Translations under genes and position numbers: made by a program
Shown here: positions 1-64,000 of the stretch, in pieces
Layout of the letters: each line of letters opens with the position of its first letter
Numbering within the stretch: position 1 is the stretch's first letter
NCBI GenBank assembly: GCA_029858305.1
Contig: JAOUFI010000002.1
Location: forward strand, 1-64,000
Reading direction: 5' to 3'
Origin: Candidatus Thorarchaeota archaeon
GTDB taxonomy: Archaea; Asgardarchaeota; Thorarchaeia; Thorarchaeales; Thorarchaeaceae
DNA length: 64,000 nucleotides
The notes under the pieces: generated by a model
What the model saw: the letters and a program-made list of their open reading frames with translations, nothing else
The model's database searches: none
Told to the model about the DNA's origin: nothing

Positions 1-104
1 ATAGCTACATCAAAGTCCTCTGCCAACTGAATCGCGACTCGCAATCCTGCAAGACCAGCTCCGATGACAAGAACATCATGCTTATGCAGAGTAATCTGAG
101 CCAC
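1..104 (-). CDS. sdhA: Succinate dehydrogenase/fumarate reductase flavoprotein subunit, N-terminal fragment running off the window edge
   Basis: Manual translation from GTG at 104 gives MAQITLHKHDVLVIGAGLAGLRVAIQLAEDFDVA, with an FAD-binding GxGxxG motif. It lies directly downstream of fumC. Not in the ORF track. Confidence 0.65.
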   Translation of the reverse strand, partial: MAQITLHKHDVLVIGAGLAGLRVAIQLAEDFDVA

Positions 105-144
105 CTCAATTATCTAAATACGTTAAATCGTTATATTCTGTTCC

Positions 145-1533
145 CTAGACCATCTTTGAGGGATCAAGTAGATCATCTAAATCAGCAATCTCAATCCCCT
201 CTTCAATGATGACCTCTCTGATGGTCTTCCCTTCGCTGTATGCTTTCTTAGCAATCTCAGATGCACGGTCATATCCAATCGTTGGTGAGAGTCTAGTTAC
301 TAGCATCAGACTGCGCTCAAGTTGGTATTCGATTTGCTGTCGATTCGCGCTCAGACCTTTGAGACAGTGTTCCGTGAATGATTTGATTCCTGCCCCAAGT
401 AGTTTTATCGAGTCTAAAAGGTTGACAATCATAACGGGCTTACAGACATTAAGATCAAGGATACTCCCAAAACCTTCAGCAGCAGCTATTGTTGCATCAT
501 TACCAATTACTTGAAGACAGACCTGAATGAGTGCTTCAGACTGAGTGGGATTGACCTTGCCAGGCATAATCGAAGATCCAGGTTCATTCTGGGGAAGAAG
601 CAACTCGCCGAGACCAGCTCGAGGACCACTTCCCATCCAACGAATGTCATTAGCCATTTTCATGCAGGAGAGAGCCAGGTTACGCATAGCAGCACTTGCA
701 CGTACGATAGGTATATGCGACGCTATGCCCTCGGCTTTTATTGGATTTACTGTGAAGTTCATTCCAACTATTTTGCTGAGCTCTTTTACTGCCTTTTCCG
801 CAAAACCATCCGGTGCGTTGAGTCCGGTACCAAGTGCAGTACCACCTATAGGGAGAATTGATAGGGTCTCAATAACTGAACTGAGATCCTTTGCGATGAA
901 TGTTTCCACTTGTTTCTTGTAGACAGCGAATTCTGTTGATAGACCAATAGGCACAGCATCCTGCAGATGGGTTCGCCCAACTTTTACAATACCTTCGAAT
1001 TCATTGATCTTTTCCTCTAGGGCTCTTCTGAGATGCTTCAAGGGGCTAAGTAGAGAGTCTCGAATGGTATTGAGTACGGCAATATACATGGCTGTGGGGA
1101 TCACATCGTTTGAGGACTGCGATGCATTCACGGTATCATTTGGATGGACTGGTGACTTGTAGCCTTTAGGCTGACCCAGAATTTCGTTCGCTCTATTGCT
1201 CAACACCTCATTCATATTGGAATTGGTTTGAGTTCCAGAACCTGTCTGAAAGATGTCAATTGGAAACTGGTCCAGTAACTTGCCTTCCTTTAGTATCTCA
1301 TCAATTGCTTTTCCGATAGCAACTCCGATCTTCTTGTCAATTTTCTTTGATGCGATATTAGCAGTCAAGCAAGCACGTTTGACCTGAGCAAGAGCAATAA
1401 TGAATTCATGTGGGAATTGTCGACCACTTATCTTGAAGTTTAGAATGGCCCGCTGAGTGTTGATACCCCAGTACACATCCAAAGGAACATCAAGTTCTCC
1501 AATTGAGTCCTTCTCTCTTCTCGTCTTCTCCAT
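145..1533 (-). CDS. fumC: Class II fumarate hydratase
   Basis: Motifs FQTGSGTQTNSNMNEV, HPND-VNASQSSND, KVGRTHLQDA and the signature GSSIMPGKVNP. Confidence 0.93.
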   Translation of the reverse strand: MEKTRREKDSIGELDVPLDVYWGINTQRAILNFKISGRQFPHEFIIALAQVKRACLTANIASKKIDKKIGVAIGKAIDEILKEGKLLDQFPIDIFQTGSGTQTNSNMNEVLSNRANEILGQPKGYKSPVHPNDTVNASQSSNDVIPTAMYIAVLNTIRDSLLSPLKHLRRALEEKINEFEGIVKVGRTHLQDAVPIGLSTEFAVYKKQVETFIAKDLSSVIETLSILPIGGTALGTGLNAPDGFAEKAVKELSKIVGMNFTVNPIKAEGIASHIPIVRASAAMRNLALSCMKMANDIRWMGSGPRAGLGELLLPQNEPGSSIMPGKVNPTQSEALIQVCLQVIGNDATIAAAEGFGSILDLNVCKPVMIVNLLDSIKLLGAGIKSFTEHCLKGLSANRQQIEYQLERSLMLVTRLSPTIGYDRASEIAKKAYSEGKTIREVIIEEGIEIADLDDLLDPSKMV

Positions 1534-1572
1534 CCAGTTTATACCTCCAATATCTAATACTGCAAACTAAAT

Positions 1573-2442
1573 TCAAAGCATCAGGTCATCAATTATCTTC
1601 TGCACATCTTTTAGCTCATTTGTGTGATCCCTTAACTTACTTTTTTCTGGAAGAGCAAGTCCTGCTGCGAGATCTGCATGTTTACTATGATAAAAGATGC
1701 CTACAGGATACCTATCTTCATTTTTCATAGCTATTTCTAATGCCCGTTGCCGATCTGTCACATCATGTCCATTTTCTTGAAGTGAATAAGTATGCTCATT
1801 GTAGTACTTCCAGGTGAGTAGCCGATTCCATGTCACGCATGGCTGAAGTATATCAACAACTGCAAAGCCGGTGTGATTAATAGCTTCCTTCATGAGTGTA
1901 ACGAGACTCTTTTGATCTCCTGAAAAACCACGGGCTACAAACGTCGCTCCAGCTACTATCGCAAGAGCAGTAGGACTGACAGGATCCATTGGAGCACCCG
2001 GAGGCGGCGGGGAAGTATTCGAAACATATCCTCTTGGGGCTGATGGCGAGTATTGTCCTTTTGTCAGTCCATTGACACCATTGTTGTGAATGAACACAGC
2101 AAGGTTGACATTTCGTCGGGCTGCATGAATGAAATGGCCAAGTCCCTCGGCAAGACAGTCACCATCTCCGGTATGTACGAGTACCTTCAAATCGGTGTTT
2201 GCCAAGTGTACACCAGTTGCATAGGGAATCGGTCGGCCATGCAGTGTGTGAAAGCTATTCATACCCCCAATATAATGAGGAATCTTACTGGAACATCCTA
2301 TTCCTGAGGTCAGAACCATATTATGTAAAGGTTGGTCGATTTCAATGATGGCCTTTTTTAGTGCCGCTAATATCCCAAAATTCCCACATCCAGTACACCA
2401 TGTGATCTTCTGAGGACCTTCGAGCATTTCAGGTGTTATCAT
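1573..2442 (-). CDS. korB: 2-oxoacid:ferredoxin oxidoreductase beta subunit
   Basis: WCTGCG, SGIGCS, HGR, TPP-binding GDGD...NN, GLTKGQYSP and LQPCVTWN. Confidence 0.9.
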   Translation of the reverse strand: MITPEMLEGPQKITWCTGCGNFGILAALKKAIIEIDQPLHNMVLTSGIGCSSKIPHYIGGMNSFHTLHGRPIPYATGVHLANTDLKVLVHTGDGDCLAEGLGHFIHAARRNVNLAVFIHNNGVNGLTKGQYSPSAPRGYVSNTSPPPPGAPMDPVSPTALAIVAGATFVARGFSGDQKSLVTLMKEAINHTGFAVVDILQPCVTWNRLLTWKYYNEHTYSLQENGHDVTDRQRALEIAMKNEDRYPVGIFYHSKHADLAAGLALPEKSKLRDHTNELKDVQKIIDDLML

Positions 2443-4163
2443 ACAACCCCGCCCTCCTTTAGTTTACCAATAATCCATCCCGGGGTCATAGCTCTTCCAT
2501 CATATTTGTTGATATGTTGATTAACACCTAGACCGGTCTCCATTCTGATCAATGCTGCAAACTGTGATGTTGCATTCTGTTCAACTGCAATGACACGCTT
2601 TGACTTCTTGAAAGTTTCACGTAACTTTTCTGTTCGCAGCGGAAAGACATCACAGAAGTGTAATTGATTGATAGAAACGCCTTTCTCAGCAAGAAGCTCC
2701 ATTGCCTCATTCGCTGCACCCCACGTTGATCCCCAAGTCATGAGCGTTGTTTCTGCCTTTTTGTCACCGTAAAGCTGAGGAGGATTGAGGTCTGCAAGTA
2801 TCCTTGGTATCTTATTCATGAATTTCTGGACCATGAGGTTTCTTATGGTTGCATCTTCAGTGATATGACCATCCTCTCTGTGAACATTTCCCGCTGAGAC
2901 AATGGTCTTGCCCTCATCACCGGGAAAGGCTCTTGGCGAAACACCATCATCAGTGAAGAGATATCGCTTAAATTCAGGGCTTGGTCCTGTTTTAGCAAGC
3001 TTGCCCCTGTCAACAGTAACTGTAGAAACATCGATTCTCGGCACATTCATAACAGAGTCAGCAAAATACTGATCTCCAAGTATCATTACAGGAACTTGAT
3101 ACTTTTCTGCTAGGTTGAAGGCTCGTGTTGCTACATCAAAAGCCTCGAGGGGGTCTTTTGGCGCAAGCATGATCCGAGGAAACTCGCCCTGACTAGCAAA
3201 GCCCATGAAGAGAAGATCAGATTGTTCTGTCCTTGTTGGCAGACCGGTACTAGGACCTGGTCGTTGTGCATTATAGATGACGACTGGAACTTCGACCATT
3301 GCAGCAAATCCTAGAGCCTCAACCATCAGAGCGAAACCACCGCCAGATGTCGCTACCATTGATCGTGCTCCGGCATAGGATGCACCAATAGCCATTGCCA
3401 ATGATGAGATTTCATCCTCAGTCTGAAGAGCGCCTATCTTGAATTGCTGAGAATAAGATATGACATCTTGAAAGAGAGAGGTCGAAGGACTCATCGGGTA
3501 AGCGGAAATCCATTTCAGATTAGCAGCAATTGCTCCCAAGGCAAGAGCTCGATTGCCTGTTATGAGGAGTCTATCTTTGCAAGGACCCGATTCCAGTGTT
3601 TCAAGGTTATACTTGCAAGTACCTGCGAAATTCTCCTTTGTCATGTCATAGAGGGTCTTAGCAACATTCACATTGCTAGCTACAACCTTCTCACCTTTCC
3701 TTCCAAAGATTCCCATCAAAGCTTCCTGAGCGAGGCGAAAGGGAAAATTAAGTATTGAGAGCACCGCACCAAGAGCGGCGGCATTCATCATCCTGGTGTC
3801 CCCACCGATTTCTTTTGCAATCTTCTCAAGAGGGGCAGGATAATGACATGCCTCCAAATCATCAAACTCAACTGCATTATCGAAGATGATGACGCCGCTC
3901 TCTGCAAGTCTTTCGCGCTGGTTGACAACCGCATCTCGGGATAATGCAATGATTACATCGACTTGATCAACAGAAGTATGAACTGGCTTATCACTGACTC
4001 GAATCTGCGTAAAGTTGTACCCACCTCTGATTCTAGATTCAAAGTCCTTTATTGTGAAGGTGTAAAAGCCCGCCTGAACGAAGACCTGAGTCAGCAGGTC
4101 TCCAATAGTATCGATTCCTTGTCCGGCTTCTCCACCGATATTAAAGGAAATATCCATTGTCAA
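2439..4163 (-). CDS. korA: 2-oxoacid:ferredoxin oxidoreductase alpha subunit (gamma-alpha fusion)
   Basis: GGEAGQGI, ESRIRGG, YPMSPS, EDEI, TSGGGF and QRPGPSTGLPTRTEQSD. Overlaps the beta subunit by 4 bp. Confidence 0.9.
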   Translation of the reverse strand: MTMDISFNIGGEAGQGIDTIGDLLTQVFVQAGFYTFTIKDFESRIRGGYNFTQIRVSDKPVHTSVDQVDVIIALSRDAVVNQRERLAESGVIIFDNAVEFDDLEACHYPAPLEKIAKEIGGDTRMMNAAALGAVLSILNFPFRLAQEALMGIFGRKGEKVVASNVNVAKTLYDMTKENFAGTCKYNLETLESGPCKDRLLITGNRALALGAIAANLKWISAYPMSPSTSLFQDVISYSQQFKIGALQTEDEISSLAMAIGASYAGARSMVATSGGGFALMVEALGFAAMVEVPVVIYNAQRPGPSTGLPTRTEQSDLLFMGFASQGEFPRIMLAPKDPLEAFDVATRAFNLAEKYQVPVMILGDQYFADSVMNVPRIDVSTVTVDRGKLAKTGPSPEFKRYLFTDDGVSPRAFPGDEGKTIVSAGNVHREDGHITEDATIRNLMVQKFMNKIPRILADLNPPQLYGDKKAETTLMTWGSTWGAANEAMELLAEKGVSINQLHFCDVFPLRTEKLRETFKKSKRVIAVEQNATSQFAALIRMETGLGVNQHINKYDGRAMTPGWIIGKLKEGGVV

Positions 4164-4242
4164 TAATCTCTCCCAGAATTAGTGATATGAGTACTATACT
4201 CTTCTTATGTGCTTCGTTGTAGCGACAGGACTTGACTCAATA

Positions 4243-4872
4243 TCATTCTGACTCAAAACAGTCAATCTCGTCATGTTTCTCTTCAAGGTGCATCTCGACA
4301 ACATCGACCGTCTTATTTAACCATCTAGCCTTCAATCGTTTCCACCATGACCAATCGATGAATTGCCCAGGCCATGGAGATATGACCTCAGGGCCATCAA
4401 ATTTGCGAAGAAGAATCAATCCAGCAATGAATTGAATCGGGATGGGGATAATAAGGCCAACATATGAGATGTCCATTACTGATACGGTTGTTAGCAATCC
4501 TAAAATTGAAGGAAAGATGATGCTAAGGATGCCTAACATCAATGCACTATCGCGAGAGCTCTTTCCATAGTAATAGCGAATGATTTGACGTACATAGAGT
4601 ATTGAAAAGATGCTAAGTGGTACAAAGAACCACATAGAGGGTAGATCTAGAAGTTTAAACCCATGGAAGTCGATGTAGCTATAGTAGCTCCAGTTAAACA
4701 CCCATAAGAGCCCATAGACAAATGGTCCTTGAAACCACGCGTATAATACGATAACATTTCCATCTGTTAGAACCATTCCGATTGGTGTAATCAAAGCGAT
4801 GACAATCATGATGAAACCAATCACCCATGGACTCACACCGTAGAGTTCCATCTCCGATTCATCATCATTCAC
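4243..4872 (-). CDS. Uncharacterised multi-pass membrane protein (paralog 1)
   Basis: About five hydrophobic segments. GAGGG lies 6 nt upstream of the GTG. Clear similarity to the adjacent ORF. Confidence 0.8.
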   Translation of the reverse strand: MNDDESEMELYGVSPWVIGFIMIVIALITPIGMVLTDGNVIVLYAWFQGPFVYGLLWVFNWSYYSYIDFHGFKLLDLPSMWFFVPLSIFSILYVRQIIRYYYGKSSRDSALMLGILSIIFPSILGLLTTVSVMDISYVGLIIPIPIQFIAGLILLRKFDGPEVISPWPGQFIDWSWWKRLKARWLNKTVDVVEMHLEEKHDEIDCFESE

Positions 4873-4951
4873 AGCTTACCCTCACGTAACTCTTTCAAAT
4901 GACAGCAGATAAGCTCTTCGAGAAGAGAATGTTCAATGGGAAAGGTAAAGG

Positions 4952-5581
4952 TCATTCGTCGGTCCTGCTCGCCTTGTAATACTCCTCCACTTCAGAGAGG
5001 CTCATGTTCATGATCATATCTTCCTCCTCAAAATAAGTTTCAATAATATCAGTTCCCCAATTTGACCACTTTGACTTTAGTCGAATCCACCAAGACCAAT
5101 TGATGAACTGCCCAGACCATGCAGATACATTTTCAGGCTCTCTATACCTGCAAAGAAAGAAAAGTCCCGCAAAAAATTGAACCGGAATCGGGAAAATATA
5201 GAGATATGACCTGTATGGAAGCCCGAGGAGAACACTGGCTCCTATCCCCACTAGTGTAGGAAATAGAATACTGAGTAGTCCGCACATTAAAGCAGAGTCC
5301 CTTGAACTAATACCATAAAAGAAACGTATGATCTGACGAATGTATAGGATACTAAAAATGTACAATGGAATAATCAACCACAGAAAACCAAACATCATTA
5401 TATCAAATATAAAGTAGGGAGGCCGAATCACCAATATCCAGAAAACACTGTATGTTATCCAGAACTCCTCTCCTACTGGCATTAAACCAAGAGGAAGCAA
5501 AGTTATCATAATCATGAAGATTGCGACTACTCTTGGACCTACACCGAACAACTCCAGTGCTGATTCGGTTTCATCGGAAAT
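4952..5581 (-). CDS. Uncharacterised multi-pass membrane protein (paralog 2); probable ATT start at 5581 (track starts at 5551)
   Basis: Shares IFSILY.RQIIR..YG.SSRDSALM.G.LSI.FP, PIP.QF.AGL and GQFI.WSWW.RLK with 4243-4872. Confidence 0.75.
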   Translation of the reverse strand: MSDETESALELFGVGPRVVAIFMIMITLLPLGLMPVGEEFWITYSVFWILVIRPPYFIFDIMMFGFLWLIIPLYIFSILYIRQIIRFFYGISSRDSALMCGLLSILFPTLVGIGASVLLGLPYRSYLYIFPIPVQFFAGLFFLCRYREPENVSAWSGQFINWSWWIRLKSKWSNWGTDIIETYFEEEDMIMNMSLSEVEEYYKASRTDE

Positions 5582-5813
5582 CGTAATCCCTCGAGTCGAG
5601 GTTGAGTAAATTGCTAGATAAATAGTGCTAATGTTGGAGACTCGTACGATGGGTCAAGAAGTGACAAGTAATAAGTTTTAAAAGCGAAGGGCTAGCACAG
5701 TTTTATTAGTAGTACAAGCCGAAGCGCTTGTACAGTTTTAGCAAATGAATTGTGAGCCATTTCCAAATAGGTCTTGAATGGCGCACGAAAACCAAACCAT
5801 TAGGGGATTAAAA

Positions 5814-7475
5814 ATGGCACAGTTATCTGGAACACCCGTCCTCATTCTTAGGGAGGGTACATCAAGAACACGCGGCAAGTCCGCACAGCAGAACAATATC
5901 ATGGCAGGTATTGTCATCTCTGACGCTGTTAAGTCCACCCTGGGCCCACGTGGCATGGATAAGATGCTAGTGGATAGTCTCGGAGATGTGACGATTACAA
6001 ATGACGGCGCCTCAATTTTGAAGGAGATTGACGTACAGCATCCAGCAGCCAAGATGCTTGTAGAGGTTGCGAAGAGCCAAGATCAAGAGACTGGAGACGG
6101 TACAACTACCTCAGTCGTCTTAGCTGGTGAACTTCTCAAGAGAGCACAAGACTTGTTGGACAAGAAAATCCATCCCACAATTCTCGTTGCAGGATATCAG
6201 AAGGCAGCAGAGATGGCGACATCTATCCTCAACGATATTGCAATAACAATGGAGGGTATGGATAAGAAGATCCTTACAAATATCGCATCCACAGCTATGA
6301 ACAGCAAGTCTATTGTAGGCGCAAAGGACCATTTCGCAAAGATTGCAGTAGACTCAGTTCTCCAGATTATGGAGAAGACTGATGGCAAAGTCAAAGCTGA
6401 TATTGATATGATTGAGGTCATAAAGAAACAAGGCAAGAGCCTGACTGAAACCGAGCTTGTCACCGGTATGGTCATTGACAAAGAGATTGTACATGCAGCT
6501 ATGCCCAAGAAGGTAGAAGGTGCAAAGATTGTTCTGGTCAATGCTGCAATAGAGGTTGAGAAGACCGAGTTTGATGCAGAGATCAAAATCGACAGCCCCG
6601 ACCAGATTCAAGCCTTTCTCAACGAGGAGGAACGTATGCTCAAGGCTATGGTCACCAAGGTCATCGATTCCGGAGCAAATGTGTTAGTCTGTCAGAAAGG
6701 CATTGACGATGTCGCTCAGCATTATTTGGCTAAAGCAGGAATCGTTGCAATTCGCCGAGCAAAGAAGAGCACGCTGGAAAAGCTTGCTAAGGCTACTGGT
6801 GCTCAGGTTGCATCAAGCTTGGATGAATTGGATGCAAGTTACATTGGAACCGCGGGTATCGTTGAAGAAGTCAGAATTGGCGATGATAAGCTAGTCTATG
6901 TGAAGAATTGCAAAGATCCAAAGGCTGTATCAATCGTCATCAGAGGCGGTACTGAGCATGTCATTGACGAAGCAGAAAGAGCCCTACATGATGCTCTCTG
7001 TGTTGTCAGAAATGTTGTTGAGGACGGTACCTATGTGGCAGGTGGAGGTTCAACAGAAGCTGAGATTGCCAAACGCCTTGAAGTGTATGCTAACAAGGTT
7101 GGTGGTCGTGAGCAATTAGCCATAGAGGCCTTTGCTGAGTCACTCCGTGTCATTCCCAAGACTCTTGCAGAGAATGGTGGCCATGACCCCATCGATATCA
7201 TTGCTGACCTTAACAAGGAACACTCCCAAGCAACTGGAACTTGGTATGGTGTTGACGTAATTAAGGGTAAGACTACAGATATGATGAAAGGCGGTGTAAT
7301 CGAGCCATCACGTGTCAAGAGCCAAGCAATTCGTGCTGCAGCTGAAGCTGCCCAGATGATTCTCAGGATCGATGATGTCATCGCAGCTAAGGCAACCTCA
7401 GGTCCTCCACCAGGCGCAGGTGGTGGAATGGGTGGCATGGGTGGTATGGGCGGTATGCCGCCTGGAATGATGTAA
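5814..7475 (+). CDS. Thermosome (group II chaperonin) subunit
   Basis: [26 protein letters not shown] and a GGM-rich tail. Likely start MAQLSG at 5814. Confidence 0.96.
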
Positions 7476-7491
7476 TATCCTACTAAACGAT

Positions 7492-7524
7492 AAGGAGCCG
7501 TTAGGCTCCTTTCCTTCTCTTTTT
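7492..7524 (+). terminator. Hairpin plus pyrimidine/T tract after the thermosome gene
   Basis: AAGGAGCC-gtta-GGCTCCTT followed by tccttctcttttt. Confidence 0.7.
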
Positions 7525-7525
7525 C

Positions 7526-8410
7526 GTGAGGTTATTGATTGTGTCAAGAGTCCTGATTGTTGGTGCGAATAGCTTTGACTCTGGTAAGACACATCTAGCT
7601 CTCCAGCTTGGAAAAGCTCTCCTCGATGCAGATTGCTCAGTGGATTATTTCAAACCGATTAGTGGTCACAACTATTGGTATAATTATAATCATACCAAGA
7701 AATGCCTAGAGAGCGGACAGCTTGTTTCCAAGGATGCAACACTAATCAAAGAAAGATTAGATCTCAAGACAAATCTATTGTTGATGAATCCTGTACATAG
7801 TTTGTTTGTACCTGCGAGAATTGAAAAACCACTCCAGCAAATCACTAACAGTCTAGGACTTTCAGGTTCATCCTCTGTATTAGTAATGCAAAGATTCAGT
7901 CGACCTGTGGATGGCAACTTAGATACAACTATGTTGATTGCAGATCAACTTGTGGAAGATGACAGACTAATTATCGGACACGAGGAAATCGGCAAACTTT
8001 CTCATGACACAAGCATAGTGGATGCGAATAGACTTGAAACCTTCCAGGAATTCGAGAGGATCCATTATGAGGAGTGTGTTTCAAAATCGTTCTCAGAAGT
8101 CGAGAAAGTCAAAGATATGGTCATCATCGAGTCATTCAATGACTCTACATGGCCTTGGGATGGTTTGGATAGTGTTGACCATGTCTTGGTGGTCAGTCCT
8201 GGGCATGTGTTCATTTATAATCCTGAGAAATTCAAGAAAGCAACATATCTTATGAACAGAGGAAATCTGCCAATCAGAGAGGTTACCTTTGGAAGAATCG
8301 CAGATCTACTAAAACCAACCCTCAAATTCGAGATAAAACCAGATAGTAATTTAACCTCTGAACAATTGAAAAGCCTTGACATTGATTGCCTCACAGGAAA
8401 GAATGATTAA
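7526..8410 (+). CDS. Predicted archaeal P-loop NTPase (dethiobiotin synthase/CobQ-like N-terminus)
   Basis: GANSFDSGKT Walker A, YFKPISGHN and VIIESFND. Confidence 0.7.
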   Translation: MRLLIVSRVLIVGANSFDSGKTHLALQLGKALLDADCSVDYFKPISGHNYWYNYNHTKKCLESGQLVSKDATLIKERLDLKTNLLLMNPVHSLFVPARIEKPLQQITNSLGLSGSSSVLVMQRFSRPVDGNLDTTMLIADQLVEDDRLIIGHEEIGKLSHDTSIVDANRLETFQEFERIHYEECVSKSFSEVEKVKDMVIIESFNDSTWPWDGLDSVDHVLVVSPGHVFIYNPEKFKKATYLMNRGNLPIREVTFGRIADLLKPTLKFEIKPDSNLTSEQLKSLDIDCLTGKND

Positions 8411-8465
8411 GTGAAAATACGTCGAAATCAATTGATAATGGGACTAATGTAACGGAGACATCGTA

Positions 8466-9419
8466 TTGACTGAGGACTTGGACTGGGAATTGGTGGTCAT
8501 AGGTGGTGGACCTGCAGGAATGACTGCGGCCATTTACGCCGCTCGCTACGGATTAAAGACATTACTCCTTGAATCCAAGGTATTAGGAGGAGCTCAAGCC
8601 ACAAGCCCTGGGATCGAGAATTATCCTGGATATACATTCATTGTTGGAATAGAACTTGCAACTAAGATGAAAGAGCAAGTAAGAAAATCAGGAGCAGTGA
8701 TTAAGGAAATCACAGACGTTCGAAGCATTCAGCGAGAGAGTAACAATGGAGATTTCCTCCTCGATACACGGAGAGGTGTCTATCGTGCCCAAGCTATTAT
8801 TATTGCTACAGGCGGAGGTCACAAACACCTAAATGTTCCTGGTGAGGAGATGCTCACGGGTCGGGGTGTTTCGTTCTGTGCGACTTGTGATGGTCCTCTA
8901 TTCCGAGATAAAACCGTAGCAGTTGTTGGTGGAGGAAATACAGCAGTCACGGAAGCCCTGTACCTGGCAGAGATCACAAAGAAAGTCTACCTTATTCATC
9001 GCCGAGATGAACTGCGAGCAGAAAAGATAGTGCAAGATTATCTGTTTAAATCAGATATTGAAATCATGTGGAATTCCGTAGTAAAGGAAATTAAAGGTGA
9101 AGACCTAGTAAACGAGATTATCCTTGAGAATACAAAAACTGGGGAAATACACTCATTAAAGATTGATGGCGCTTTTATTGCTCTAGGGTCAAATCCTGAG
9201 AGTACTCTTGCAAAGAGCATTGGCGTGGAAACAAATGAAAGAGGAGAGATTCTAGTAAGTGCAAAGCAGGCGACAAATATAGTCGGCGTCTTTGCAGCTG
9301 GAGATGTTGTGGAGTCTATGAAACAGATTGCAGTGGCAGTAGGACATGGAGCCATAGCAGCTGATTCTGCATACAGCTACATTAGACATATCCAAAGAGG
9401 TCCTATAGGGTATGCATAG
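8466..9419 (+). CDS. trxB: Thioredoxin-disulfide reductase
   Basis: GGGPAG, ENYPG, GVSFCATCDG redox motif, GGGNTA, HRR and FAAGD. Confidence 0.93.
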   Translation: MTEDLDWELVVIGGGPAGMTAAIYAARYGLKTLLLESKVLGGAQATSPGIENYPGYTFIVGIELATKMKEQVRKSGAVIKEITDVRSIQRESNNGDFLLDTRRGVYRAQAIIIATGGGHKHLNVPGEEMLTGRGVSFCATCDGPLFRDKTVAVVGGGNTAVTEALYLAEITKKVYLIHRRDELRAEKIVQDYLFKSDIEIMWNSVVKEIKGEDLVNEIILENTKTGEIHSLKIDGAFIALGSNPESTLAKSIGVETNERGEILVSAKQATNIVGVFAAGDVVESMKQIAVAVGHGAIAADSAYSYIRHIQRGPIGYA

Positions 9420-9597
9420 TTCTCTCACGCATAACGGTGTAGAATTACATGGATATTTTATCTGTGTCAGGTATCTGCTAGAACATTTCTTAGTACGACT
9501 TTTGAGGATGGAAACGTTAATAACACCACCATGAAGCCGATGCTCAACACGCTGAGCCAACCTTCTCAGCGGCATGAAAGCTGACCGGGATGTCTCT

Positions 9598-10806
9598 ATG
9601 AAAAGGGTCAAGATAATTACCATTGCATTTGCGTTTGTGCTCGTCTTGATAGCGGCTTCTGCTCAACCCGTAGCTGCAGCCAGCAGAGCGGATACTCTGA
9701 ATTCCTATATTTCTGGGAGATATGATGCCCAGAGAGGAGGATATAGTCCTCCAAGTGACAATGTTGTTCGTGTCGATGCTACATACGGAGCTGTCTTGGC
9801 TCTCAATGAATTGAAAAGCTTGGATGCTCGTCCACCCCCGATTAATTTAACCAAAGCTCTCGATTCCCTTATAGTTCGTCAGTGGTTGACAGATAGTCAA
9901 GAAAACGAACTCGATAGAAAGAGATACGGTGGCTTTAGTGAGTATCTTGTCGGTCCAGTTACAATGGAAATGACTTTCATGGGTATGAAACTCCATCAGC
10001 TACTGAAAGCTCAATCTGACTACCCAGGTATTAATACAAAAGACATCAATGTAACCGCACTTCTTGTCTATCTTAATAGAACTCAATCTACGAATGGTGG
10101 ATTTTCAAGTATACCCGACAACGACCCAGATATCATTTCAACCTATCAAGCTTTAGCAATCTTTGAAATGCTTGATGATACCTACACAACTATGAATGTT
10201 TGGGACCGGTTGCTAAATGAAACTGCAACTCTAGAATGGATAAATAACTGTCGAAAAGGTGATGCATTCATGCTCAGCCCAGAAGCATTTACACCTAGTG
10301 TAACTGCAACTGCAGCTGGAATCATGGCACTTAGTATCTTTCAGCAAGTGCTTACTATACCAGGCATTCAGGATACAAATGAGTGGATTCTTGAGAGACA
10401 ATTACTCAGTCCAGAAAGCAATGATTTCATCGGTGGTTTTGAAGAAGGAAATGGTACAGAAGACGCAAACTTCGCCACTACATATTACGCTTTGAATGTG
10501 CTAGAGCAAACAGGTGCCATCTCATCAGTCAATAAAACTGCAGTGATTGATTTCATACTGAACTGCCAAGCTGTTGATGGTTCATGGGGCAATATTCCTG
10601 GCATGGAAGAGGGTACGTTAGTTCATTCAGGACAAGCATGCGAACTTCTCAACATCCTCGACAGCGACGGTGCTGCAGTCATTCTTGCATCATCACAAGA
10701 TCCAAATACACCAAGTGGTTTCTACATGGATTGGAGATTTTTCGTCGTTGGCGGTATTCTACTGGTGGCGTTAGTACTTGCAATTGTAAGTATTAGGATG
10801 GATTGA
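9598..10806 (+). CDS. Secreted, C-terminally membrane-anchored prenyltransferase/squalene-oxidase-repeat (alpha/alpha barrel) protein
   Basis: Signal peptide MKRVKIITIAFAFVLVLIAASA, repeated Q..xGGF / CQ..DGSWG units and a C-terminal TM helix. Confidence 0.75.
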   Translation: MKRVKIITIAFAFVLVLIAASAQPVAAASRADTLNSYISGRYDAQRGGYSPPSDNVVRVDATYGAVLALNELKSLDARPPPINLTKALDSLIVRQWLTDSQENELDRKRYGGFSEYLVGPVTMEMTFMGMKLHQLLKAQSDYPGINTKDINVTALLVYLNRTQSTNGGFSSIPDNDPDIISTYQALAIFEMLDDTYTTMNVWDRLLNETATLEWINNCRKGDAFMLSPEAFTPSVTATAAGIMALSIFQQVLTIPGIQDTNEWILERQLLSPESNDFIGGFEEGNGTEDANFATTYYALNVLEQTGAISSVNKTAVIDFILNCQAVDGSWGNIPGMEEGTLVHSGQACELLNILDSDGAAVILASSQDPNTPSGFYMDWRFFVVGGILLVALVLAIVSIRMD

Positions 10807-10883
10807 TAGAGACAAACCTTTATCTCTACTCTCTCGCAATCAAGCCTACAGAGTCATTTAGGCCTCTTCAAATGGTGTAATTC

Positions 10884-12464
10884 ATGGCACAGTATGAACC
10901 TGATGACGAATCAATTCCAAGATACAAACGTGGGTACGAGTGGTTCTCTCACCTAGCAAATCACAGCCTCTCAAAGAAGGATTGGAGACGCCTGGGCTTG
11001 TTCTCCTTCTATGATGAGCCTTATGCGGAGAGTAGTCTCCTCTATTTATCCCCCAAACAAGTCATGTTGACAATGGCAAGATTGGCAAAGAAGAGGGAGT
11101 CGGGCGTGATTCTTGTTGTCGATGCCATGGAAAAGGAGGAGATGGGACTAAGTACAAAGCAGGGCTTCGATCAATTTATGGAAATATTTGAGGGATTATT
11201 CCCAGAATCTTCTAAGTTCTATTTTGGCCCTGGGGATTCAGAGAGAAAATGGTTACATTGCCACACACCCTTGAAAATACCTCTTCAATGGCTTATTAAA
11301 AGACCCAATGTATTTGCAGAGGTCCTATCGGATGCATCTTTTGTTGGTGAAGAAGTGGCACCTGTAGATGCTGCATTTGAGGACTTTACAGGAATGATTG
11401 AAGTTCTTGAAGAGAAACTCGGTCCCCCATCCTTAACAGATGAAGTCATGGGACGAATTCGCAGTACCGAGGCAAGTGAGTATGCTGGAGAGGCAGTAGG
11501 ACTAATGACAGTTTTTGTGAGTCCAACGACTGCTGTTACACGTGGTGTAAAATACCTTGGAAAATTTATGTCTCTTCTCAAAGACAGAAGAAAACAGGAA
11601 ATGAAAGAAGTCTATCATGAATGGACGGAGAGGATTCAAAAAGGCTATTCTGAGGAAAACTTGAGAAAATTCTTCGACGACTCTCAGGATTATAGCTCTG
11701 GAATTGTTGAAGCAATAGCCTCATTCAAAACAGTTCTGTTAATAATCGAAACAAGGGGAACCCTTTACGATCTTTTCCTACCTTTGGCTTTGAAGCACCT
11801 TGTCGAGGAGATTGGATACATACCACCTCACCGACGCCCAAAAAGGAAAGATGATGTCAAGAAGAAAGACAAAACACAATCCGATGATATTGATGATCAG
11901 CTAACATACGAATCGGTAGAAGAGATTGCTGTCGAAGATCTTCCACCAGTAACAGATCAACTCATTCAGACTGTGATAGATCATGAAGAAGAATTAGCTA
12001 GAGTGAATATTGAGATATCGGATGTTGAATATGAGGGGAAACCAGAAACAATCCTTTTCATAGATGCAGCTACCCATTTATCGAAATTCAACAGATCTTT
12101 CAAGTTTGCTTTGAACATCCCCGAAAAGTATCCAAATATGTCAGTAGCTGCATCATTCTTTACTGATAGAGAAAAAATAAGTCCAGCGCTTCAAGAGGGT
12201 GTTATGGATTATATGAAAGAAAGAGCTCTCATCTTTGACCTGCATCCATTGCTATTTGATCAAGCAACCTCACGGATGCCAGTGTCCAGAAAAGCATGGC
12301 TAAATGGCAGACTTCAAGAAATGGAAAGAATCAGATCGCAAGGAGAAGTTGCTTTTTTGGAATATGCGAGTAGCGAGGAGAACAAATGGAATCTGAGGGT
12401 AGTAGAAAAACCAGAAAGAGAAGCTCTGACCAAGATACGTAGATGGTTCGGAGGTACTAGCTAA
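10884..12464 (+). CDS. Hypothetical protein (526 aa)
   Basis: Long ORF with GGTG upstream. No complete recognisable motif. Confidence 0.7.
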   Translation: MAQYEPDDESIPRYKRGYEWFSHLANHSLSKKDWRRLGLFSFYDEPYAESSLLYLSPKQVMLTMARLAKKRESGVILVVDAMEKEEMGLSTKQGFDQFMEIFEGLFPESSKFYFGPGDSERKWLHCHTPLKIPLQWLIKRPNVFAEVLSDASFVGEEVAPVDAAFEDFTGMIEVLEEKLGPPSLTDEVMGRIRSTEASEYAGEAVGLMTVFVSPTTAVTRGVKYLGKFMSLLKDRRKQEMKEVYHEWTERIQKGYSEENLRKFFDDSQDYSSGIVEAIASFKTVLLIIETRGTLYDLFLPLALKHLVEEIGYIPPHRRPKRKDDVKKKDKTQSDDIDDQLTYESVEEIAVEDLPPVTDQLIQTVIDHEEELARVNIEISDVEYEGKPETILFIDAATHLSKFNRSFKFALNIPEKYPNMSVAASFFTDREKISPALQEGVMDYMKERALIFDLHPLLFDQATSRMPVSRKAWLNGRLQEMERIRSQGEVAFLEYASSEENKWNLRVVEKPEREALTKIRRWFGGTS

Positions 12465-12552
12465 GATTTGACATCTCCCGCAAGAGATATAATCAGTAAA
12501 GCAGCATGACATCGTGACTGTCCGGAGGAAGAAATACTTGAGTAAGGGTGAC

Positions 12553-12954
12553 ATGACTCAGGCAAGAGTTCTAAAGATTGAGAAAGGTGATAGAATCACG
12601 CTCCCAGCAGAATTCGTTGAGAGGATAGGCCAATCCTATGGCTTGACCATTCTTGTGATGAAGGATGGTAACGTGAAAATGTACCCTGTAGATAGCAACA
12701 AAGTGATGTATCTCAGACTTGTTATCGACAAACTGAGTAAAAGCTTCCTTGAAGAACTCACCATGGTCTTCATGGAAGTTGGTCTTGAAGACATCCTATT
12801 TACAAGTGGAATCTGTCAGGCGGCAGACCAGTGCTTCTATGAATGCTATTTCACACCAAGTCAACTGAATGTCGAGATTGACGCACTTGATAAGCGACTG
12901 AAAAAAATAACAGGGGTCAAACAGGTCGAGTTGCTAAGAGTACCAACAGGTTAG
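12553..12954 (+). CDS. AbrB/MazE-like N-terminal plus ACT-like C-terminal domain protein
   Basis: KIEKGDRITLP resembles the AbrB swapped hairpin. The C-terminal beta-alpha pattern includes TSGIC...CFYECY. Confidence 0.55.
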   Translation: MTQARVLKIEKGDRITLPAEFVERIGQSYGLTILVMKDGNVKMYPVDSNKVMYLRLVIDKLSKSFLEELTMVFMEVGLEDILFTSGICQAADQCFYECYFTPSQLNVEIDALDKRLKKITGVKQVELLRVPTG

Positions 12955-13029
12955 AATAAGAAGAGTTGGTTCCTCAAACATCTTCGGACGTTTTAGATTT
13001 GGCGAATAACTAGAGGATTCTTGGTCTAG

Positions 13030-14508
13030 ATGACAGGTATTGCGGGGATTATTCTTTTCAAAAAAGTTGCTGATGCCGAAGGAATCGTTGGGTGCATGTC
13101 AAATGCAATTAAGCATAGAGGAGTTGAATCACTTCATCAGTTCGGATCAAAAGATTCGATACCTAGAGCACTCATATCAGTAAGAACTTGGGAACGGGAT
13201 GCAATCGATATAGATTCAGGTCCTGATTACCTTCATATTGTGGACTCTTATCCTCATTCGACCAAGGCCATAAAAACCGAGTCTTTTGGAAACTCAACTA
13301 CTTTCAAGACAATGACCATAAAAATCGATTCAGATAGAGTTCGATTATTCAGATCAGCTGATGGAATTTGTGGACTGTACTATACTCAAATAGACAGTGC
13401 TTTCATCTTTTCTTCTGAAAAGAAGAGCATCTGGGCGATTAGCCGAAATCAAATCCATTCACTAAATCCAGGGCATACATTGTCAATCACTTGGGATGGA
13501 AAACAGGAAATGATCCAGTCGAGAGGGTTGACACAACCGACAATTGACAGAAGTATTGACGAGCCAACGGCAATTAGAATTTTAATGGAACCACTTGAAG
13601 CAATATTCAACAGACTAGCAGCTGTTCAAAAATGCGCAGTGCTATTCTCAGGAGGCGTAGATAGCGCATTAGCCGCGCTTCTTACAAAAAAGCATTGTAA
13701 GGACACTCTTCTGATCACAGCTTCTTTTAATGACAGTTACGACGAAAAGGCTGCAGTCAGAGCTGCTGAATTGATAGATTCAAAAAACATAGTAGTGAAA
13801 ATAGATCAAGAAGCATTGTGGAACGCCCTTCCCGAGGTGATATACTCAATCGAAACAAGTGAGCGCATGCAGGTCGAAATTGCACTGCCATTCTTCTTCG
13901 CGGCAAGAGTGGCAAAAGAGAGAGGAGTTAACCTATTAGTATCCGGGCAAGGTCCAGATGATCTATTTGCAGGATATGCAAGACATGAACGATTGATGAA
14001 AGATTTGGGGGTTGCCGCTGTTGAAGATGCACTCTGGAAAGATGTTTCTATGACCCATGAAATGAATATTCAACGAGATGTACGTGCAATTGCGGTTCAC
14101 AGTCTTGATGTCTTCTTTCCATATATGTATCCCCCATTTATCAAAGCAGCCATGTCACTGCCAGCCACTCTAAAGATAGATCTCCATAGTACCCCTTCAC
14201 GTAAAATCATCTTCAGAGAGCTGGCAAGGCATCTGGGAGTTCCGAGAGAAATCACAATAGCGCAGAAGAAAGCAACACAGTATAGTTCTGGAAGTACAAA
14301 ACTTCTCAAAGCAACAATACTCGAGAAACTGGGAGAAGTCGAGAATACAAGTAAGAGGGATACACCATCGCTAGTCCAAGATGTGCTAGACACAATTGCT
14401 GCGCATCTTCTAATGCCAGTTGCACGAAAAAGAGGTGTTACACAACTAGATTTGAAACCTACAAAACGGTTGATGAAGAGAGTGGGATTATCAGCCTCCA
14501 GCAATTAG
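13030..14508 (+). CDS. Asparagine synthetase B-like protein with a degenerate glutaminase domain
   Basis: FSGGVDS PP-loop, SGQGPDDLFAGY, K.IFRE and KKATQYSSG. The N-terminus is MTGIAG rather than MCGIAG. Confidence 0.8.
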   Translation: MTGIAGIILFKKVADAEGIVGCMSNAIKHRGVESLHQFGSKDSIPRALISVRTWERDAIDIDSGPDYLHIVDSYPHSTKAIKTESFGNSTTFKTMTIKIDSDRVRLFRSADGICGLYYTQIDSAFIFSSEKKSIWAISRNQIHSLNPGHTLSITWDGKQEMIQSRGLTQPTIDRSIDEPTAIRILMEPLEAIFNRLAAVQKCAVLFSGGVDSALAALLTKKHCKDTLLITASFNDSYDEKAAVRAAELIDSKNIVVKIDQEALWNALPEVIYSIETSERMQVEIALPFFFAARVAKERGVNLLVSGQGPDDLFAGYARHERLMKDLGVAAVEDALWKDVSMTHEMNIQRDVRAIAVHSLDVFFPYMYPPFIKAAMSLPATLKIDLHSTPSRKIIFRELARHLGVPREITIAQKKATQYSSGSTKLLKATILEKLGEVENTSKRDTPSLVQDVLDTIAAHLLMPVARKRGVTQLDLKPTKRLMKRVGLSASSN

Positions 14509-14697
14509 CGGGAGAACAATAACACTGTCATTCTCTTGTATCTCAAATGTAAGGGGAACACGCTTTCCATCTACTAATATAACATGGTTTGATGAAAGAC
14601 CAAGCTCAACTAGGAGTTCAGCAGCAGTCTTTGGTTCAGTAACTGTAATCCGCTGAACAAGATTCTCTCTGACAGTTTCCGACATCGAATGCACCAA
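14491..14697 (-). CDS. MoaD/ThiS/SAMP-family ubiquitin-like sulfur carrier
   Basis: 68 aa, with VILVDGK...ENDSVIVLPLIAGG and a terminal diglycine. Confidence 0.85.
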   Translation of the reverse strand: MVHSMSETVRENLVQRITVTEPKTAAELLVELGLSSNHVILVDGKRVPLTFEIQENDSVIVLPLIAGG

Positions 14698-14985
14698 TCG
14701 TGACTAGTCTCTTGACCTTATAGGGTTAATTCACATATTATTCATCGACGATTTTCGAATTCCGTATCTGCATTCATCGTTGCTCATCAGTTAGTGATAA
14801 ATACTAGTGGCTTGCCTGATAATGTCGTCAACATCCGAAAGTTATGGAGAACAATCGGTGATAGCCGTTTCAGAAGTGTAGGCGAGAACACAACGTTCAT
14901 AAGAGCGTTGAGAGACGCTCATAAAAATTAATGACGTAGCACAATTCGACGTTTACCGATTTGTTATAATATGGAGAGAATTGCT

Positions 14986-16029
14986 ATGGTTGGCATTGTA
15001 GGTTTTGGAGTTTACGTCCCACGATACCGTATAAAGACCTCAGATATTGCTGAACTCTGGGGTGAGGATGGAGAAAAGATAGGACCAGGTCTTGGTGTGT
15101 TTGAGAAGTCAGTTCCTGGGCCAGATGAAGATGTGGCAACGATCTCAGTCGAGGCAGCAAGAAATGCAATCAAGATGGCCAAAATTGATCCACTCGATAT
15201 CGGAGCAGTCTATGTAGGCTCAGAATCACACCCATATGCTGTAAAACCTACAGGAACAATTGTTGCTGAGGCCGTAGGATGCTCATATAATATGACATGT
15301 GCAGACTTTGAGTTTGCGTGCAAGGCTGGGACAGCTGCAATGCAGGCAGCAATGGGACTTGTTGCCTCCAAGATGATTAAGATTGGTCTTGCGATTGGTT
15401 CTGATACTGCGCAGGGCAGACCTGGTGATGCACTTGAATATTCAGCTGCTGCTGGTGGCGCTGCCTATCTGATTGGTCAAAAGAATCCTCTCGCCACCAT
15501 AGAAGAAACGGTGTCTTTTACAACAGATACTCCTGACTTCTGGAGACGTGAGGGAGAGGACTTTCCAAGCCATGGTGCCAGATTCACAGGTGAGCCAGCA
15601 TACTTCCGTCATGTAGGAGAGGGAGCAAAATTACTATTCGCAAAGACAAAGACCACTGTTGATGACTATGATTATTTTGTCTTTCATATGCCAAATGGCA
15701 AATTCCCAGTAGCTGTTGGAAAACAGATTGGCGTACCAAAAGAGAAACTGGAAGATAGTCTGGTGGTTCGTCAGATTGGAAATACTTACTCGGGCTCAGC
15801 AATGATTGGACTCGCGAGAATATTAGATATTGCTAAACCAGGTTCAAAGATATTCATGGTAGCATATGGTTCAGGAGCAGGAAGTGATGCATTTTCAATA
15901 ACTGTTGAGGATGCTATTCTAGAAAGTCGTGGGATGGTCCCAACAGTCGATGATTACATTCAACGAAAAACATACGTAAATTATGCAACTTATGCGAAGT
16001 ATAGACGAAAAATCAAAGCACTTGGGTAA
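14986..16029 (+). CDS. mvaS: Hydroxymethylglutaryl-CoA synthase (archaeal type)
   Basis: [19 protein letters not shown] (catalytic Cys), [15 protein letters not shown] and YGSGAGSD. Confidence 0.95.
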
Positions 16030-16042
16030 GGAGGTTTGGAAG

Positions 16043-17203
16043 ATGAGAAATAGAGTAGCGATAATAGGCGTTGGTATGTGTAAATTCGGAGAGTTATGGG
16101 AACAAAACCTCAAAGATTTTACCCTGGAGGCTGGAATGTATGCAATCTTTGATGCAGGGGTTCCTGGTTCTGATATCGACGGAATGGTCATTGGGAATAT
16201 GAGTGCAGGTAGGTTTACTGGCCAGGAGCACCTTGGTGCATTTGCTGTTGACATGGGTGGTCTCGGAGATATTCCTGCGTATAGTGTCGAAGCAGCATGT
16301 GCAAGTGGAGGAGCTGCTGTTAGACAAGCATACATGGCAATTAAGTCGGGTGAACACAAAGTTATGCTTGTCTTGGGTAGCGAGAAGATGAGCGATGTGA
16401 ACCAGACGGAGGCTATGAATACAATCTCGGTTGCAAGTGACTGGGAATGGGAAGGAATGTTTGGAGCCACATTCCCTGCACTGTACGCTTTCATGGCACG
16501 CAGGCATATGTACGAATACGGCACAACTGAAGAACATCTTGCAATGCCCACCGTCAAGAACCATGCAAATGCGGCACATAATCCATGGGCACAATTTCAG
16601 AGTCCTGTGCCAATTGATGTTGTGATGAAATCAGGGTTATTAGCAGATCCACTCAGAGTGCTCCATTCAGCACCAGTGACTGATGGTGCGGCAGGTCTCG
16701 TAATGTGCAGTGAAGATCTTGCAAAGAAATACTCTGACACGCCTGTATTCATTGAAGCTTCAGACCAGAGTAGCGATACCTTAGCCTTACATGACAGGAA
16801 GTCAATCACAACCATGAACGCCGTAGTTTCTTCTACCAGGTATGCACTCAAGGAGGCAAATCTTGAGCTGAAAGATATTAATGTCTTTGAATTGCATGAT
16901 AGCTTTTCAATCGGAGAAATTATCCTGACTGAGGATGTTGGAATTGCTAAGAAAGGCGAGGGCGGCAAGGCACTCGAAGAAGGTATTACTGAGATTGGTG
17001 GAAAATTCCCGGTAAATCCATCAGGAGGTCTTAAAGCGAGAGGACATCCCGTTGGGGCTACAGGTGTAGCACAGATTGTGGAGTTAGCCTTACAACTTCG
17101 AGGAGATGCAGAAAAACGTCAAGTTGATGGAGCGGAGAAGGCACTCGCTGTGAACATAGGCGGAACAGGAGCCACTTCAATAGTTCATATTCTGGGGAGA
17201 TGA
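16043..17203 (+). CDS. Acetoacetyl-CoA thiolase (archaeal type)
   Basis: EAACASGG, ELHDSF, NPSGGLKARGHPVGATG and NIGGTG. AGGAGG precedes the ATG at 16043. Confidence 0.93.
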   Translation: MRNRVAIIGVGMCKFGELWEQNLKDFTLEAGMYAIFDAGVPGSDIDGMVIGNMSAGRFTGQEHLGAFAVDMGGLGDIPAYSVEAACASGGAAVRQAYMAIKSGEHKVMLVLGSEKMSDVNQTEAMNTISVASDWEWEGMFGATFPALYAFMARRHMYEYGTTEEHLAMPTVKNHANAAHNPWAQFQSPVPIDVVMKSGLLADPLRVLHSAPVTDGAAGLVMCSEDLAKKYSDTPVFIEASDQSSDTLALHDRKSITTMNAVVSSTRYALKEANLELKDINVFELHDSFSIGEIILTEDVGIAKKGEGGKALEEGITEIGGKFPVNPSGGLKARGHPVGATGVAQIVELALQLRGDAEKRQVDGAEKALAVNIGGTGATSIVHILGR

Positions 17204-17208
17204 TTTAA

Positions 17209-17661
17209 ATGGCAGAACAAGGTGTAGCTTCAGTCTGGCGAAGAATAAAAGCAATCTATACTATTCAGGGCAACATGTGTAAAACGTGTGGTTCATACTA
17301 TTTTCCACCGCGACCAGTCTGTCCGGAGTGCCGAAGAAAGGGCAAACTTGAACTATATACATTCAAAGGTCTAGGGACTATCTACTCTTATACAGTTGTA
17401 CGTCAGGCTCCTGAAGACTTCAAGCGTCAGATGCCCTATGTGATAGCTCAGGTCGAACTCGACGAAGGCACACGACTAACGGCACAGATTGTGAATGTTG
17501 ATATCGAAAATGTAGAGATTGGTATGAGGGTTAGAGCATGTTTCCGTAAAATCAAGGAGTTTGGACAGGGCGGAATCATTGCCTACGGATACAAATTCGA
17601 GCCAACAATGAAAGTCACTGGTCACAAAGAAAAATCTAGTCCCAAACAGAAAGAGCCGTGA
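17209..17661 (+). CDS. DUF35 Zn-ribbon/OB-fold scaffold of the thiolase-HMGS complex
   Basis: CKTCG..YFPPRPVCPEC, G.IYSYT and YGYKF. Third gene of the known archaeal HMGS-thiolase-DUF35 operon. Confidence 0.9.
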   Translation: MAEQGVASVWRRIKAIYTIQGNMCKTCGSYYFPPRPVCPECRRKGKLELYTFKGLGTIYSYTVVRQAPEDFKRQMPYVIAQVELDEGTRLTAQIVNVDIENVEIGMRVRACFRKIKEFGQGGIIAYGYKFEPTMKVTGHKEKSSPKQKEP

Positions 17662-18331
17662 TAGTTCGTACTGCTGGTAGGGCGACATTATGAACCAATG
17701 TCGATCCTATCATTGCTTTGTGGTTTACAGAATTGTGAACGTGACCATGAATAACGAGATCTGGGCACTGTTCCATGATGACTTGATAGAATTTTCTACT
17801 TCCAAGCCAAGAAAAAGCTCTCATATCTTCACCCTCACAGGTCTCTAGACATGGGCTATAGTGCATTAGTAATATTCGTCTGTCAACCTTGTCATGAAGC
17901 TTCTTCAGTAAAGATGCAGCACGTTTGGCGCGTCTCTCAAATACTCCCTTTATACTTGGAATATTTCTTCTCTGCCAGCTTGTTGCTTTATCCAAAGATC
18001 CTTGCGTACCAACAATCCCAACTTGGAGTCCATTTGATTCTACTACTACCGATTTTTCATCGAGAAACTGCATCCTGTCGCCAACCAGTCCAATTATCTC
18101 TTTTCGCACTTCATTATATTCTTCATTACCAAAACATCCAATTATTGGGAAATCATGACCAAAATGGGTATGTATCGAATCTAGTATTAGGTTATACTCA
18201 TCAGCTTTCCCACGACTGACCATATCGCCTGCAAAGAGGAATAAATCTGGAGGCTGCAGACTATTCAATGACTGTTTGAATTCAGTCATATATCTTGGAC
18301 TATGCACATCCGCGACTGCCTGTATCTTCAC
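17636..18331 (-). CDS. Calcineurin-like metallophosphoesterase
   Basis: DVH, GD, GNEE, HY and HGHVH motifs. Confidence 0.85.
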   Translation of the reverse strand: MKIQAVADVHSPRYMTEFKQSLNSLQPPDLFLFAGDMVSRGKADEYNLILDSIHTHFGHDFPIIGCFGNEEYNEVRKEIIGLVGDRMQFLDEKSVVVESNGLQVGIVGTQGSLDKATSWQRRNIPSIKGVFERRAKRAASLLKKLHDKVDRRILLMHYSPCLETCEGEDMRAFSWLGSRKFYQVIMEQCPDLVIHGHVHNSVNHKAMIGSTLVHNVALPAVRTITALSVWD

Positions 18332-18416
18332 GATGTTAACATCCTCTGATGTGTGGATTGAGAAGAAAACAAGGATATTAAGTGTTTCAAGTGACAGGAT
18401 TCATGGCGAAACACGG

Positions 18417-19403
18417 ATGGTGACCTTTGCACTCAACCTCTTTGATCGTTTACATCTCGGTCATGAGGTTATGATAGACAGACTAGTGGAGATGCCAGAG
18501 CCGATTGCAGGTGTAACTAGTGGAGAACTTGTCGGAGAAGGCTTGCAGCTTGAAGAGATTATACAGCCGCTTGATGTTCGAGTTGCACGGTTAAAGAATT
18601 ACTTAGTCAAGACAAAACTGGATGACATAGTTGAAGTAAAACCGCTCTCAAAAAGAGAGGACTTGCTTCAAGTAAAAGAAGAGGTCACCTTCATAATGTA
18701 CGAAGGGCCTTGCTGTACTGAGATACAATCAGGAGCATTGGCGAAGAGAAAAGAGATTCTTGGATTAACTGATAAAATCGAGTTCCTTAAGCCTGTACGT
18801 GCAGATGATGGAGATAAGATTGCATCAGCACGGATTAGATTGGGCCAAATAGATAGATCCGGTCGACGGCTTCGGGGTACTAATGAACCGCCCAGACTAC
18901 TTCAAATGGATGGGCGATCCCGTCTAAAGTCACCTAAGGGAGATGTCTTTCATATGAAAGAGGGTGCTCCTGAAAAACGAGTAATCGAGAGGATAATGGC
19001 AGAATCACCAGCTCAGGTCATTTCAGTAGGAGATGTTACTACGGCCACACTAGTAAAGGAAGGATATACTCCCCACGTGATGATTGTTGATGGAATAACG
19101 AAGAGAGGAAGCTATGAGAGTAAATTCTCTGCTGCCATAGAGTTTCTAATATACAATCCAGCTGCTACGATCTATCCGGAAGCCTGGTCAACTATTGCCA
19201 CAGCAATAGGTAATGAAGAGCCTACACTTGTTAATGTCGACGGCGAAGAAGACTTACTGGGTTTTCCAGCAGTACTCCTTGCGCCAGAAGAATCAGTCAT
19301 TCTCTATGGTCAACCAGATGTTGGAATTGTATGGGTTCCTGTAAATCAGGAAAATCAGAAACTTGCACGCAGTCTCCTTGAACAGATGTCTATCATCCAA
19401 TAG
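18417..19403 (+). CDS. coaD: Fused phosphopantetheine adenylyltransferase and GTP-dependent dephospho-CoA kinase (DUF359)
   Basis: N-terminal FDRLHLGH and IASARIR.G.ID..G; C-terminal VGDVTT, IVDGITKR, NPAATI, VDGEEDL and YGQPD.G. Confidence 0.8.
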   Translation: MVTFALNLFDRLHLGHEVMIDRLVEMPEPIAGVTSGELVGEGLQLEEIIQPLDVRVARLKNYLVKTKLDDIVEVKPLSKREDLLQVKEEVTFIMYEGPCCTEIQSGALAKRKEILGLTDKIEFLKPVRADDGDKIASARIRLGQIDRSGRRLRGTNEPPRLLQMDGRSRLKSPKGDVFHMKEGAPEKRVIERIMAESPAQVISVGDVTTATLVKEGYTPHVMIVDGITKRGSYESKFSAAIEFLIYNPAATIYPEAWSTIATAIGNEEPTLVNVDGEEDLLGFPAVLLAPEESVILYGQPDVGIVWVPVNQENQKLARSLLEQMSIIQ

Positions 19404-19420
19404 ATGTAGGATATGTTAAC

Positions 19421-20965
19421 CTAAACCATATGAAATACTTCAGGTATTTTTTCAATGCAATCAGTTGCTACTATGTGTTCTCCCAGTTTACCTGCCGCAA
19501 GTTCTCCAGCCATCCCTGAAACGAAAGCGCCTGCAGCGGCAGCTCGGAAGGCATTGGTATGTCGAGAAAGCAGAGATGCAACAATTCCAGTTAAGACATC
19601 ACCTGTTCCACCGACTGTCATTGCAGGAACCCCTGTTCGATTCAATTTGTAGATGCCAGAGGGATCGGCAATTACATCCACTGGCCCCTTCAGTAAAATT
19701 ACAGAATTATACTGCTTTGCAGCATCCATTGCTCGGTCTATGCGATTTTCAATATTCTCACTATTTCCCAGATTCACATTCATTATGGTCTTTAGCTCAC
19801 CCCAATGAGGCGTAAGAACGACCTTACCGGGATTCATCTCAACGTCAGAATGTGCTATTGCTTTGAGACCATCCGCATCAAGAACTAGTGGTTTCTTCAA
19901 TTCAATAATTTTCTCTACGATTGATTTAACAGCAATCATTGTTTCTGGGTGCAATCCAAGTCCTGGACCAAACGCAATAACATCGTTCTTGCTTATCATC
20001 TCAATAGCCGTTCCAACAACATCTGGTTGAAGAATCCGAGCACCTAAACTTGTCACCATGAGGTTTGGGCTATATTCACGGATTGCAGACACAACTGGTT
20101 CTGGAACAAGAATGCTAACAAGATCTGAGCCAGTACGAAGTGCTGCCATTCCAGCAAGTGCAGGAGCGCCGGAGTAAACATCACTACCGCCAATGATAAG
20201 AATGCGACCTGAGTCTCCTTTCTTTGCAGTCAACTTGCGGGGTCTACTGAAATAAGATAGGTCTCCAGGACCACAGGTGTATGCAGCTTCTCGAGGTATA
20301 CCTATTGTGACAACACGGTTCGTGCCTGAATAATTTTGGGCAAGCGTCAAACCAGTCTTTGTCGCGTGAAGAGAAACTGTATGGTCAGCGATGACTGCAT
20401 CTCCATGAATTTCTCCTGTATCTGAATCTATGCCTGTTGGCATATCAATCGAATATTTGATAGCTCTGGACTTGTTGATCGCTTTCACAGCGGTCAAAAG
20501 AGGTTCTCTGAGTTTGGAGTGGAGCCCAAATCCCATAAGACCATCAATGATGAAATCGGCATGACCGATAGCTTTGCAGCTCTTTACATCGGTTTCCGTC
20601 ACAAGGATTGCTTTCTGAATATTGTGGAGATTCTTTAGTATATTCCAGTTTGTAAGTGTGTCCGGATTTGAAATCGTCTTCTCATGACCGAGGAGATAGA
20701 CATTGACTCTAGCCCCGGCCTCATCCAAGTATCTTGCAGCAACGATGCCATCGCCTCCATTCCCTCCCAGACCACAGAGGATAACAATAGATTTTCCAAC
20801 GATATCTTCATTCTCAATAATTACACGAGCGACCTCTCGCCCCGCAATTTGCATGAGATAACTATGAGTGACTCCTAGATATGCTGCATTCATCTCAAGA
20901 GTTCGCATCTCATCCGTCTTTATTGAATTCTCACTCATCTGCTGCCACACCCATCCAATAGGCAC
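19421..20965 (-). CDS. nnr: Bifunctional NAD(P)HX epimerase/dehydratase
   Basis: GGNGGDG, D.PTG, KGDSG.ILIIGGS..YSGAP, DADGL, TPHWGE and GGTGDVL. Start may be 20938. Confidence 0.92.
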   Translation of the reverse strand: MPIGWVWQQMSENSIKTDEMRTLEMNAAYLGVTHSYLMQIAGREVARVIIENEDIVGKSIVILCGLGGNGGDGIVAARYLDEAGARVNVYLLGHEKTISNPDTLTNWNILKNLHNIQKAILVTETDVKSCKAIGHADFIIDGLMGFGLHSKLREPLLTAVKAINKSRAIKYSIDMPTGIDSDTGEIHGDAVIADHTVSLHATKTGLTLAQNYSGTNRVVTIGIPREAAYTCGPGDLSYFSRPRKLTAKKGDSGRILIIGGSDVYSGAPALAGMAALRTGSDLVSILVPEPVVSAIREYSPNLMVTSLGARILQPDVVGTAIEMISKNDVIAFGPGLGLHPETMIAVKSIVEKIIELKKPLVLDADGLKAIAHSDVEMNPGKVVLTPHWGELKTIMNVNLGNSENIENRIDRAMDAAKQYNSVILLKGPVDVIADPSGIYKLNRTGVPAMTVGGTGDVLTGIVASLLSRHTNAFRAAAAGAFVSGMAGELAAGKLGEHIVATDCIEKIPEVFHMV

Positions 20966-21058
20966 ATCAATAGTAATTGACTCGCTATATCAATGCATTT
21001 CTTAAAGAGTAAGACTCATTTCAAACATTCTGAGTGAGAATTATAGGACTCTTGCATC

Positions 21059-21730
21059 ATGAGCGATTACTATTCTAAGCGCCTATCATCAAACAAACTA
21101 AAACGATGCTACGATCTTGCTCCTCCAAGGGTAAAACAATACTTGCGTGCGGAAGTGGATTATGTCATCGAACACATTCAACAATCGGATGTGGTGATTG
21201 AACTTGGATGTGGATATGGACGCGTTTTAAGAGACATCTTGCCTTATTCATCCGTCTCGATTGGAATAGACACTTCATATGAGAGTCTGAGATTTGCTGG
21301 TGAGTACATTGGAGGAAGCTCGCGTTGTCATTTATTCCAGTCAGATGCATCCCATCTACCAGTTCATGACAAATCTGTCGACAAAGTAGTCTGTATCCAG
21401 AATGGTATCTCAGCTTTCAAGGTGGACGCCCTACGTCTGATTGAGGAGTGTGTTAGAATCACTCGGAAGGGAGGAAGTTGCTTATTCTCTAGCTACTCTG
21501 ATGAATTTTGGACCCATAGATTAGATTGGTTTAAACTACAGTCAGAAGAGGGACTTGTAGGAGAGATTGATTGGTCTTTGACCTCAGATGGAGTCATCCA
21601 TTGTAAAGATGGATTCAGGGCAACAACCTTTAGACACGAGGATTTTGAAATGCTTTGTACTCAACTCTGTCTGCAAGCTACCATTTGTGAAGTCGATAGT
21701 TCCAGTGTCTTCTGCATCATATCAGTGTAA
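21059..21730 (+). CDS. Class I SAM-dependent methyltransferase
   Basis: ELGCGYGR, GIDTS, SDA..LP and RKGG. Confidence 0.85.
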   Translation: MSDYYSKRLSSNKLKRCYDLAPPRVKQYLRAEVDYVIEHIQQSDVVIELGCGYGRVLRDILPYSSVSIGIDTSYESLRFAGEYIGGSSRCHLFQSDASHLPVHDKSVDKVVCIQNGISAFKVDALRLIEECVRITRKGGSCLFSSYSDEFWTHRLDWFKLQSEEGLVGEIDWSLTSDGVIHCKDGFRATTFRHEDFEMLCTQLCLQATICEVDSSSVFCIISV

Positions 21731-21741
21731 AACAGATAAGA

Positions 21742-24008
<2,267 letters not shown>

Positions 24009-24106
24009 CGGAATACACCTCGAGAAGCCCGCTAAAGGACTCCGGGGCATGATTCGCAGCGCTCTTGAGCGCATGAAAAAGGTTTGGGTTGAGGTGCTAC
24101 GCCAGA

Positions 24107-25840
24107 CTACTGTCTATAGACATTATGTACTTCTTCAATAACTAGCCTTGGAAGATCTTTCACCGTCTTGATTGGATAGACTGACGCTCCAGCCTTTGAC
24201 ATTGCCTGATGAATCTTGGAGGCTCTCGACCCGGTTCCTGCTCCTATATGGAACAGGAAGAGTTTGTGACCTCTTATTGAGAGAGCTTCCACTGTTCCAA
24301 CCATCTGCTTCCAATTTGAGATTTCTGCATCCGTTATGAGTAAAACCATAACTGCATTATCCGCCTTCTCGCACAATTCAGTAATCTTCCTCACAGGGGC
24401 AACAGTACCTCCGCCTTGGTATTCTAATAGAACTCTCTCGATTGATGACCGTTCTTTGGACCAATCTGATGTCTGTACTCCATCAGAGAAGTTTATCGCA
24501 GCAACTTTACAACCTCGGCGAAAAGCAAAGTCAATTGCAGCAAAGGACGTTATAAGTGCGGTATGATAATCACCAGATATTGTACGGGTCTTCATTGCCC
24601 AGGTCATTGAACCTGAGGAATCTATAACAACCAACATGTCTGGAGGAGAGTCAGGGGACTCGGAACCTATAGTTTCATAACGTTGCCATTTTCTTGTTGA
24701 GCGATTTGGAATGAGGATAGGAAAAGCTTGGAGAGACTGTACAATATCAAGCTCTTCCAAGGGATCACCGAGTCTCCAGACTTCGGACGCAAGAGGAATC
24801 GAACCCGTTGCCCTGGATGTTTTTACTTCAAATCGAATCGTCTCATACGCCTTAGCACGATACCAAAATCGAATCCAAGCATCTCGCTCAGAGCCAACAC
24901 CAGCTGTTAGGAAGACACCTTGCAAATCTTCAATATCTCCACCGAGATGTTCAACATCTATAGCAAGGCGCTCCATCTCCTCCTCGCTGTTGGGATTTTT
25001 AGCATTATCAAGGCACTTTCTTGCTAAATCGCCATTTCTTGCCTCAATAGGATTTCCCATTATGATATTTACATCGAGAGGTACTGCAACTACTTTCTGG
25101 GAACCATCTAGACCTTCTTGTTGAACCTGGATTGAATTTTCTGAAGCAGTACAAAGTAAGTCATCGTCATTTGGTAGCCACTTAGATAATATTTGAGCAA
25201 TCTTTTCACAAGAAAATGGCCAGCGGTGTTCTTGTCCTATTGTCCCACGTGCAATACGAACTATCTCATTTGAAATATCGAATGTATTCTGGTCAATATC
25301 AACAACAGGCGGTATTGGAAACCCCCACATTACTCTATAGCTTGTCACTATCAATTTCCATAAATCGCTATGATTCTGTATCCTTATTGCAGAGTCATAA
25401 AGAGAACAGTTGATTCGACTATGAGTTAGAGAAGGAAATCTTCTCAATAGATTTGAGTCTACAACAAGATCCGCAAAGAAATTACACACAAACATTGCAT
25501 TTGCATCATTGACGTGCTTTCTCGCTGCCGAGTACATTCTCCCATTCATAACGCCATCATATGGACACAAGAGATAATGCTGGATTTCATGGTGACATAT
25601 GGATGTGAGATATTGAAGAATCTCTTCGTAGCTGAGATAGAGAGGAACTCCAGAAACATTGAGATGAACAGTCCAAGTGTCTGAGTCGATGTAGAAGTAA
25701 CTAGATACATCCGGGATATTCTCTATTTCAGGTTCTGGAAGTGGAGGATGATAAAAATCTCTGATAGCTTGTGACCAGGCTTGATATGCTACCATGTGAA
25801 GTGTATCTTCATCATGAGCCTCACTTCGAATAACATCCAT
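24107..25840 (-). CDS. Zincin-like (HExxH) plus VWA domain protein
   Basis: HHEIQH followed by N..AD..VD; C-terminal MIDAS elements DSSGS, GGT and LITD. Downstream of a MoxR-like ATPase. Confidence 0.8.
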   Translation of the reverse strand: MDVIRSEAHDEDTLHMVAYQAWSQAIRDFYHPPLPEPEIENIPDVSSYFYIDSDTWTVHLNVSGVPLYLSYEEILQYLTSICHHEIQHYLLCPYDGVMNGRMYSAARKHVNDANAMFVCNFFADLVVDSNLLRRFPSLTHSRINCSLYDSAIRIQNHSDLWKLIVTSYRVMWGFPIPPVVDIDQNTFDISNEIVRIARGTIGQEHRWPFSCEKIAQILSKWLPNDDDLLCTASENSIQVQQEGLDGSQKVVAVPLDVNIIMGNPIEARNGDLARKCLDNAKNPNSEEEMERLAIDVEHLGGDIEDLQGVFLTAGVGSERDAWIRFWYRAKAYETIRFEVKTSRATGSIPLASEVWRLGDPLEELDIVQSLQAFPILIPNRSTRKWQRYETIGSESPDSPPDMLVVIDSSGSMTWAMKTRTISGDYHTALITSFAAIDFAFRRGCKVAAINFSDGVQTSDWSKERSSIERVLLEYQGGGTVAPVRKITELCEKADNAVMVLLITDAEISNWKQMVGTVEALSIRGHKLFLFHIGAGTGSRASKIHQAMSKAGASVYPIKTVKDLPRLVIEEVHNVYRQ

Positions 25841-25852
25841 TCTTGCCGCTTC

Positions 25853-27574
25853 CTAGGACTTTACGTGACCCTCAATTTCATCCTTTAACTTCACTGCTTC
25901 ACTTCCGCCGGATATCTCTAGAAATACAGATGATTCAGGGGAGTCACCCGTGACGTAGATAACAAGAGTCAATCCATCTACTCTGAGAACCTTTCTTTTG
26001 GGCGGAGTCAGTGTTTCTTTTAGTACCGGTGTGAGTTTAGGATACCTGACACCAATAGTTGTCCAAACATCTTGCCATTGTTCAAAAGTTAGTTCAAATT
26101 GAGTCAACGTCAATTTATGAAGAGCTTCAGAAACTTGTTTTAACAACATACTCCGATTTGGAAAATCCGTATTGTAAAGAAGCTCTTCATGAATCTTCGC
26201 AAGCTGATCAACATCTCGACCCTTTATTCCTTGCTCGATACTTTGAACAGTAGTTACATATCTGGACTTCTTGAGCTCTTTTGCCAACTCAGTATAGTCA
26301 AGCTGAACAAGTAAATCACTCTTTGCCATTTCTTTTAGTTGTTCAAGAGAGTCCTTCGATTCATTTCCATGTTTTAATTGTTCTATGATATCAATGGCGG
26401 CAGACCTTTGAGCATATCGAGCAGAAGCTAGTTCTACAAGATGCTGTGTGAATGCATAAGCATCACCAAAATAGGGAGCACGTTCAAACTCATCACGCAC
26501 AAACCTAGTCCTATGCCAGAAGATTAGAGGTGCCAGTGATTTGACGATTTCAATGCTCACTTCATGAGATCCTACGAGCCAAGCTATTGCTTTCGAATAT
26601 CTATTGAGATCCTTAGCGGCGCGAACACTTAGAGGAATGATTACTTTATTGCATACGCTTTTTGCAGTATTGAAATGACATCCAATACATAATCCAGTTT
26701 CCACGGTTAGACCTGATGATTGACTCTTATCGACACGAATACATACACCGAAATCGCGAATTAATGATCTCATGTATTCGGAAGCTTCAGGGGATACTGG
26801 TATCTTATCCGCAAGATTCCAGATTGTTAATAGATTCTCCTCTGTCAGCATTGGGGGAACCTGCCATAGTTCATCGAATCCAAACAATCTTTCGTCACGT
26901 GAAGCAAGTATCAATTCCAAGTCACTCACAGTTGGCATCGTAATTGGAACAGCTATGCCAAATCTATCAAGGAAGGGGGGACCAATGTCGAAAGTCCCGG
27001 AATCCGCAGGATTGAGCGTAGCAAAGAGACAATACTCTTCGCATCTCTTAATCTCATCATAATACTTGACCTCTCCCTCAGCTAGAAGTGATAGTAAAAT
27101 ATTCTGAGAGTGAGGGGTTAGTCGATTCACTTCATCAATGATTTTCCAGAATCCTGTTACAAACGAACGCCACACTACAATCTCAATACCATCCTTAATG
27201 AGGGGGCCTGGCTTTAGTGTTGCCACCATCTTCTCTTCAGTTAGCTGTGGATGGCCTCTTAAAATGCTGTTATCAATCTCCTCAAGACTTTTGCCAGTCA
27301 TCATTCTTCCTAGTATTTTGACGAGAGTTGTCTTTCCTCCTCCGTGTCCGCCAACTAAAAGCATTGCAGACCTTGGCACAAGTGCATTAAGAACACAAGA
27401 ACCAACTATCAAAGGAATCCGAGTTGTCTTTATTGAATCCTTCTTTCTGCTCGATTCCGTGTATTTGATCTCAAGATCTGTTGAATGAACATAGAGACCT
27501 CTACTCTCAACTGTCGTTATTACGCTCTTAACCAATTCTCGAAGTCTATCTGAAGGTGAATTCATTAGTTGCAC
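25853..27574 (-). CDS. MoxR-family AAA+ ATPase with C-terminal extension
   Basis: GGHGGGKT, IIDEVNR, ATLNP and FLDRF, plus a C..C.F....C cluster in the lid region. Confidence 0.82.
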   Translation of the reverse strand: MQLMNSPSDRLRELVKSVITTVESRGLYVHSTDLEIKYTESSRKKDSIKTTRIPLIVGSCVLNALVPRSAMLLVGGHGGGKTTLVKILGRMMTGKSLEEIDNSILRGHPQLTEEKMVATLKPGPLIKDGIEIVVWRSFVTGFWKIIDEVNRLTPHSQNILLSLLAEGEVKYYDEIKRCEEYCLFATLNPADSGTFDIGPPFLDRFGIAVPITMPTVSDLELILASRDERLFGFDELWQVPPMLTEENLLTIWNLADKIPVSPEASEYMRSLIRDFGVCIRVDKSQSSGLTVETGLCIGCHFNTAKSVCNKVIIPLSVRAAKDLNRYSKAIAWLVGSHEVSIEIVKSLAPLIFWHRTRFVRDEFERAPYFGDAYAFTQHLVELASARYAQRSAAIDIIEQLKHGNESKDSLEQLKEMAKSDLLVQLDYTELAKELKKSRYVTTVQSIEQGIKGRDVDQLAKIHEELLYNTDFPNRSMLLKQVSEALHKLTLTQFELTFEQWQDVWTTIGVRYPKLTPVLKETLTPPKRKVLRVDGLTLVIYVTGDSPESSVFLEISGGSEAVKLKDEIEGHVKS

Positions 27575-27700
27575 TGCCTACAGTTCAATTGTCTATAACA
27601 CTTATGAACCTCTCATTGAAGGGCGCGAAATTATGTCATCTCCGAAGATGTAATATGTCTTCAGGAAAGAGTCGTAAGGGCCAACAAGTGGGGTAGCAAG

Positions 27701-28771
27701 TTGGGCGAAGAGAGAATCTATGCAGAAGCGGTCACCCTGATTGAACCGGAGAAACAACCTACGAACAGGCTGAGTCAATATTCAGTGGTGACAAAAGCAA
27801 TCGAATATCATTCACTGATAAATCGTTTTGATAAAGTAAAGAGAAACTTGACTGATACAGGAATGCAATTTGGTGGTAGAGTCCTGCTGATAGGCCCAAC
27901 AGGAACCGATTTTGAGGCATTTACTCATCATCTTTGTCGAGAGGTGCCACTCAAATTAGTTCGGTTCAGAATGGAGAGAATGCTCTATGAGGTCAAAAGT
28001 GGAGCTGATATACTAAGAGTTGGATTTGAGTTTGCGCGGAGAAACTCTCCGACTGCAATGTATATTGAAAAAGTGGAAACAGTTGCCCCTGCGAAAAGTG
28101 ATCGCTCTGAGGTTCTCCAAGACGAGCTCAAAAGAACGGGATGGGATAGGGAAGAAGTCTTGGTTGTCGCTGCCACGACAAGACCACAGGATATTGATGC
28201 AGAACTATTGTCAGCCTTTGATAGGATCTATGTAATCGAGGGCACCTCACTTGAGGATCGTATTCGTATCCTCGAACAGGCATTAAAGGGACGTGAGGAC
28301 ATTGATCCAACGGCTGTAGCAGAGCTTACAGATGGGTGGGGATTCTCAAGTCTTAAACATCTAGCAGTAAGTCTCTTCATGACGGAGAGAAATGAAACAG
28401 GACAAATCCCCCGGGATAAAATTGAGGAGTTAATAGCAAATAGTGGTGTAATACCTCTGAACAATCCTCGATACCTTCAGTCTGTTGTAAAATCAACTGG
28501 AGGAACATCACGATTAGAAATAGATAGCCTAGATGCAGAATACCCCGATGACTTTCTTGATCAGCTATATCTCATGGCTGTGGGAGAAGACTATTCTGCA
28601 ACTCAGCGAGTCGTTGAAGTTTTGAATGATGGAATGCCGTTATCGAAGGAAGATAGGGAGATATTGGCAAGGTATCCATTCCTCCTGAGCGGAACTGCTG
28701 AAGATAAACTTACGAGGCTATTAAGGGCAAAGAAGAGTAGTGATAGACTACAGAGAATTATGGGTCGTTAA
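27701..28771 (+). CDS. Degenerate, likely inactive AAA+ protein (Cdc48/FtsH-like fold)
   Basis: VLLIGPTGTDFE (Walker A lacking GKT), YIEKVE (Walker B), VVAATTRPQDID.ELLSAFDR (one SRH Arg absent) and T.GW. Confidence 0.7.
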   Translation: MGEERIYAEAVTLIEPEKQPTNRLSQYSVVTKAIEYHSLINRFDKVKRNLTDTGMQFGGRVLLIGPTGTDFEAFTHHLCREVPLKLVRFRMERMLYEVKSGADILRVGFEFARRNSPTAMYIEKVETVAPAKSDRSEVLQDELKRTGWDREEVLVVAATTRPQDIDAELLSAFDRIYVIEGTSLEDRIRILEQALKGREDIDPTAVAELTDGWGFSSLKHLAVSLFMTERNETGQIPRDKIEELIANSGVIPLNNPRYLQSVVKSTGGTSRLEIDSLDAEYPDDFLDQLYLMAVGEDYSATQRVVEVLNDGMPLSKEDREILARYPFLLSGTAEDKLTRLLRAKKSSDRLQRIMGR

Positions 28772-28786
28772 CTAGGGGAACATGAG

Positions 28787-31700
28787 TTGGGTAATATCAG
28801 AGCATACATTGAATCAGCAAAATTGGATAATTTCCTGTCATTCTACTCAGGAAGAGTCACCTTCGACAAAGGATTGACCGTCTTGGCAGGTCCAAATGGA
28901 TCAGGTAAAACTTCCATCTTTCATGCTCTGAAATTTGCATTAGGCTCAAACCAACGAGAAAATCGCTACAATAAATGGAGCGATTTCATCAGACATGGAG
29001 CTAGCACTGCAGAAGTCGAAGTGATTGTTAGAATTAACGGTCAAAATAAGAAGTTTCAACGAAAGATAGATAGAGATGGCATACCAAGATCATACGTAGA
29101 TGGTCGACGAGTCAAAGCCGCTGAGCTTAGGCAAATTGTTCAGACATTCGGTCTTGACACTGATAATCCCTTGGTCTTCATTCCTCAAGAGAGAATTAAT
29201 GCAGTACGGGATATGGATCCCTATGAGGTGAGAAAGCTTGTTGAAGAGGGAACAGGCCTAGATGTGCTTCGGGATAGAATAATACTCCAAGAAACTGAGG
29301 TTGTTCAGAGTCGTCAACGCCTCGCAGCAGCTCTTACCGAATCAAAATCTGTTGAGAGAGAACTCGAGCTTCTTCAGCATGATCTTGATCGACTTGAAAA
29401 GAAACGATCACTCCAAGAGCAAGAGAAGTTACTAGAACGAGATTTGAAGTGGGCAACTCTAGTTGATCTGATGGAAAAAATCGATGTCATAAAAACAGAG
29501 ATTGAAGGAAAAGAAGCTGGGCTTGTATCCATTCTAGAAGAACAAACACAGATACAATCCGAGATTTCTGAGAATGAACGAGAAATAGAGAGTCTTGAAA
29601 CAAGACTGTCAAATCTTCAAATTGAGCTAGGTCGTGTTGATGCCAAAATCGAAGAGGAAGAACGCAATTTAACTCGTATCGAGGGAGACTCACAAAAACA
29701 AGTAGGCGAGTTAAAGCATCTTGAGAAAGAGGTTAATTCGGATACAAGAAATAAAGAGAAACTGCAGGAAGACATCGAGCGTATCAGTTCTACAAAAGAG
29801 GAAACCATGGAGAAACAACGTGAACTACGAACATCTCTGCAGAATATAGAGGATGAGCGCACTCAGATTAGAGAGGCATTAGAGGCATTTGCAGAGTGGA
29901 ATACGAAGAGAGCTGAAACCCATGGAAGATACAAGGCACTCCAAGCAGAGATGGAAGGAAAAGACCTACTCATGCGAAGTGTTAGAGAAAGACTACAGGT
30001 TGAGGAAGCAGAATTACAATCAATTGAGAGTAAATGGTCACATGTCTGGTCAGTAATGGAGAAATCTGATGAGAAAGAACTGGTGAAGAAAAAAGGTCAA
30101 TTAGAGAGGGAGATTGCTACTTTAAATGAAGATAGATTTCGACAGAGTAGTTTGGTTTCACAGCTCCAGAAGGAAATAGATGAGTTAAATGTACGACTTT
30201 CTGAAACCTCAAAACGGGTACCTGAAACAGTCAGACAGTTGAAAGAAGCCATTAATGAACATAAATTAGGCTCTGTGACAGGCCCTCTCATTGAACTATT
30301 TAGTGCAGACGATTCTATTGCCTCGGCAATTGAAGCTGTTATTCCGGACAACATGACTCTTGCTTTCATAGTAACTGACGAAACAGACTTTCAAATCCTT
30401 CAGAAACTCAGGGATAATGTTGAGGCGCCTTCTCCTCTAATTCTATTGAAGGCAAAAGAAAAACAGCTTGAACGTCCAATTATACAAAGTGTGGCTGGTG
30501 TAGAAGGTTGGCTCTGGGACAAATTGAACATCGATGACGAAACCCAAAAGCTTCTTCGGCAAGCAATTGGTGATTTTGTGTTAACCAAGAGTGCCAAGTC
30601 AGCAACACGTCTTGCATCAAAAGAAAATATCAAAGCGGTTTCGATTGATGGGCATGTAATTATTCCTTATGAAGGTAAGATAGTCAGTAATCCTAAGATA
30701 ATTCCATCAGGTATGATCTCAACTGCACCTCTCCAGTCACGTCTTTCTAGAGCCATCAAAGATCTCGCTGTGGCTAAAAAACATGTTACAGATATTATGG
30801 TAAATCTTGACAATCTAACGAATCAGAGAGAAGAAGTTCTTGACCTACTAAGTCAGATGACTCGATGGAGCGGCACATGGGAAAGACGAGGAAAACTAAT
30901 TGCAAGTATTCCAGAACAAGAAGAAAGACTCGTCGCTCTCGATGAAGAACTAAAGGTACTGCATGGGGAGTTAGAAAACTCAGAGAAGGAGCTTAGAAAA
31001 CTCGATAACATCCAGCCGCCTGAACGAAGCAGACTTATCGGACAAGACTCTGCGCTTCGTATTAAACACCGCCAACTTCAAACGGATCTCACTAAAATTG
31101 ACTCCAGAGCTAATGCAGCTGAGCGAGATGAGGAACTGAAGCGTCGGGAGCTAAAACAACTAATAGAAAATATCACTATGCTTACACATAGCCTAAATGA
31201 GTTACGAACAGAAATCATGGAGTCAAAGAATGCGGCTTCAGGTATTCTTGAAAAGATCGAAGCGATGAAAATTAGTCAGGAAGAAATGCAAAACCAAAAG
31301 AAAATTCTCCTTGGAGAAATGGGCAATTTAAAAGATGCAAACCGGGAAATGAGCGGGAAGATAGTGGAGTTCAACCTCATCATCAAGGAAAGGAAACTTC
31401 AGGTATTGCAGTCCAAGAGACACCTCACGAACATGGAATATGAGCTGGAGAACATAGAACGAGATGTTGAAGGAATCACGCGACCAGAAAAAGTTAGACC
31501 CCTCGAACAGGTCAGGAACGAGCTTGTAAAACTTCGATATATCCTTGATGACTACCAGGATGTATCTGAAAGTGTAGCACATACTGAAACGCAACTCAAG
31601 GGGAGATTGGCAACTCTCATCGGGAGTGTAAAAGAACTCCAGGAAGAACTTGATGAGGCGGAGTCTGCAGTTGAGAATATTCAGGAACAATATCATAATG

Positions 31701-32176
31701 GAATGAATGAAACCCTGCGTTATGTCGAAAAGAATGTTAACGAGGTTCTTGGAAGTGTTCAGTTCCCTGGAAGTGTTCGTTTTGAACTCGCATTGAGAGA
31801 GGGTAATTATGGTGTTGAGTTCAAATCAAGGATAAAAGCAGAGGGATTTGGAGACATAAGCGCAGGTTCTGGTGGGGAACGCTCTCTCATCGCAATATCA
31901 TTAATCCTTGCCCTCCAAAGATTCAACCCAGCGCCGGTATATGTCTTAGATGAGGTTGATACATTCCTTGACGCTACGAATACTGAGCTAGTAAGCCGTC
32001 TCTTTCACGACGCATCACGTAGAAGCCAGTTTGTTCTCCTCACACCAGCAAAGAGCACTCATCTTCTAAAGCACGCTGACAAAATACTCGGGATCGTTTC
32101 GCCAAATGGTGTGGAACCCTCTATAATAATCGAGAGTCCTAAATTCAAAGGAAAAGAGGAGGGACAGAACAATTGA
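28787..32176 (+). CDS. smc: SMC ATPase, SMC5/6-like type
   Basis: NFLSF, GPNGSGKT, DNPLVFIPQERI Q-loop, long coiled coils with a central hinge, SGGERS, LDEVD..LD and QFVLLTP. Confidence 0.9.
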   Translation: MGNIRAYIESAKLDNFLSFYSGRVTFDKGLTVLAGPNGSGKTSIFHALKFALGSNQRENRYNKWSDFIRHGASTAEVEVIVRINGQNKKFQRKIDRDGIPRSYVDGRRVKAAELRQIVQTFGLDTDNPLVFIPQERINAVRDMDPYEVRKLVEEGTGLDVLRDRIILQETEVVQSRQRLAAALTESKSVERELELLQHDLDRLEKKRSLQEQEKLLERDLKWATLVDLMEKIDVIKTEIEGKEAGLVSILEEQTQIQSEISENEREIESLETRLSNLQIELGRVDAKIEEEERNLTRIEGDSQKQVGELKHLEKEVNSDTRNKEKLQEDIERISSTKEETMEKQRELRTSLQNIEDERTQIREALEAFAEWNTKRAETHGRYKALQAEMEGKDLLMRSVRERLQVEEAELQSIESKWSHVWSVMEKSDEKELVKKKGQLEREIATLNEDRFRQSSLVSQLQKEIDELNVRLSETSKRVPETVRQLKEAINEHKLGSVTGPLIELFSADDSIASAIEAVIPDNMTLAFIVTDETDFQILQKLRDNVEAPSPLILLKAKEKQLERPIIQSVAGVEGWLWDKLNIDDETQKLLRQAIGDFVLTKSAKSATRLASKENIKAVSIDGHVIIPYEGKIVSNPKIIPSGMISTAPLQSRLSRAIKDLAVAKKHVTDIMVNLDNLTNQREEVLDLLSQMTRWSGTWERRGKLIASIPEQEERLVALDEELKVLHGELENSEKELRKLDNIQPPERSRLIGQDSALRIKHRQLQTDLTKIDSRANAAERDEELKRRELKQLIENITMLTHSLNELRTEIMESKNAASGILEKIEAMKISQEEMQNQKKILLGEMGNLKDANREMSGKIVEFNLIIKERKLQVLQSKRHLTNMEYELENIERDVEGITRPEKVRPLEQVRNELVKLRYILDDYQDVSESVAHTETQLKGRLATLIGSVKELQEELDEAESAVENIQEQYHNGMNETLRYVEKNVNEVLGSVQFPGSVRFELALREGNYGVEFKSRIKAEGFGDISAGSGGERSLIAISLILALQRFNPAPVYVLDEVDTFLDATNTELVSRLFHDASRRSQFVLLTPAKSTHLLKHADKILGIVSPNGVEPSIIIESPKFKGKEEGQNN

Positions 32177-32826
32177 ATGAGAAGAACACTCTTGAGGAGC
32201 GTGTTTTTAAAATCGTACAGGCGGCTCGTTCAGGAGAGATAGATCCACTTGAACTTCGACTATCTGAATCGTACAGAGAGTTGAAGGAGCTCGTAGCCAA
32301 GATAGATAATAGGCTTGATATTGACGAGATGCTGAATGAGGTCTTGGGAGTCAAGGTCAGTCGTGTACAAGAATTGGCACGAGTTATTGCATCACCAGAG
32401 GTCTATGTAGCTCTTCTGAAAGAGAAATCAGCCCGGGATCTAGCCAAATTATTGATACAGAGGCAACCTGTCGTCATTGGTCATCTCGAGCGTGATTCAC
32501 TAAACGGTTCACTAGACAGAATCGTTCAGTTAATTGATGCAATGTCCCGCGAACCACCAGATGATCAAGTACCGAAAATGACCGGTCTTCCAAATGGATA
32601 TGCATTCGAAACGGAGGATGCTGTCTTTATCGAGGATCTCGAGAAATTTCTTGAGACGATTCCTCTAGAGGGGAAAGTCATCTTTGATGCCATCATAGAC
32701 ACTGATGAACTCGATTTGTTTCTAAAGTACTTTCTATATGTCATCATTCTTGTGTCGAGTGGACGTCTACTCTACAATCCTGCAACCCGCCAACTATGGA
32801 AACCTCTTGTACCTGAAGCCACATAA
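32173..32826 (+). CDS. Kleisin (ScpA/Nse4-like)
   Basis: Overlaps the smc stop. N-terminal GEIDPLEL resembles ScpA GE.DPW; C-terminal winged helix FLKYFLYVIILVSSGRL. Confidence 0.7.
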   Translation: MNEKNTLEERVFKIVQAARSGEIDPLELRLSESYRELKELVAKIDNRLDIDEMLNEVLGVKVSRVQELARVIASPEVYVALLKEKSARDLAKLLIQRQPVVIGHLERDSLNGSLDRIVQLIDAMSREPPDDQVPKMTGLPNGYAFETEDAVFIEDLEKFLETIPLEGKVIFDAIIDTDELDLFLKYFLYVIILVSSGRLLYNPATRQLWKPLVPEAT

Positions 32827-32892
32827 TTGGTAAAGTTCTTTGCATCAGATGAGTGTTCAGTCAAAGAAACAAGCTGAAGTGCACTTGGAATT

Positions 32893-34233
32893 TCAGGCAA
32901 CAGCCTCAGCTTGAAGTAAACTCGTGATTTCTATTGGTTCTTCATTTTCTTTTGGTAGTTGAGAATGCAACTTGAGTTTAGCTACTGCTAGGAAGCCTAG
33001 TAATGAAACCACCACAAGGGCCGTAGCTGCAGCGATGAAAGGAGGACTAGTAGAACCGACAGCTTCAGCCCAAACTCCTCCAATCCCCATCCCAATGACT
33101 TGGACAGCTGTAAAGGCAACATTGAGAAGAGCAAACACACGACCACGAAGCTCGTCCTCAACCAGCTCTTGTATTAATACAGTGAGAGGGATGTTCAAGA
33201 TAACATCTACAGCACCAATCATTGCCCATGAAAGCAAAACAGTTACGAAGTCAAAAGCTAGAGCCATCGCAAAGACACCAATACCAGCTAGAAGTCCTGC
33301 AAATGCAATCAGATAGAGTGGCTTCTCGAGCTTCTTCTTCCTACTCAGGTAAATTGCTGCTATTGCTCCTGTTCCTGCTCCTGCACTCAGAAGAAAACCG
33401 ATTTGAGTTGATCCAAGTCCTAGTTCACCCTCAAAAAATGGCATTAATAGTGCATTAAGGATACCCGATGATACTGCTAGCATCATCGCAAACACAAAGA
33501 GAAATGAGAGGATTGCATTTCCTATGACATAACGACCACCCTGAATAATCTGTCCTCGTAATGACTCGTGTTCGATTTGATGTCTCTTGGGTCTAAGATC
33601 TGTGGCAATTCCATGAAGTGCAATAGCTGATAAAGCAAACGTCATTGATGTGACTGCAAAGGCTAGAAAATAATTGGGAGCAAGGAGCGCAACAAGAATA
33701 CCTCCGAGTGGCGGAACAACTAACTGAACAACTTGGAATGTCATCTGAGATAGAGAGTTGGCTGCAACTAATTCATCGCCCTCGACAAGATTAGGAATAG
33801 ATGCGCTCCTTGCTGGGAAGAACCATGCATTTGCGGTTGCATAGATAAATGTCAATATGTAAACCCAATAAATTGTGGGAATAAAGGATGGGAAGTAAAT
33901 TGTAAGTGGAATCATGAGGATAGCTATAGCTCTAACAATATCTGATACAATCATGATTTTCTTTCGATTCCAAAGATCAACATATACTCCAACAAAACCA
34001 GCGAATACAACGATAGGCAAAACTTCCATCATTGTTAGTATCGCCATTGCCAGAGCTGAACCGGTTAGGTCGTACGCATAGAACAAAAGCGCAAGGGCTG
34101 AAATTGCTGTGCCAATATTAGAAACAAATTGACCCGACCATAATCTTGAGAAATCTCGGTGACCAAGTACAGCACGAAATCCTATTGGTCGTTTTTCTCC
34201 ACTGACATCTTCAATAATTTGTGTTTCCATCAC
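32893..34233 (-). CDS. MFS exporter (DHA3/Mef/EntS-like)
   Basis: RDFSRLWSGQFVSNIG, GVYVDLWNRKKIMIVSD, PARSASIPNLV and ELRGRVF; about 12 TM segments. Confidence 0.9.
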   Translation of the reverse strand: MMETQIIEDVSGEKRPIGFRAVLGHRDFSRLWSGQFVSNIGTAISALALLFYAYDLTGSALAMAILTMMEVLPIVVFAGFVGVYVDLWNRKKIMIVSDIVRAIAILMIPLTIYFPSFIPTIYWVYILTFIYATANAWFFPARSASIPNLVEGDELVAANSLSQMTFQVVQLVVPPLGGILVALLAPNYFLAFAVTSMTFALSAIALHGIATDLRPKRHQIEHESLRGQIIQGGRYVIGNAILSFLFVFAMMLAVSSGILNALLMPFFEGELGLGSTQIGFLLSAGAGTGAIAAIYLSRKKKLEKPLYLIAFAGLLAGIGVFAMALAFDFVTVLLSWAMIGAVDVILNIPLTVLIQELVEDELRGRVFALLNVAFTAVQVIGMGIGGVWAEAVGSTSPPFIAAATALVVVSLLGFLAVAKLKLHSQLPKENEEPIEITSLLQAEAVA

Positions 34234-34238
34234 AAATA

Positions 34239-34337
34239 TTATCTCCTGAAATATGCCCAGGCAATCGCTTCAGTTGAGATTGTGGGCTTCGATTTGTTCA
34301 AGATGCGAGGAGTTGGATTGATGATTGTCGGGATCAT
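34239..34337 (-). CDS. Small peptide 4 (32 aa): MIPTIINPTPRILNKSKPTISTEAIAWAYFRR
   Basis: Manual translation, ATG to TAA. Shares the C-terminal motif with peptides 1 and 2. Its terminal AGGAGA forms an SD-like site for the MFS gene. Confidence 0.8.
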   Translation of the reverse strand: MIPTIINPTPRILNKSKPTISTEAIAWAYFRR

Positions 34338-34341
34338 ATTT

Positions 34342-34455
34342 TCAACTCCGAAATTGGATATTATTGAAAATGAAGGAGTCCTTCGATTGAACTTGGACTG
34401 ACCTGTTTTCCTTCGTGACGGAAAGAATGATTGAATTATTTGTTAGCTTCATCAT
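34342..34455 (-). CDS. Small peptide 3 (37 aa, divergent): MMKLTNNSIILSVTKENRSVQVQSKDSFIFNNIQFRS
   Basis: Manual translation. GAGATGTGA lies upstream. N-terminal MKLTNN resembles MALTTNN, and SKDSFIFNNIQFRS aligns without gaps to STDALTYAYLTFKR. Ends 4 nt before peptide 4. Confidence 0.6.
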   Translation of the reverse strand: MMKLTNNSIILSVTKENRSVQVQSKDSFIFNNIQFRS

Positions 34456-34603
34456 TGTTCACATCTCGTTATACGGTGGTCACAGGTAATGCGGTTTCTG
34501 AGACTAACTGACCATTCTTATGACCACTAGGTGACCATCGACTGACAAGGTCGGGATCAGAAAGGAGCCAGAAGGTCTGTCGCTCAGAGGTTATCAATAG
34601 GAT
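34456..34603 (-). promoter_or_regulatory. Structured/repeat-containing spacer between peptides 2 and 3
   Basis: Plus-strand TGAC(C/A)A at 34509, 34521, 34532 and 34543, with inverted TGGTCA at 34477. A minus-strand hairpin at 34565-34585 is followed by CUUUCU. Confidence 0.45.
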
Positions 34604-34705
34604 CTACCTCTTGAAAGTCAAGTAAGCATAGGTCAGAGCATCTGTTGAGAGAGTCTTGTTTTGCTTGTACTTCTGAAGGATTCGGTAGTTTGTTGCTAGA
34701 GCCAT
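34604..34705 (-). CDS. Small peptide 2 (33 aa): MALATNYRILQKYKQNKTLSTDALTYAYLTFKR
   Basis: Manual translation, ATG to TAG. AGGAGGT from the end of peptide 1 lies just upstream. Paralogous to peptide 1. Confidence 0.82.
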   Translation of the reverse strand: MALATNYRILQKYKQNKTLSTDALTYAYLTFKR

Positions 34706-34712
34706 AGTTGTT

Positions 34713-34814
34713 TTACCTCCTGTAGAGATATGCGTATGCTACAGCCTCGGTGGAGAGGGGATTGCGATCGTGCTTGTGCACGCGTTCAGTTCGGTTGTTA
34801 GTTGTCAGAGCCAT
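34713..34814 (-). CDS. Small peptide 1 (33 aa): MALTTNNRTERVHKHDRNPLSTEAVAYAYLYRR
   Basis: Manual translation, ATG to TAA, about 30 nt downstream of a TATA box. Confidence 0.82.
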   Translation of the reverse strand: MALTTNNRTERVHKHDRNPLSTEAVAYAYLYRR

Positions 34815-34844
34815 AATAGTTCACAAGAAATACTGCTCAGAATT

Positions 34845-34901
34845 AGTATATATAGCGAAGCCACTTCTGAGGGACACAAGATGAAGTCACAAGATGTGAC
34901 T
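34845..34901 (-). promoter_or_regulatory. TATA box for the peptide-MFS operon and an upstream palindrome
   Basis: Minus-strand CTATATATAC at about 34846-34855. AGTCAC-aagat-GTGACT inverted repeat at 34885-34901. CACAAGA occurs three times between 34822 and 34894. Confidence 0.55.
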
Positions 34902-34969
34902 ATCTCTAGAGCGCGCTAATATCTTCGGAGGTCATACTTTATACCGGATGATTCTGAGAGGATCTAGAA

Positions 34970-35470
34970 ATGAACGAGTATGCAGTGCTTGTTAAACTTC
35001 TAACAAGAACAGGAACACCCATTGGAGCAAGCATTGAGGACATGCTCGATGCCCTTGGGCTCCCCGAAGAGCCAGGGCGGCACATTCTTTTCAAAAAATT
35101 AAGCGGCCTTCATACTAGACTCAAACCTATCGGTCTGTACATCAAACATAATCCAGTATCAGGAGTCTTCTACCTTGATACTTTAAATGATGCTGCTATT
35201 GCCCATGAAAACACTGCGCTGCCTGATAGACTAGCTGCGACACTTCTCATTGTCATCACACTTGCATACCAAGAGGGAGGATGGGTCAGCATTGACAGAG
35301 TACGAGAGTTCAGAAAGAAGGCTTTGCAGGGCGTTATGGTAGACCTTCGCGAACTTCAAAATCAGGGCTATGTCGAGATTGAGCAGGATAAGAAGCGAGT
35401 TAGGCTTGGAACTAGAGTGCCTTTTGAGATCGATTATGAGGCATTCTTCAAGGAACTTACAGAGAATTAG
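34970..35470 (+). CDS. Tandem winged-helix KITE-like protein (Nse1/Nse3/ScpB superfamily)
   Basis: Two WH-sized halves, with L..LGL...L.PIGLYI, LAATLLIVITL and L.EL..QGYVE...RLGTR..FEI (similar to the MAGE/Nse1 G.R..E C-terminus). About 2 kb from smc-kleisin on the same strand. Confidence 0.6.
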   Translation: MNEYAVLVKLLTRTGTPIGASIEDMLDALGLPEEPGRHILFKKLSGLHTRLKPIGLYIKHNPVSGVFYLDTLNDAAIAHENTALPDRLAATLLIVITLAYQEGGWVSIDRVREFRKKALQGVMVDLRELQNQGYVEIEQDKKRVRLGTRVPFEIDYEAFFKELTEN

Positions 35471-35542
35471 AGCTTCATAAAAAAGATGGTGGCTTCGTTA
35501 GTTTTATCAGTAGTCAACAGCGACTCATAATTGGTTAGAATT

Positions 35543-35902
35543 ATGTCCCACAGGCGTTCACTTCGATTTTCACAGTCGACCTGCCCAGTATGCGGGGGCA
35601 AAGAAGTCGCTCGAGATGACCTAAAAGGAGACCTTCTTTGCACCAACTGCGGACATATTGTTACCCGAACTGAGTCAAGATCTGTTGGTAAGTTCGACAT
35701 AGCTCAGCATCTTAAAAGAAACGGAAAGATGACTTTCCCAAGACTAAAGGAAGTTACCGGAGCCTCTGATGACAAGCTCTTTGGTGTTCTCTCCGGTATG
35801 GAGAGCATGGATCTCGTCACACAGCTAGCTGGACAATATTCCTTGACAAAGAAAGGGCAAAGATGGTACCGTCAGAGACTGGGTCAAGAATGGGGATACT
35901 GA
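35543..35902 (+). CDS. TFIIB-type Zn ribbon plus winged-helix protein
   Basis: CPVCG...D...GDLLCTNCG followed by a WH ending YSLTKKG. Confidence 0.75.
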   Translation: MSHRRSLRFSQSTCPVCGGKEVARDDLKGDLLCTNCGHIVTRTESRSVGKFDIAQHLKRNGKMTFPRLKEVTGASDDKLFGVLSGMESMDLVTQLAGQYSLTKKGQRWYRQRLGQEWGY

Positions 35903-36017
35903 AATAAGAGATGCATCCCCTCAACCTTAGTGGTAACTATATTTACATGCAATCCACAATTTTATTGTGCTAATTTTTACCGTTTGAAATAGATTTATTA
36001 AACTCTGTTTTGAGTAT

Positions 36018-36158
36018 CTAGTAGGGTTCGATTCGTTGAATTCTTAGTTCTTCAATCTCCCTCCTAACCACGCGATGTGCTGCGAGAGCAGTACCTTTGA
36101 TTTCGAATCGAATCCTTTCATTCTCTCTTTTCTGATTGTATTTTGTGTATTCGTTCAT
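36018..36158 (-). CDS. Possible 46-aa charged helical small protein MNEYTKYNQKRENERIRFEIKGTALAAHRVVRREIEELRIQRIEPY
   Basis: Manual translation in an AT-rich gap. Protein-like composition. Part of it is duplicated nearby. Confidence 0.35.
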   Translation of the reverse strand: MNEYTKYNQKRENERIRFEIKGTALAAHRVVRREIEELRIQRIEPY

Positions 36159-36292
36159 AAAAACCACAAATGAGTGTTTACTCAAAGTTAATTATTCCAA
36201 ATGTACCTAACTAAATGTTTAATATACGTTCGGATGGAAACTCTATTAGGGCTTGGAACAGAGAGCTTCAAACTCCCCTCCTAACCACGCGA
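36059..36292. repeat. 17-bp exact direct repeat CCCTCCTAACCACGCGA (36059-36075 and 36276-36292)
   Basis: Read directly. Similarity extends upstream to CTTCAA in both copies. Confidence 0.85.
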
Positions 36293-36400
36293 ATATTCCT
36301 ATATCCAAAACCCAAACCCAAAAAACTGGTGTCTGGATGGTTGTAGGAACCTACTTTCCCTAGATTTTTCTCTGAACCAGGCCCGTATTCCTTCTTAATT

Positions 36401-37558
36401 TTAAACCGTCTTCTTCGAGATAATCAAGTTTGGACCATCAATTTTGACGGGCATCTCAGGAGGCAAATCTAGAAGCCAATCCTCTAGCTCTTCAGGACTC
36501 TTGAACCGAAGTAGAATTCCCAATCTATCGAGTGGCAGGGTCTCATAACGGGTCATGATTTTCTTCATCTGAACCATTCGGAACGCTTCCAGTTCTGCTT
36601 TGGCTTCTTCCGCTAACTCCTTTGTTTTATCAAACCACGGACTATCACGTTCGAACTCCCATATTTCAACGAGCCCCTCCATCGAACCTGTAACGACATA
36701 TCTCTCATCAGGGGAAACAACCAACGCATGAACATTCTCAGTGTGTGTAACATCAGCTATGAGCACACCGCCGCGGAGAACCCAAACTCGGACTGTACCA
36801 TCTGATGAACCAGTAATAAAATGCTGACCATCATTCGTAATGTGAATCGAGAGAATTGGAGCTCGATGACCTGTCATAGTTTTGAGTAGCGTGCCGGTTT
36901 CAAGATCCCACAGGTACACAGTGCCATCCTGATCACCTGTGAGAATATAGCGAGAATCAGCAGTCATAGACAAAGCTGTCACATGACCTTTATGCCCCTT
37001 AAGGGTTCTAAGGAGTACACCCAGCTCGAAGTCCCAGATCCAGGCGATACCAGGATCTCTGTTACCTGGCACTCGTTTGCTCCCTGAAATTAAGTACCGT
37101 CCATCAGGACTGACAAGCATCGAATATATGCCGCGTTCATGATCTGATGTGCGAAGAAGAATCCCTCGATCAACATCCCAGTATCTTGCTAGTCCATCAT
37201 CTCCTCCAGTGACAATATACCTCTGATCAGGACTGATAGCTATTGCTGTGACATGAACAGAGTTTGGCGCGAGCGATCTGATTAACTCATGATTCTCCAA
37301 ATCCCAGATCTTAACAGCGAGGTCCTTGTCAGCAATGGAAACAAGACGTTTTCCATCGGGCATCACAGCAAGGCTGTATACAGGCCCGTTATGGCCTAGG
37401 AATTTATGAATCTCTTTTCCTGATGCAAAATCCCAAAGACGAATACTTGTATCCTGACCACCCGATATTATTGTCTGACCATCTGGCGTTATAGCTAAAG
37501 ACCAAACCGTGAACTCGTGCCCTTCCATTTGACAACTAGGTGTCATCTCATTAACCAA
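36401..37558 (-). CDS. WD40 beta-propeller protein with C-terminal PCI-like winged helix
   Basis: About seven GH...WD repeats, then a helical linker and LDRLGILLRFKS.EELEDWLLDL. Confidence 0.88.
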   Translation of the reverse strand: MVNEMTPSCQMEGHEFTVWSLAITPDGQTIISGGQDTSIRLWDFASGKEIHKFLGHNGPVYSLAVMPDGKRLVSIADKDLAVKIWDLENHELIRSLAPNSVHVTAIAISPDQRYIVTGGDDGLARYWDVDRGILLRTSDHERGIYSMLVSPDGRYLISGSKRVPGNRDPGIAWIWDFELGVLLRTLKGHKGHVTALSMTADSRYILTGDQDGTVYLWDLETGTLLKTMTGHRAPILSIHITNDGQHFITGSSDGTVRVWVLRGGVLIADVTHTENVHALVVSPDERYVVTGSMEGLVEIWEFERDSPWFDKTKELAEEAKAELEAFRMVQMKKIMTRYETLPLDRLGILLRFKSPEELEDWLLDLPPEMPVKIDGPNLIISKKTV

Positions 37559-37637
37559 ATATATTCTCCCTCAGCGCAGCTTGTGACCTTCTTAATAGAA
37601 TGAATGAACAAAAGTTTGTCGTTTCCTCGGAGGATAT

Positions 37638-37674
37638 AAGAAAAAGAGAGGGACGGTGGCAGATTGTGCCACCG
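37638..37674 (-). terminator. Hairpin plus U-rich tract after hppA
   Basis: Minus strand CGGTGGCA-caatc-TGCCACCG followed by tccctctctttttctt. Confidence 0.7.
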
Positions 37675-37693
37675 CATCAATAATGCATTCGGA

Positions 37694-40090
37694 CTAGACG
37701 ACTTCAGTGTGCACTTTTTGTTCCATGCCGAAGTCAGCTGGCTTCATACTCTTACGAAGTGCCCAGAGTGTTACAGCAAACAGTATGATGAGAGCAAAAA
37801 CAGCAACGTAGGTCATTGTTGCAGATACTGTTGTTTCTAGCATGACCAGAAGTGGAGCCAAAATCAAAGCCAAGAGATTGACTACTTTGATCATAGGATT
37901 AAGAGCTGGCCCTGCAGTGTCCTTGAGAGGATCACCTACGGTATCCCCAACAACACCACACTTGTGACGTTCTGAGCCCTTTCCAGTATTGCCTGCTGGG
38001 TTCCTAGGCTCATCCTCGATAGCCTTCTTTGCATTGTCCCAAGCACCACCAGTATTGGACATGTACACTGCTAGGAGCTGACCCGATACGATGATACCTC
38101 CGAGGAAACCTCCGAGTGCGGCTACACCAAACAAGATACCAACAATGAGAGGTATCGAAACGGTAATTGCAGCCAAGGAGATAAGTTCCTTCTGAGCCGC
38201 AGTAGTCGAGATATCTACAGCTCTATCATAGTCAGGCTTGACAGTGCCTTCAAGAATACCAGGTATTCTGAATTGTCTGCGAACCTCTATGACCATTTGA
38301 CCAGCGGCTCTTGTAACAGCCTTGATATTGACTGCGGAGAATAACCATGGTAGGGCGGCACCTAGCAGAAGCCCGGAGAATACTCTTGGGTCATCAAGGA
38401 ATAGGTGTTCCAAACCAAGTGGTTGAAGAGCTACGACGACAAAGCTATCGAAGAGACTAACAGCAGCAATCACTGCTGAAGCAATAGCTACTCCCTTGGT
38501 AATCGCTTTGGTAGTATTTCCAACTGCATCAAGTTCAGCCATGACCTTCTGTGACTCCTTATCGAAGTCACCAGGAGAGAGCTCACCAATACCTGCAGCA
38601 TTATCACTGATAGGACCGTATGAATCCATAGCAACATTATTGCCTGTGTGTGATAACATTCCAATACCAATCAATGCAATACCGTAAAGTGTCCATAGAT
38701 TGCCCTCAACTCCGACAACGAAGAAGGGAGCAAATATAGCAGCTACTCCTGGGAGGAATAAGACTGTAGCAATACCAAAGGTTGAAACTATTACGACTAG
38801 TGCAGCAACTGTTGATTCATAGCCAGCAACAACACCGGAGAGAATGAAAGTTGCTGTACCAGTGTCAGCAGATTTGACAATCTCCTGAACTGGAGGTTTT
38901 CTAAGGGATGTGAAGTAACTTGTAATTGGATTGAATGAAACAGCTAGCATTACACCGACCGCAATAAGAATCCCGAACCTGAGGTCTCCAACATAGAACC
39001 ATGATAATATCAGGGTCAGGCAGATTGTAAAGATGCTGGAAGCTTCATAGGAGAGGAACATTGCTTTTTCAGCATAAACTGCTCGTTTCTTCAACAGTCT
39101 TGGCCAGACTGGGACCATTACGGTTCCGATCATTGATGATATCACACCTACAGCTCTGACGAAGAGTGGAAAAACAACAACTGCAAGTGCTCCACCAGGA
39201 AGCATTGGAAAGACGCCATCAACTGTTTCAAGATACAATACAATAGCAAGGATGAGGGATGACACAATGGTTACTTCGTATGACTCAAAAATGTCAGCAG
39301 CCATACCAGCACAGTCGCCTACATTGTCTCCAACGAGGTCTGCAATAACCGCAGCATTTCTTGGGTCATCTTCAGGAAGCCCCTGCTCAACTTTACCAAC
39401 AAGATCTGCTCCAACATCGGCGGCCTTTGTGTAAATACCACCACCAACTCTCATGAAGAGAGCAAGAAGCGTACCACCCAGACCAAAGCCGAGAAGCGCA
39501 TCAGGCGCTGCAATTCCGTAGATGATGAAAATGATAGTACCACCTAACAGACCAAGTCCATCAGTCAGCATTCCTGTAAAAGTACCACCTCGATAGGATA
39601 TCGTTAGGGCTCTATTGTACCTGTTTTCTCCTTCACGTGTAGCTTGTGCAACTCGAATGTTGGACTCGACAGCAATACGCATGCCAAGTTGACCGACAAT
39701 CAGTGAGAAGCTTGCACCAAGAATAAAGGCTAACGAACGACCAACGCCGACAATTATGCGGCCGGCCGCTGTATCACCGAATAAGACTTCAGTACCTCTT
39801 TCTGGTGTTGTTATGTAAACGGTGAAAAAGAGAAGGATAGATAGCACAATCAATATCGGAACAATGGTCTTCAATTGCCTGTGCAAATATGACAATGCAC
39901 CTTCTCTTATGCCGTTCCAAACTCTCTGCATCTGCTCAGTACCTTTGTCCTGTGACAGAACACCTTTCCTGAGCCACCAAGCGTACACGAGACTTACGAT
40001 TGCTGCTGCGATAACTGTCAGTATCATTAACTGCTCAATCAACAGCATTCCTGCGAATGTCTCGAATAACTGCATTTTATCGTTCACCAT
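37694..40090 (-). CDS. hppA: Membrane-bound pyrophosphatase, K+-independent type
   Basis: GGGIYTKAADVGADLVGKVE, DNVGDCAG, GGAWDNAKK and GDTVGDPLKD. GNTTKA carries the Lys diagnostic of K+-independent H+-PPases. Confidence 0.95.
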   Translation of the reverse strand: MVNDKMQLFETFAGMLLIEQLMILTVIAAAIVSLVYAWWLRKGVLSQDKGTEQMQRVWNGIREGALSYLHRQLKTIVPILIVLSILLFFTVYITTPERGTEVLFGDTAAGRIIVGVGRSLAFILGASFSLIVGQLGMRIAVESNIRVAQATREGENRYNRALTISYRGGTFTGMLTDGLGLLGGTIIFIIYGIAAPDALLGFGLGGTLLALFMRVGGGIYTKAADVGADLVGKVEQGLPEDDPRNAAVIADLVGDNVGDCAGMAADIFESYEVTIVSSLILAIVLYLETVDGVFPMLPGGALAVVVFPLFVRAVGVISSMIGTVMVPVWPRLLKKRAVYAEKAMFLSYEASSIFTICLTLILSWFYVGDLRFGILIAVGVMLAVSFNPITSYFTSLRKPPVQEIVKSADTGTATFILSGVVAGYESTVAALVVIVSTFGIATVLFLPGVAAIFAPFFVVGVEGNLWTLYGIALIGIGMLSHTGNNVAMDSYGPISDNAAGIGELSPGDFDKESQKVMAELDAVGNTTKAITKGVAIASAVIAAVSLFDSFVVVALQPLGLEHLFLDDPRVFSGLLLGAALPWLFSAVNIKAVTRAAGQMVIEVRRQFRIPGILEGTVKPDYDRAVDISTTAAQKELISLAAITVSIPLIVGILFGVAALGGFLGGIIVSGQLLAVYMSNTGGAWDNAKKAIEDEPRNPAGNTGKGSERHKCGVVGDTVGDPLKDTAGPALNPMIKVVNLLALILAPLLVMLETTVSATMTYVAVFALIILFAVTLWALRKSMKPADFGMEQKVHTEVV

Positions 40091-40786
40091 CCCGTCTATC
40101 TGGATGCTAGTGACTTTGAAGCATCATGACGCATGCCTAGATACCGGTATGAATTTAGGGAGTGGCGAAAAAAAGTGACTCTTAAGGGTATCCTTCAAGC
40201 ACATATTATACAGACACTACACAAAACTTCTAGCCTGCAGTTTTGTTGAATCATTCAACTCCCAGAATCTTGCGATTCTCAGAAATGTCTTCATAGCTTT
40301 TTCACTCTGCACCAAGCCGACCTCGAATTAAGGCTGTCTAATCCCACTATTTGTTCATTAATTGCGTGCAGCTGTAGAAGAGGAGATAAGCATCCAATGT
40401 GATGTCAATGAATAGTGCATTTGGTGAACAAACATCAAGATGTCATCTGATGCATTGTTCTTGTTAAGAATGTGGGATTTTTATGATACAATGTCGCAGA
40501 TGTAAAAAGAAGATTAAAGGAGAACCAACCTATGTAGGTTCTTCACGCCGACCCTACTGCAAGGCTTGCGCAGGAAAAGTAACTGAATAGTCCAGCTATT
40601 AATAAATTAATAAATGGAAGAAACAGGTGTTCGAGGAATCCTTAACACCTTCTGATTTATTACCAAGTTATGGTTGATTCGAAGGAAAACCAAAGGAATT
40701 GAAGACACCTGTCCATATTGATGATGCTTTGAGAAAGAAGTAACAAGGATACAAGAAGGACTGAGTGAAGAGTCCGAGGGAGTTGG

Positions 40787-41854
40787 ATGTCTATTATAGT
40801 ATCGGTAAAAGCTGAACACATACTTACGCACCTTGCTGGTGATGATTTTGTTACCGCGTATGGCAAAGAGCCTACAATGAGACATCATGTGATTGTGAAG
40901 ATAGCATCTGAGAGTGGAGAAATCGGATTCGGAGAAGCATGCCCGCTCCCCTTTACAAAAGATGATGACCCCGTTCGAATAAAAAGCGAGATTGATGACC
41001 AACTGGCTTTGTATCTCATTGGGAAGGATGCACTTAATCAAGAAGTCTACCGCGACTTGACTGAAATATTTCCAAATGTCAGCGGAACTGCAAGAACAGG
41101 AGTCGATCTTGCGCTGTATGATTTGGCAGGAAAAATACAATGTGTACCAGCGTACCAACTCCTTGGAGGATTATATCGGGATCATGTTGAGGTCGCCGAG
41201 GCGATTGGAATAGGTTCCCCAGAATCAGTTGCCAATGAAGCCATAAAACAGGTAAGTCTAGGAATAAAAACAGTCAAGGTAAAAGTTGGATTGGATGTTG
41301 AACGAGATATCAAAATGTTGAGTCTTTTGAGGGATACTGTGGGAGATACCATGAAGATTCGAGCAGATGCCAACACCGGATATTCATTTCAGCAAGCCGT
41401 CAGAGTGCTTAGAGAGGCAGAAAAAATTGGAATTGAGTATATGGAGCAGCCTCTAGCTGTTGATGATTATAATGGACTCCGCCAACTGAGGAAATCGAGC
41501 AACGTTCCCATAATGGTTGACGAGTCCTTGTATACATTTGAAGATGCAAATAAACTAGTTCAAAACAAAGCAGCAGACATGTTCGGATTGAAGCTGATGA
41601 AGCATGGTGGAATTTACCAGTCGAAACGAATTTCTATGCTTGCTGAAGAGAATGGTATTGAATGCGTTTTCATTAGTCCCTGGGAAACTCAAATTGGAAT
41701 AGCAGCTGCAGTACATTTGATTTTATCAGGTGCAAATTTTAATCTCGCTCATGAGATTGGTCCAGGAGCCTTAAAGGATGATCCATTCAAAGGGCTTGTG
41801 TATAGTAGAGGTAGATATCTTCCTACACACAACCCCGGATTCGGAATAGAATAG
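40787..41854 (+). CDS. Enolase-superfamily MLE-subgroup enzyme (dipeptide epimerase-like)
   Basis: DLALYDL.GK, KVKVG, DAN, EQP, VDES and K.MKHGG. Confidence 0.85.
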   Translation: MSIIVSVKAEHILTHLAGDDFVTAYGKEPTMRHHVIVKIASESGEIGFGEACPLPFTKDDDPVRIKSEIDDQLALYLIGKDALNQEVYRDLTEIFPNVSGTARTGVDLALYDLAGKIQCVPAYQLLGGLYRDHVEVAEAIGIGSPESVANEAIKQVSLGIKTVKVKVGLDVERDIKMLSLLRDTVGDTMKIRADANTGYSFQQAVRVLREAEKIGIEYMEQPLAVDDYNGLRQLRKSSNVPIMVDESLYTFEDANKLVQNKAADMFGLKLMKHGGIYQSKRISMLAEENGIECVFISPWETQIGIAAAVHLILSGANFNLAHEIGPGALKDDPFKGLVYSRGRYLPTHNPGFGIE

Positions 41855-41966
41855 CGACAGAAAAGATGGTGGGTGATGCGAGATTTGTTCTGTGAGAATT
41901 CCCTATTTGTTTGAACGCGCAATCTCATAGAAAAGCCGGTAGACGGATGAGTTTAGTTAATCATCA

Positions 41967-42011
41967 TGTATACTATTTGTATACAAAAAGCATACAAAAG
42001 ACCTATATAAA
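41967..42011 (+). promoter_or_regulatory. Palindromic operator and BRE/TATA upstream of the serine hydrolase gene
   Basis: TGTATAC-tattt-GTATACA at 41967-41985, then AAAAG..CTATATAAA. Confidence 0.55.
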
Positions 42012-42057
42012 GGCCTCCTGCTCATATTACTTAAAATCCATGGTAGCATAGATAAAA

Positions 42058-43260
42058 TTGACAGAAGGTAATGTGATTTCAGGTTACACCAAACCTGGCT
42101 TTGAATCTGTGCAAGAGGCATTTATTGAGAACTTTGAGCTCCGTAATGAACTGGGCGCCGCTTGTTGCATCTACTACCAAGGAGAAAAGGTAGTCGACTT
42201 GTGGGGTGGTATCAGGAATGAAGCCACTGGAGAGCCTTGGGAAGAAGATACAATGGTGCTTGTGTGGTCGACAACGAAGGGATTATCAGCTCTTACAATG
42301 GCACTTGCTCATTCGCAGGGATTATTTGACTACGATGAGCCTGTTTCTAAGTATTGGCCTGAATTTGCTCAACAGGGCAAGGAGAAAATTACAATCCGGC
42401 AGTTGTTTGCACACCAGGCTGGACTTGTTGCATTTGATGAACTCGGCGACAAGGAAGTCATTGCGAATATGGACCGCCTAGCAACGATCCTAGCCAGACA
42501 GAAACCAGCATGGAAGCCAGGAACACGACATGGATACCATGCTCTGACTCTAGGTTTCTACCAGAGCGAACTTTTACGCCGTGTTGATCCCAAAGGTCGT
42601 AGTCTAGGGAAATTTTTCCAGGATGAAATCGCCACTCCACTAGGCCTTGACTTCTACATTCGACTTCCTGAAGATATTCCAAATACTAGACTTGCTACTC
42701 TAAGGGCACCCAAATTCGGTATTTCAGCCATGCGCACTGCGCCAGTCAGGTTTATTCTTGCAGCAATTAATCCACGATCAATGGCCCGTCGTTCGTTAGT
42801 GGGAACTGAGTTTTGTCTGGATGAAGATCGTATCTATACCCGAAATTATGAAGTTCCTTCAGGAGGAGGAGTAGGAACAGCTCGTGCAATAGCTCATGCA
42901 TACGGTGTCTTCGCAGCAGGCGGAAAGGAGCTCGGGCTGCGAGAGGAAACGCTTCAGGAACTAAAGGCCCCACCTGTAGCTCCACTGCATGGATTTCGAG
43001 ATGTGGCCTTAAAGACAAATACATGCTACTCGCTTGGTTTTTCAAGATCCCTTCCGAAGGATCCATTCCGTCCCGCCAGCGCGTATGGGATGCCAGGGAC
43101 AGGAGGTTCATTTGGATTTGCAGACCCACAATATGAGATAGGATATGGATATGTCCTCAACGGATTTGGTACATCGTTTCCAACGGATCCAAGAAGCAAC
43201 GCTCTGTGTGCAGCAATGTATCGCTCAATTGGGGTAACAGATCTGTACTCGGATTTGTGA
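42058..43260 (+). CDS. Beta-lactamase-family serine hydrolase (family VIII esterase-like)
   Basis: WSTTK (SxxK), LFAHQAGL, GYHA and G.PGTGGS.GFADP. Confidence 0.88.
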   Translation: MTEGNVISGYTKPGFESVQEAFIENFELRNELGAACCIYYQGEKVVDLWGGIRNEATGEPWEEDTMVLVWSTTKGLSALTMALAHSQGLFDYDEPVSKYWPEFAQQGKEKITIRQLFAHQAGLVAFDELGDKEVIANMDRLATILARQKPAWKPGTRHGYHALTLGFYQSELLRRVDPKGRSLGKFFQDEIATPLGLDFYIRLPEDIPNTRLATLRAPKFGISAMRTAPVRFILAAINPRSMARRSLVGTEFCLDEDRIYTRNYEVPSGGGVGTARAIAHAYGVFAAGGKELGLREETLQELKAPPVAPLHGFRDVALKTNTCYSLGFSRSLPKDPFRPASAYGMPGTGGSFGFADPQYEIGYGYVLNGFGTSFPTDPRSNALCAAMYRSIGVTDLYSDL

Positions 43261-43294
43261 CAGGAACCATGCGCTAGCAACCGGTCGGATTAAG

Positions 43295-43957
43295 ATGGTA
43301 GAAACAACGAAGAGATTGCGAAAGCTCTCATTCATCTGTGGGATTCTCTCTTCGCTTCTGTATTTCTGTGCTGATATACTCGGAGGCATGATTTGGGGTA
43401 ACTATGATTTTACAACTCAATATATTAGTGAGCTAAGTGCCATCGATGCTTCTTCAAGATCATTCGTTGTTTCGTTGTATATCTTGTATAATATTATTGT
43501 AATCCCATTTGCATTAGGAGTATTGAGATTTGCTGGCAGAAAACGAGTTCTGCGCATAACTGGAGGTATGCTTATTGGATACATAGCCACTGGCTTGGCA
43601 GGATTATTCTTCCCAATGGATCCCAGTGGGACCGCAACAACCTTTACCAACATTATGCACCAGATTTTCGCTGGTGTGATTGTTTTCTTCATTTTGCTAT
43701 CACTAGGGTTTGGAGCTGCTGCATTCGCAACGTGGTTCCGCTACTATTCGATTGGAATTATTCTAGTATACCTCGTACTGGGGGCTTTGCCCTTCTTGAG
43801 TGTTGTCCAATTTGAAGCTGGTCAGCCAATACCCTGGGTCGGGCTTGTGGAACGCATGATGGTCTATGGCTATGTGCTATGGGTGTCAGTACTATCCCTT
43901 GTCCTCATGCGTATGGTAAGGGACGAAACTCAATTGACAGCAGCAATATCCAATTAA
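43295..43957 (+). CDS. DUF998-like membrane protein
   Basis: QYISELSA, FPMD...MH and GLVER; about six TM segments. Confidence 0.75.
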   Translation: MVETTKRLRKLSFICGILSSLLYFCADILGGMIWGNYDFTTQYISELSAIDASSRSFVVSLYILYNIIVIPFALGVLRFAGRKRVLRITGGMLIGYIATGLAGLFFPMDPSGTATTFTNIMHQIFAGVIVFFILLSLGFGAAAFATWFRYYSIGIILVYLVLGALPFLSVVQFEAGQPIPWVGLVERMMVYGYVLWVSVLSLVLMRMVRDETQLTAAISN

Positions 43958-44103
43958 TCGGTCAATGCAATCTGTAGCAGAAGGGAATTATCGCAGCGTA
44001 GATGTGCATCTTTATTTAGATGCAAAATTCGAATCGGTTGGAAGACAATCGACATTCGCGTGTGTGTCGATTGAGGAGAAAACTTTCTAGCCGGTGAAAA
44101 AGT

Positions 44104-45207
44104 ATGAAGAATTTTAGAGTTGTCTTCTTGACTTCGCTATTAGTCACACTCCTTTTGAATGGAATTATTGGAAGTGTTGCGAGTACTACATTAAATCAAA
44201 GCGTAGAACTCAAAGAAATAGGACAATTGGATACCAATGGGTGGGCTGCTAATGTACAGGTGCAAGATAATATTGCATATGTTTCTGATACAATAACTGG
44301 CCTGCACATCATCAATATTTCTAATCCTCAAAATCCAACTGAGTTAGGGCAGTATAATGAGGATGTCGCCGAGCTTCATGAAATGCTAGTTGATGGAAAC
44401 CTAGTGTATCTCGCAGATTACACTTATGGTTTCAAAATCCTCAATATTTCTGATCCCAAGAATCCTACACTTGAGAGTTATTTCCACGATGGGGGAGAAG
44501 TTGGTAGATTCGAGATTGCTGGAAACCTCGTCTTCATAGTTGATTTTGTTTCGGGACTGGAAATTATCAACATCAGTGATCTTACGAATCTTACAGAACT
44601 TGTTCAGTACAATACAGACATCAATTACATGTACAATATTGAAATAAACAATGATTTGGCTTATGTTTCAAATTTCATTTCTAGCACTGAATCAAAAATT
44701 AAAATCCTAAATATTTCGGATATATACTCTATTGATGAAATAGCAGAGTACACAATTGCTGGCGAACCTTTTACAATCGAATTCACTGGAGATATTGCCT
44801 ATTCAGTGTGTTCGTTTGGTGGTGTAAAAATTTTCAACATTAGCAATCCACTTTCTTTGCACGAATTGGGTAGTTATGATGATGGTGGAAATGCTGTTGC
44901 AATAGATTTCTATGAAGGATATGCGATTATCGCTGATCGTGATGATGGGGTGGAAGTTCTTGATGTTTCTACTCCTACCGCACCAATTGAAATTGCTGGT
45001 TATCTCGATGGAGGAAGTGCGGCAGGAGTTCATGTCGTTGGCAACCTGATATATGTGGCTGATGGAGAAAATGGTCTTGAAATCCTTCAAATCGAAATCA
45101 ACACAACAGGTACAACTACACCAGACATAACAAGCATCCTCTTAATTGTGAGTGCAGCGGGAATCATTGTGATTATTGTAGTAGTAGTGAAAAGGAGAGA
45201 GAGTTGA
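44104..45207 (+). CDS. Secreted LVIVD-repeat beta-propeller with C-terminal membrane anchor
   Basis: Repeated AY(V/L)AD...GL.I.(N/D)IS.P.NP units, a signal peptide, a Thr-rich linker, a TM helix and KRR. AT-rich. Confidence 0.85.
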   Translation: MKNFRVVFLTSLLVTLLLNGIIGSVASTTLNQSVELKEIGQLDTNGWAANVQVQDNIAYVSDTITGLHIINISNPQNPTELGQYNEDVAELHEMLVDGNLVYLADYTYGFKILNISDPKNPTLESYFHDGGEVGRFEIAGNLVFIVDFVSGLEIINISDLTNLTELVQYNTDINYMYNIEINNDLAYVSNFISSTESKIKILNISDIYSIDEIAEYTIAGEPFTIEFTGDIAYSVCSFGGVKIFNISNPLSLHELGSYDDGGNAVAIDFYEGYAIIADRDDGVEVLDVSTPTAPIEIAGYLDGGSAAGVHVVGNLIYVADGENGLEILQIEINTTGTTTPDITSILLIVSAAGIIVIIVVVVKRRES

Positions 45208-45402
45208 AATCAAAGAAGGGTGAATAATAAGGTCTGAAGAGCTGATGCCACAAGTCACCTCCGAAGATACATAAGATGTGGAATTTCCCGCAGGAATGAA
45301 TCGACATCAGCCAGATACTCGATATTCACATGCAAATAAGCAATTGTAATGGCTTTTTTTGTGTGTCTGATTTCTAGTCATAAAACAAGAATGATGATAA
45401 TT

Positions 45403-45429
45403 TGGTGGACCGGGCGAGATTTGAACTCG
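45403..45429 (-). repeat. 27-bp duplication of the tRNA-Ala 3' end (att-like site)
   Basis: TGGTGGACCGGGCGAGATTTGAACTCG is identical to 45988-46014. Confidence 0.9.
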
Positions 45430-45508
45430 AGATATTCTCTACGCAATTTGATTGAACCAAAACCAAAAAAGACTATTTTCACAATATATCAATTGGAGAG
45501 TTCATTAG

Positions 45509-45976
45509 TTGAAGAGGTGCATATATCGAGAATATGGAAATCTACTGATAACCATTGGTTTGGCACTATTTCTAACCTACATTATCATCGTTTCCTATTG
45601 GCTCAGAGATCCAATTACATTTTCAAGACCCTCGTATACTAATGATCCTCGTACATTTGTCATTCGTAGTTTCTTTCCACTTGGTCTCACCTTTACTTGC
45701 GGTGGAGTAGTCATTCGGACAATGTACAGAGAGGGAATTCTATTTCTGACCAGAGCTGATGAACCCATACATTCTGGTAAACCTTGGTACAAAGGATCTG
45801 AATCAGGATTGTTCATAACCTCTTGCGGGCTTGTCGTTTCTACAAATGAAATGTCAAATGCTACAGCTCATGCAGGATATAGGATTGTTTCGGTGAAATG
45901 TGCTACCCATGGGGATTGTGTTGTCAAAGAGGGAAAAGATGTATTGGATAGTGCTTCCACTCACAGATCCTGGTAA
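45509..45976 (+). CDS. Hypothetical two-TM protein between the att-like repeats
   Basis: Two hydrophobic segments. Weak TTG start directly after a stop, so the N-terminus is uncertain. Confidence 0.4.
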   Translation: MKRCIYREYGNLLITIGLALFLTYIIIVSYWLRDPITFSRPSYTNDPRTFVIRSFFPLGLTFTCGGVVIRTMYREGILFLTRADEPIHSGKPWYKGSESGLFITSCGLVVSTNEMSNATAHAGYRIVSVKCATHGDCVVKEGKDVLDSASTHRSW

Positions 45977-45987
45977 AATGAAGAAAA

Positions 45988-46064
45988 TGGTGGACCGGGC
46001 GAGATTTGAACTCGCGGCCTCATGGATGCAAACCATGCGATCTGCCGGGCTAATCTACCGGCCC
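45988..46064 (-). tRNA. tRNA-Ala(UGC)
   Basis: GGGCCGG acceptor stem with G3:U70, anticodon arm CATGG-TT-TGC-AT-CCATG, GTTCAAATC T-loop and encoded CCA. No intron. Confidence 0.96.
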
Positions 46065-46095
46065 ACTGATAATGAGGAGTCAATTATTGAGTGTT

Positions 46096-46710
46096 TTAAC
46101 CCTTACGCTCTGATATGTCCTCACGCAGGGTGTCGAGCCATAAGGGGGCTCCCTTCAGCAGAGATGCTTGTTCAGGGGTGAGCTCCTCATACTTGACCAG
46201 AGTCATGTCATCGGGCAGGATTCCACTGACTCCAGCAGGATCCTCCATCACTAGTGTGAAGGGTAGCTCACCGCGAAGTGCAGCTTTCATCTCTTCGAGT
46301 ATCTCGGATGCGCGCATTCGCTCTTCTTCAAGTTCAGCGAATCCGCCCGCAGTTTCAACCACAGCACGCACTCTGAATAAAAGACCTTCAACATTGGAAA
46401 TAAAAGCATCAGCCGCAGGACCAGGTTCTACATCGATTCCCCACTCAAGAAAACGATAGGTACAGGAGCTAGAGCGAACTACTCTTACATTTAGAAGTGA
46501 TACATCGTCGACATATAATGTGAATCGCGAAGGGTTTCTCTGCTCAGCTGAAAACACATCATTATGACTAAATCCGCAAGCAGGACAATGGACCATAAAC
46601 ATAGCAAGCTCATTGAAGAAGGGAACGCTATAGAGCATAGAACGCACTTCAAGCTCACCCATATCACATACTGGACATTTGGATGTATTCTCATTTTCCG
46701 ATGACATCAT
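46096..46710 (-). CDS. ZPR1 zinc-finger protein
   Basis: CPVC...VPFF....CPACGF, VVRSS, VEPGP, SNVEGLL and EDPAGVS. Confidence 0.9.
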   Translation of the reverse strand: MMSSENENTSKCPVCDMGELEVRSMLYSVPFFNELAMFMVHCPACGFSHNDVFSAEQRNPSRFTLYVDDVSLLNVRVVRSSSCTYRFLEWGIDVEPGPAADAFISNVEGLLFRVRAVVETAGGFAELEEERMRASEILEEMKAALRGELPFTLVMEDPAGVSGILPDDMTLVKYEELTPEQASLLKGAPLWLDTLREDISERKG

Positions 46711-46910
46711 GACCCGAAAAACCTGAAACTGGTTGTCCTATAAGCCTGACCATCTAGCAGTATAAACCTAAGATAGATACTTTGGGATATATCACTATAA
46801 TACTCAAAAGCAAGCAGGAACTAGTTATGGCAGTGCACGCCCGCACAACGTGATAGTCTATAAGAGATGTCAGACTAGAAGAGAATAGGCAAAGAGAGAG
46901 GAATCACCCA

Positions 46911-48110
46911 ATGGAAATAAACAGTATCTACATCATCAAACGCGATACTGGGGTGTGTATGTATCATAAGGATTTCACAGGTTCAGGATTTGACCCCCAA
47001 CTCCTCTCTTCGTTCCTTGTAGCAATGACATCATTCTTTGACGAGGCTACGCGTTCGCTCAAGTCCCAAGCACGTGCATTCGAGGGCATAGATTATACGA
47101 TTGTCGTTGAGTTTGGAGACTGGACGCTAGGTGCGGTTTCAACTACAATTGATAATCAGCATGTTAGGAATAAACTCAAACGAACTGTAAGAAAATTTGA
47201 AGAACAATTTGCTGTTTTGAAGTGGGTTGAGCTTGACCTTGCTGTCCATACCCGATTCGAACAGACCGTCATGAATGAGTTTGTTCGGGAAAATATCTTG
47301 CCAGAAACACTGATTGCCGTGCGACCTGAGTGGGAGCATCTCACAAGGCGACCGGATGTTATTTCATTTCTCAGACTTATTCCCGATATCTGTTCTATCC
47401 AAGATGCCTCATCCTTTTTGGAAGTCCCCGTTGAAATAGCAATGAATCTTGCAGCAGAAGCCCTCTGGGAAGGCGTCATAATAGTCACAAATCCTGTAAA
47501 GCCAGATGATATCTATCAGAGTACATCACTTACTCCTACTGAAGGAGCATTAGATCATCTCTCACCAGAGGCAGCAAGAACTCTCTCAGAACTAGATGGG
47601 GAAACCCCGTTATCAATTGCAGCCGAGAGAATGAGAACTGAAGATTTGAAACGCTTTCTTGAGGACGTGGCATGGCTTAAGGAACGTAAAATGGTTGAGC
47701 TTGTTTCGCCATCACAGGCAGTAGTTGTGCGTTATTCTTCTGCGCTTCAAATTCTATTAAAAAGACTTGCAGATATTGTGGGATTCGTTCCAATTAGGAA
47801 AATTTTCTTAAAAGCTCGTGAAGAGTTGGTAGTTCATTATCCTTGGCTTAAATTTGTGACACTTGAGGAAGGTGTGGACATTGATATGAGAAGTTCGCTT
47901 CTTTCTGCAACCTTAAGAGGATCAATTTCTCCTGATGCAATAGATGATGGTTTTCGAGTTTTCATTCAATTCATCACGAGGATGGTAAAGGATCTTCTAG
48001 GTGCAAAACCAGTAAACAAGATTCTCTTTAATACCAAAAATGAAATTGAACAAAAATTTCCAAGTACAGTTTTCCACATTGAGTGGGAATCCTTCCTTGT
48101 CAGAGGTTGA
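46911..48110 (+). CDS. Longin-like N-terminal domain protein with downstream winged-helix-like repeats
   Basis: IYIIKRDTGVCMY...DPQLLSSFLVAM.SF.E is typical of Asgard longin-like domains. LDGETPLS.A resembles a WH segment. Confidence 0.65.
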   Translation: MEINSIYIIKRDTGVCMYHKDFTGSGFDPQLLSSFLVAMTSFFDEATRSLKSQARAFEGIDYTIVVEFGDWTLGAVSTTIDNQHVRNKLKRTVRKFEEQFAVLKWVELDLAVHTRFEQTVMNEFVRENILPETLIAVRPEWEHLTRRPDVISFLRLIPDICSIQDASSFLEVPVEIAMNLAAEALWEGVIIVTNPVKPDDIYQSTSLTPTEGALDHLSPEAARTLSELDGETPLSIAAERMRTEDLKRFLEDVAWLKERKMVELVSPSQAVVVRYSSALQILLKRLADIVGFVPIRKIFLKAREELVVHYPWLKFVTLEEGVDIDMRSSLLSATLRGSISPDAIDDGFRVFIQFITRMVKDLLGAKPVNKILFNTKNEIEQKFPSTVFHIEWESFLVRG

Positions 48111-48985
48111 TTTTAGGTAAATATCCATTCCTCATACCATCAGCACAATATACAAATCCCATGAAATACGGATGTCGTAGTAGCTATGTGAGGAGTAGGA
48201 AACACGTGCAACAAACAAGATGGTCTGACACAGTTCCAATCTTTATCTTGGGACTAGGCATACTTCTTGTCTTTTTGTTCCTTCCATTAGCAGGCTTTGA
48301 TAATGCTCTATCTATCGTTTCTTTGATATTGACGCCCTTGATTGCCTTCATGCTAGGTATTTTTGGTCTACGGATATTTGGTCGAGGTTCAGAGGAGAGA
48401 GAAGATCAGATTCAAACTCTATACCTCTGGCTATCAATCGGTCTACTAATGTTATCTCTCTCAGAGCTAGCAACAAGTATAGTCAAGACTATTCAAAGTC
48501 CACTACCAATTGAAGTAACTGTTGGGCTTGTTCAGATGCCTGGATTACTTCTGTGGGGATTTGGAATATTGCAGTATCTTCGCTCAGTAAATTCAGCTCT
48601 CGAATTATTAAATAGTGATAGACTCTGGAGTGTCCTGCTAATTGGAACTACACTTGCTACGCTATTTCTCGTTGTGATAAACGCAGTCTACAATCCATTG
48701 ATTGGAAGTATTGAGAGCATAGTGATGTCGCCACTCGTTATCGGATTGGTGCTTTTTACATCTGTTACTCTCGGACTTGTCTGGATTTTTAGGCAAGGTG
48801 AATTTGCCAAATCTTTGGTTCTAATCTTCATTGGTTTCTTCATATACCTCATTCGCACAGCTCAATGGGCGTTGGCAACGTCAATATTGGGCAATCCATC
48901 GAATAGTTTGTTTGCTCTTGAAGCGTTCATGTTCTTTGGAGCTGCATTTATTCTAGCACGAAATCTTGGTAATCCCAGCCAGTGA
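48083..48985 (+). CDS. Multi-pass membrane protein; true start probably GTG at 48206
   Basis: About eight hydrophobic segments. Confidence 0.7.
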   Translation: MGILPCQRLILGKYPFLIPSAQYTNPMKYGCRSSYVRSRKHVQQTRWSDTVPIFILGLGILLVFLFLPLAGFDNALSIVSLILTPLIAFMLGIFGLRIFGRGSEEREDQIQTLYLWLSIGLLMLSLSELATSIVKTIQSPLPIEVTVGLVQMPGLLLWGFGILQYLRSVNSALELLNSDRLWSVLLIGTTLATLFLVVINAVYNPLIGSIESIVMSPLVIGLVLFTSVTLGLVWIFRQGEFAKSLVLIFIGFFIYLIRTAQWALATSILGNPSNSLFALEAFMFFGAAFILARNLGNPSQ

Positions 48986-49000
48986 GTATGAATGTACATC

Positions 49001-51112
49001 TTATTTTCCAGCACCTGATTCAGATCCTTTAGTACTCTTGGTGTTTCCAAGCACCTTTTGGAGCATTTCTCGCATTTGTGGGGGAATGGAATCAGGATCA
49101 TTCTCCAATCGTACTCTTAGTTTTTCTAGCATCTCAGGTGGAATATTCTCATGTGATCCCATCATCTCACTCATCGCGCTCATAGCCATACTACCCATTC
49201 CCATCACCATGCTAGGAACTAGAGGTTCAGGCTTTTCTCCACCATGCTCAGTGACAACTGCCTTTGCTACTTCTGCTACCTCCTCTGTGATTTCTTCAAG
49301 ACCCTGATGTGCATAATATGTTTCGTACAAAGACTTGAATACTCCATCCTTTGCGAGTAGTTCTTCATGCGTACCTTGTTCTACCAAGACACCATGATCA
49401 AATACCAACACTCTAGATGCATTTGCAATTGTCGTCAATCGATGCGCAATCACAATCGTTGTACGATTATTGAAAAGCAACTCCTGAGCATCCTGAACAA
49501 GAGATTCGCTATATGCATCTAATCGGCTTGTTGCTTCATCCAAAATCAGAATCTTTGGATTCGCAAGCATAGTACGAGCGATAGTGACCATCTGGCGTTG
49601 GCCAGCACTAAGATTCTTCCCACTCTGAATAATCTGGGTGTGATATCCATTTGCTAGTACTTCGATGAACTCATTCGCACCAATTATCTTACAAAGCTCA
49701 ATTATCTCATCATCAGTTGCGTCAACGTTTCCATATCTAATGTTCTCCATGATAGTGTCATCAAACAAGTATGGCTCTTGAGGGATGAGCGACATAGCAT
49801 GACGGAGGGAGTGCAGCTGGACATCGCGTATATTTTGATCACCAATGAAAATGCCACCTTGCAGAGGATCATAGAATCTGTTTACTAGAGCTGCAATAGT
49901 CGTCTTTCCAGCTCCCGTGTGGCCAACAATAGCCACCGTTTCACCAGGATTGATTGAGAAGGTGACATTCTTGAGAACAGGTGTGTCCTTGATGTACTCG
50001 AATACGACATTCTTAAAGTAGATACCATCACTCTCTTCACGTAGGGGAACTGCACCCGATGCGTCTACAATAGCTGCTTTTGATTCTAGAACATCAGTCA
50101 CTCGATCCATTGCAGCTAATGAAGATTGGACTTGAGTAGCCATCATGCTAAGTCCAAGAAGCGGAAACATGATTCCGCGCACCAATGATACAGCGAGAAA
50201 TATGTCTCCGAGTGAGAGCACTGGAAGTACACCAACCGCCAAAGATCCTGCTACAAACAGCATTGCAGCAACAGCGAACTGACCTATAGACATCATCAAA
50301 GGTTGCATCGAAGTCATCAAGATCATAAATCTGAAACCATATTTGTACGCTTTCTGGTTTAGTGACATCATATGTTCTGCAAGCTCAGTTTCACGATTGA
50401 ATGCTTTAGCAACATGTATTCCACCTAGGTTTTCTGCGATTTGACCTGAAACCTCTCCAGAGGCACGTTGGGAGGCGAGCATGATTCTCTGTCCTACTGT
50501 ACCAAAGAGACCTGCAATAAACAAGATACCTGGTACGACAACAAGAGATGTCAAGGCAAGATATGGTGACATCAACCAGAGAAGAATAAAAGATGCTCCA
50601 AGCGTCAAGGCTTGGCTGGCAAAGTTAATCAAAACTTGGATTCCTGTACTAAGATTCGTCGCATCACTTGTAACTCTTGATGTGACATTCCCAGCTTGCT
50701 CAGCTTTGTGGTAGGATAGATCAGCTGCGACTAAATGTTTGTACACATCCTCTTGGACACTCTGAACAAGCCCAGCCTGTGCAATCGACATGATCCAGGT
50801 ATTCACTCCACCCATAACCCAGGACACGACAGAGAGGGCCAAGAAGAGAATAGTTAGAGAAAGTAGGATATTAAAAGAGCCCACAAGATTAACTGAGTTA
50901 ATCCCGTCTCTCAAGACAAGGGGAATTATCACACCAACAATTGTTGCTACGAGAGAGAGTATTGCACCTATAATGACAATACGTTTGAAATTACCCAGAT
51001 AATGTACCATTCTACCAAGAAGAACTCTTATTGGACGACTCCTCTTCTCCTTCTTTCCCATGAGACCTCGAGGACCTCCACGTGGCCCCATTGGTCCGTG
51101 CATGCCCATCAA
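49001..51112 (-). CDS. ABC exporter TMD-NBD subunit with consensus catalytic residues
   Basis: GHTGAGKT, LSAGQRQ, LDEAT and IAHRL; Met/Gly-rich termini. Confidence 0.92.
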   Translation of the reverse strand: MMGMHGPMGPRGGPRGLMGKKEKRSRPIRVLLGRMVHYLGNFKRIVIIGAILSLVATIVGVIIPLVLRDGINSVNLVGSFNILLSLTILFLALSVVSWVMGGVNTWIMSIAQAGLVQSVQEDVYKHLVAADLSYHKAEQAGNVTSRVTSDATNLSTGIQVLINFASQALTLGASFILLWLMSPYLALTSLVVVPGILFIAGLFGTVGQRIMLASQRASGEVSGQIAENLGGIHVAKAFNRETELAEHMMSLNQKAYKYGFRFMILMTSMQPLMMSIGQFAVAAMLFVAGSLAVGVLPVLSLGDIFLAVSLVRGIMFPLLGLSMMATQVQSSLAAMDRVTDVLESKAAIVDASGAVPLREESDGIYFKNVVFEYIKDTPVLKNVTFSINPGETVAIVGHTGAGKTTIAALVNRFYDPLQGGIFIGDQNIRDVQLHSLRHAMSLIPQEPYLFDDTIMENIRYGNVDATDDEIIELCKIIGANEFIEVLANGYHTQIIQSGKNLSAGQRQMVTIARTMLANPKILILDEATSRLDAYSESLVQDAQELLFNNRTTIVIAHRLTTIANASRVLVFDHGVLVEQGTHEELLAKDGVFKSLYETYYAHQGLEEITEEVAEVAKAVVTEHGGEKPEPLVPSMVMGMGSMAMSAMSEMMGSHENIPPEMLEKLRVRLENDPDSIPPQMREMLQKVLGNTKSTKGSESGAGK

Positions 51113-52977
51113 GCAACACCTCCTCTCTTGGAAATAGTTGCAAGCAATTCTTGAGCGCCAGGCAGTCTCTCAAAGACACGGCGATAATGCTCTGATTCGC
51201 GTAGCAGGTCTTCATGTCTTCCAGAAGCCACTAAATGACCTTTGTCGAGGATAATCACCATATCTGATTCCATAAGTGTACGCAATCTCTGAGTGACAGT
51301 AATGCTTGTTCGATCTTTCATTACCTCATCTAGAGCTTTCCTCATCAAGTACTCAGTCTGAGCATCAACAGCGCTTACCGAATCGTCAAGAAGAAGTATT
51401 TTGGGATTCTGAACCATAGCACGTGCAATGGCTAGTCTTTGTCGCTGACCTCCACTGAGTGTCATGCCTCGTTCACCAATCATCGAATCATAGCCTTCAG
51501 GCATCTCTACAATGAACTCATCAGCTTGAGCTCTTTTTGCAGCAGAGATAATCTCTTCATCAGATGCACCAGATCGACCAAAAGCAATGTTCTCGCGAAT
51601 AGTCATTCTGAAGAGAAATATGTCCTGTTCAACTAGACCCACAACATCTCGAACTGACTTCGTTGATACATTGCGAAGATTAACTCCGCCAACTCTTATT
51701 TCTCCCTCAGTAGGATCATATAGCCGAAGTAGGAGTTTCAGAAGAGAACTCTTTCCTGCACCAGGTCCGCCTATGAGCGCAACACGAGAGCCACCTGGTA
51801 TTGTAATTGAAAGATTCCGTATTGCATAATGCGGATTGTTGTTTTCTTCTCGACCATATCTGAAGCTGACATTATCAAAGACAACATCACCGGTCCAATC
51901 AACATCAAGAACCTCTTCCTCAGGTTCAGTCATTGGATCCTCCCAGTTAAGGAAATCTACAATGCGTTGAGCATTCACGAAACCACCTCTCAGTATGAGA
52001 AGCATCATTGGAAATTGGAAATTAAGTCCCTGAAGCGCAGTGAGGAGCCCAAGAATTATAATCAACTGACTAACGTCCATAATGCCATTAATCACCGCAT
52101 AGCCAGCATAAGCAAAAGCCACGGTCGTCATTCCTGCTAGAATCAATGCTGGTAGATAGAACGCTGAGAGCTTCCCCTCTTTCGCAGTTAATGATTCTTG
52201 GGATTTACTAATATCGTGGAATTTCTTAATCTCAAACTCCTCTGCATCGAAGGCTCTGACGACCTCGATACCTTGAAACACGCCTTGTGTTATTGAGGTC
52301 AAGGCTTCCATGTTTTCAGAGCGATTCCTTCTCACAGGTTCTATAGCATTAGCATAGCGATATGAGAAGATCAGATAGATTGGAAACCCTAACAGCATGA
52401 TGATAGTGAATCCATATATGGGGATAGCATAGCTTCCAATCTGAATGGTCAGCATGGTGCTTAATCCTGGAAGCCAGTCCATCTGTATTAAGAGAAGAGC
52501 TGTGATAAAGAAGGAAGCAAGTCCAGTCGCTATATTCCGTAATGCTGGATTGAGTGAGAATCTGACCCATTGGATGTCTTGCATGGCAACTGCGAGAAGA
52601 CGCTTACTATCGAATTCATCGTGAAATGTCATACTATTGACTTGTAGGGCTTCAAAGAAGTCCTGGCGAGCATCACGTTCCCATCGTAAAGTTAAGGTCG
52701 CCCAAACCCAACCACCCACAAAGAAGAGACCCATATAGAGAAGACCAAATATGATGATAAGCCATACATAATTAACAAATTGAGCAGTCATTGCAGCTGT
52801 GTTCTGAATCTCTCTTGCTGCAAGTCCGATGAATACTGCAGGAAAGACTGTAAGTAAAGTAGAAACCATAGTTAGTGTTAAACCTACAGTTGCTACTGCT
52901 TTATTTCGAGTCATTCCACTGAGCATGTATCTCCAGGGTGTTTTTCTAATGGTTTCGCCGCCGTTGTTTCTAGACAT
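51109..52977 (-). CDS. ABC exporter TMD-NBD subunit with degenerate catalytic residues
   Basis: GGPGAGKS, LSGGQRQ, LLDDS (E to D) and VTQRL (H to Q), as in TM287/288-type heterodimers. Confidence 0.92.
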   Translation of the reverse strand: MSRNNGGETIRKTPWRYMLSGMTRNKAVATVGLTLTMVSTLLTVFPAVFIGLAAREIQNTAAMTAQFVNYVWLIIIFGLLYMGLFFVGGWVWATLTLRWERDARQDFFEALQVNSMTFHDEFDSKRLLAVAMQDIQWVRFSLNPALRNIATGLASFFITALLLIQMDWLPGLSTMLTIQIGSYAIPIYGFTIIMLLGFPIYLIFSYRYANAIEPVRRNRSENMEALTSITQGVFQGIEVVRAFDAEEFEIKKFHDISKSQESLTAKEGKLSAFYLPALILAGMTTVAFAYAGYAVINGIMDVSQLIIILGLLTALQGLNFQFPMMLLILRGGFVNAQRIVDFLNWEDPMTEPEEEVLDVDWTGDVVFDNVSFRYGREENNNPHYAIRNLSITIPGGSRVALIGGPGAGKSSLLKLLLRLYDPTEGEIRVGGVNLRNVSTKSVRDVVGLVEQDIFLFRMTIRENIAFGRSGASDEEIISAAKRAQADEFIVEMPEGYDSMIGERGMTLSGGQRQRLAIARAMVQNPKILLLDDSVSAVDAQTEYLMRKALDEVMKDRTSITVTQRLRTLMESDMVIILDKGHLVASGRHEDLLRESEHYRRVFERLPGAQELLATISKRGGVA

Positions 52978-53521
52978 TCTGTGTGGCTCCAGTTTTTAAT
53001 TGATTAATGAGAGAAGATATTTTTGTAGCCATCTCCTCAAGATGGCGGAGCAATTGTTGCTGTTGCTTTTTATCGAGCGAATTTAATATAGAATCAAACG
53101 ATTCTATCGAGTGTTTCATCCCATGCATATGGAATTTAACGCGTTCTTCTGGGTCCAAGAGCTTTTCCCAAAGGCGTGGTCCAAGCCGAGTTTTCTCTCC
53201 CACGGCGCCCTTCATGTGTTTGATTATTAGAACCATCTGCTTCTTGCCTTCCTCTGTAAGTCGATATGTCTTGCTTCGGCCTTCAGTTGAAGCAGCTTCA
53301 ATAATACTGTCTTCCTCCAAGGATGAAAGCAAAGGATATATGGTTCCAGGGCTTGGGTTCCACTCACCTTCAGATAACTCCCCTAGTCGTTGCATAATAT
53401 CGGTTCCAGTCATTTCTTGGGACCGTAACAGACGAGGGATAATATGACGAAGAAGGCCTCTAGGTACTGATTGGGGCATACCGAGATGTTCACAATCTTT
53501 ATCCTGAGACTCATCGTTCAT
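52970..53521 (-). CDS. PadR-family transcriptional regulator
   Basis: RGLLR, W.PSPGTIYPLL..LEE and KTYRLTEEG. Real start MNDESQ at 53521. Confidence 0.9.
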   Translation of the reverse strand: MNDESQDKDCEHLGMPQSVPRGLLRHIIPRLLRSQEMTGTDIMQRLGELSEGEWNPSPGTIYPLLSSLEEDSIIEAASTEGRSKTYRLTEEGKKQMVLIIKHMKGAVGEKTRLGPRLWEKLLDPEERVKFHMHGMKHSIESFDSILNSLDKKQQQQLLRHLEEMATKISSLINQLKTGATQNV

Positions 53522-53538
53522 TATTTTAGCTCCTGAAT

Positions 53539-53564
53539 TATCGCATCCGATATCGGATACGATA
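53539..53564. promoter_or_regulatory. 26-bp near-perfect palindrome, putative PadR operator
   Basis: TATCGCATCCGATATCGGATACGATA (one mismatched pair), lying between the minus-strand TTTATA box and the padR ATG. Confidence 0.75.
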
Positions 53565-53633
53565 TAAAGATTGTTGTATCTACATCCGGTTTCTTTAGAG
53601 GATTGACTCAGAGCAAGTTTGATAAGAATCTCC

Positions 53634-55523
53634 ATGTTCAACACTAAGAAAGCTATTGAGGATACTCCATTGGGTGAGAAGGCTAAGGTCAAGGAAACTG
53701 TACGTCTGTTTGAAAAGATCTGGCAGTTACCATCATTTCGAGGAATTTTGGGGATAATGGCTTTAGAAGTGCTAATTGTATCCCTCATTGCTACAGGTCT
53801 AAAGATAATTTATGACAAGACTGCCGTACCTCTATTGACCCTAATCCTGTATGTGATTATTCTTGGTATACCAACATTCTTCGGCTCAGGTATTCTCTAT
53901 CTAATAGTAACAGATGAGGGCTCTCCTCTCGATGCTCGGAGAACAGCAGGGTCGGTCATGTTTGGAAATCTCATCTGGTACTCCATGGGGCTCATTGGAG
54001 TTCATATCGACAGTGTAATTCCCGTTCAAGCTTATGAAATTAGATTCTTTACTGTCGGAGCTAGCTTAGGATATCTGATATTCGCATTTCTTGTCAATGC
54101 ACTTAGTGATCATAGAGAGGCTCGCAACTTTGTAGGAGCTGCTGCACCTCTCGTTCTATGGGTGATTCTAGAACTGCTGCTGGCGCCTTTGGATGATGCA
54201 GTGCCAGTGATGTCAGAATTTTGGTACATAACCCTCCCAATCATCCTCGCCGTCTCAACCTTCGTTGTTCATTATATCTATAGATCTGTGAGTGTTCCCT
54301 TCGAGAGAGACCTAGGTATCAATGGTCCTGCATTGTTACGCGCCTTTGGGCACGATTATCTATCGGGAAATCCAATACCTATCGATAGGTTGTTGACAGA
54401 GATATCTACCCCGCAGGATGTTCCTATGGAAGTCATACTCTTTCGTGATTCACAAAACACCTCTGAGCTACTTGCTTGTGGAGTCATTCAGTATGTGCAT
54501 CCAGGCCCATTCAGAGATGTTGGGAGTAGTGAATTGCCATCAGTAATTATGGAACATGTTAAGAGGAAATATGACATTCCAACCTTTGTCATGCACGGAA
54601 CATGCACCCACCAGCAGAATCTGACAAGCAAGGACGATTACCAGAAGGTACTTGATGAGATTGATAGATTGATTGAGAACACACCAATGCATGGCGAAAT
54701 CTCTGGGCCTCATTGGACAGATGGCGAGAAATTCAAAGTATGGACACTTTTTGTAGGAGAAAATGTTCTGGCAATCACGACTAGTGCACCTGATTTCACA
54801 GATGACATTTCTCTTGAGGTAGGATATGACGCTGCAAATATGGTGAGACAACGACTTCCTGAAATCAAGGGAGTAGCAATCGCAGATGCCCACAATTGTA
54901 TCAATGACCACGCAATTTCAGTTGTACCAGGAGATCCAGAAGCCACCGAGTATGTAGGAGCTGTATCGGGAGCTGTCTTCTCATACTTGAATGAACCAAG
55001 GTCTAAGGTGAAGATGGGTATCTATCAGGTATTTCCCAAGGACATCAGTCCTCAAGAAGGTATAGGTCCTGGGGGCATCAGTGCGCTATCACTAATATAT
55101 GAAGACTACCGATTTGCACTGATTTCAGTTGACGGTAATAATATGGAACCAGGTTTTCGTGAAAGAGTGATCAGTAACTTGAAGGCGCAGGGATATGACG
55201 ATGCAGAAGTAGTCACCACAGATACTCACGTGGTCAATGCAATATCTCTCTCAAGTAAAGGCTACCCACCCGTCGGTAGGAACAAACCAGACGAAACAAT
55301 CGAGCACATCCTAGTAGCCTCGTTGAAAGCTAGAGAAAAGACTCAAGCTGTTCAAATTGGCCTAGGTTTTGGAATAGTTAAGGGAATAAGGACCTTAGGC
55401 GAGAAGGGCTTCGACATCCTGACACAGGATATCGCAGAAGCTGCAGGAATTGCAAAGCATGTAGGTACTCGTGTTGGCATTGGATCAGTTCTTGTGGCAA
55501 TTCTGTTAGCCTTTCTTCTATAG
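53634..55523 (+). CDS. DUF2070-family archaeal membrane protein
   Basis: N-terminal TM bundle, then HPGPFRDVGSS, HG.CTH, DAHN, DGNNM and TTDTH. Confidence 0.85.
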   Translation: MFNTKKAIEDTPLGEKAKVKETVRLFEKIWQLPSFRGILGIMALEVLIVSLIATGLKIIYDKTAVPLLTLILYVIILGIPTFFGSGILYLIVTDEGSPLDARRTAGSVMFGNLIWYSMGLIGVHIDSVIPVQAYEIRFFTVGASLGYLIFAFLVNALSDHREARNFVGAAAPLVLWVILELLLAPLDDAVPVMSEFWYITLPIILAVSTFVVHYIYRSVSVPFERDLGINGPALLRAFGHDYLSGNPIPIDRLLTEISTPQDVPMEVILFRDSQNTSELLACGVIQYVHPGPFRDVGSSELPSVIMEHVKRKYDIPTFVMHGTCTHQQNLTSKDDYQKVLDEIDRLIENTPMHGEISGPHWTDGEKFKVWTLFVGENVLAITTSAPDFTDDISLEVGYDAANMVRQRLPEIKGVAIADAHNCINDHAISVVPGDPEATEYVGAVSGAVFSYLNEPRSKVKMGIYQVFPKDISPQEGIGPGGISALSLIYEDYRFALISVDGNNMEPGFRERVISNLKAQGYDDAEVVTTDTHVVNAISLSSKGYPPVGRNKPDETIEHILVASLKAREKTQAVQIGLGFGIVKGIRTLGEKGFDILTQDIAEAAGIAKHVGTRVGIGSVLVAILLAFLL

Positions 55524-55591
55524 CTATTGACAAAACGCAGGTTTCGATAGAAGTATATGTGATGAGAGAGATTGTCGAAGAACAAGGGGCG

Positions 55592-56164
55592 ATGTCTGTG
55601 AACAAGAAACGTGTCTTCGTAGGGATTACTGGTGCTAGTGGAGCAATTTACGGAGTCAGATTAGTTAGAGCATTAAAATCAGAAGGACATGAAGTTCATC
55701 TAGTTGTAAGTAAATGGGGAGCTGAAACCCTAAAGTATGAGCTTGATATTGATGCTGATACATTAGGGCACGAAGTAGATAAATTCTATAATGAACAAGA
55801 TCTAGCAGCAGGACCAGCTAGCGGCAGCTACCCTCTCGATGCAGTTGTTGTAATTCCATGTTCAATGAAGACACTAGCAGGAATCGCTCATGGGTATGCA
55901 GATAATTTGATTGCTCGTGCCGCTGATTGCGCTCTAAAGGAACGTCGAAAACTGATACTCGTTCCCAGAGAAACTCCCTTGAACCTAGTTCACATTCAGA
56001 ATATGAAATCAGTGACGGAAGCAGGAGCAATACTAATTCCTGCAAGTCCTGCATTTTGGCATAAACCAAAGAGTATCGAAGAACTAGTTGATTCGGTTGT
56101 CGACAGAGTTCTATCTCATTTGACTGCTCGCAGGGATTCTGCTGCAACATGGACAGGAGAATGA
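55592..56164 (+). CDS. ubiX: Flavin prenyltransferase
   Basis: GITGASGA.YG, ASGS, PCSMKTL, RAAD..LKERR.LILVPRETP and PAFWHKP. Confidence 0.93.
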   Translation: MSVNKKRVFVGITGASGAIYGVRLVRALKSEGHEVHLVVSKWGAETLKYELDIDADTLGHEVDKFYNEQDLAAGPASGSYPLDAVVVIPCSMKTLAGIAHGYADNLIARAADCALKERRKLILVPRETPLNLVHIQNMKSVTEAGAILIPASPAFWHKPKSIEELVDSVVDRVLSHLTARRDSAATWTGE

Positions 56165-56173
56165 GCTCTTCAG

Positions 56174-58030
56174 TTATCCCCAATGCAGCGGTACTCCACA
56201 GTGCTCACAGACAATTGTTTCACCAGGTAAAGCTCGCTTGATAAGCCCAGCTCCACAATGTGGGCAAGCAATTTTCTTTGGTGCAGTATCGTCGGTTTTT
56301 GTTTGAATCCTTAGGAGAACCTCACGTAGATTCTCGCGCATCTCTGCCAGCATGAGCTCCAATTTTGTTTCATTATTGCTAGCAACCGTGATTCTGATTA
56401 CAAGATTCTCCTTTGATACTGAGCCGACAACAACAAACTCATCACCGACAAGTGCCTTTCCGTAGTACCATACCTCAAAACCGGTTTTAGAATCTGCTAG
56501 CTCATCGATAAAGAGGACATTGTGTTGCTCAATGATATTCTTTACAATTTCCAGCATCTCAGCGGGGTCAGCATTTGCATCCATCTGATATTCACATGCA
56601 TGTTTGGTTTGAAGCGTCGAATCCATTAGAGCTTGAATATCTGAGAGCGTTTTTGTTAGAAGATAGGCATCACGTGCAGCAGAGGCATGTGCCAATGGAA
56701 CAGATACAACTGATTCACCATGTTTGTTACATGAAAGCTGTACATCTGCACTTTCAGCCATTTCTTTGATTTGAATTAGATCGATGGGATTATGGCATTT
56801 ATGGCATTCAAAGAGTTGCATATAGGTTCTTGAGAGTGTTTCTGGATGAGCAGTAGTAGAGAGATAGCGGGTGCTCCCATGACCGTTACGACATTCAATT
56901 TTTAATTCAATGGTGTTTTCTTTGACTTTTGAATCCCTAATTAGAATCGGTGCAGAGCATTTAGTGCACTTGAGACTCTCTTCAATGGTTGACTCTCGAT
57001 CAATTTCAGATTCTCTAGTTTCAAGATGTTTATAGATATCAGGTTTGATTCCTTTGCGCATTTTATTATGCAGTGGGCAGACAAGCTCAAGTTCAACATT
57101 GGTACCGTTTACTTTCTTTCCCACGATTTCCGTAAGGAGGTCGCAATCATTGCACTTCATGATTCCACCCACAATCGCGTCAATTGCTTCCTCGTCAAGG
57201 TCCGTCGGTTGATTCATCTCGATGGAATGACCGTTTGGACAAATACATTTCAATTTGTACTTGTTCTTATCCAAATCGATGGCCCGAATTGAAAGCTCGT
57301 TATTACATTGAGTGCATTTGAGCATCGACCTCACAATAGTGCCCTCAGATAGAGCCTCAGTAATTTTCTCAATCATCCACGCGTGTTTTGCGGGCATCTC
57401 TTTCTTTGTCCTACCATGTGCAGGACACGACATCTCTACACGAGCCTTGTCACCCTTTACGGAAACATCAAGAACTTGACACGGTAAACCGCATTGCTCA
57501 CAATGAATGAGCCGTTTGAAGACAGTTTTAAGAATTGAAGGATCAGCCTCAGTAGGCGCATAACGAATCTCTTTATGCCCATTTGGACAGCGATACTTGA
57601 ACTCCATAATCCCCTTTTTATCGTCTATTGATTGCGTTGAGAGGATTTGTTTACAACGAGGACAAGTGAGCGAATCGAGAATTGATTTTGCACTATTTAC
57701 AGTACCTTGGATATCTGTTATGGCGCTGTGATAGAATGATGGATTCTTTTTCTTCAACGGTCCATGAATTGGACACAGAAACATGTACTCAACTTCGTGT
57801 CTACCCAAATCTGTGTGCACTAGAGACATTGTAGAACCACACACAACGCATGTGAATAGACCCTTGTAAATTTCGGGAGCCATGCTATCTACTTGATACC
57901 GTGCAACGTCTCTCTTGCCTTTGTGACCGTTGAAACATTGACAATACAGCCGCACCGTGCTACCACGCATCTCGCTTCCGAGAATAGAGAAAGGTTCCTT
58001 ACATTTCTTGCAAACGAACACATCTATCAA
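56174..58030 (-). CDS. Protein with eight Cys/His Zn-finger-like repeats, an alpha/beta platform-like domain and a terminal Zn ribbon
   Basis: Eight CxxC-x21-C units alternating CxNGH and CxxH(G); C-terminal CPHCG...CEHCG. Confidence 0.8.
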   Translation of the reverse strand: MIDVFVCKKCKEPFSILGSEMRGSTVRLYCQCFNGHKGKRDVARYQVDSMAPEIYKGLFTCVVCGSTMSLVHTDLGRHEVEYMFLCPIHGPLKKKNPSFYHSAITDIQGTVNSAKSILDSLTCPRCKQILSTQSIDDKKGIMEFKYRCPNGHKEIRYAPTEADPSILKTVFKRLIHCEQCGLPCQVLDVSVKGDKARVEMSCPAHGRTKKEMPAKHAWMIEKITEALSEGTIVRSMLKCTQCNNELSIRAIDLDKNKYKLKCICPNGHSIEMNQPTDLDEEAIDAIVGGIMKCNDCDLLTEIVGKKVNGTNVELELVCPLHNKMRKGIKPDIYKHLETRESEIDRESTIEESLKCTKCSAPILIRDSKVKENTIELKIECRNGHGSTRYLSTTAHPETLSRTYMQLFECHKCHNPIDLIQIKEMAESADVQLSCNKHGESVVSVPLAHASAARDAYLLTKTLSDIQALMDSTLQTKHACEYQMDANADPAEMLEIVKNIIEQHNVLFIDELADSKTGFEVWYYGKALVGDEFVVVGSVSKENLVIRITVASNNETKLELMLAEMRENLREVLLRIQTKTDDTAPKKIACPHCGAGLIKRALPGETIVCEHCGVPLHWG

Positions 58031-58105
58031 CTACCTTGGCGCAGCACGTAGTCAATCTCATAAATTCCTCGAGCTTCCTAATATGTACTCCGCATACGAG
58101 ACTAA

Positions 58106-60382
58106 TCATTGTAGATATAATGCAATGGTAAGAGAATGAGTGCAATACTTACAACGAATTGGCAGACGTTTTCCCAGATCTTCCACTTGATCTGTTTCTA
58201 GGGGTGCTCCACATCGTAGACACACCCATGAATCCATTGTGTCAGCAAGCTCATCAATGGTTGTAGGTAGCATTGATACATCCTCACCAAGGGCTTCTAC
58301 TTTTACAACTGAGTGACGACCATTTTCTGGACCAGATATTAGGAGAACAACCGCTATCTTTCGCTTTGTATACTTGCCTTCAGCATAGCCACGGATGGTT
58401 CCTATGAATTCACCCGAAATTACATGCTCCTCAGTATCCACAACATGGAAATTCTTCGTAGGCAATATTTTCTCAGCCTTCGTGAATAAGACCTTAGCAT
58501 TCCAATCAAGAGTCTGCTCTTGCTGAGTCTTTTCAAGACTGGATAGAACAAGGTTAAACTCTGCAGATGTTTTCTTAGAAGGGGTCAAAAGATCGCAGAC
58601 TGAACGAATCAGATATGGCTCTACACTCATTGTGTGTAACTGATCGAGAAAATCAATGTATGAAACTGTTGCAACAACTTTTCCCTGTACACAATCCTTT
58701 GTTGGGTAGAACGTGAACTGAGGGCTTCTAAAGCCGCCTACTTCGATTCTAGATATTGTTTTCACACTCTCTCCAGCCAGCTCCATACAGTCTACCGGAT
58801 ATGCAACAATACTCACTGTTACATTTGTGATAACATATCCACTATTATTGGCTACTTTGACCTTGTAATCAAATTTACCTCCAACAATCTCACAACCACG
58901 CATAGCCTTAACTCCGCCATCTGGAGAATCAATGGATTCACCCTCCGCTTCTAGAGTTTCAGGTGGTTTGGGTTCACTCACTTCAACTGGAGGTTTTGCC
59001 TTGTCAGCCAGCATTTCTGCATATGCATTCTGCATAGCTTTGGCATGGTCAGGAGGAATATCAAATACGTACTTTCCGTGAATTGAGCACAATTGAACAA
59101 CCCGGTCCTCACGACCACCAGGTTCCACATATACTAAATCTAATGGCTCATAACACTCAGGACATTGGAAGAAACGCTTGTAAAGATCGACAAGAGTCTC
59201 TAGCTCCAATTCAGGTTTAAACAGTCTCTTACTTCTATGACTGTTTCTACACTCTACATCAAACTCTACGAGTCCTCGACGTTCTTCAACATCTCTTAGT
59301 GTGAGCGGCATACTACATTTTTCGCAGCTTAGACTTCTTACAATAGATGGGAGGCGGTCAATTAAGTGTTCATGGTCAGAAATAATATTGAAGATGGAAG
59401 GGGTTGCTTCTCTTTGCATCACACCATGAATTGGACAGACAATCTGGAATGCAACTTTCTTTGCACTCTTCCTCTTACTCAGAATATGTGTTAAGTGTCC
59501 ACAATCATCGCATGTGAGTATAGCAGCTGTTATCCGGTTAGCAACTGCATCATTCCATGTGAGTGGAAGTATCCTCTCTGTAGTGACCTTATTGCCAGGG
59601 CAAATGCACTTCAACTTGTAGCCAGATTTATCATCCTCAATACTTCTTATTGCCAGAGGTTGTCTGCACTCATTTGTAGTGAGAGTGGCTCGAAGTACTG
59701 CATCCTCAGGTATCTCAGAAATTGATTCTCTAAGTGGACCTACAAATTGTGTAGGAATGTCCTTCTTAGTAACACCATGAACTGGGCATGCGACATATAC
59801 ACGTGCTGAATTACCTCGTTCTTCTAAATCAGCTATATGTCCAGGAAGTCCACATTTATCGCAATGAACTACTCGCTGCAGAATTCTCTTTAGAAGAGAT
59901 GTTTCCAAGTCACTTGGGAGGTACCTACTTGCCTTGTGATTATTTGCACATCTTACCTCGATCTCTATTATTCCTCGACGTTGCTCTACCTCGCTGATAG
60001 CATATACAAACCCACACTGTGGACATCTGAAAGAATCAATGATGGCTCTTGGACTATCAACCTCTGCAGCCGCAAGCTGTACAGTTGAAAGAAACTCTCT
60101 TGGAAATTCACGTTTCTCCATCCCATGACGCGGGCAGAGAAAGATTCCCTCAGTCTTTGATCCTTGGATAATAGTATCAACAAGTGTCATGTTCGAGCCA
60201 CACTCTGTGCATACAAACATCTTCTTGAAAATCTCTGAACCAACATCGCTTATCTGATGCTCGGCGAGTCGCCTTGCACTTTTATGACCATTCAGACATT
60301 GTGTTTCAAGAGTCAGGATGTGGTCTTGCATCTCAGCGTTTCGTACGTACAGGGGTTCTTGGCATTTCTTGCATGAGAACAC
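58106..60382 (-). CDS. Paralog with eight Zn-finger-like repeats, Ig-like and platform (adaptin-appendage-like) domains and a terminal Zn ribbon
   Basis: Same repeat register (fifth unit degenerate), a Pro/Glu linker, KVKVANNSGYVITNV beta-sandwich, LLTPSKKTSAEF..L and CLRCG...CKYC. Confidence 0.8.
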   Translation of the reverse strand: MFSCKKCQEPLYVRNAEMQDHILTLETQCLNGHKSARRLAEHQISDVGSEIFKKMFVCTECGSNMTLVDTIIQGSKTEGIFLCPRHGMEKREFPREFLSTVQLAAAEVDSPRAIIDSFRCPQCGFVYAISEVEQRRGIIEIEVRCANNHKASRYLPSDLETSLLKRILQRVVHCDKCGLPGHIADLEERGNSARVYVACPVHGVTKKDIPTQFVGPLRESISEIPEDAVLRATLTTNECRQPLAIRSIEDDKSGYKLKCICPGNKVTTERILPLTWNDAVANRITAAILTCDDCGHLTHILSKRKSAKKVAFQIVCPIHGVMQREATPSIFNIISDHEHLIDRLPSIVRSLSCEKCSMPLTLRDVEERRGLVEFDVECRNSHRSKRLFKPELELETLVDLYKRFFQCPECYEPLDLVYVEPGGREDRVVQLCSIHGKYVFDIPPDHAKAMQNAYAEMLADKAKPPVEVSEPKPPETLEAEGESIDSPDGGVKAMRGCEIVGGKFDYKVKVANNSGYVITNVTVSIVAYPVDCMELAGESVKTISRIEVGGFRSPQFTFYPTKDCVQGKVVATVSYIDFLDQLHTMSVEPYLIRSVCDLLTPSKKTSAEFNLVLSSLEKTQQEQTLDWNAKVLFTKAEKILPTKNFHVVDTEEHVISGEFIGTIRGYAEGKYTKRKIAVVLLISGPENGRHSVVKVEALGEDVSMLPTTIDELADTMDSWVCLRCGAPLETDQVEDLGKRLPIRCKYCTHSLTIALYLQ

Positions 60383-60489
60383 AGCTTAACACCCGAGTGG
60401 AAAAATGATATCGATTAATACAACTGATGCAGAACTTTGGTTCTTAAGCAAATCTTAGACAAGCATCTCGGGCTACTTATATCGACGCT

Positions 60490-60978
60490 CTATTCTTGCT
60501 TGTCTTTATCAGGGGCATTTGCTTCTTGCTTTTCAGGTTCTTTTGCAGTCTTTTCCTCTTTTGCCCTTTCGTGCATCTTGGAGTCTATAAGTTTCTGCAA
60601 TCGTGTCATAACAGGAAGCTCACCACGCTGGAGAGCTAGAGGTATGGCAAAATACACGATTATGACACCACCAATCACTATCAGTGGAGGAGAAAGCACC
60701 GAAATCACTGGAACATAAATTATGTAATATCCTATAATCTGCATCAATCCACCGAAAAGCAGTCCTGGCCAAGCAAGTGTCGCGGGTCTTTTCAGCGAAG
60801 TGATTGCAGCATAAAAACAGACAAGGACAAATCCAGTGGAGCGGAATAGTCCATTTAGAAATTCCAAATAGTAGCCTAGCAACCAAATGAGTGCTCCGAC
60901 CAGCATCATCAAGAAATTCATATCTAGTACGATTGACTTTGAGCCATTCTCACGTGCTTCAATCATAGTAATCACCAA
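60490..60978 (-). CDS. Small four-TM membrane protein with charged tail
   Basis: Four hydrophobic segments and a K/E-rich C-terminus. Confidence 0.65.
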   Translation of the reverse strand: MVITMIEARENGSKSIVLDMNFLMMLVGALIWLLGYYLEFLNGLFRSTGFVLVCFYAAITSLKRPATLAWPGLLFGGLMQIIGYYIIYVPVISVLSPPLIVIGGVIIVYFAIPLALQRGELPVMTRLQKLIDSKMHERAKEEKTAKEPEKQEANAPDKDKQE

Positions 60979-61036
60979 GAACCTATTCGTTCATTCAAGA
61001 TAAGGTTAGCACTATGAATGATATAAGTAATTCTTC

Positions 61037-62311
61037 TCATTTACTTCCTGTAGCATCTACGCTTTCCAGCACTTTATCCGCTGATTTCTTTAATTTTGAA
61101 CGATAACCTCGTGTCGTGTAGACACGCACAGGTTTCAAAATTCTGGAGAAACTCCTTGCCATCGGGCTTAGGTCACTCAGTTTCCAAAACTCGTATCCAC
61201 TTGATCCACGTTCGAATAAAGCAATCCCATCAAGATCGAACTTTCCAGGATAGAAAGTGACAGATGCGCGATCTGGAAAATCGATGTAAACATTATGAGA
61301 ATCAATATCCGCATCCTCAGCAATCTCTTGTTCGATAGAAAAGAGACCATCAGGAGTTGACAACTTATTCAGAAATGCAGGATCGGAGATAGCACGTGTG
61401 CTGACCAATTTTATCAGATAACGTTTGTTGAAATCAGAAAAGATTCGATTTGCAGTTTTGAGTTCTTCACTTTCCTCAGAGTCGACACGAAGAAGTCTGG
61501 TTAGAAAAGTGAGGTCATCATTTTTGAAGAATTCAAGAGTGTTGTCCAGAGGTGAAGGGAAAAGCTGTGAACCAGCTTCATCAAGAACTCGCAATAACAT
61601 CAATTCAGCTGCACGAACAGTCTTATGGAAGTATACAGCATCAAACATGTTGACAGCTGCAGACAAGTATGATTCTAGGGTGAATAGAGAACCACGTTCT
61701 ACAGCAATCTTGTTCTTTGTAATGCGTGTTGCATCAAATAGTCTGTGAAATTCAAGCTGTGCATAATCCACCCCTGCAAAATATGAGTCTCGTTCGAGGT
61801 CGTCAATGAGTTCTGGATTGATAGGACAGTTCTTGATGTCAAGCCTAACACTTTTAATAGGCACACCACGTTCAATCACATCTTGTATCTCTGATTTTGA
61901 AAATCCGTGATTTTCTATTATTGTTCCTATTTCCGTTTTACCAAGAATAGCCTTAGTAATCTTGAGGGGATTGGAACCTCGCATAGTCAAATATTCTTCC
62001 ATAACATTTGACCATGGACCATTTGCGAGCATTAGTAAATAGGACGCCAACCGACCTTTCTGTATCTCCTCGATAGTAGCTCCAAGATATTCTAAGAAAA
62101 TCCTGGTCATATGTAGAAAACCAAGAGTTCTACCGAGGAGTGCAATGTCCGCCCCGGGATAGACTAATGAAAGACCAGCGGGACCCTTGATATACCTAAG
62201 TCTCTGAGATATCCGATGATCAATAAGCTGTTTCTCTACGTCTGAGAGACTTATGTAACCATGAATGGGATCCTTGATTTGGAGGACAGAGGGAAAATCT
62301 GTAATAGGCAT
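61037..62311 (-). CDS. HD-superfamily dNTPase (SAMHD1-like) homolog with degenerate active site
   Basis: IKDPIHGYI, QRLRYIK, LVYPGA, RDSYFAG and VYFHKTVR are retained, but the metal-binding H/HD/D motifs are replaced. Confidence 0.8.
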   Translation of the reverse strand: MPITDFPSVLQIKDPIHGYISLSDVEKQLIDHRISQRLRYIKGPAGLSLVYPGADIALLGRTLGFLHMTRIFLEYLGATIEEIQKGRLASYLLMLANGPWSNVMEEYLTMRGSNPLKITKAILGKTEIGTIIENHGFSKSEIQDVIERGVPIKSVRLDIKNCPINPELIDDLERDSYFAGVDYAQLEFHRLFDATRITKNKIAVERGSLFTLESYLSAAVNMFDAVYFHKTVRAAELMLLRVLDEAGSQLFPSPLDNTLEFFKNDDLTFLTRLLRVDSEESEELKTANRIFSDFNKRYLIKLVSTRAISDPAFLNKLSTPDGLFSIEQEIAEDADIDSHNVYIDFPDRASVTFYPGKFDLDGIALFERGSSGYEFWKLSDLSPMARSFSRILKPVRVYTTRGYRSKLKKSADKVLESVDATGSK

Positions 62312-62399
62312 CTGAATTCAACCCAATATTTACTCAACTGAATGGTATAAAAGTGTCTGAAATACATAACCCTGCTTGCTGCTAGGAGAACCTTCATCA

Positions 62400-64000
62400 A
62401 TGAGTAGGTTTAGTGCCCTATCTATGAACCAGCTGTGGTTTGCGATAATGGTTTGCCTGATGCTGTTTACGCCATCAGATTGCCAAGCTATTGTAAACAC
62501 AGCAGAGGTAAGTATCACGTCAGAAGCCTCACAAATACCAGACCGCCGGATCTATGGAGAGAATATTGCATCAGAGGTATATGCAATTCCAACCTACACT
62601 GGATTTCAAGACCTGGTACATAAATTCACTGAGAATCATTCCAGATGGGTCATGGACCAGGCAATGGTCGATAGAGGAGCTAATATGTATGCTAGAAATT
62701 ATATCGTTGAGCAGCTCAAAGATAGATCTTCGGGGCGTATTGAGGTGGAGATAATTGGTAATCACAAGAATGTAGTAGGTCGACTTCCAGGATATTTGCC
62801 AGGAGATGATAATCCAGTACTTGTAGTATCTGCCCATTATGATTCTGTAAAGGATTCAGACGGGGCTAATGCCGATGGAAGTGGTATCGCGGTTGTCCTT
62901 GAGCTTGCATATGCAATGTCGCAATACATGTGGCCGCTGGATATCTACTTCATTGCGTTTAATGCACTCTATTCATTTCAATTCATGAGTGGTAGTCCGG
63001 AAGTAGCAAATGTGCTCCAACAAAGAGGAATTGATATTCTCGCCATGTACAATGTCGATACCATTCTAGTTACAGATTCAGCACTTCCCTCGGATGAACG
63101 AATCCAGATAGGCTATCTTTCAGGATCCGTTGAAACCTATCACCAAAGCAAATACTGGGGAGATCTAGCACGGATGATTAGCAATAACTATGGAATGAAT
63201 TCATTCGTTCCGATTCCATCTGGTATATTCTACTTATGGGAAACCTCAGATCAGGAGGCATTCTATCAGCGCGGTTATAATAATATACTATGTGTCTTCG
63301 AATCAGGACTCGCAATAGATGGTAGCTATCACAATGTGAATGATCGATGGGACTATCGACAGCTAAACTATAATCTAGGTAAGGAAACCGCAGCTGTCAT
63401 TGGAGCCAGTATGGCTTTCACAATGGGTAGGAAATATGGAGAACCTGTCCAACTCAAATACAATTTTATTATAGGTGGGGGCCGCATCGAGAAATTCTAC
63501 ATGGCAGTCACCACATCCACAATATTGAACATTACAGTTCGTTGGTTCGGTGGCTCAACCTCATACAACGTGTACAATCCAAGTAATACTCTTGTAGCTA
63601 GCGCAATCTGTGATTATACTTCAGCCTGGGTTCCAACTAACATCCTGAATATACCTGTAACCGCTAAGGGTCTGTATGCTCTTGAAATTGAAAATACAAA
63701 CTTTGTCAGTGTTGGTTATGAGTTGACTATTACGTATGATTCAGATATCGACGGTAACGGGATTCTGGATAGCCAGGAATACTGGCTTGATGAGAGTCTG
63801 TTTGTGACAGACCAGGACAATGATGGTATCAGTGATGCAGAAGAGATATTCCTAGGGACAGATGGCAATCAGGTTGATTCTGACGGCGATACGATGGATG
63901 ACAAATACGAAGTTGACATGGGATTCGACCCCAATGATGCATCAGATGGAAATCTCGACGCTGACTCGGATGGACTAACAAATGCACAAGAGTACTCTGG
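62400..64000 (+). CDS. Secreted M28-family peptidase-like protein with DxDxDG Ca-binding repeats, truncated by the window end
   Basis: Manual translation of both ends (same frame): hydrophobic leader, NVVGRLPG, SAHYDS, GANADGSG, YH..ND, then DIDGNG, DQDNDG, DSDGD and DADSDG repeats. Absent from the ORF track, consistent with no stop codon in the window. Confidence 0.85.
   Translation, partial: MSRFSALSMNQLWFAIMVCLMLFTPSDCQAIVNTAEVSITSEASQIPDRRIYGENIASEVYAIPTYTGFQDLVHKFTENHSRWVMDQAMVDRGANMYARNYIVEQLKDRSSGRIEVEIIGNHKNVVGRLPGYLPGDDNPVLVVSAHYDSVKDSDGANADGSGIAVVLELAYAMSQYMWPLDIYFIAFNALYSFQFMSGSPEVANVLQQRGIDILAMYNVDTILVTDSALPSDERIQIGYLSGSVETYHQSKYWGDLARMISNNYGMNSFVPIPSGIFYLWETSDQEAFYQRGYNNILCVFESGLAIDGSYHNVNDRWDYRQLNYNLGKETAAVIGASMAFTMGRKYGEPVQLKYNFIIGGGRIEKFYMAVTTSTILNITVRWFGGSTSYNVYNPSNTLVASAICDYTSAWVPTNILNIPVTAKGLYALEIENTNFVSVGYELTITYDSDIDGNGILDSQEYWLDESLFVTDQDNDGISDAEEIFLGTDGNQVDSDGDTMDDKYEVDMGFDPNDASDGNLDADSDGLTNAQEYS

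Follow-up and report, generated by a model that had tools for sequence, protein, structure and literature searches.

Ahead of an MFS gene in the genome of a Thorarchaeota archaeon, four open reading frames (ORFs) of some thirty codons each follow one another on the minus strand, and they raise the question of whether frames so short are genes at all and, if so, whether their products serve the neighbouring transporter or have a task of their own. The locus lies in a window of 64,000 nucleotides, i.e., the whole stretch of contig JAOUFI010000002.1 that was analysed, and positions are counted from its first letter. The frames belong to a previously undescribed family of basic peptides of about 30 residues, which is restricted to the GTDB family of this genome, and their conservation, with further copies in the same genome and members in 28/28 genomes of the genus, is far beyond chance.

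Four micro-ORFs ahead of an MFS gene

34713 to 34814, minus strand: P1, 33 aa, canonical family member and first ORF of the cassette (family-profile match, E 5e-22)
34604 to 34705, minus strand: P2, 33 aa, canonical family member (family-profile match, E 2e-18)
34342 to 34455, minus strand: P3, 37 aa, decayed family member with its frame kept open, stop 4 nt ahead of the P4 start
34239 to 34337, minus strand: P4, 32 aa, MFS-proximal family member (family-profile match, E 9e-20)
32893 to 34233, minus strand: MFS transporter of the 12-TMS type, 446 aa, DHA3/EntS/Mef group, start 5 nt past the P4 stop

An ORF listing returned the same coordinates and translations for the four frames as the initial annotation, and the short gaps to which the latter had pointed were recomputed: P1 and P2 are 7 nt apart, P3 and P4 are 4 nt apart, and the GTG with which the MFS gene starts lies 5 nt past P4; the last gap becomes 8 nt if the next ATG, rather than this GTG, is the MFS start. 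The different synonymous codons quoted for S-T-E/D in P1, P2 and P4 are likewise correct. The description of four related peptides holds in full for P1, P2 and P4, which are canonical, but only with qualification for P3, which is related but decayed. The ORFs found at the P3 position in other genomes retain the C-terminal motif of the family; in the P3 of the window and in that of its closest relative the motif has drifted, with the frame open in both, and a P3-like ORF is also present in a paralogous cassette on contig C62. P2 is shared with the closest relative (genome G007) and is missing from most other MFS loci. The final two codons of P1, AGG AGG (34716-34721), form an SD-like sequence for P2, and CAGGAG (34243-34248), inside the last codons of P4, forms one for the MFS gene.

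Range of the peptide family

A profile of P1, P2 and P4 detected copies on five other contigs of the same genome (E 9e-22 to 5e-4), which holds 13 profile matches on six contigs. Searched across the phylum, related ORFs occur throughout the genus at 4-14 matches per genome and in most of the GTDB family (69/76 genomes), and the peptide profile was positive in 0/224 genomes from 29 other families. The matches lie in open frames of 30-67 aa without internal stops, their start, stop and length are kept in hundreds of copies, and frame-breaking changes, looked for in relatives, were not seen. Against 1.84 billion representative proteins the profile gave 49 matches at E<=1e-3, 45 of them 29-103 aa long; 18 of the 49 were inspected, and the four longer ones are unrelated repeats. 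A codon-degenerate motif scan over 185,579 species yielded 51 stretches, all from archaeal MAGs (39 labelled Thorarchaeota) and all confirmed by the profile (51/51), and the scan over viral contigs yielded none.

The family had been called unrecognised at the outset, and the databases agree. Pfam returned no family for P1-P4 at E<=1, NCBIfam no match for P1 and P4, PADLOC no match for the peptides, and Rfam no match at E<=1 on 33900-35200; PHROGs gave weak matches only (E 0.05-0.17), the ESM Atlas offered no usable match to the peptides, and four further cassette loci gave no match with either ARAGORN or Rfam.

Selection on the peptide sequence

Family members are cationic and have 26-36 residues, with a median net charge of +5 and a K+R content of 20.7 %. 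A conserved N-terminus (M-A-L-[AT]-[TK]-N) is followed by a basic, fast-evolving middle segment that is predicted to be disordered and by a conserved C-terminus, S-T-[DE]-A-[ILV]-x-[YHFW]-A-[YF]-x-[YF]-R-R, for which an amphipathic helix is predicted and whose conserved residues occupy the last 13 codons right up to the stop. For P1, AlphaFold2 with the 148-sequence alignment likewise predicts a helix at residues 22-32 (pLDDT 88 for 21-30) and a disordered N-terminal part. A Cys pattern is absent (Cys in 3/148 members), as is any signal peptide or membrane segment, the run of A/I/L/M/F/V/W/C being at most 5 residues in 148/148 members.

The codons of the motif vary where the amino acids do not. 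Third-position entropy is 1.5-1.9 bits versus about 0-0.6 at most first and second positions; the motif Ala, invariant in 95/95 members, is encoded by GCT (43), GCA (32), GCC (11) and GCG (9), and the motif Ser by both TCN and AGY. Pooled pN/pS amounts to 0.26-0.36 in the C-terminus versus 0.67-0.89 in the middle, and to 0.22 (at pS 0.72) for the N-terminal residues of internal ORFs. Among 19 MFS-adjacent P4-type orthologs, the maximum-likelihood (ML) omega is 0.18 overall, 0.13 at the ends and 0.27 in the middle; the length is 32 aa in 19/19, with M1, R11, T22, A24, R31 and R32 invariant. The earlier claim that selection acts on the peptide rather than on the DNA is thus upheld by codon use, pN/pS and omega, which agree.

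Some of the conservation is nevertheless of another kind. The first six codons of promoter-proximal ORFs show low synonymous divergence (pS 0.18), and the final Arg codon is AGG in 36/40 cases, so that part of the RR conservation is at the nucleotide level; the C-terminal Arg of the shared motif, listed initially as a peptide feature, is therefore conserved as RR but in part represents the SD of the next ORF. These two observations, along with the nucleotide-level conservation of the promoter module and of the P2-P3 spacer, could be taken to mean that the ORFs are non-coding and that what is conserved are DNA or RNA elements, for example operators or a structured leader at the 5' end of the MFS mRNA. 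Such a reading is hardly credible, since the analysis of codon use contradicts it: the amino acids are kept at near-random third positions, Ser switches between TCN and AGY, and omega is low. The preserved starts, stops and lengths in hundreds of copies and the absence of an Rfam match argue in the same direction.

The peptides were also compared by eye with known short linear motifs, namely the PCNA-interacting box, the Atg8-interacting motif, the proteasome-docking C-terminal motif and the Glu/Tyr spacing of PQQ precursors, all of which fit poorly in that either the spacing is off or key positions vary. At those positions D and E are exchanged, the residue past the second aromatic is variable, and the penultimate Tyr is present in one subtype only.

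Putative promoters and operators

34886 to 34900, minus strand: operator that marks the upstream edge of the cassette promoter, a palindrome GTCAC-N5-GTGAC conserved ahead of first ORFs
34815 to 34885, minus strand: putative promoter cassette, so assigned from its TATA box and position
34871 to 34878, minus strand: further half-site TGTGNC within the promoter cassette
34855 to 34864, minus strand: GTGGCTTCGC within the promoter cassette
34847 to 34854, minus strand: TATA box TATATATA within the promoter cassette
34815 to 34840, minus strand: conserved stretch of the promoter cassette that reaches the P1 ATG
34456 to 34603, minus strand: P2-P3 spacer, operator-rich and promoter-like, a putative second promoter
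34532 to 34537, 34521 to 34526 and 34509 to 34514, minus strand: three direct TGGTCA repeats in the spacer
34495 to 34503, minus strand: TCTCAGAAA in the spacer
34477 to 34484, minus strand: inverted TGTGACCA in the spacer
34468 to 34474, minus strand: TATA-like GTATAAC in the spacer

The TATA box that had been noticed ahead of P1 was located as listed. The operator GTCAC-N5-GTGAC, which may resemble the TrmB-type site of Thermococcales, stands at most 120 nt upstream of 49/146 distinct family members and is conserved ahead of the first ORF of the arrays across loci, genomes and genera. Six variants carry GTAAC in one arm without a compensating change in the other, which indicates a DNA site rather than an RNA stem; an RNA hairpin was accordingly rejected. 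In this genome the operator types are nearly confined to peptide cassettes, and the triple TGGTCA cluster is found only in the P2-P3 spacer. A scan for sigma-70-type promoters, a model inapplicable to archaea, gave fewer sites than shuffled sequences.

In an alignment of 11 loci the spacer is conserved contiguously at the nucleotide level and without codon periodicity; a 42-aa ORF with a TTG start inside it (34469-34597), considered as a fifth peptide, is for this reason probably non-coding and was rejected. The promoter and first ORF of the window are near-identical to their counterparts on contig C50, which belongs to this genome too (193/202 nt), and less alike to those on contig C205 (158/206 nt). 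Copies within one genome are slightly closer to each other than orthologs are (193 and 190 versus 185 and 186 of 202 nt).

Anatomy of the cassettes

The peptide arrays of this genome occupy six contigs and about seven syntenic contexts. Cassettes are polycistronic, with one to four ORFs, and number five to eight loci per genome; most open with a conserved promoter module that bears several TGTGAC-type operator sites and is kept across loci and genera. Within a cassette, the SD of the next ORF is written in the last Arg codons of the preceding one and stop and start are 4-7 nt apart, an SD-like sequence being present ahead of 57/57 internal ORFs versus 19/89 first ORFs. Stand-alone cassettes end in a conserved terminal hairpin with a T-tract in 21/21 loci, in all of which the last ORF spans the 5' arm and the loop of the hairpin and has its stop codon in the 3' arm. 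At two locus types (B and E), to which 23 of the 51 pattern-found loci belong, a convergent gene lies beyond the terminator, and at four of the seven locus types a co-directional gene lies less than 500 nt downstream.

Cassette positions are syntenic across genera and not mobile. Most cassettes have no adjacent regulator; at one locus type (E) a divergent HTH_20 gene stands at about -256 nt (18 loci), and on contig C101 an HTH_45 protein is encoded next to the operator, both being candidates for the operator-binding factor. For a divergent neighbour of 166 aa, an identity as ScpB was dropped, as a search of PDB sequences gave only matches of E 0.3.

Several operator sites per promoter suggest tight control, and a conserved acidic ORF follows the basic peptides in the same operon at 21 loci of two locus types. 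Both features would suit small toxin/antidote modules in which the basic a/b-type peptides inhibit growth and the acidic third ORF, or the MFS, neutralises or removes them, and the slightly closer resemblance of same-genome copies would suit them as well. This reading is very improbable. The hydrophobic helix typical of known small toxins is lacking, PADLOC has no match, the cassettes are not mobile, and the C-terminal conservation of the acidic ORF is explained at least partly by the terminator hairpin; the window cassette, moreover, has no acidic ORF.

Linkage to the MFS gene

The MFS ORF matches the Pfam families MFS_1 (130.7 bits, cut-off 33.4) and MFS_3 (100.1 bits, cut-off 27), and remains below the NCBIfam cut-offs for TIGR00900 (218 vs 319.6), EntS (89 vs 324) and Mef(A) (79 vs 675). 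Its initial description as a DHA3/Mef-type transporter is therefore apt in the sense of a DHA3/Mef/EntS-like protein: it resembles the DHA3 group and is not nameable as a member of the DHA3 model, EntS or Mef.

Orthologs of this gene occur in 42/80 sampled genomes of the GTDB family. The P4 stop lies 5 nt from the MFS start in 16/21 MFS loci, and in one genus (g25) diverged peptides still stand ahead of the MFS gene, so that the ORFs ahead of orthologous MFS genes are conserved over several genera even where the motif is beyond reach of the profile. The proposed coupling of the array to an MFS exporter is hence real at this locus but does not extend to the family as a whole, as the peptides recur at loci of about seven kinds, mostly without a transporter, and only 6-7 of the 51 pattern-found loci adjoin an MFS gene. 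Two different MFS genes are found downstream of two different cassettes. At paralogous or distant DHA3 loci no micro-ORF ends within 100 nt (0/8), and the idea that DHA3 genes generally come with micro-ORFs was rejected on this count. A complex prediction for the MFS and the P4 type, run with custom alignments, scored 0.00, a value that speaks neither for nor against binding.

Scanning revealed nothing terminator-like in the gap between P4 and the MFS gene. Translation of the MFS gene most likely rides on translation of P4, as suggested by the conservation of the 5-nt spacing across the genus. The MFS gene could also initiate independently, since it has an SD of its own and, at +5 nt, does not overlap P4. 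According to PMC10666635, coupling by termination and reinitiation depends on genes that overlap or lie very close together, and at about 20 nt hardly any of it is left.

Such spacing also fits another role, in which the peptides act in cis as nascent-peptide sensors, i.e., as serial leader or arrest peptides. The C-terminal motif would slow or arrest the ribosome near the stop in response to a ligand, the amino-acid supply or a ribosome-targeting compound, and the arrest would gate the next tightly spaced ORF and finally the MFS gene, or, at stand-alone cassettes, the terminator hairpin overlapping the ORF. Many features accord with this role: the conserved residues lie in the last 13 codons and adjoin the stop; a length of 26-36 aa is close to the capacity of the exit tunnel; P4-type peptides are fixed in length and conserved at both ends; and stops and starts are 4-7 nt apart with the SD within the final codons. 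P3 has lost its motif in some lineages while remaining open and abutting P4, which suggests that its translation matters more than its sequence. At stand-alone cassettes, the overlap of hairpin and T-tract with the last ORF (21/21 loci) has the geometry of an attenuator, and the co-directional genes less than 500 nt downstream make a role in cis conceivable at four locus types.

The same role meets objections of several kinds. Many cassettes have no co-directional gene downstream, 23/51 facing a convergent gene past the terminator; the 5 nt between P4 and the MFS gene leave no space for alternative RNA structures; and paralogous or distant DHA3 genes do not have such ORFs (0/8). Arrest peptides do not usually need conserved N-terminal residues, whereas the N-termini of internal ORFs are here under protein-level selection (pN/pS 0.22), and, to our knowledge, no archaeal arrest peptide has been described. 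In favour of the role, on the other hand, the MFS falls in the DHA3 group that includes Mef, and bacterial mef/mel is under attenuation control (PMC4335068). Taken together, a role in cis is possible rather than probable, and its most explicit form, in which serial peptides of tunnel length stall Asgard ribosomes at termination upon a small molecule and thereby gate a chain of coupled ORFs with a pump or a terminator hairpin at its end, is unlikely.

Possible roles of the peptides in trans

The reading that we prefer, held with slightly less than even confidence, is that the micro-genes are translated and that the peptides are trans-acting microproteins of a dedicated regulon, the MFS gene being translationally coupled to them. 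Judged from their evolution, the micro-ORFs are probably translated. As the promoter modules bear several TGTGAC-type operator sites, the cassettes would be transcribed as a dedicated regulon under the control of a repressor. In the window, the chain would consist of P1 and P2, then the second operator-rich promoter, and then P3, P4 and the MFS gene. Elsewhere, identical cassettes are found by themselves, each closed by a terminator of its own, which suggests that the peptides are the primary products; their C-terminal helix would dock them on a conserved partner, and the MFS would be induced along with them as one output of this response. Self-regulated peptide signalling, in which the peptides are signals and the operator-binding factor is their receptor, may be a further possibility.

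Alternatively, the peptides might be secreted bioactive compounds, either pheromone- or bacteriocin-like or precursors of RiPPs, in which the conserved ends are recognition sequences and the hypervariable middle is the core; the two linked MFS proteins would serve as exporters or immunity pumps, and a maturase, if any, would be encoded elsewhere. Conserved flanks around a fast-evolving middle (pN/pS 0.67-0.89), many paralogs in each genome, operator-rich promoters indicative of tight control, and two different MFS genes behind two different cassettes are in keeping with such products, as is the presence in this genome of a single gene for an RRE(PqqD)-radical-SAM-SPASM protein, which is of a peptide-maturing kind. 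The surroundings of the cassettes, by contrast, point away from it: among 476 neighbour proteins within 3.5 kb, the 28 largest clusters, only some of them annotated by Pfam, included no radical-SAM protein, YcaO, lanthipeptide synthetase, P450, protease or ABC exporter.

The linkage to radical-SAM, P450 or protease genes considered in the initial annotation was hence not borne out, and the lone RRE-radical-SAM-SPASM gene, the one candidate covered in the co-occurrence analysis of remote maturases, is not co-distributed with the peptides. It occurs in 58/76 genomes of the GTDB family and is missing from 16 peptide-positive ones, while relatives of 31-45 % identity occur in 83/224 genomes of other families, all negative by the peptide profile. 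Moreover, the near-absence of Cys, the lack of a signal peptide or of any hydrophobic stretch beyond 5 residues, and the absence of a transporter from most cassettes disagree with secretion; the middle of P4-type peptides is still under purifying selection once corrected by ML (omega 0.27), and a 12-TMS MFS would be an unusual exporter for a peptide of 3.5 kDa that is hydrophilic and highly basic. Secretion is accordingly regarded as quite unlikely.

Significance

Small proteins of archaea are poorly known; in the literature searched, none was found characterised in Asgard archaea, and none of the publications found describes the present family; the ORFs themselves may be among those of the global small-ORF catalogue (PMC11364881). 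Gene callers mostly miss the family, although purifying selection, fixed length, a copy number of five to fourteen per genome, dedicated operators and the link to an efflux-type MFS mark it as functional. Intergenic gaps of such genomes can thus hide conserved coding capacity, and the logic of the cassettes, with the SD placed in the last Arg codons, could uncover other hidden families of micro-ORFs. In a host lineage of uncultured relatives of the eukaryotic ancestor, the family offers a testable entry into gene regulation (operator and repressor), into the coupling or arrest of translation, and into the biology of small proteins. Were the arrest reading true, archaea would gain their first described case of ribosome arrest or attenuation, and this in the closest lineage to eukaryotes.

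Comparison with known systems

In prochlorosin-type systems, multi-copy RiPP precursors are scattered and the maturase is remote. The present peptides are likewise short paralogs at several loci with conserved and variable parts; they differ in that no linked or co-distributed maturase was found, Cys is nearly absent, what is conserved is a very short C-terminal region, and the peptides have about a third of the precursor length. Similarly, the Rgg/SHP and PlcR/PapR pheromones of Firmicutes come from small ORFs beside divergent helix-turn-helix genes, as is seen here at one locus type, and the promoters here carry operators; those pheromones, however, are hydrophobic and processed, whereas the present peptides are hydrophilic with a strongly basic character, most cassettes lack a regulator next to them, and their neighbourhoods yielded neither a processing protease nor an ABC exporter. 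Type I toxins and leaderless bacteriocins are characterised by a membrane-active helix, while here the hydrophobic run is at most 5 residues in 148/148 members.

A further parallel is the control of mef/mel(msrD) and erm by leaders in Gram-positives, where a leader peptide takes part in the attenuation of mef/mel. As in those systems, a short co-oriented ORF, P4, lies directly upstream (5 nt) of a gene of the DHA3/Mef group on what is probably the same transcript, and regulation through translation of the leader is plausible here too; for mef(E)/mel, control by attenuation is reported in PMC4335068. The differences are that two to four ORFs follow in series in an archaeal host, that no attenuator hairpin fits the 5 nt between the last ORF and the MFS gene, attenuator-like geometry being seen at stand-alone cassettes of other loci, and that the same peptides are also found at loci without a regulated downstream gene, 23/51 loci facing a convergent gene past a terminator.

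Finally, operons coupled by termination and reinitiation (PMC6728339, PMC10666635) share with the present cassettes co-directional genes, very short stop-start distances and an SD in the end of the upstream ORF. Elsewhere, according to PMC10666635, the commonest coupled pairs have 4 or 1 nt in common, and subunits of complexes are over-represented among such pairs; in the Thorarchaeota cassettes, the spacing is +4 to +7 nt, the upstream partners are 30-residue peptides, and coupling is predicted.

Gene content of the locus

Upstream of the transporter gene, four micro-ORFs lie one after another on the minus strand:

34713-34814, minus strand: P1, 33 aa ORF
34604-34705, minus strand: P2, 33 aa ORF
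34342-34455, minus strand: P3, 37 aa ORF
34239-34337, minus strand: P4, 32 aa ORF
32893-34233, minus strand: MFS transporter gene, the next ORF on the strand, 446 aa, with MFS_1 and MFS_3 above cut-offs

An ORF listing of the minus strand reproduced the positions and translations assigned to P1-P4 by the initial annotation, which was also right about the gaps of 7, 4 and 5 nt (P1-P2, P3-P4 and P4-MFS), about the TATA box before P1 (TATATATA at 34847-34854) and, on reading the sequence, about the synonymous codons of the shared motif. At E<=1, Pfam returned no family for the four peptides and Rfam none for their region. Divergent from the cassette, a 166-aa protein without a match in Pfam, NCBIfam or PDB is encoded at 34970-35470 (plus strand), a position kept in 14 loci; the next gene (35531-35902, plus strand) encodes a 123-aa protein that weakly matches a TFIIB-type zinc ribbon, at 27.1 bits where the cut-off is 29, and a winged helix, likewise below cut-off.

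Distribution of the family

P1-P4 belong to a wider gene family and are not a peculiarity of this locus. A profile built from the alignment of P1, P2 and P4 retrieved further copies from five other contigs of the same genome (C50, C205, C32, C155 and C62; E 9e-22 to 5e-4), where they form arrays of 1-3 family ORFs. The C62 array repeats the layout seen in the window: an operator-rich spacer separates its first ORF from two more members and an ORF like P3, and behind these comes a 506-aa MFS_1 transporter different from that of the window. On C32, the single family member is closely preceded by a 39-aa ORF (28208-28327, stretch L009) that ends in T-L-D-S-L-Y-Y-E-Y, which resembles a distant variant of the family helix and is kept at the corresponding loci of other genomes; this ORF may represent a diverged subfamily missed by the profile.

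With a second profile of 14 members, matches were found in 28/28 genomes of the genus (4-14 copies each) and in 69/76 genomes of the same GTDB family, as against 0/224 genomes from 29 other families of the phylum, these counts being samples (301 genomes of the phylum) in which related genomes are not independent. Since four of the seven profile-negative genomes of the GTDB family (G154, G230, G251 and G254) carry drifted peptides ahead of an MFS ortholog, the profile undercounts the family. When 1.84 billion representative proteins were searched with the profile, 49 passed E<=1e-3; 45 of them are 29-103 aa long, and the four long ones are unrelated repeats (18 of the 49 were inspected). Moreover, a codon-degenerate pattern of the C-terminal motif plus stop, scanned against 185,579 prokaryote species, found 51 stretches, all with profile-confirmed members (101 hits in total): Candidatus Thorarchaeota is the label of 39, and the remaining 12 are archaeal too, namely 'uncultured archaeon' (eight), 'Promethearchaeota archaeon' (two), and 'Candidatus Hermodarchaeota archaeon' and 'archaeon' (one each). 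Bacterial stretches were absent, and the same scan of viral contigs returned none. The peptides match nothing in the curated libraries Pfam, NCBIfam, PADLOC and PHROGs, and no description was found in the literature on Thorarchaeota or Asgard small proteins, RiPPs and archaeal microproteins, although small-ORF catalogues may list such ORFs without comment; Asgard RiPP clusters are treated in general terms only in the relevant sections of PMC12144867.

Selection on the peptides

The variation within the ORFs indicates that selection acts on the peptide, as the initial annotation had suggested. In the motif columns of 95 distinct members, third-position entropy is 1.5-1.9 bits against about 0-0.6 at most first and second positions; the Ala is invariant in 95/95 (codons GCT 43, GCA 32, GCC 11, GCG 9), and the conserved Ser is encoded by TCN as well as AGY. 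The sole clear nucleotide-level signal within the ORFs is the AGG codon of the final Arg (36/40), which arises because the SD-like sequence of the next ORF includes the preceding final Arg codons. The middle of the peptides has a pooled pN/pS of 0.67-0.89 in comparisons of orthologs (synonymous sites close to saturation), compared with 0.22-0.36 in the first six codons and 0.26-0.36 in the last 13. A codon model fitted by maximum likelihood to 19 P4-type (MFS-proximal) orthologs puts omega at 0.18 over the whole length, 0.13 at the ends and 0.27 in the middle. All 19 are exactly 32 aa long with invariant M1, R11, T22, A24, R31 and R32. That the ORFs are non-coding is contradicted by these codon data and is barely conceivable.

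Across 148 distinct members, length ranges from 26 to 36 aa and net charge from +1 to +10 (median +5); three members contain Cys, and no hydrophobic run is longer than 5 residues. In the AlphaFold2 prediction from an alignment of the 148 sequences, residues 22-32 form a helix and the N-part is disordered (mean pLDDT 70.6; 88 for block 21-30).

Putative promoters, operators and spacing

Most arrays are preceded by a ~95-nt module whose conservation across loci, genomes and genera exceeds that of the peptides themselves. It comprises, in order, a palindrome, a further TGTGAC-like half-site, GTGGCTTCGC, TATATATA and a conserved stretch to the ATG. The corresponding elements of the window are as follows:

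34886-34900: GTCAC-N5-GTGAC palindrome, part of the first putative promoter module
34456-34603: P2-P3 spacer, with TGGTCA directly repeated three times, TGTGACCA in inverted orientation and a TATA-like element

Where one arm of the palindrome varies, the other shows no compensating change, which argues for a DNA site and against an RNA stem. The spacer, read as a second, internal promoter with operators, shows contiguous nucleotide conservation in 11 aligned loci, for which reason a 42-aa ORF within it was dropped as a gene.

The palindrome with a downstream TATA box occurs five times in this genome, four times ahead of arrays and once ahead of a bactofilin-like gene. The latter site, on contig C101 (38916-39005, stretch L141), combines GTNAC-N5-GTGAC, TGTGAC and a TATA box, and the gene behind it (Pfam Bactofilin, E 1.6e-11) follows immediately on a 112-aa HTH_45 winged-helix gene, whose product might regulate the cassette promoters. 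Another operator type, a perfect 8-1-8 palindrome with TTATATG behind it, is found in this genome solely at the cassette promoters C155:21713-21729 and C62:10972-10988; in loci of the C155 type, a divergent HTH_20 gene lies ~256 nt upstream (18 loci).

Within cassettes, the stop-to-ATG distance is 4-7 nt. An SD-like sequence, composed of the previous ORF's last Arg codons and stop codon, precedes 57/57 internal ORFs and just 19/89 first ORFs. Promoter plus first ORF (34713-34914) and its C50 counterpart are alike at 193 and 190 of 202 nt within this genome and within G007, the genome of the closest relative; orthologs between the two genomes agree at fewer positions (185 and 186), which hints at gene conversion between cassettes.

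Genomic contexts

The initial annotation had coupled the array to an MFS exporter; the linkage is real at this locus, but the MFS is one context among about seven, two of these syntenic locus types being MFS loci. MFS orthologs (E<=1e-40) occur in 42/80 sampled genomes of the GTDB family, in six genera, and the linkage is conserved across genera: the last micro-ORF stops 5 nt before the MFS start in 16 of the 21 MFS loci of the genus, and in another genus (g25) it overlaps the start or stops 6 nt before it. Paralogous and distant DHA3 genes lack such ORFs (0/8 loci). The layouts ahead of the MFS vary (P1-P4; P1-spacer-P4; P1-spacer-P3-P4), that of P1-P2-spacer-P3-P4 being found in the window and the closest relative. 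The P3 motif is kept in some species and has drifted in the window, where the frame is still open and abuts P4. The other contexts are:

near a desulfoferrodoxin gene, with the gene of a 200-aa zinc-ribbon protein facing the cassette
flanked by an HTH_20 gene and by a convergent gene for a UbiE-type methyltransferase
following the gene of a 139-aa membrane protein and preceding a hemerythrin gene
behind a PolX-like gene (so named on visual inspection of its sequence)
before a 110-aa gene

The 51 loci found by motif, a pattern biased against the MFS-proximal subtypes with their different ends, fall into types E (13), B (10), C (4), G (4), A (2-3) and D (1), with 17 unclassified by markers; types E and B both face a convergent gene. 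On C50, a tRNA-like stretch, possibly with an intron, was noticed by eye between array and hemerythrin gene (~9030-9145, minus strand; L004 ~1880-1995) and was reported by neither ARAGORN nor Rfam.

Acidic third ORF and predicted hairpin

In types B and E (21 loci), two basic peptides are followed by an acidic 35-40-aa third ORF, in frame after the stop plus 6 nt; the 6-nt distance is constant, and the three successive ORFs share one frame in 19/21 loci. This genome has two examples:

C205, L007:1705-1809, plus strand: acidic third ORF
C155, L010:1573-1692, plus strand: acidic third ORF

Two 70-aa database proteins, P0023 and P0042, are in-frame fusions of a b-type basic peptide and the acidic ORF, with a sense codon replacing the stop; together with the constant in-frame spacing, they suggest that this acidic ORF is translated. 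A hairpin is predicted at its end: the conserved C-terminal codons make up the 5' arm and the loop, the stop codon falls in the 3' arm, and a T-tract comes next. Folding predictions give an MFE between -18 and -29 kcal/mol at 21/21 loci, and the arms show some G-C to A-U double changes. Hairpin and T-tract resemble a terminator, which would melt when the last ORF is translated.

Such an attenuator geometry, in which the last ORF of a stand-alone cassette enters the hairpin, would suit peptides that act in cis as nascent-chain sensors, as would their fixed length, the motif immediately ahead of the stop and the P3 frame that stays open despite drift. Action in cis is a serious rival, though rated less likely. 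Action in trans is favoured, because the peptides keep their sequence regardless of context and because many cassettes form closed units that bring a putative promoter and terminator of their own.

Interpretation

Linkage to radical-SAM, P450 or protease genes, which the initial annotation had named as a point to check, was not borne out: among 476 clustered neighbour proteins within 3.5 kb, the frequent clusters include no P450, peptide-modifying enzyme, protease or ABC exporter. This genome encodes one radical-SAM-SPASM and one PqqD(RRE)-radical-SAM-SPASM protein, neither near a cassette; the latter (C163:5063-6526, minus strand, L139) has no family small ORF adjoining. It occurs in 58/76 genomes of the GTDB family (70-91 % identical), is absent from 16 peptide-positive genomes, several >90 % complete, and has relatives of 31-45 % identity in 83/224 sampled genomes of other families, all peptide-profile-negative. 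Secreted or RiPP-like peptides are improbable and a toxin/antidote module very much so, both being less likely than action in trans or in cis.

At the level of sequence, the comparisons show a taxon-restricted, multi-copy family of presumably translated micro-ORFs; the polycistronic cassettes that hold them bear operators, and in one cassette the last ORF stops 5 nt ahead of a DHA3-type MFS gene. On the favoured but tentative reading, the peptides are trans-acting microproteins whose C-terminal amphipathic helix would dock on a conserved partner, the MFS being co-induced with them and probably coupled in translation. According to PMC10666635, translational coupling depends on ORFs that overlap or are very closely spaced, and it has almost vanished at ~20 nt.
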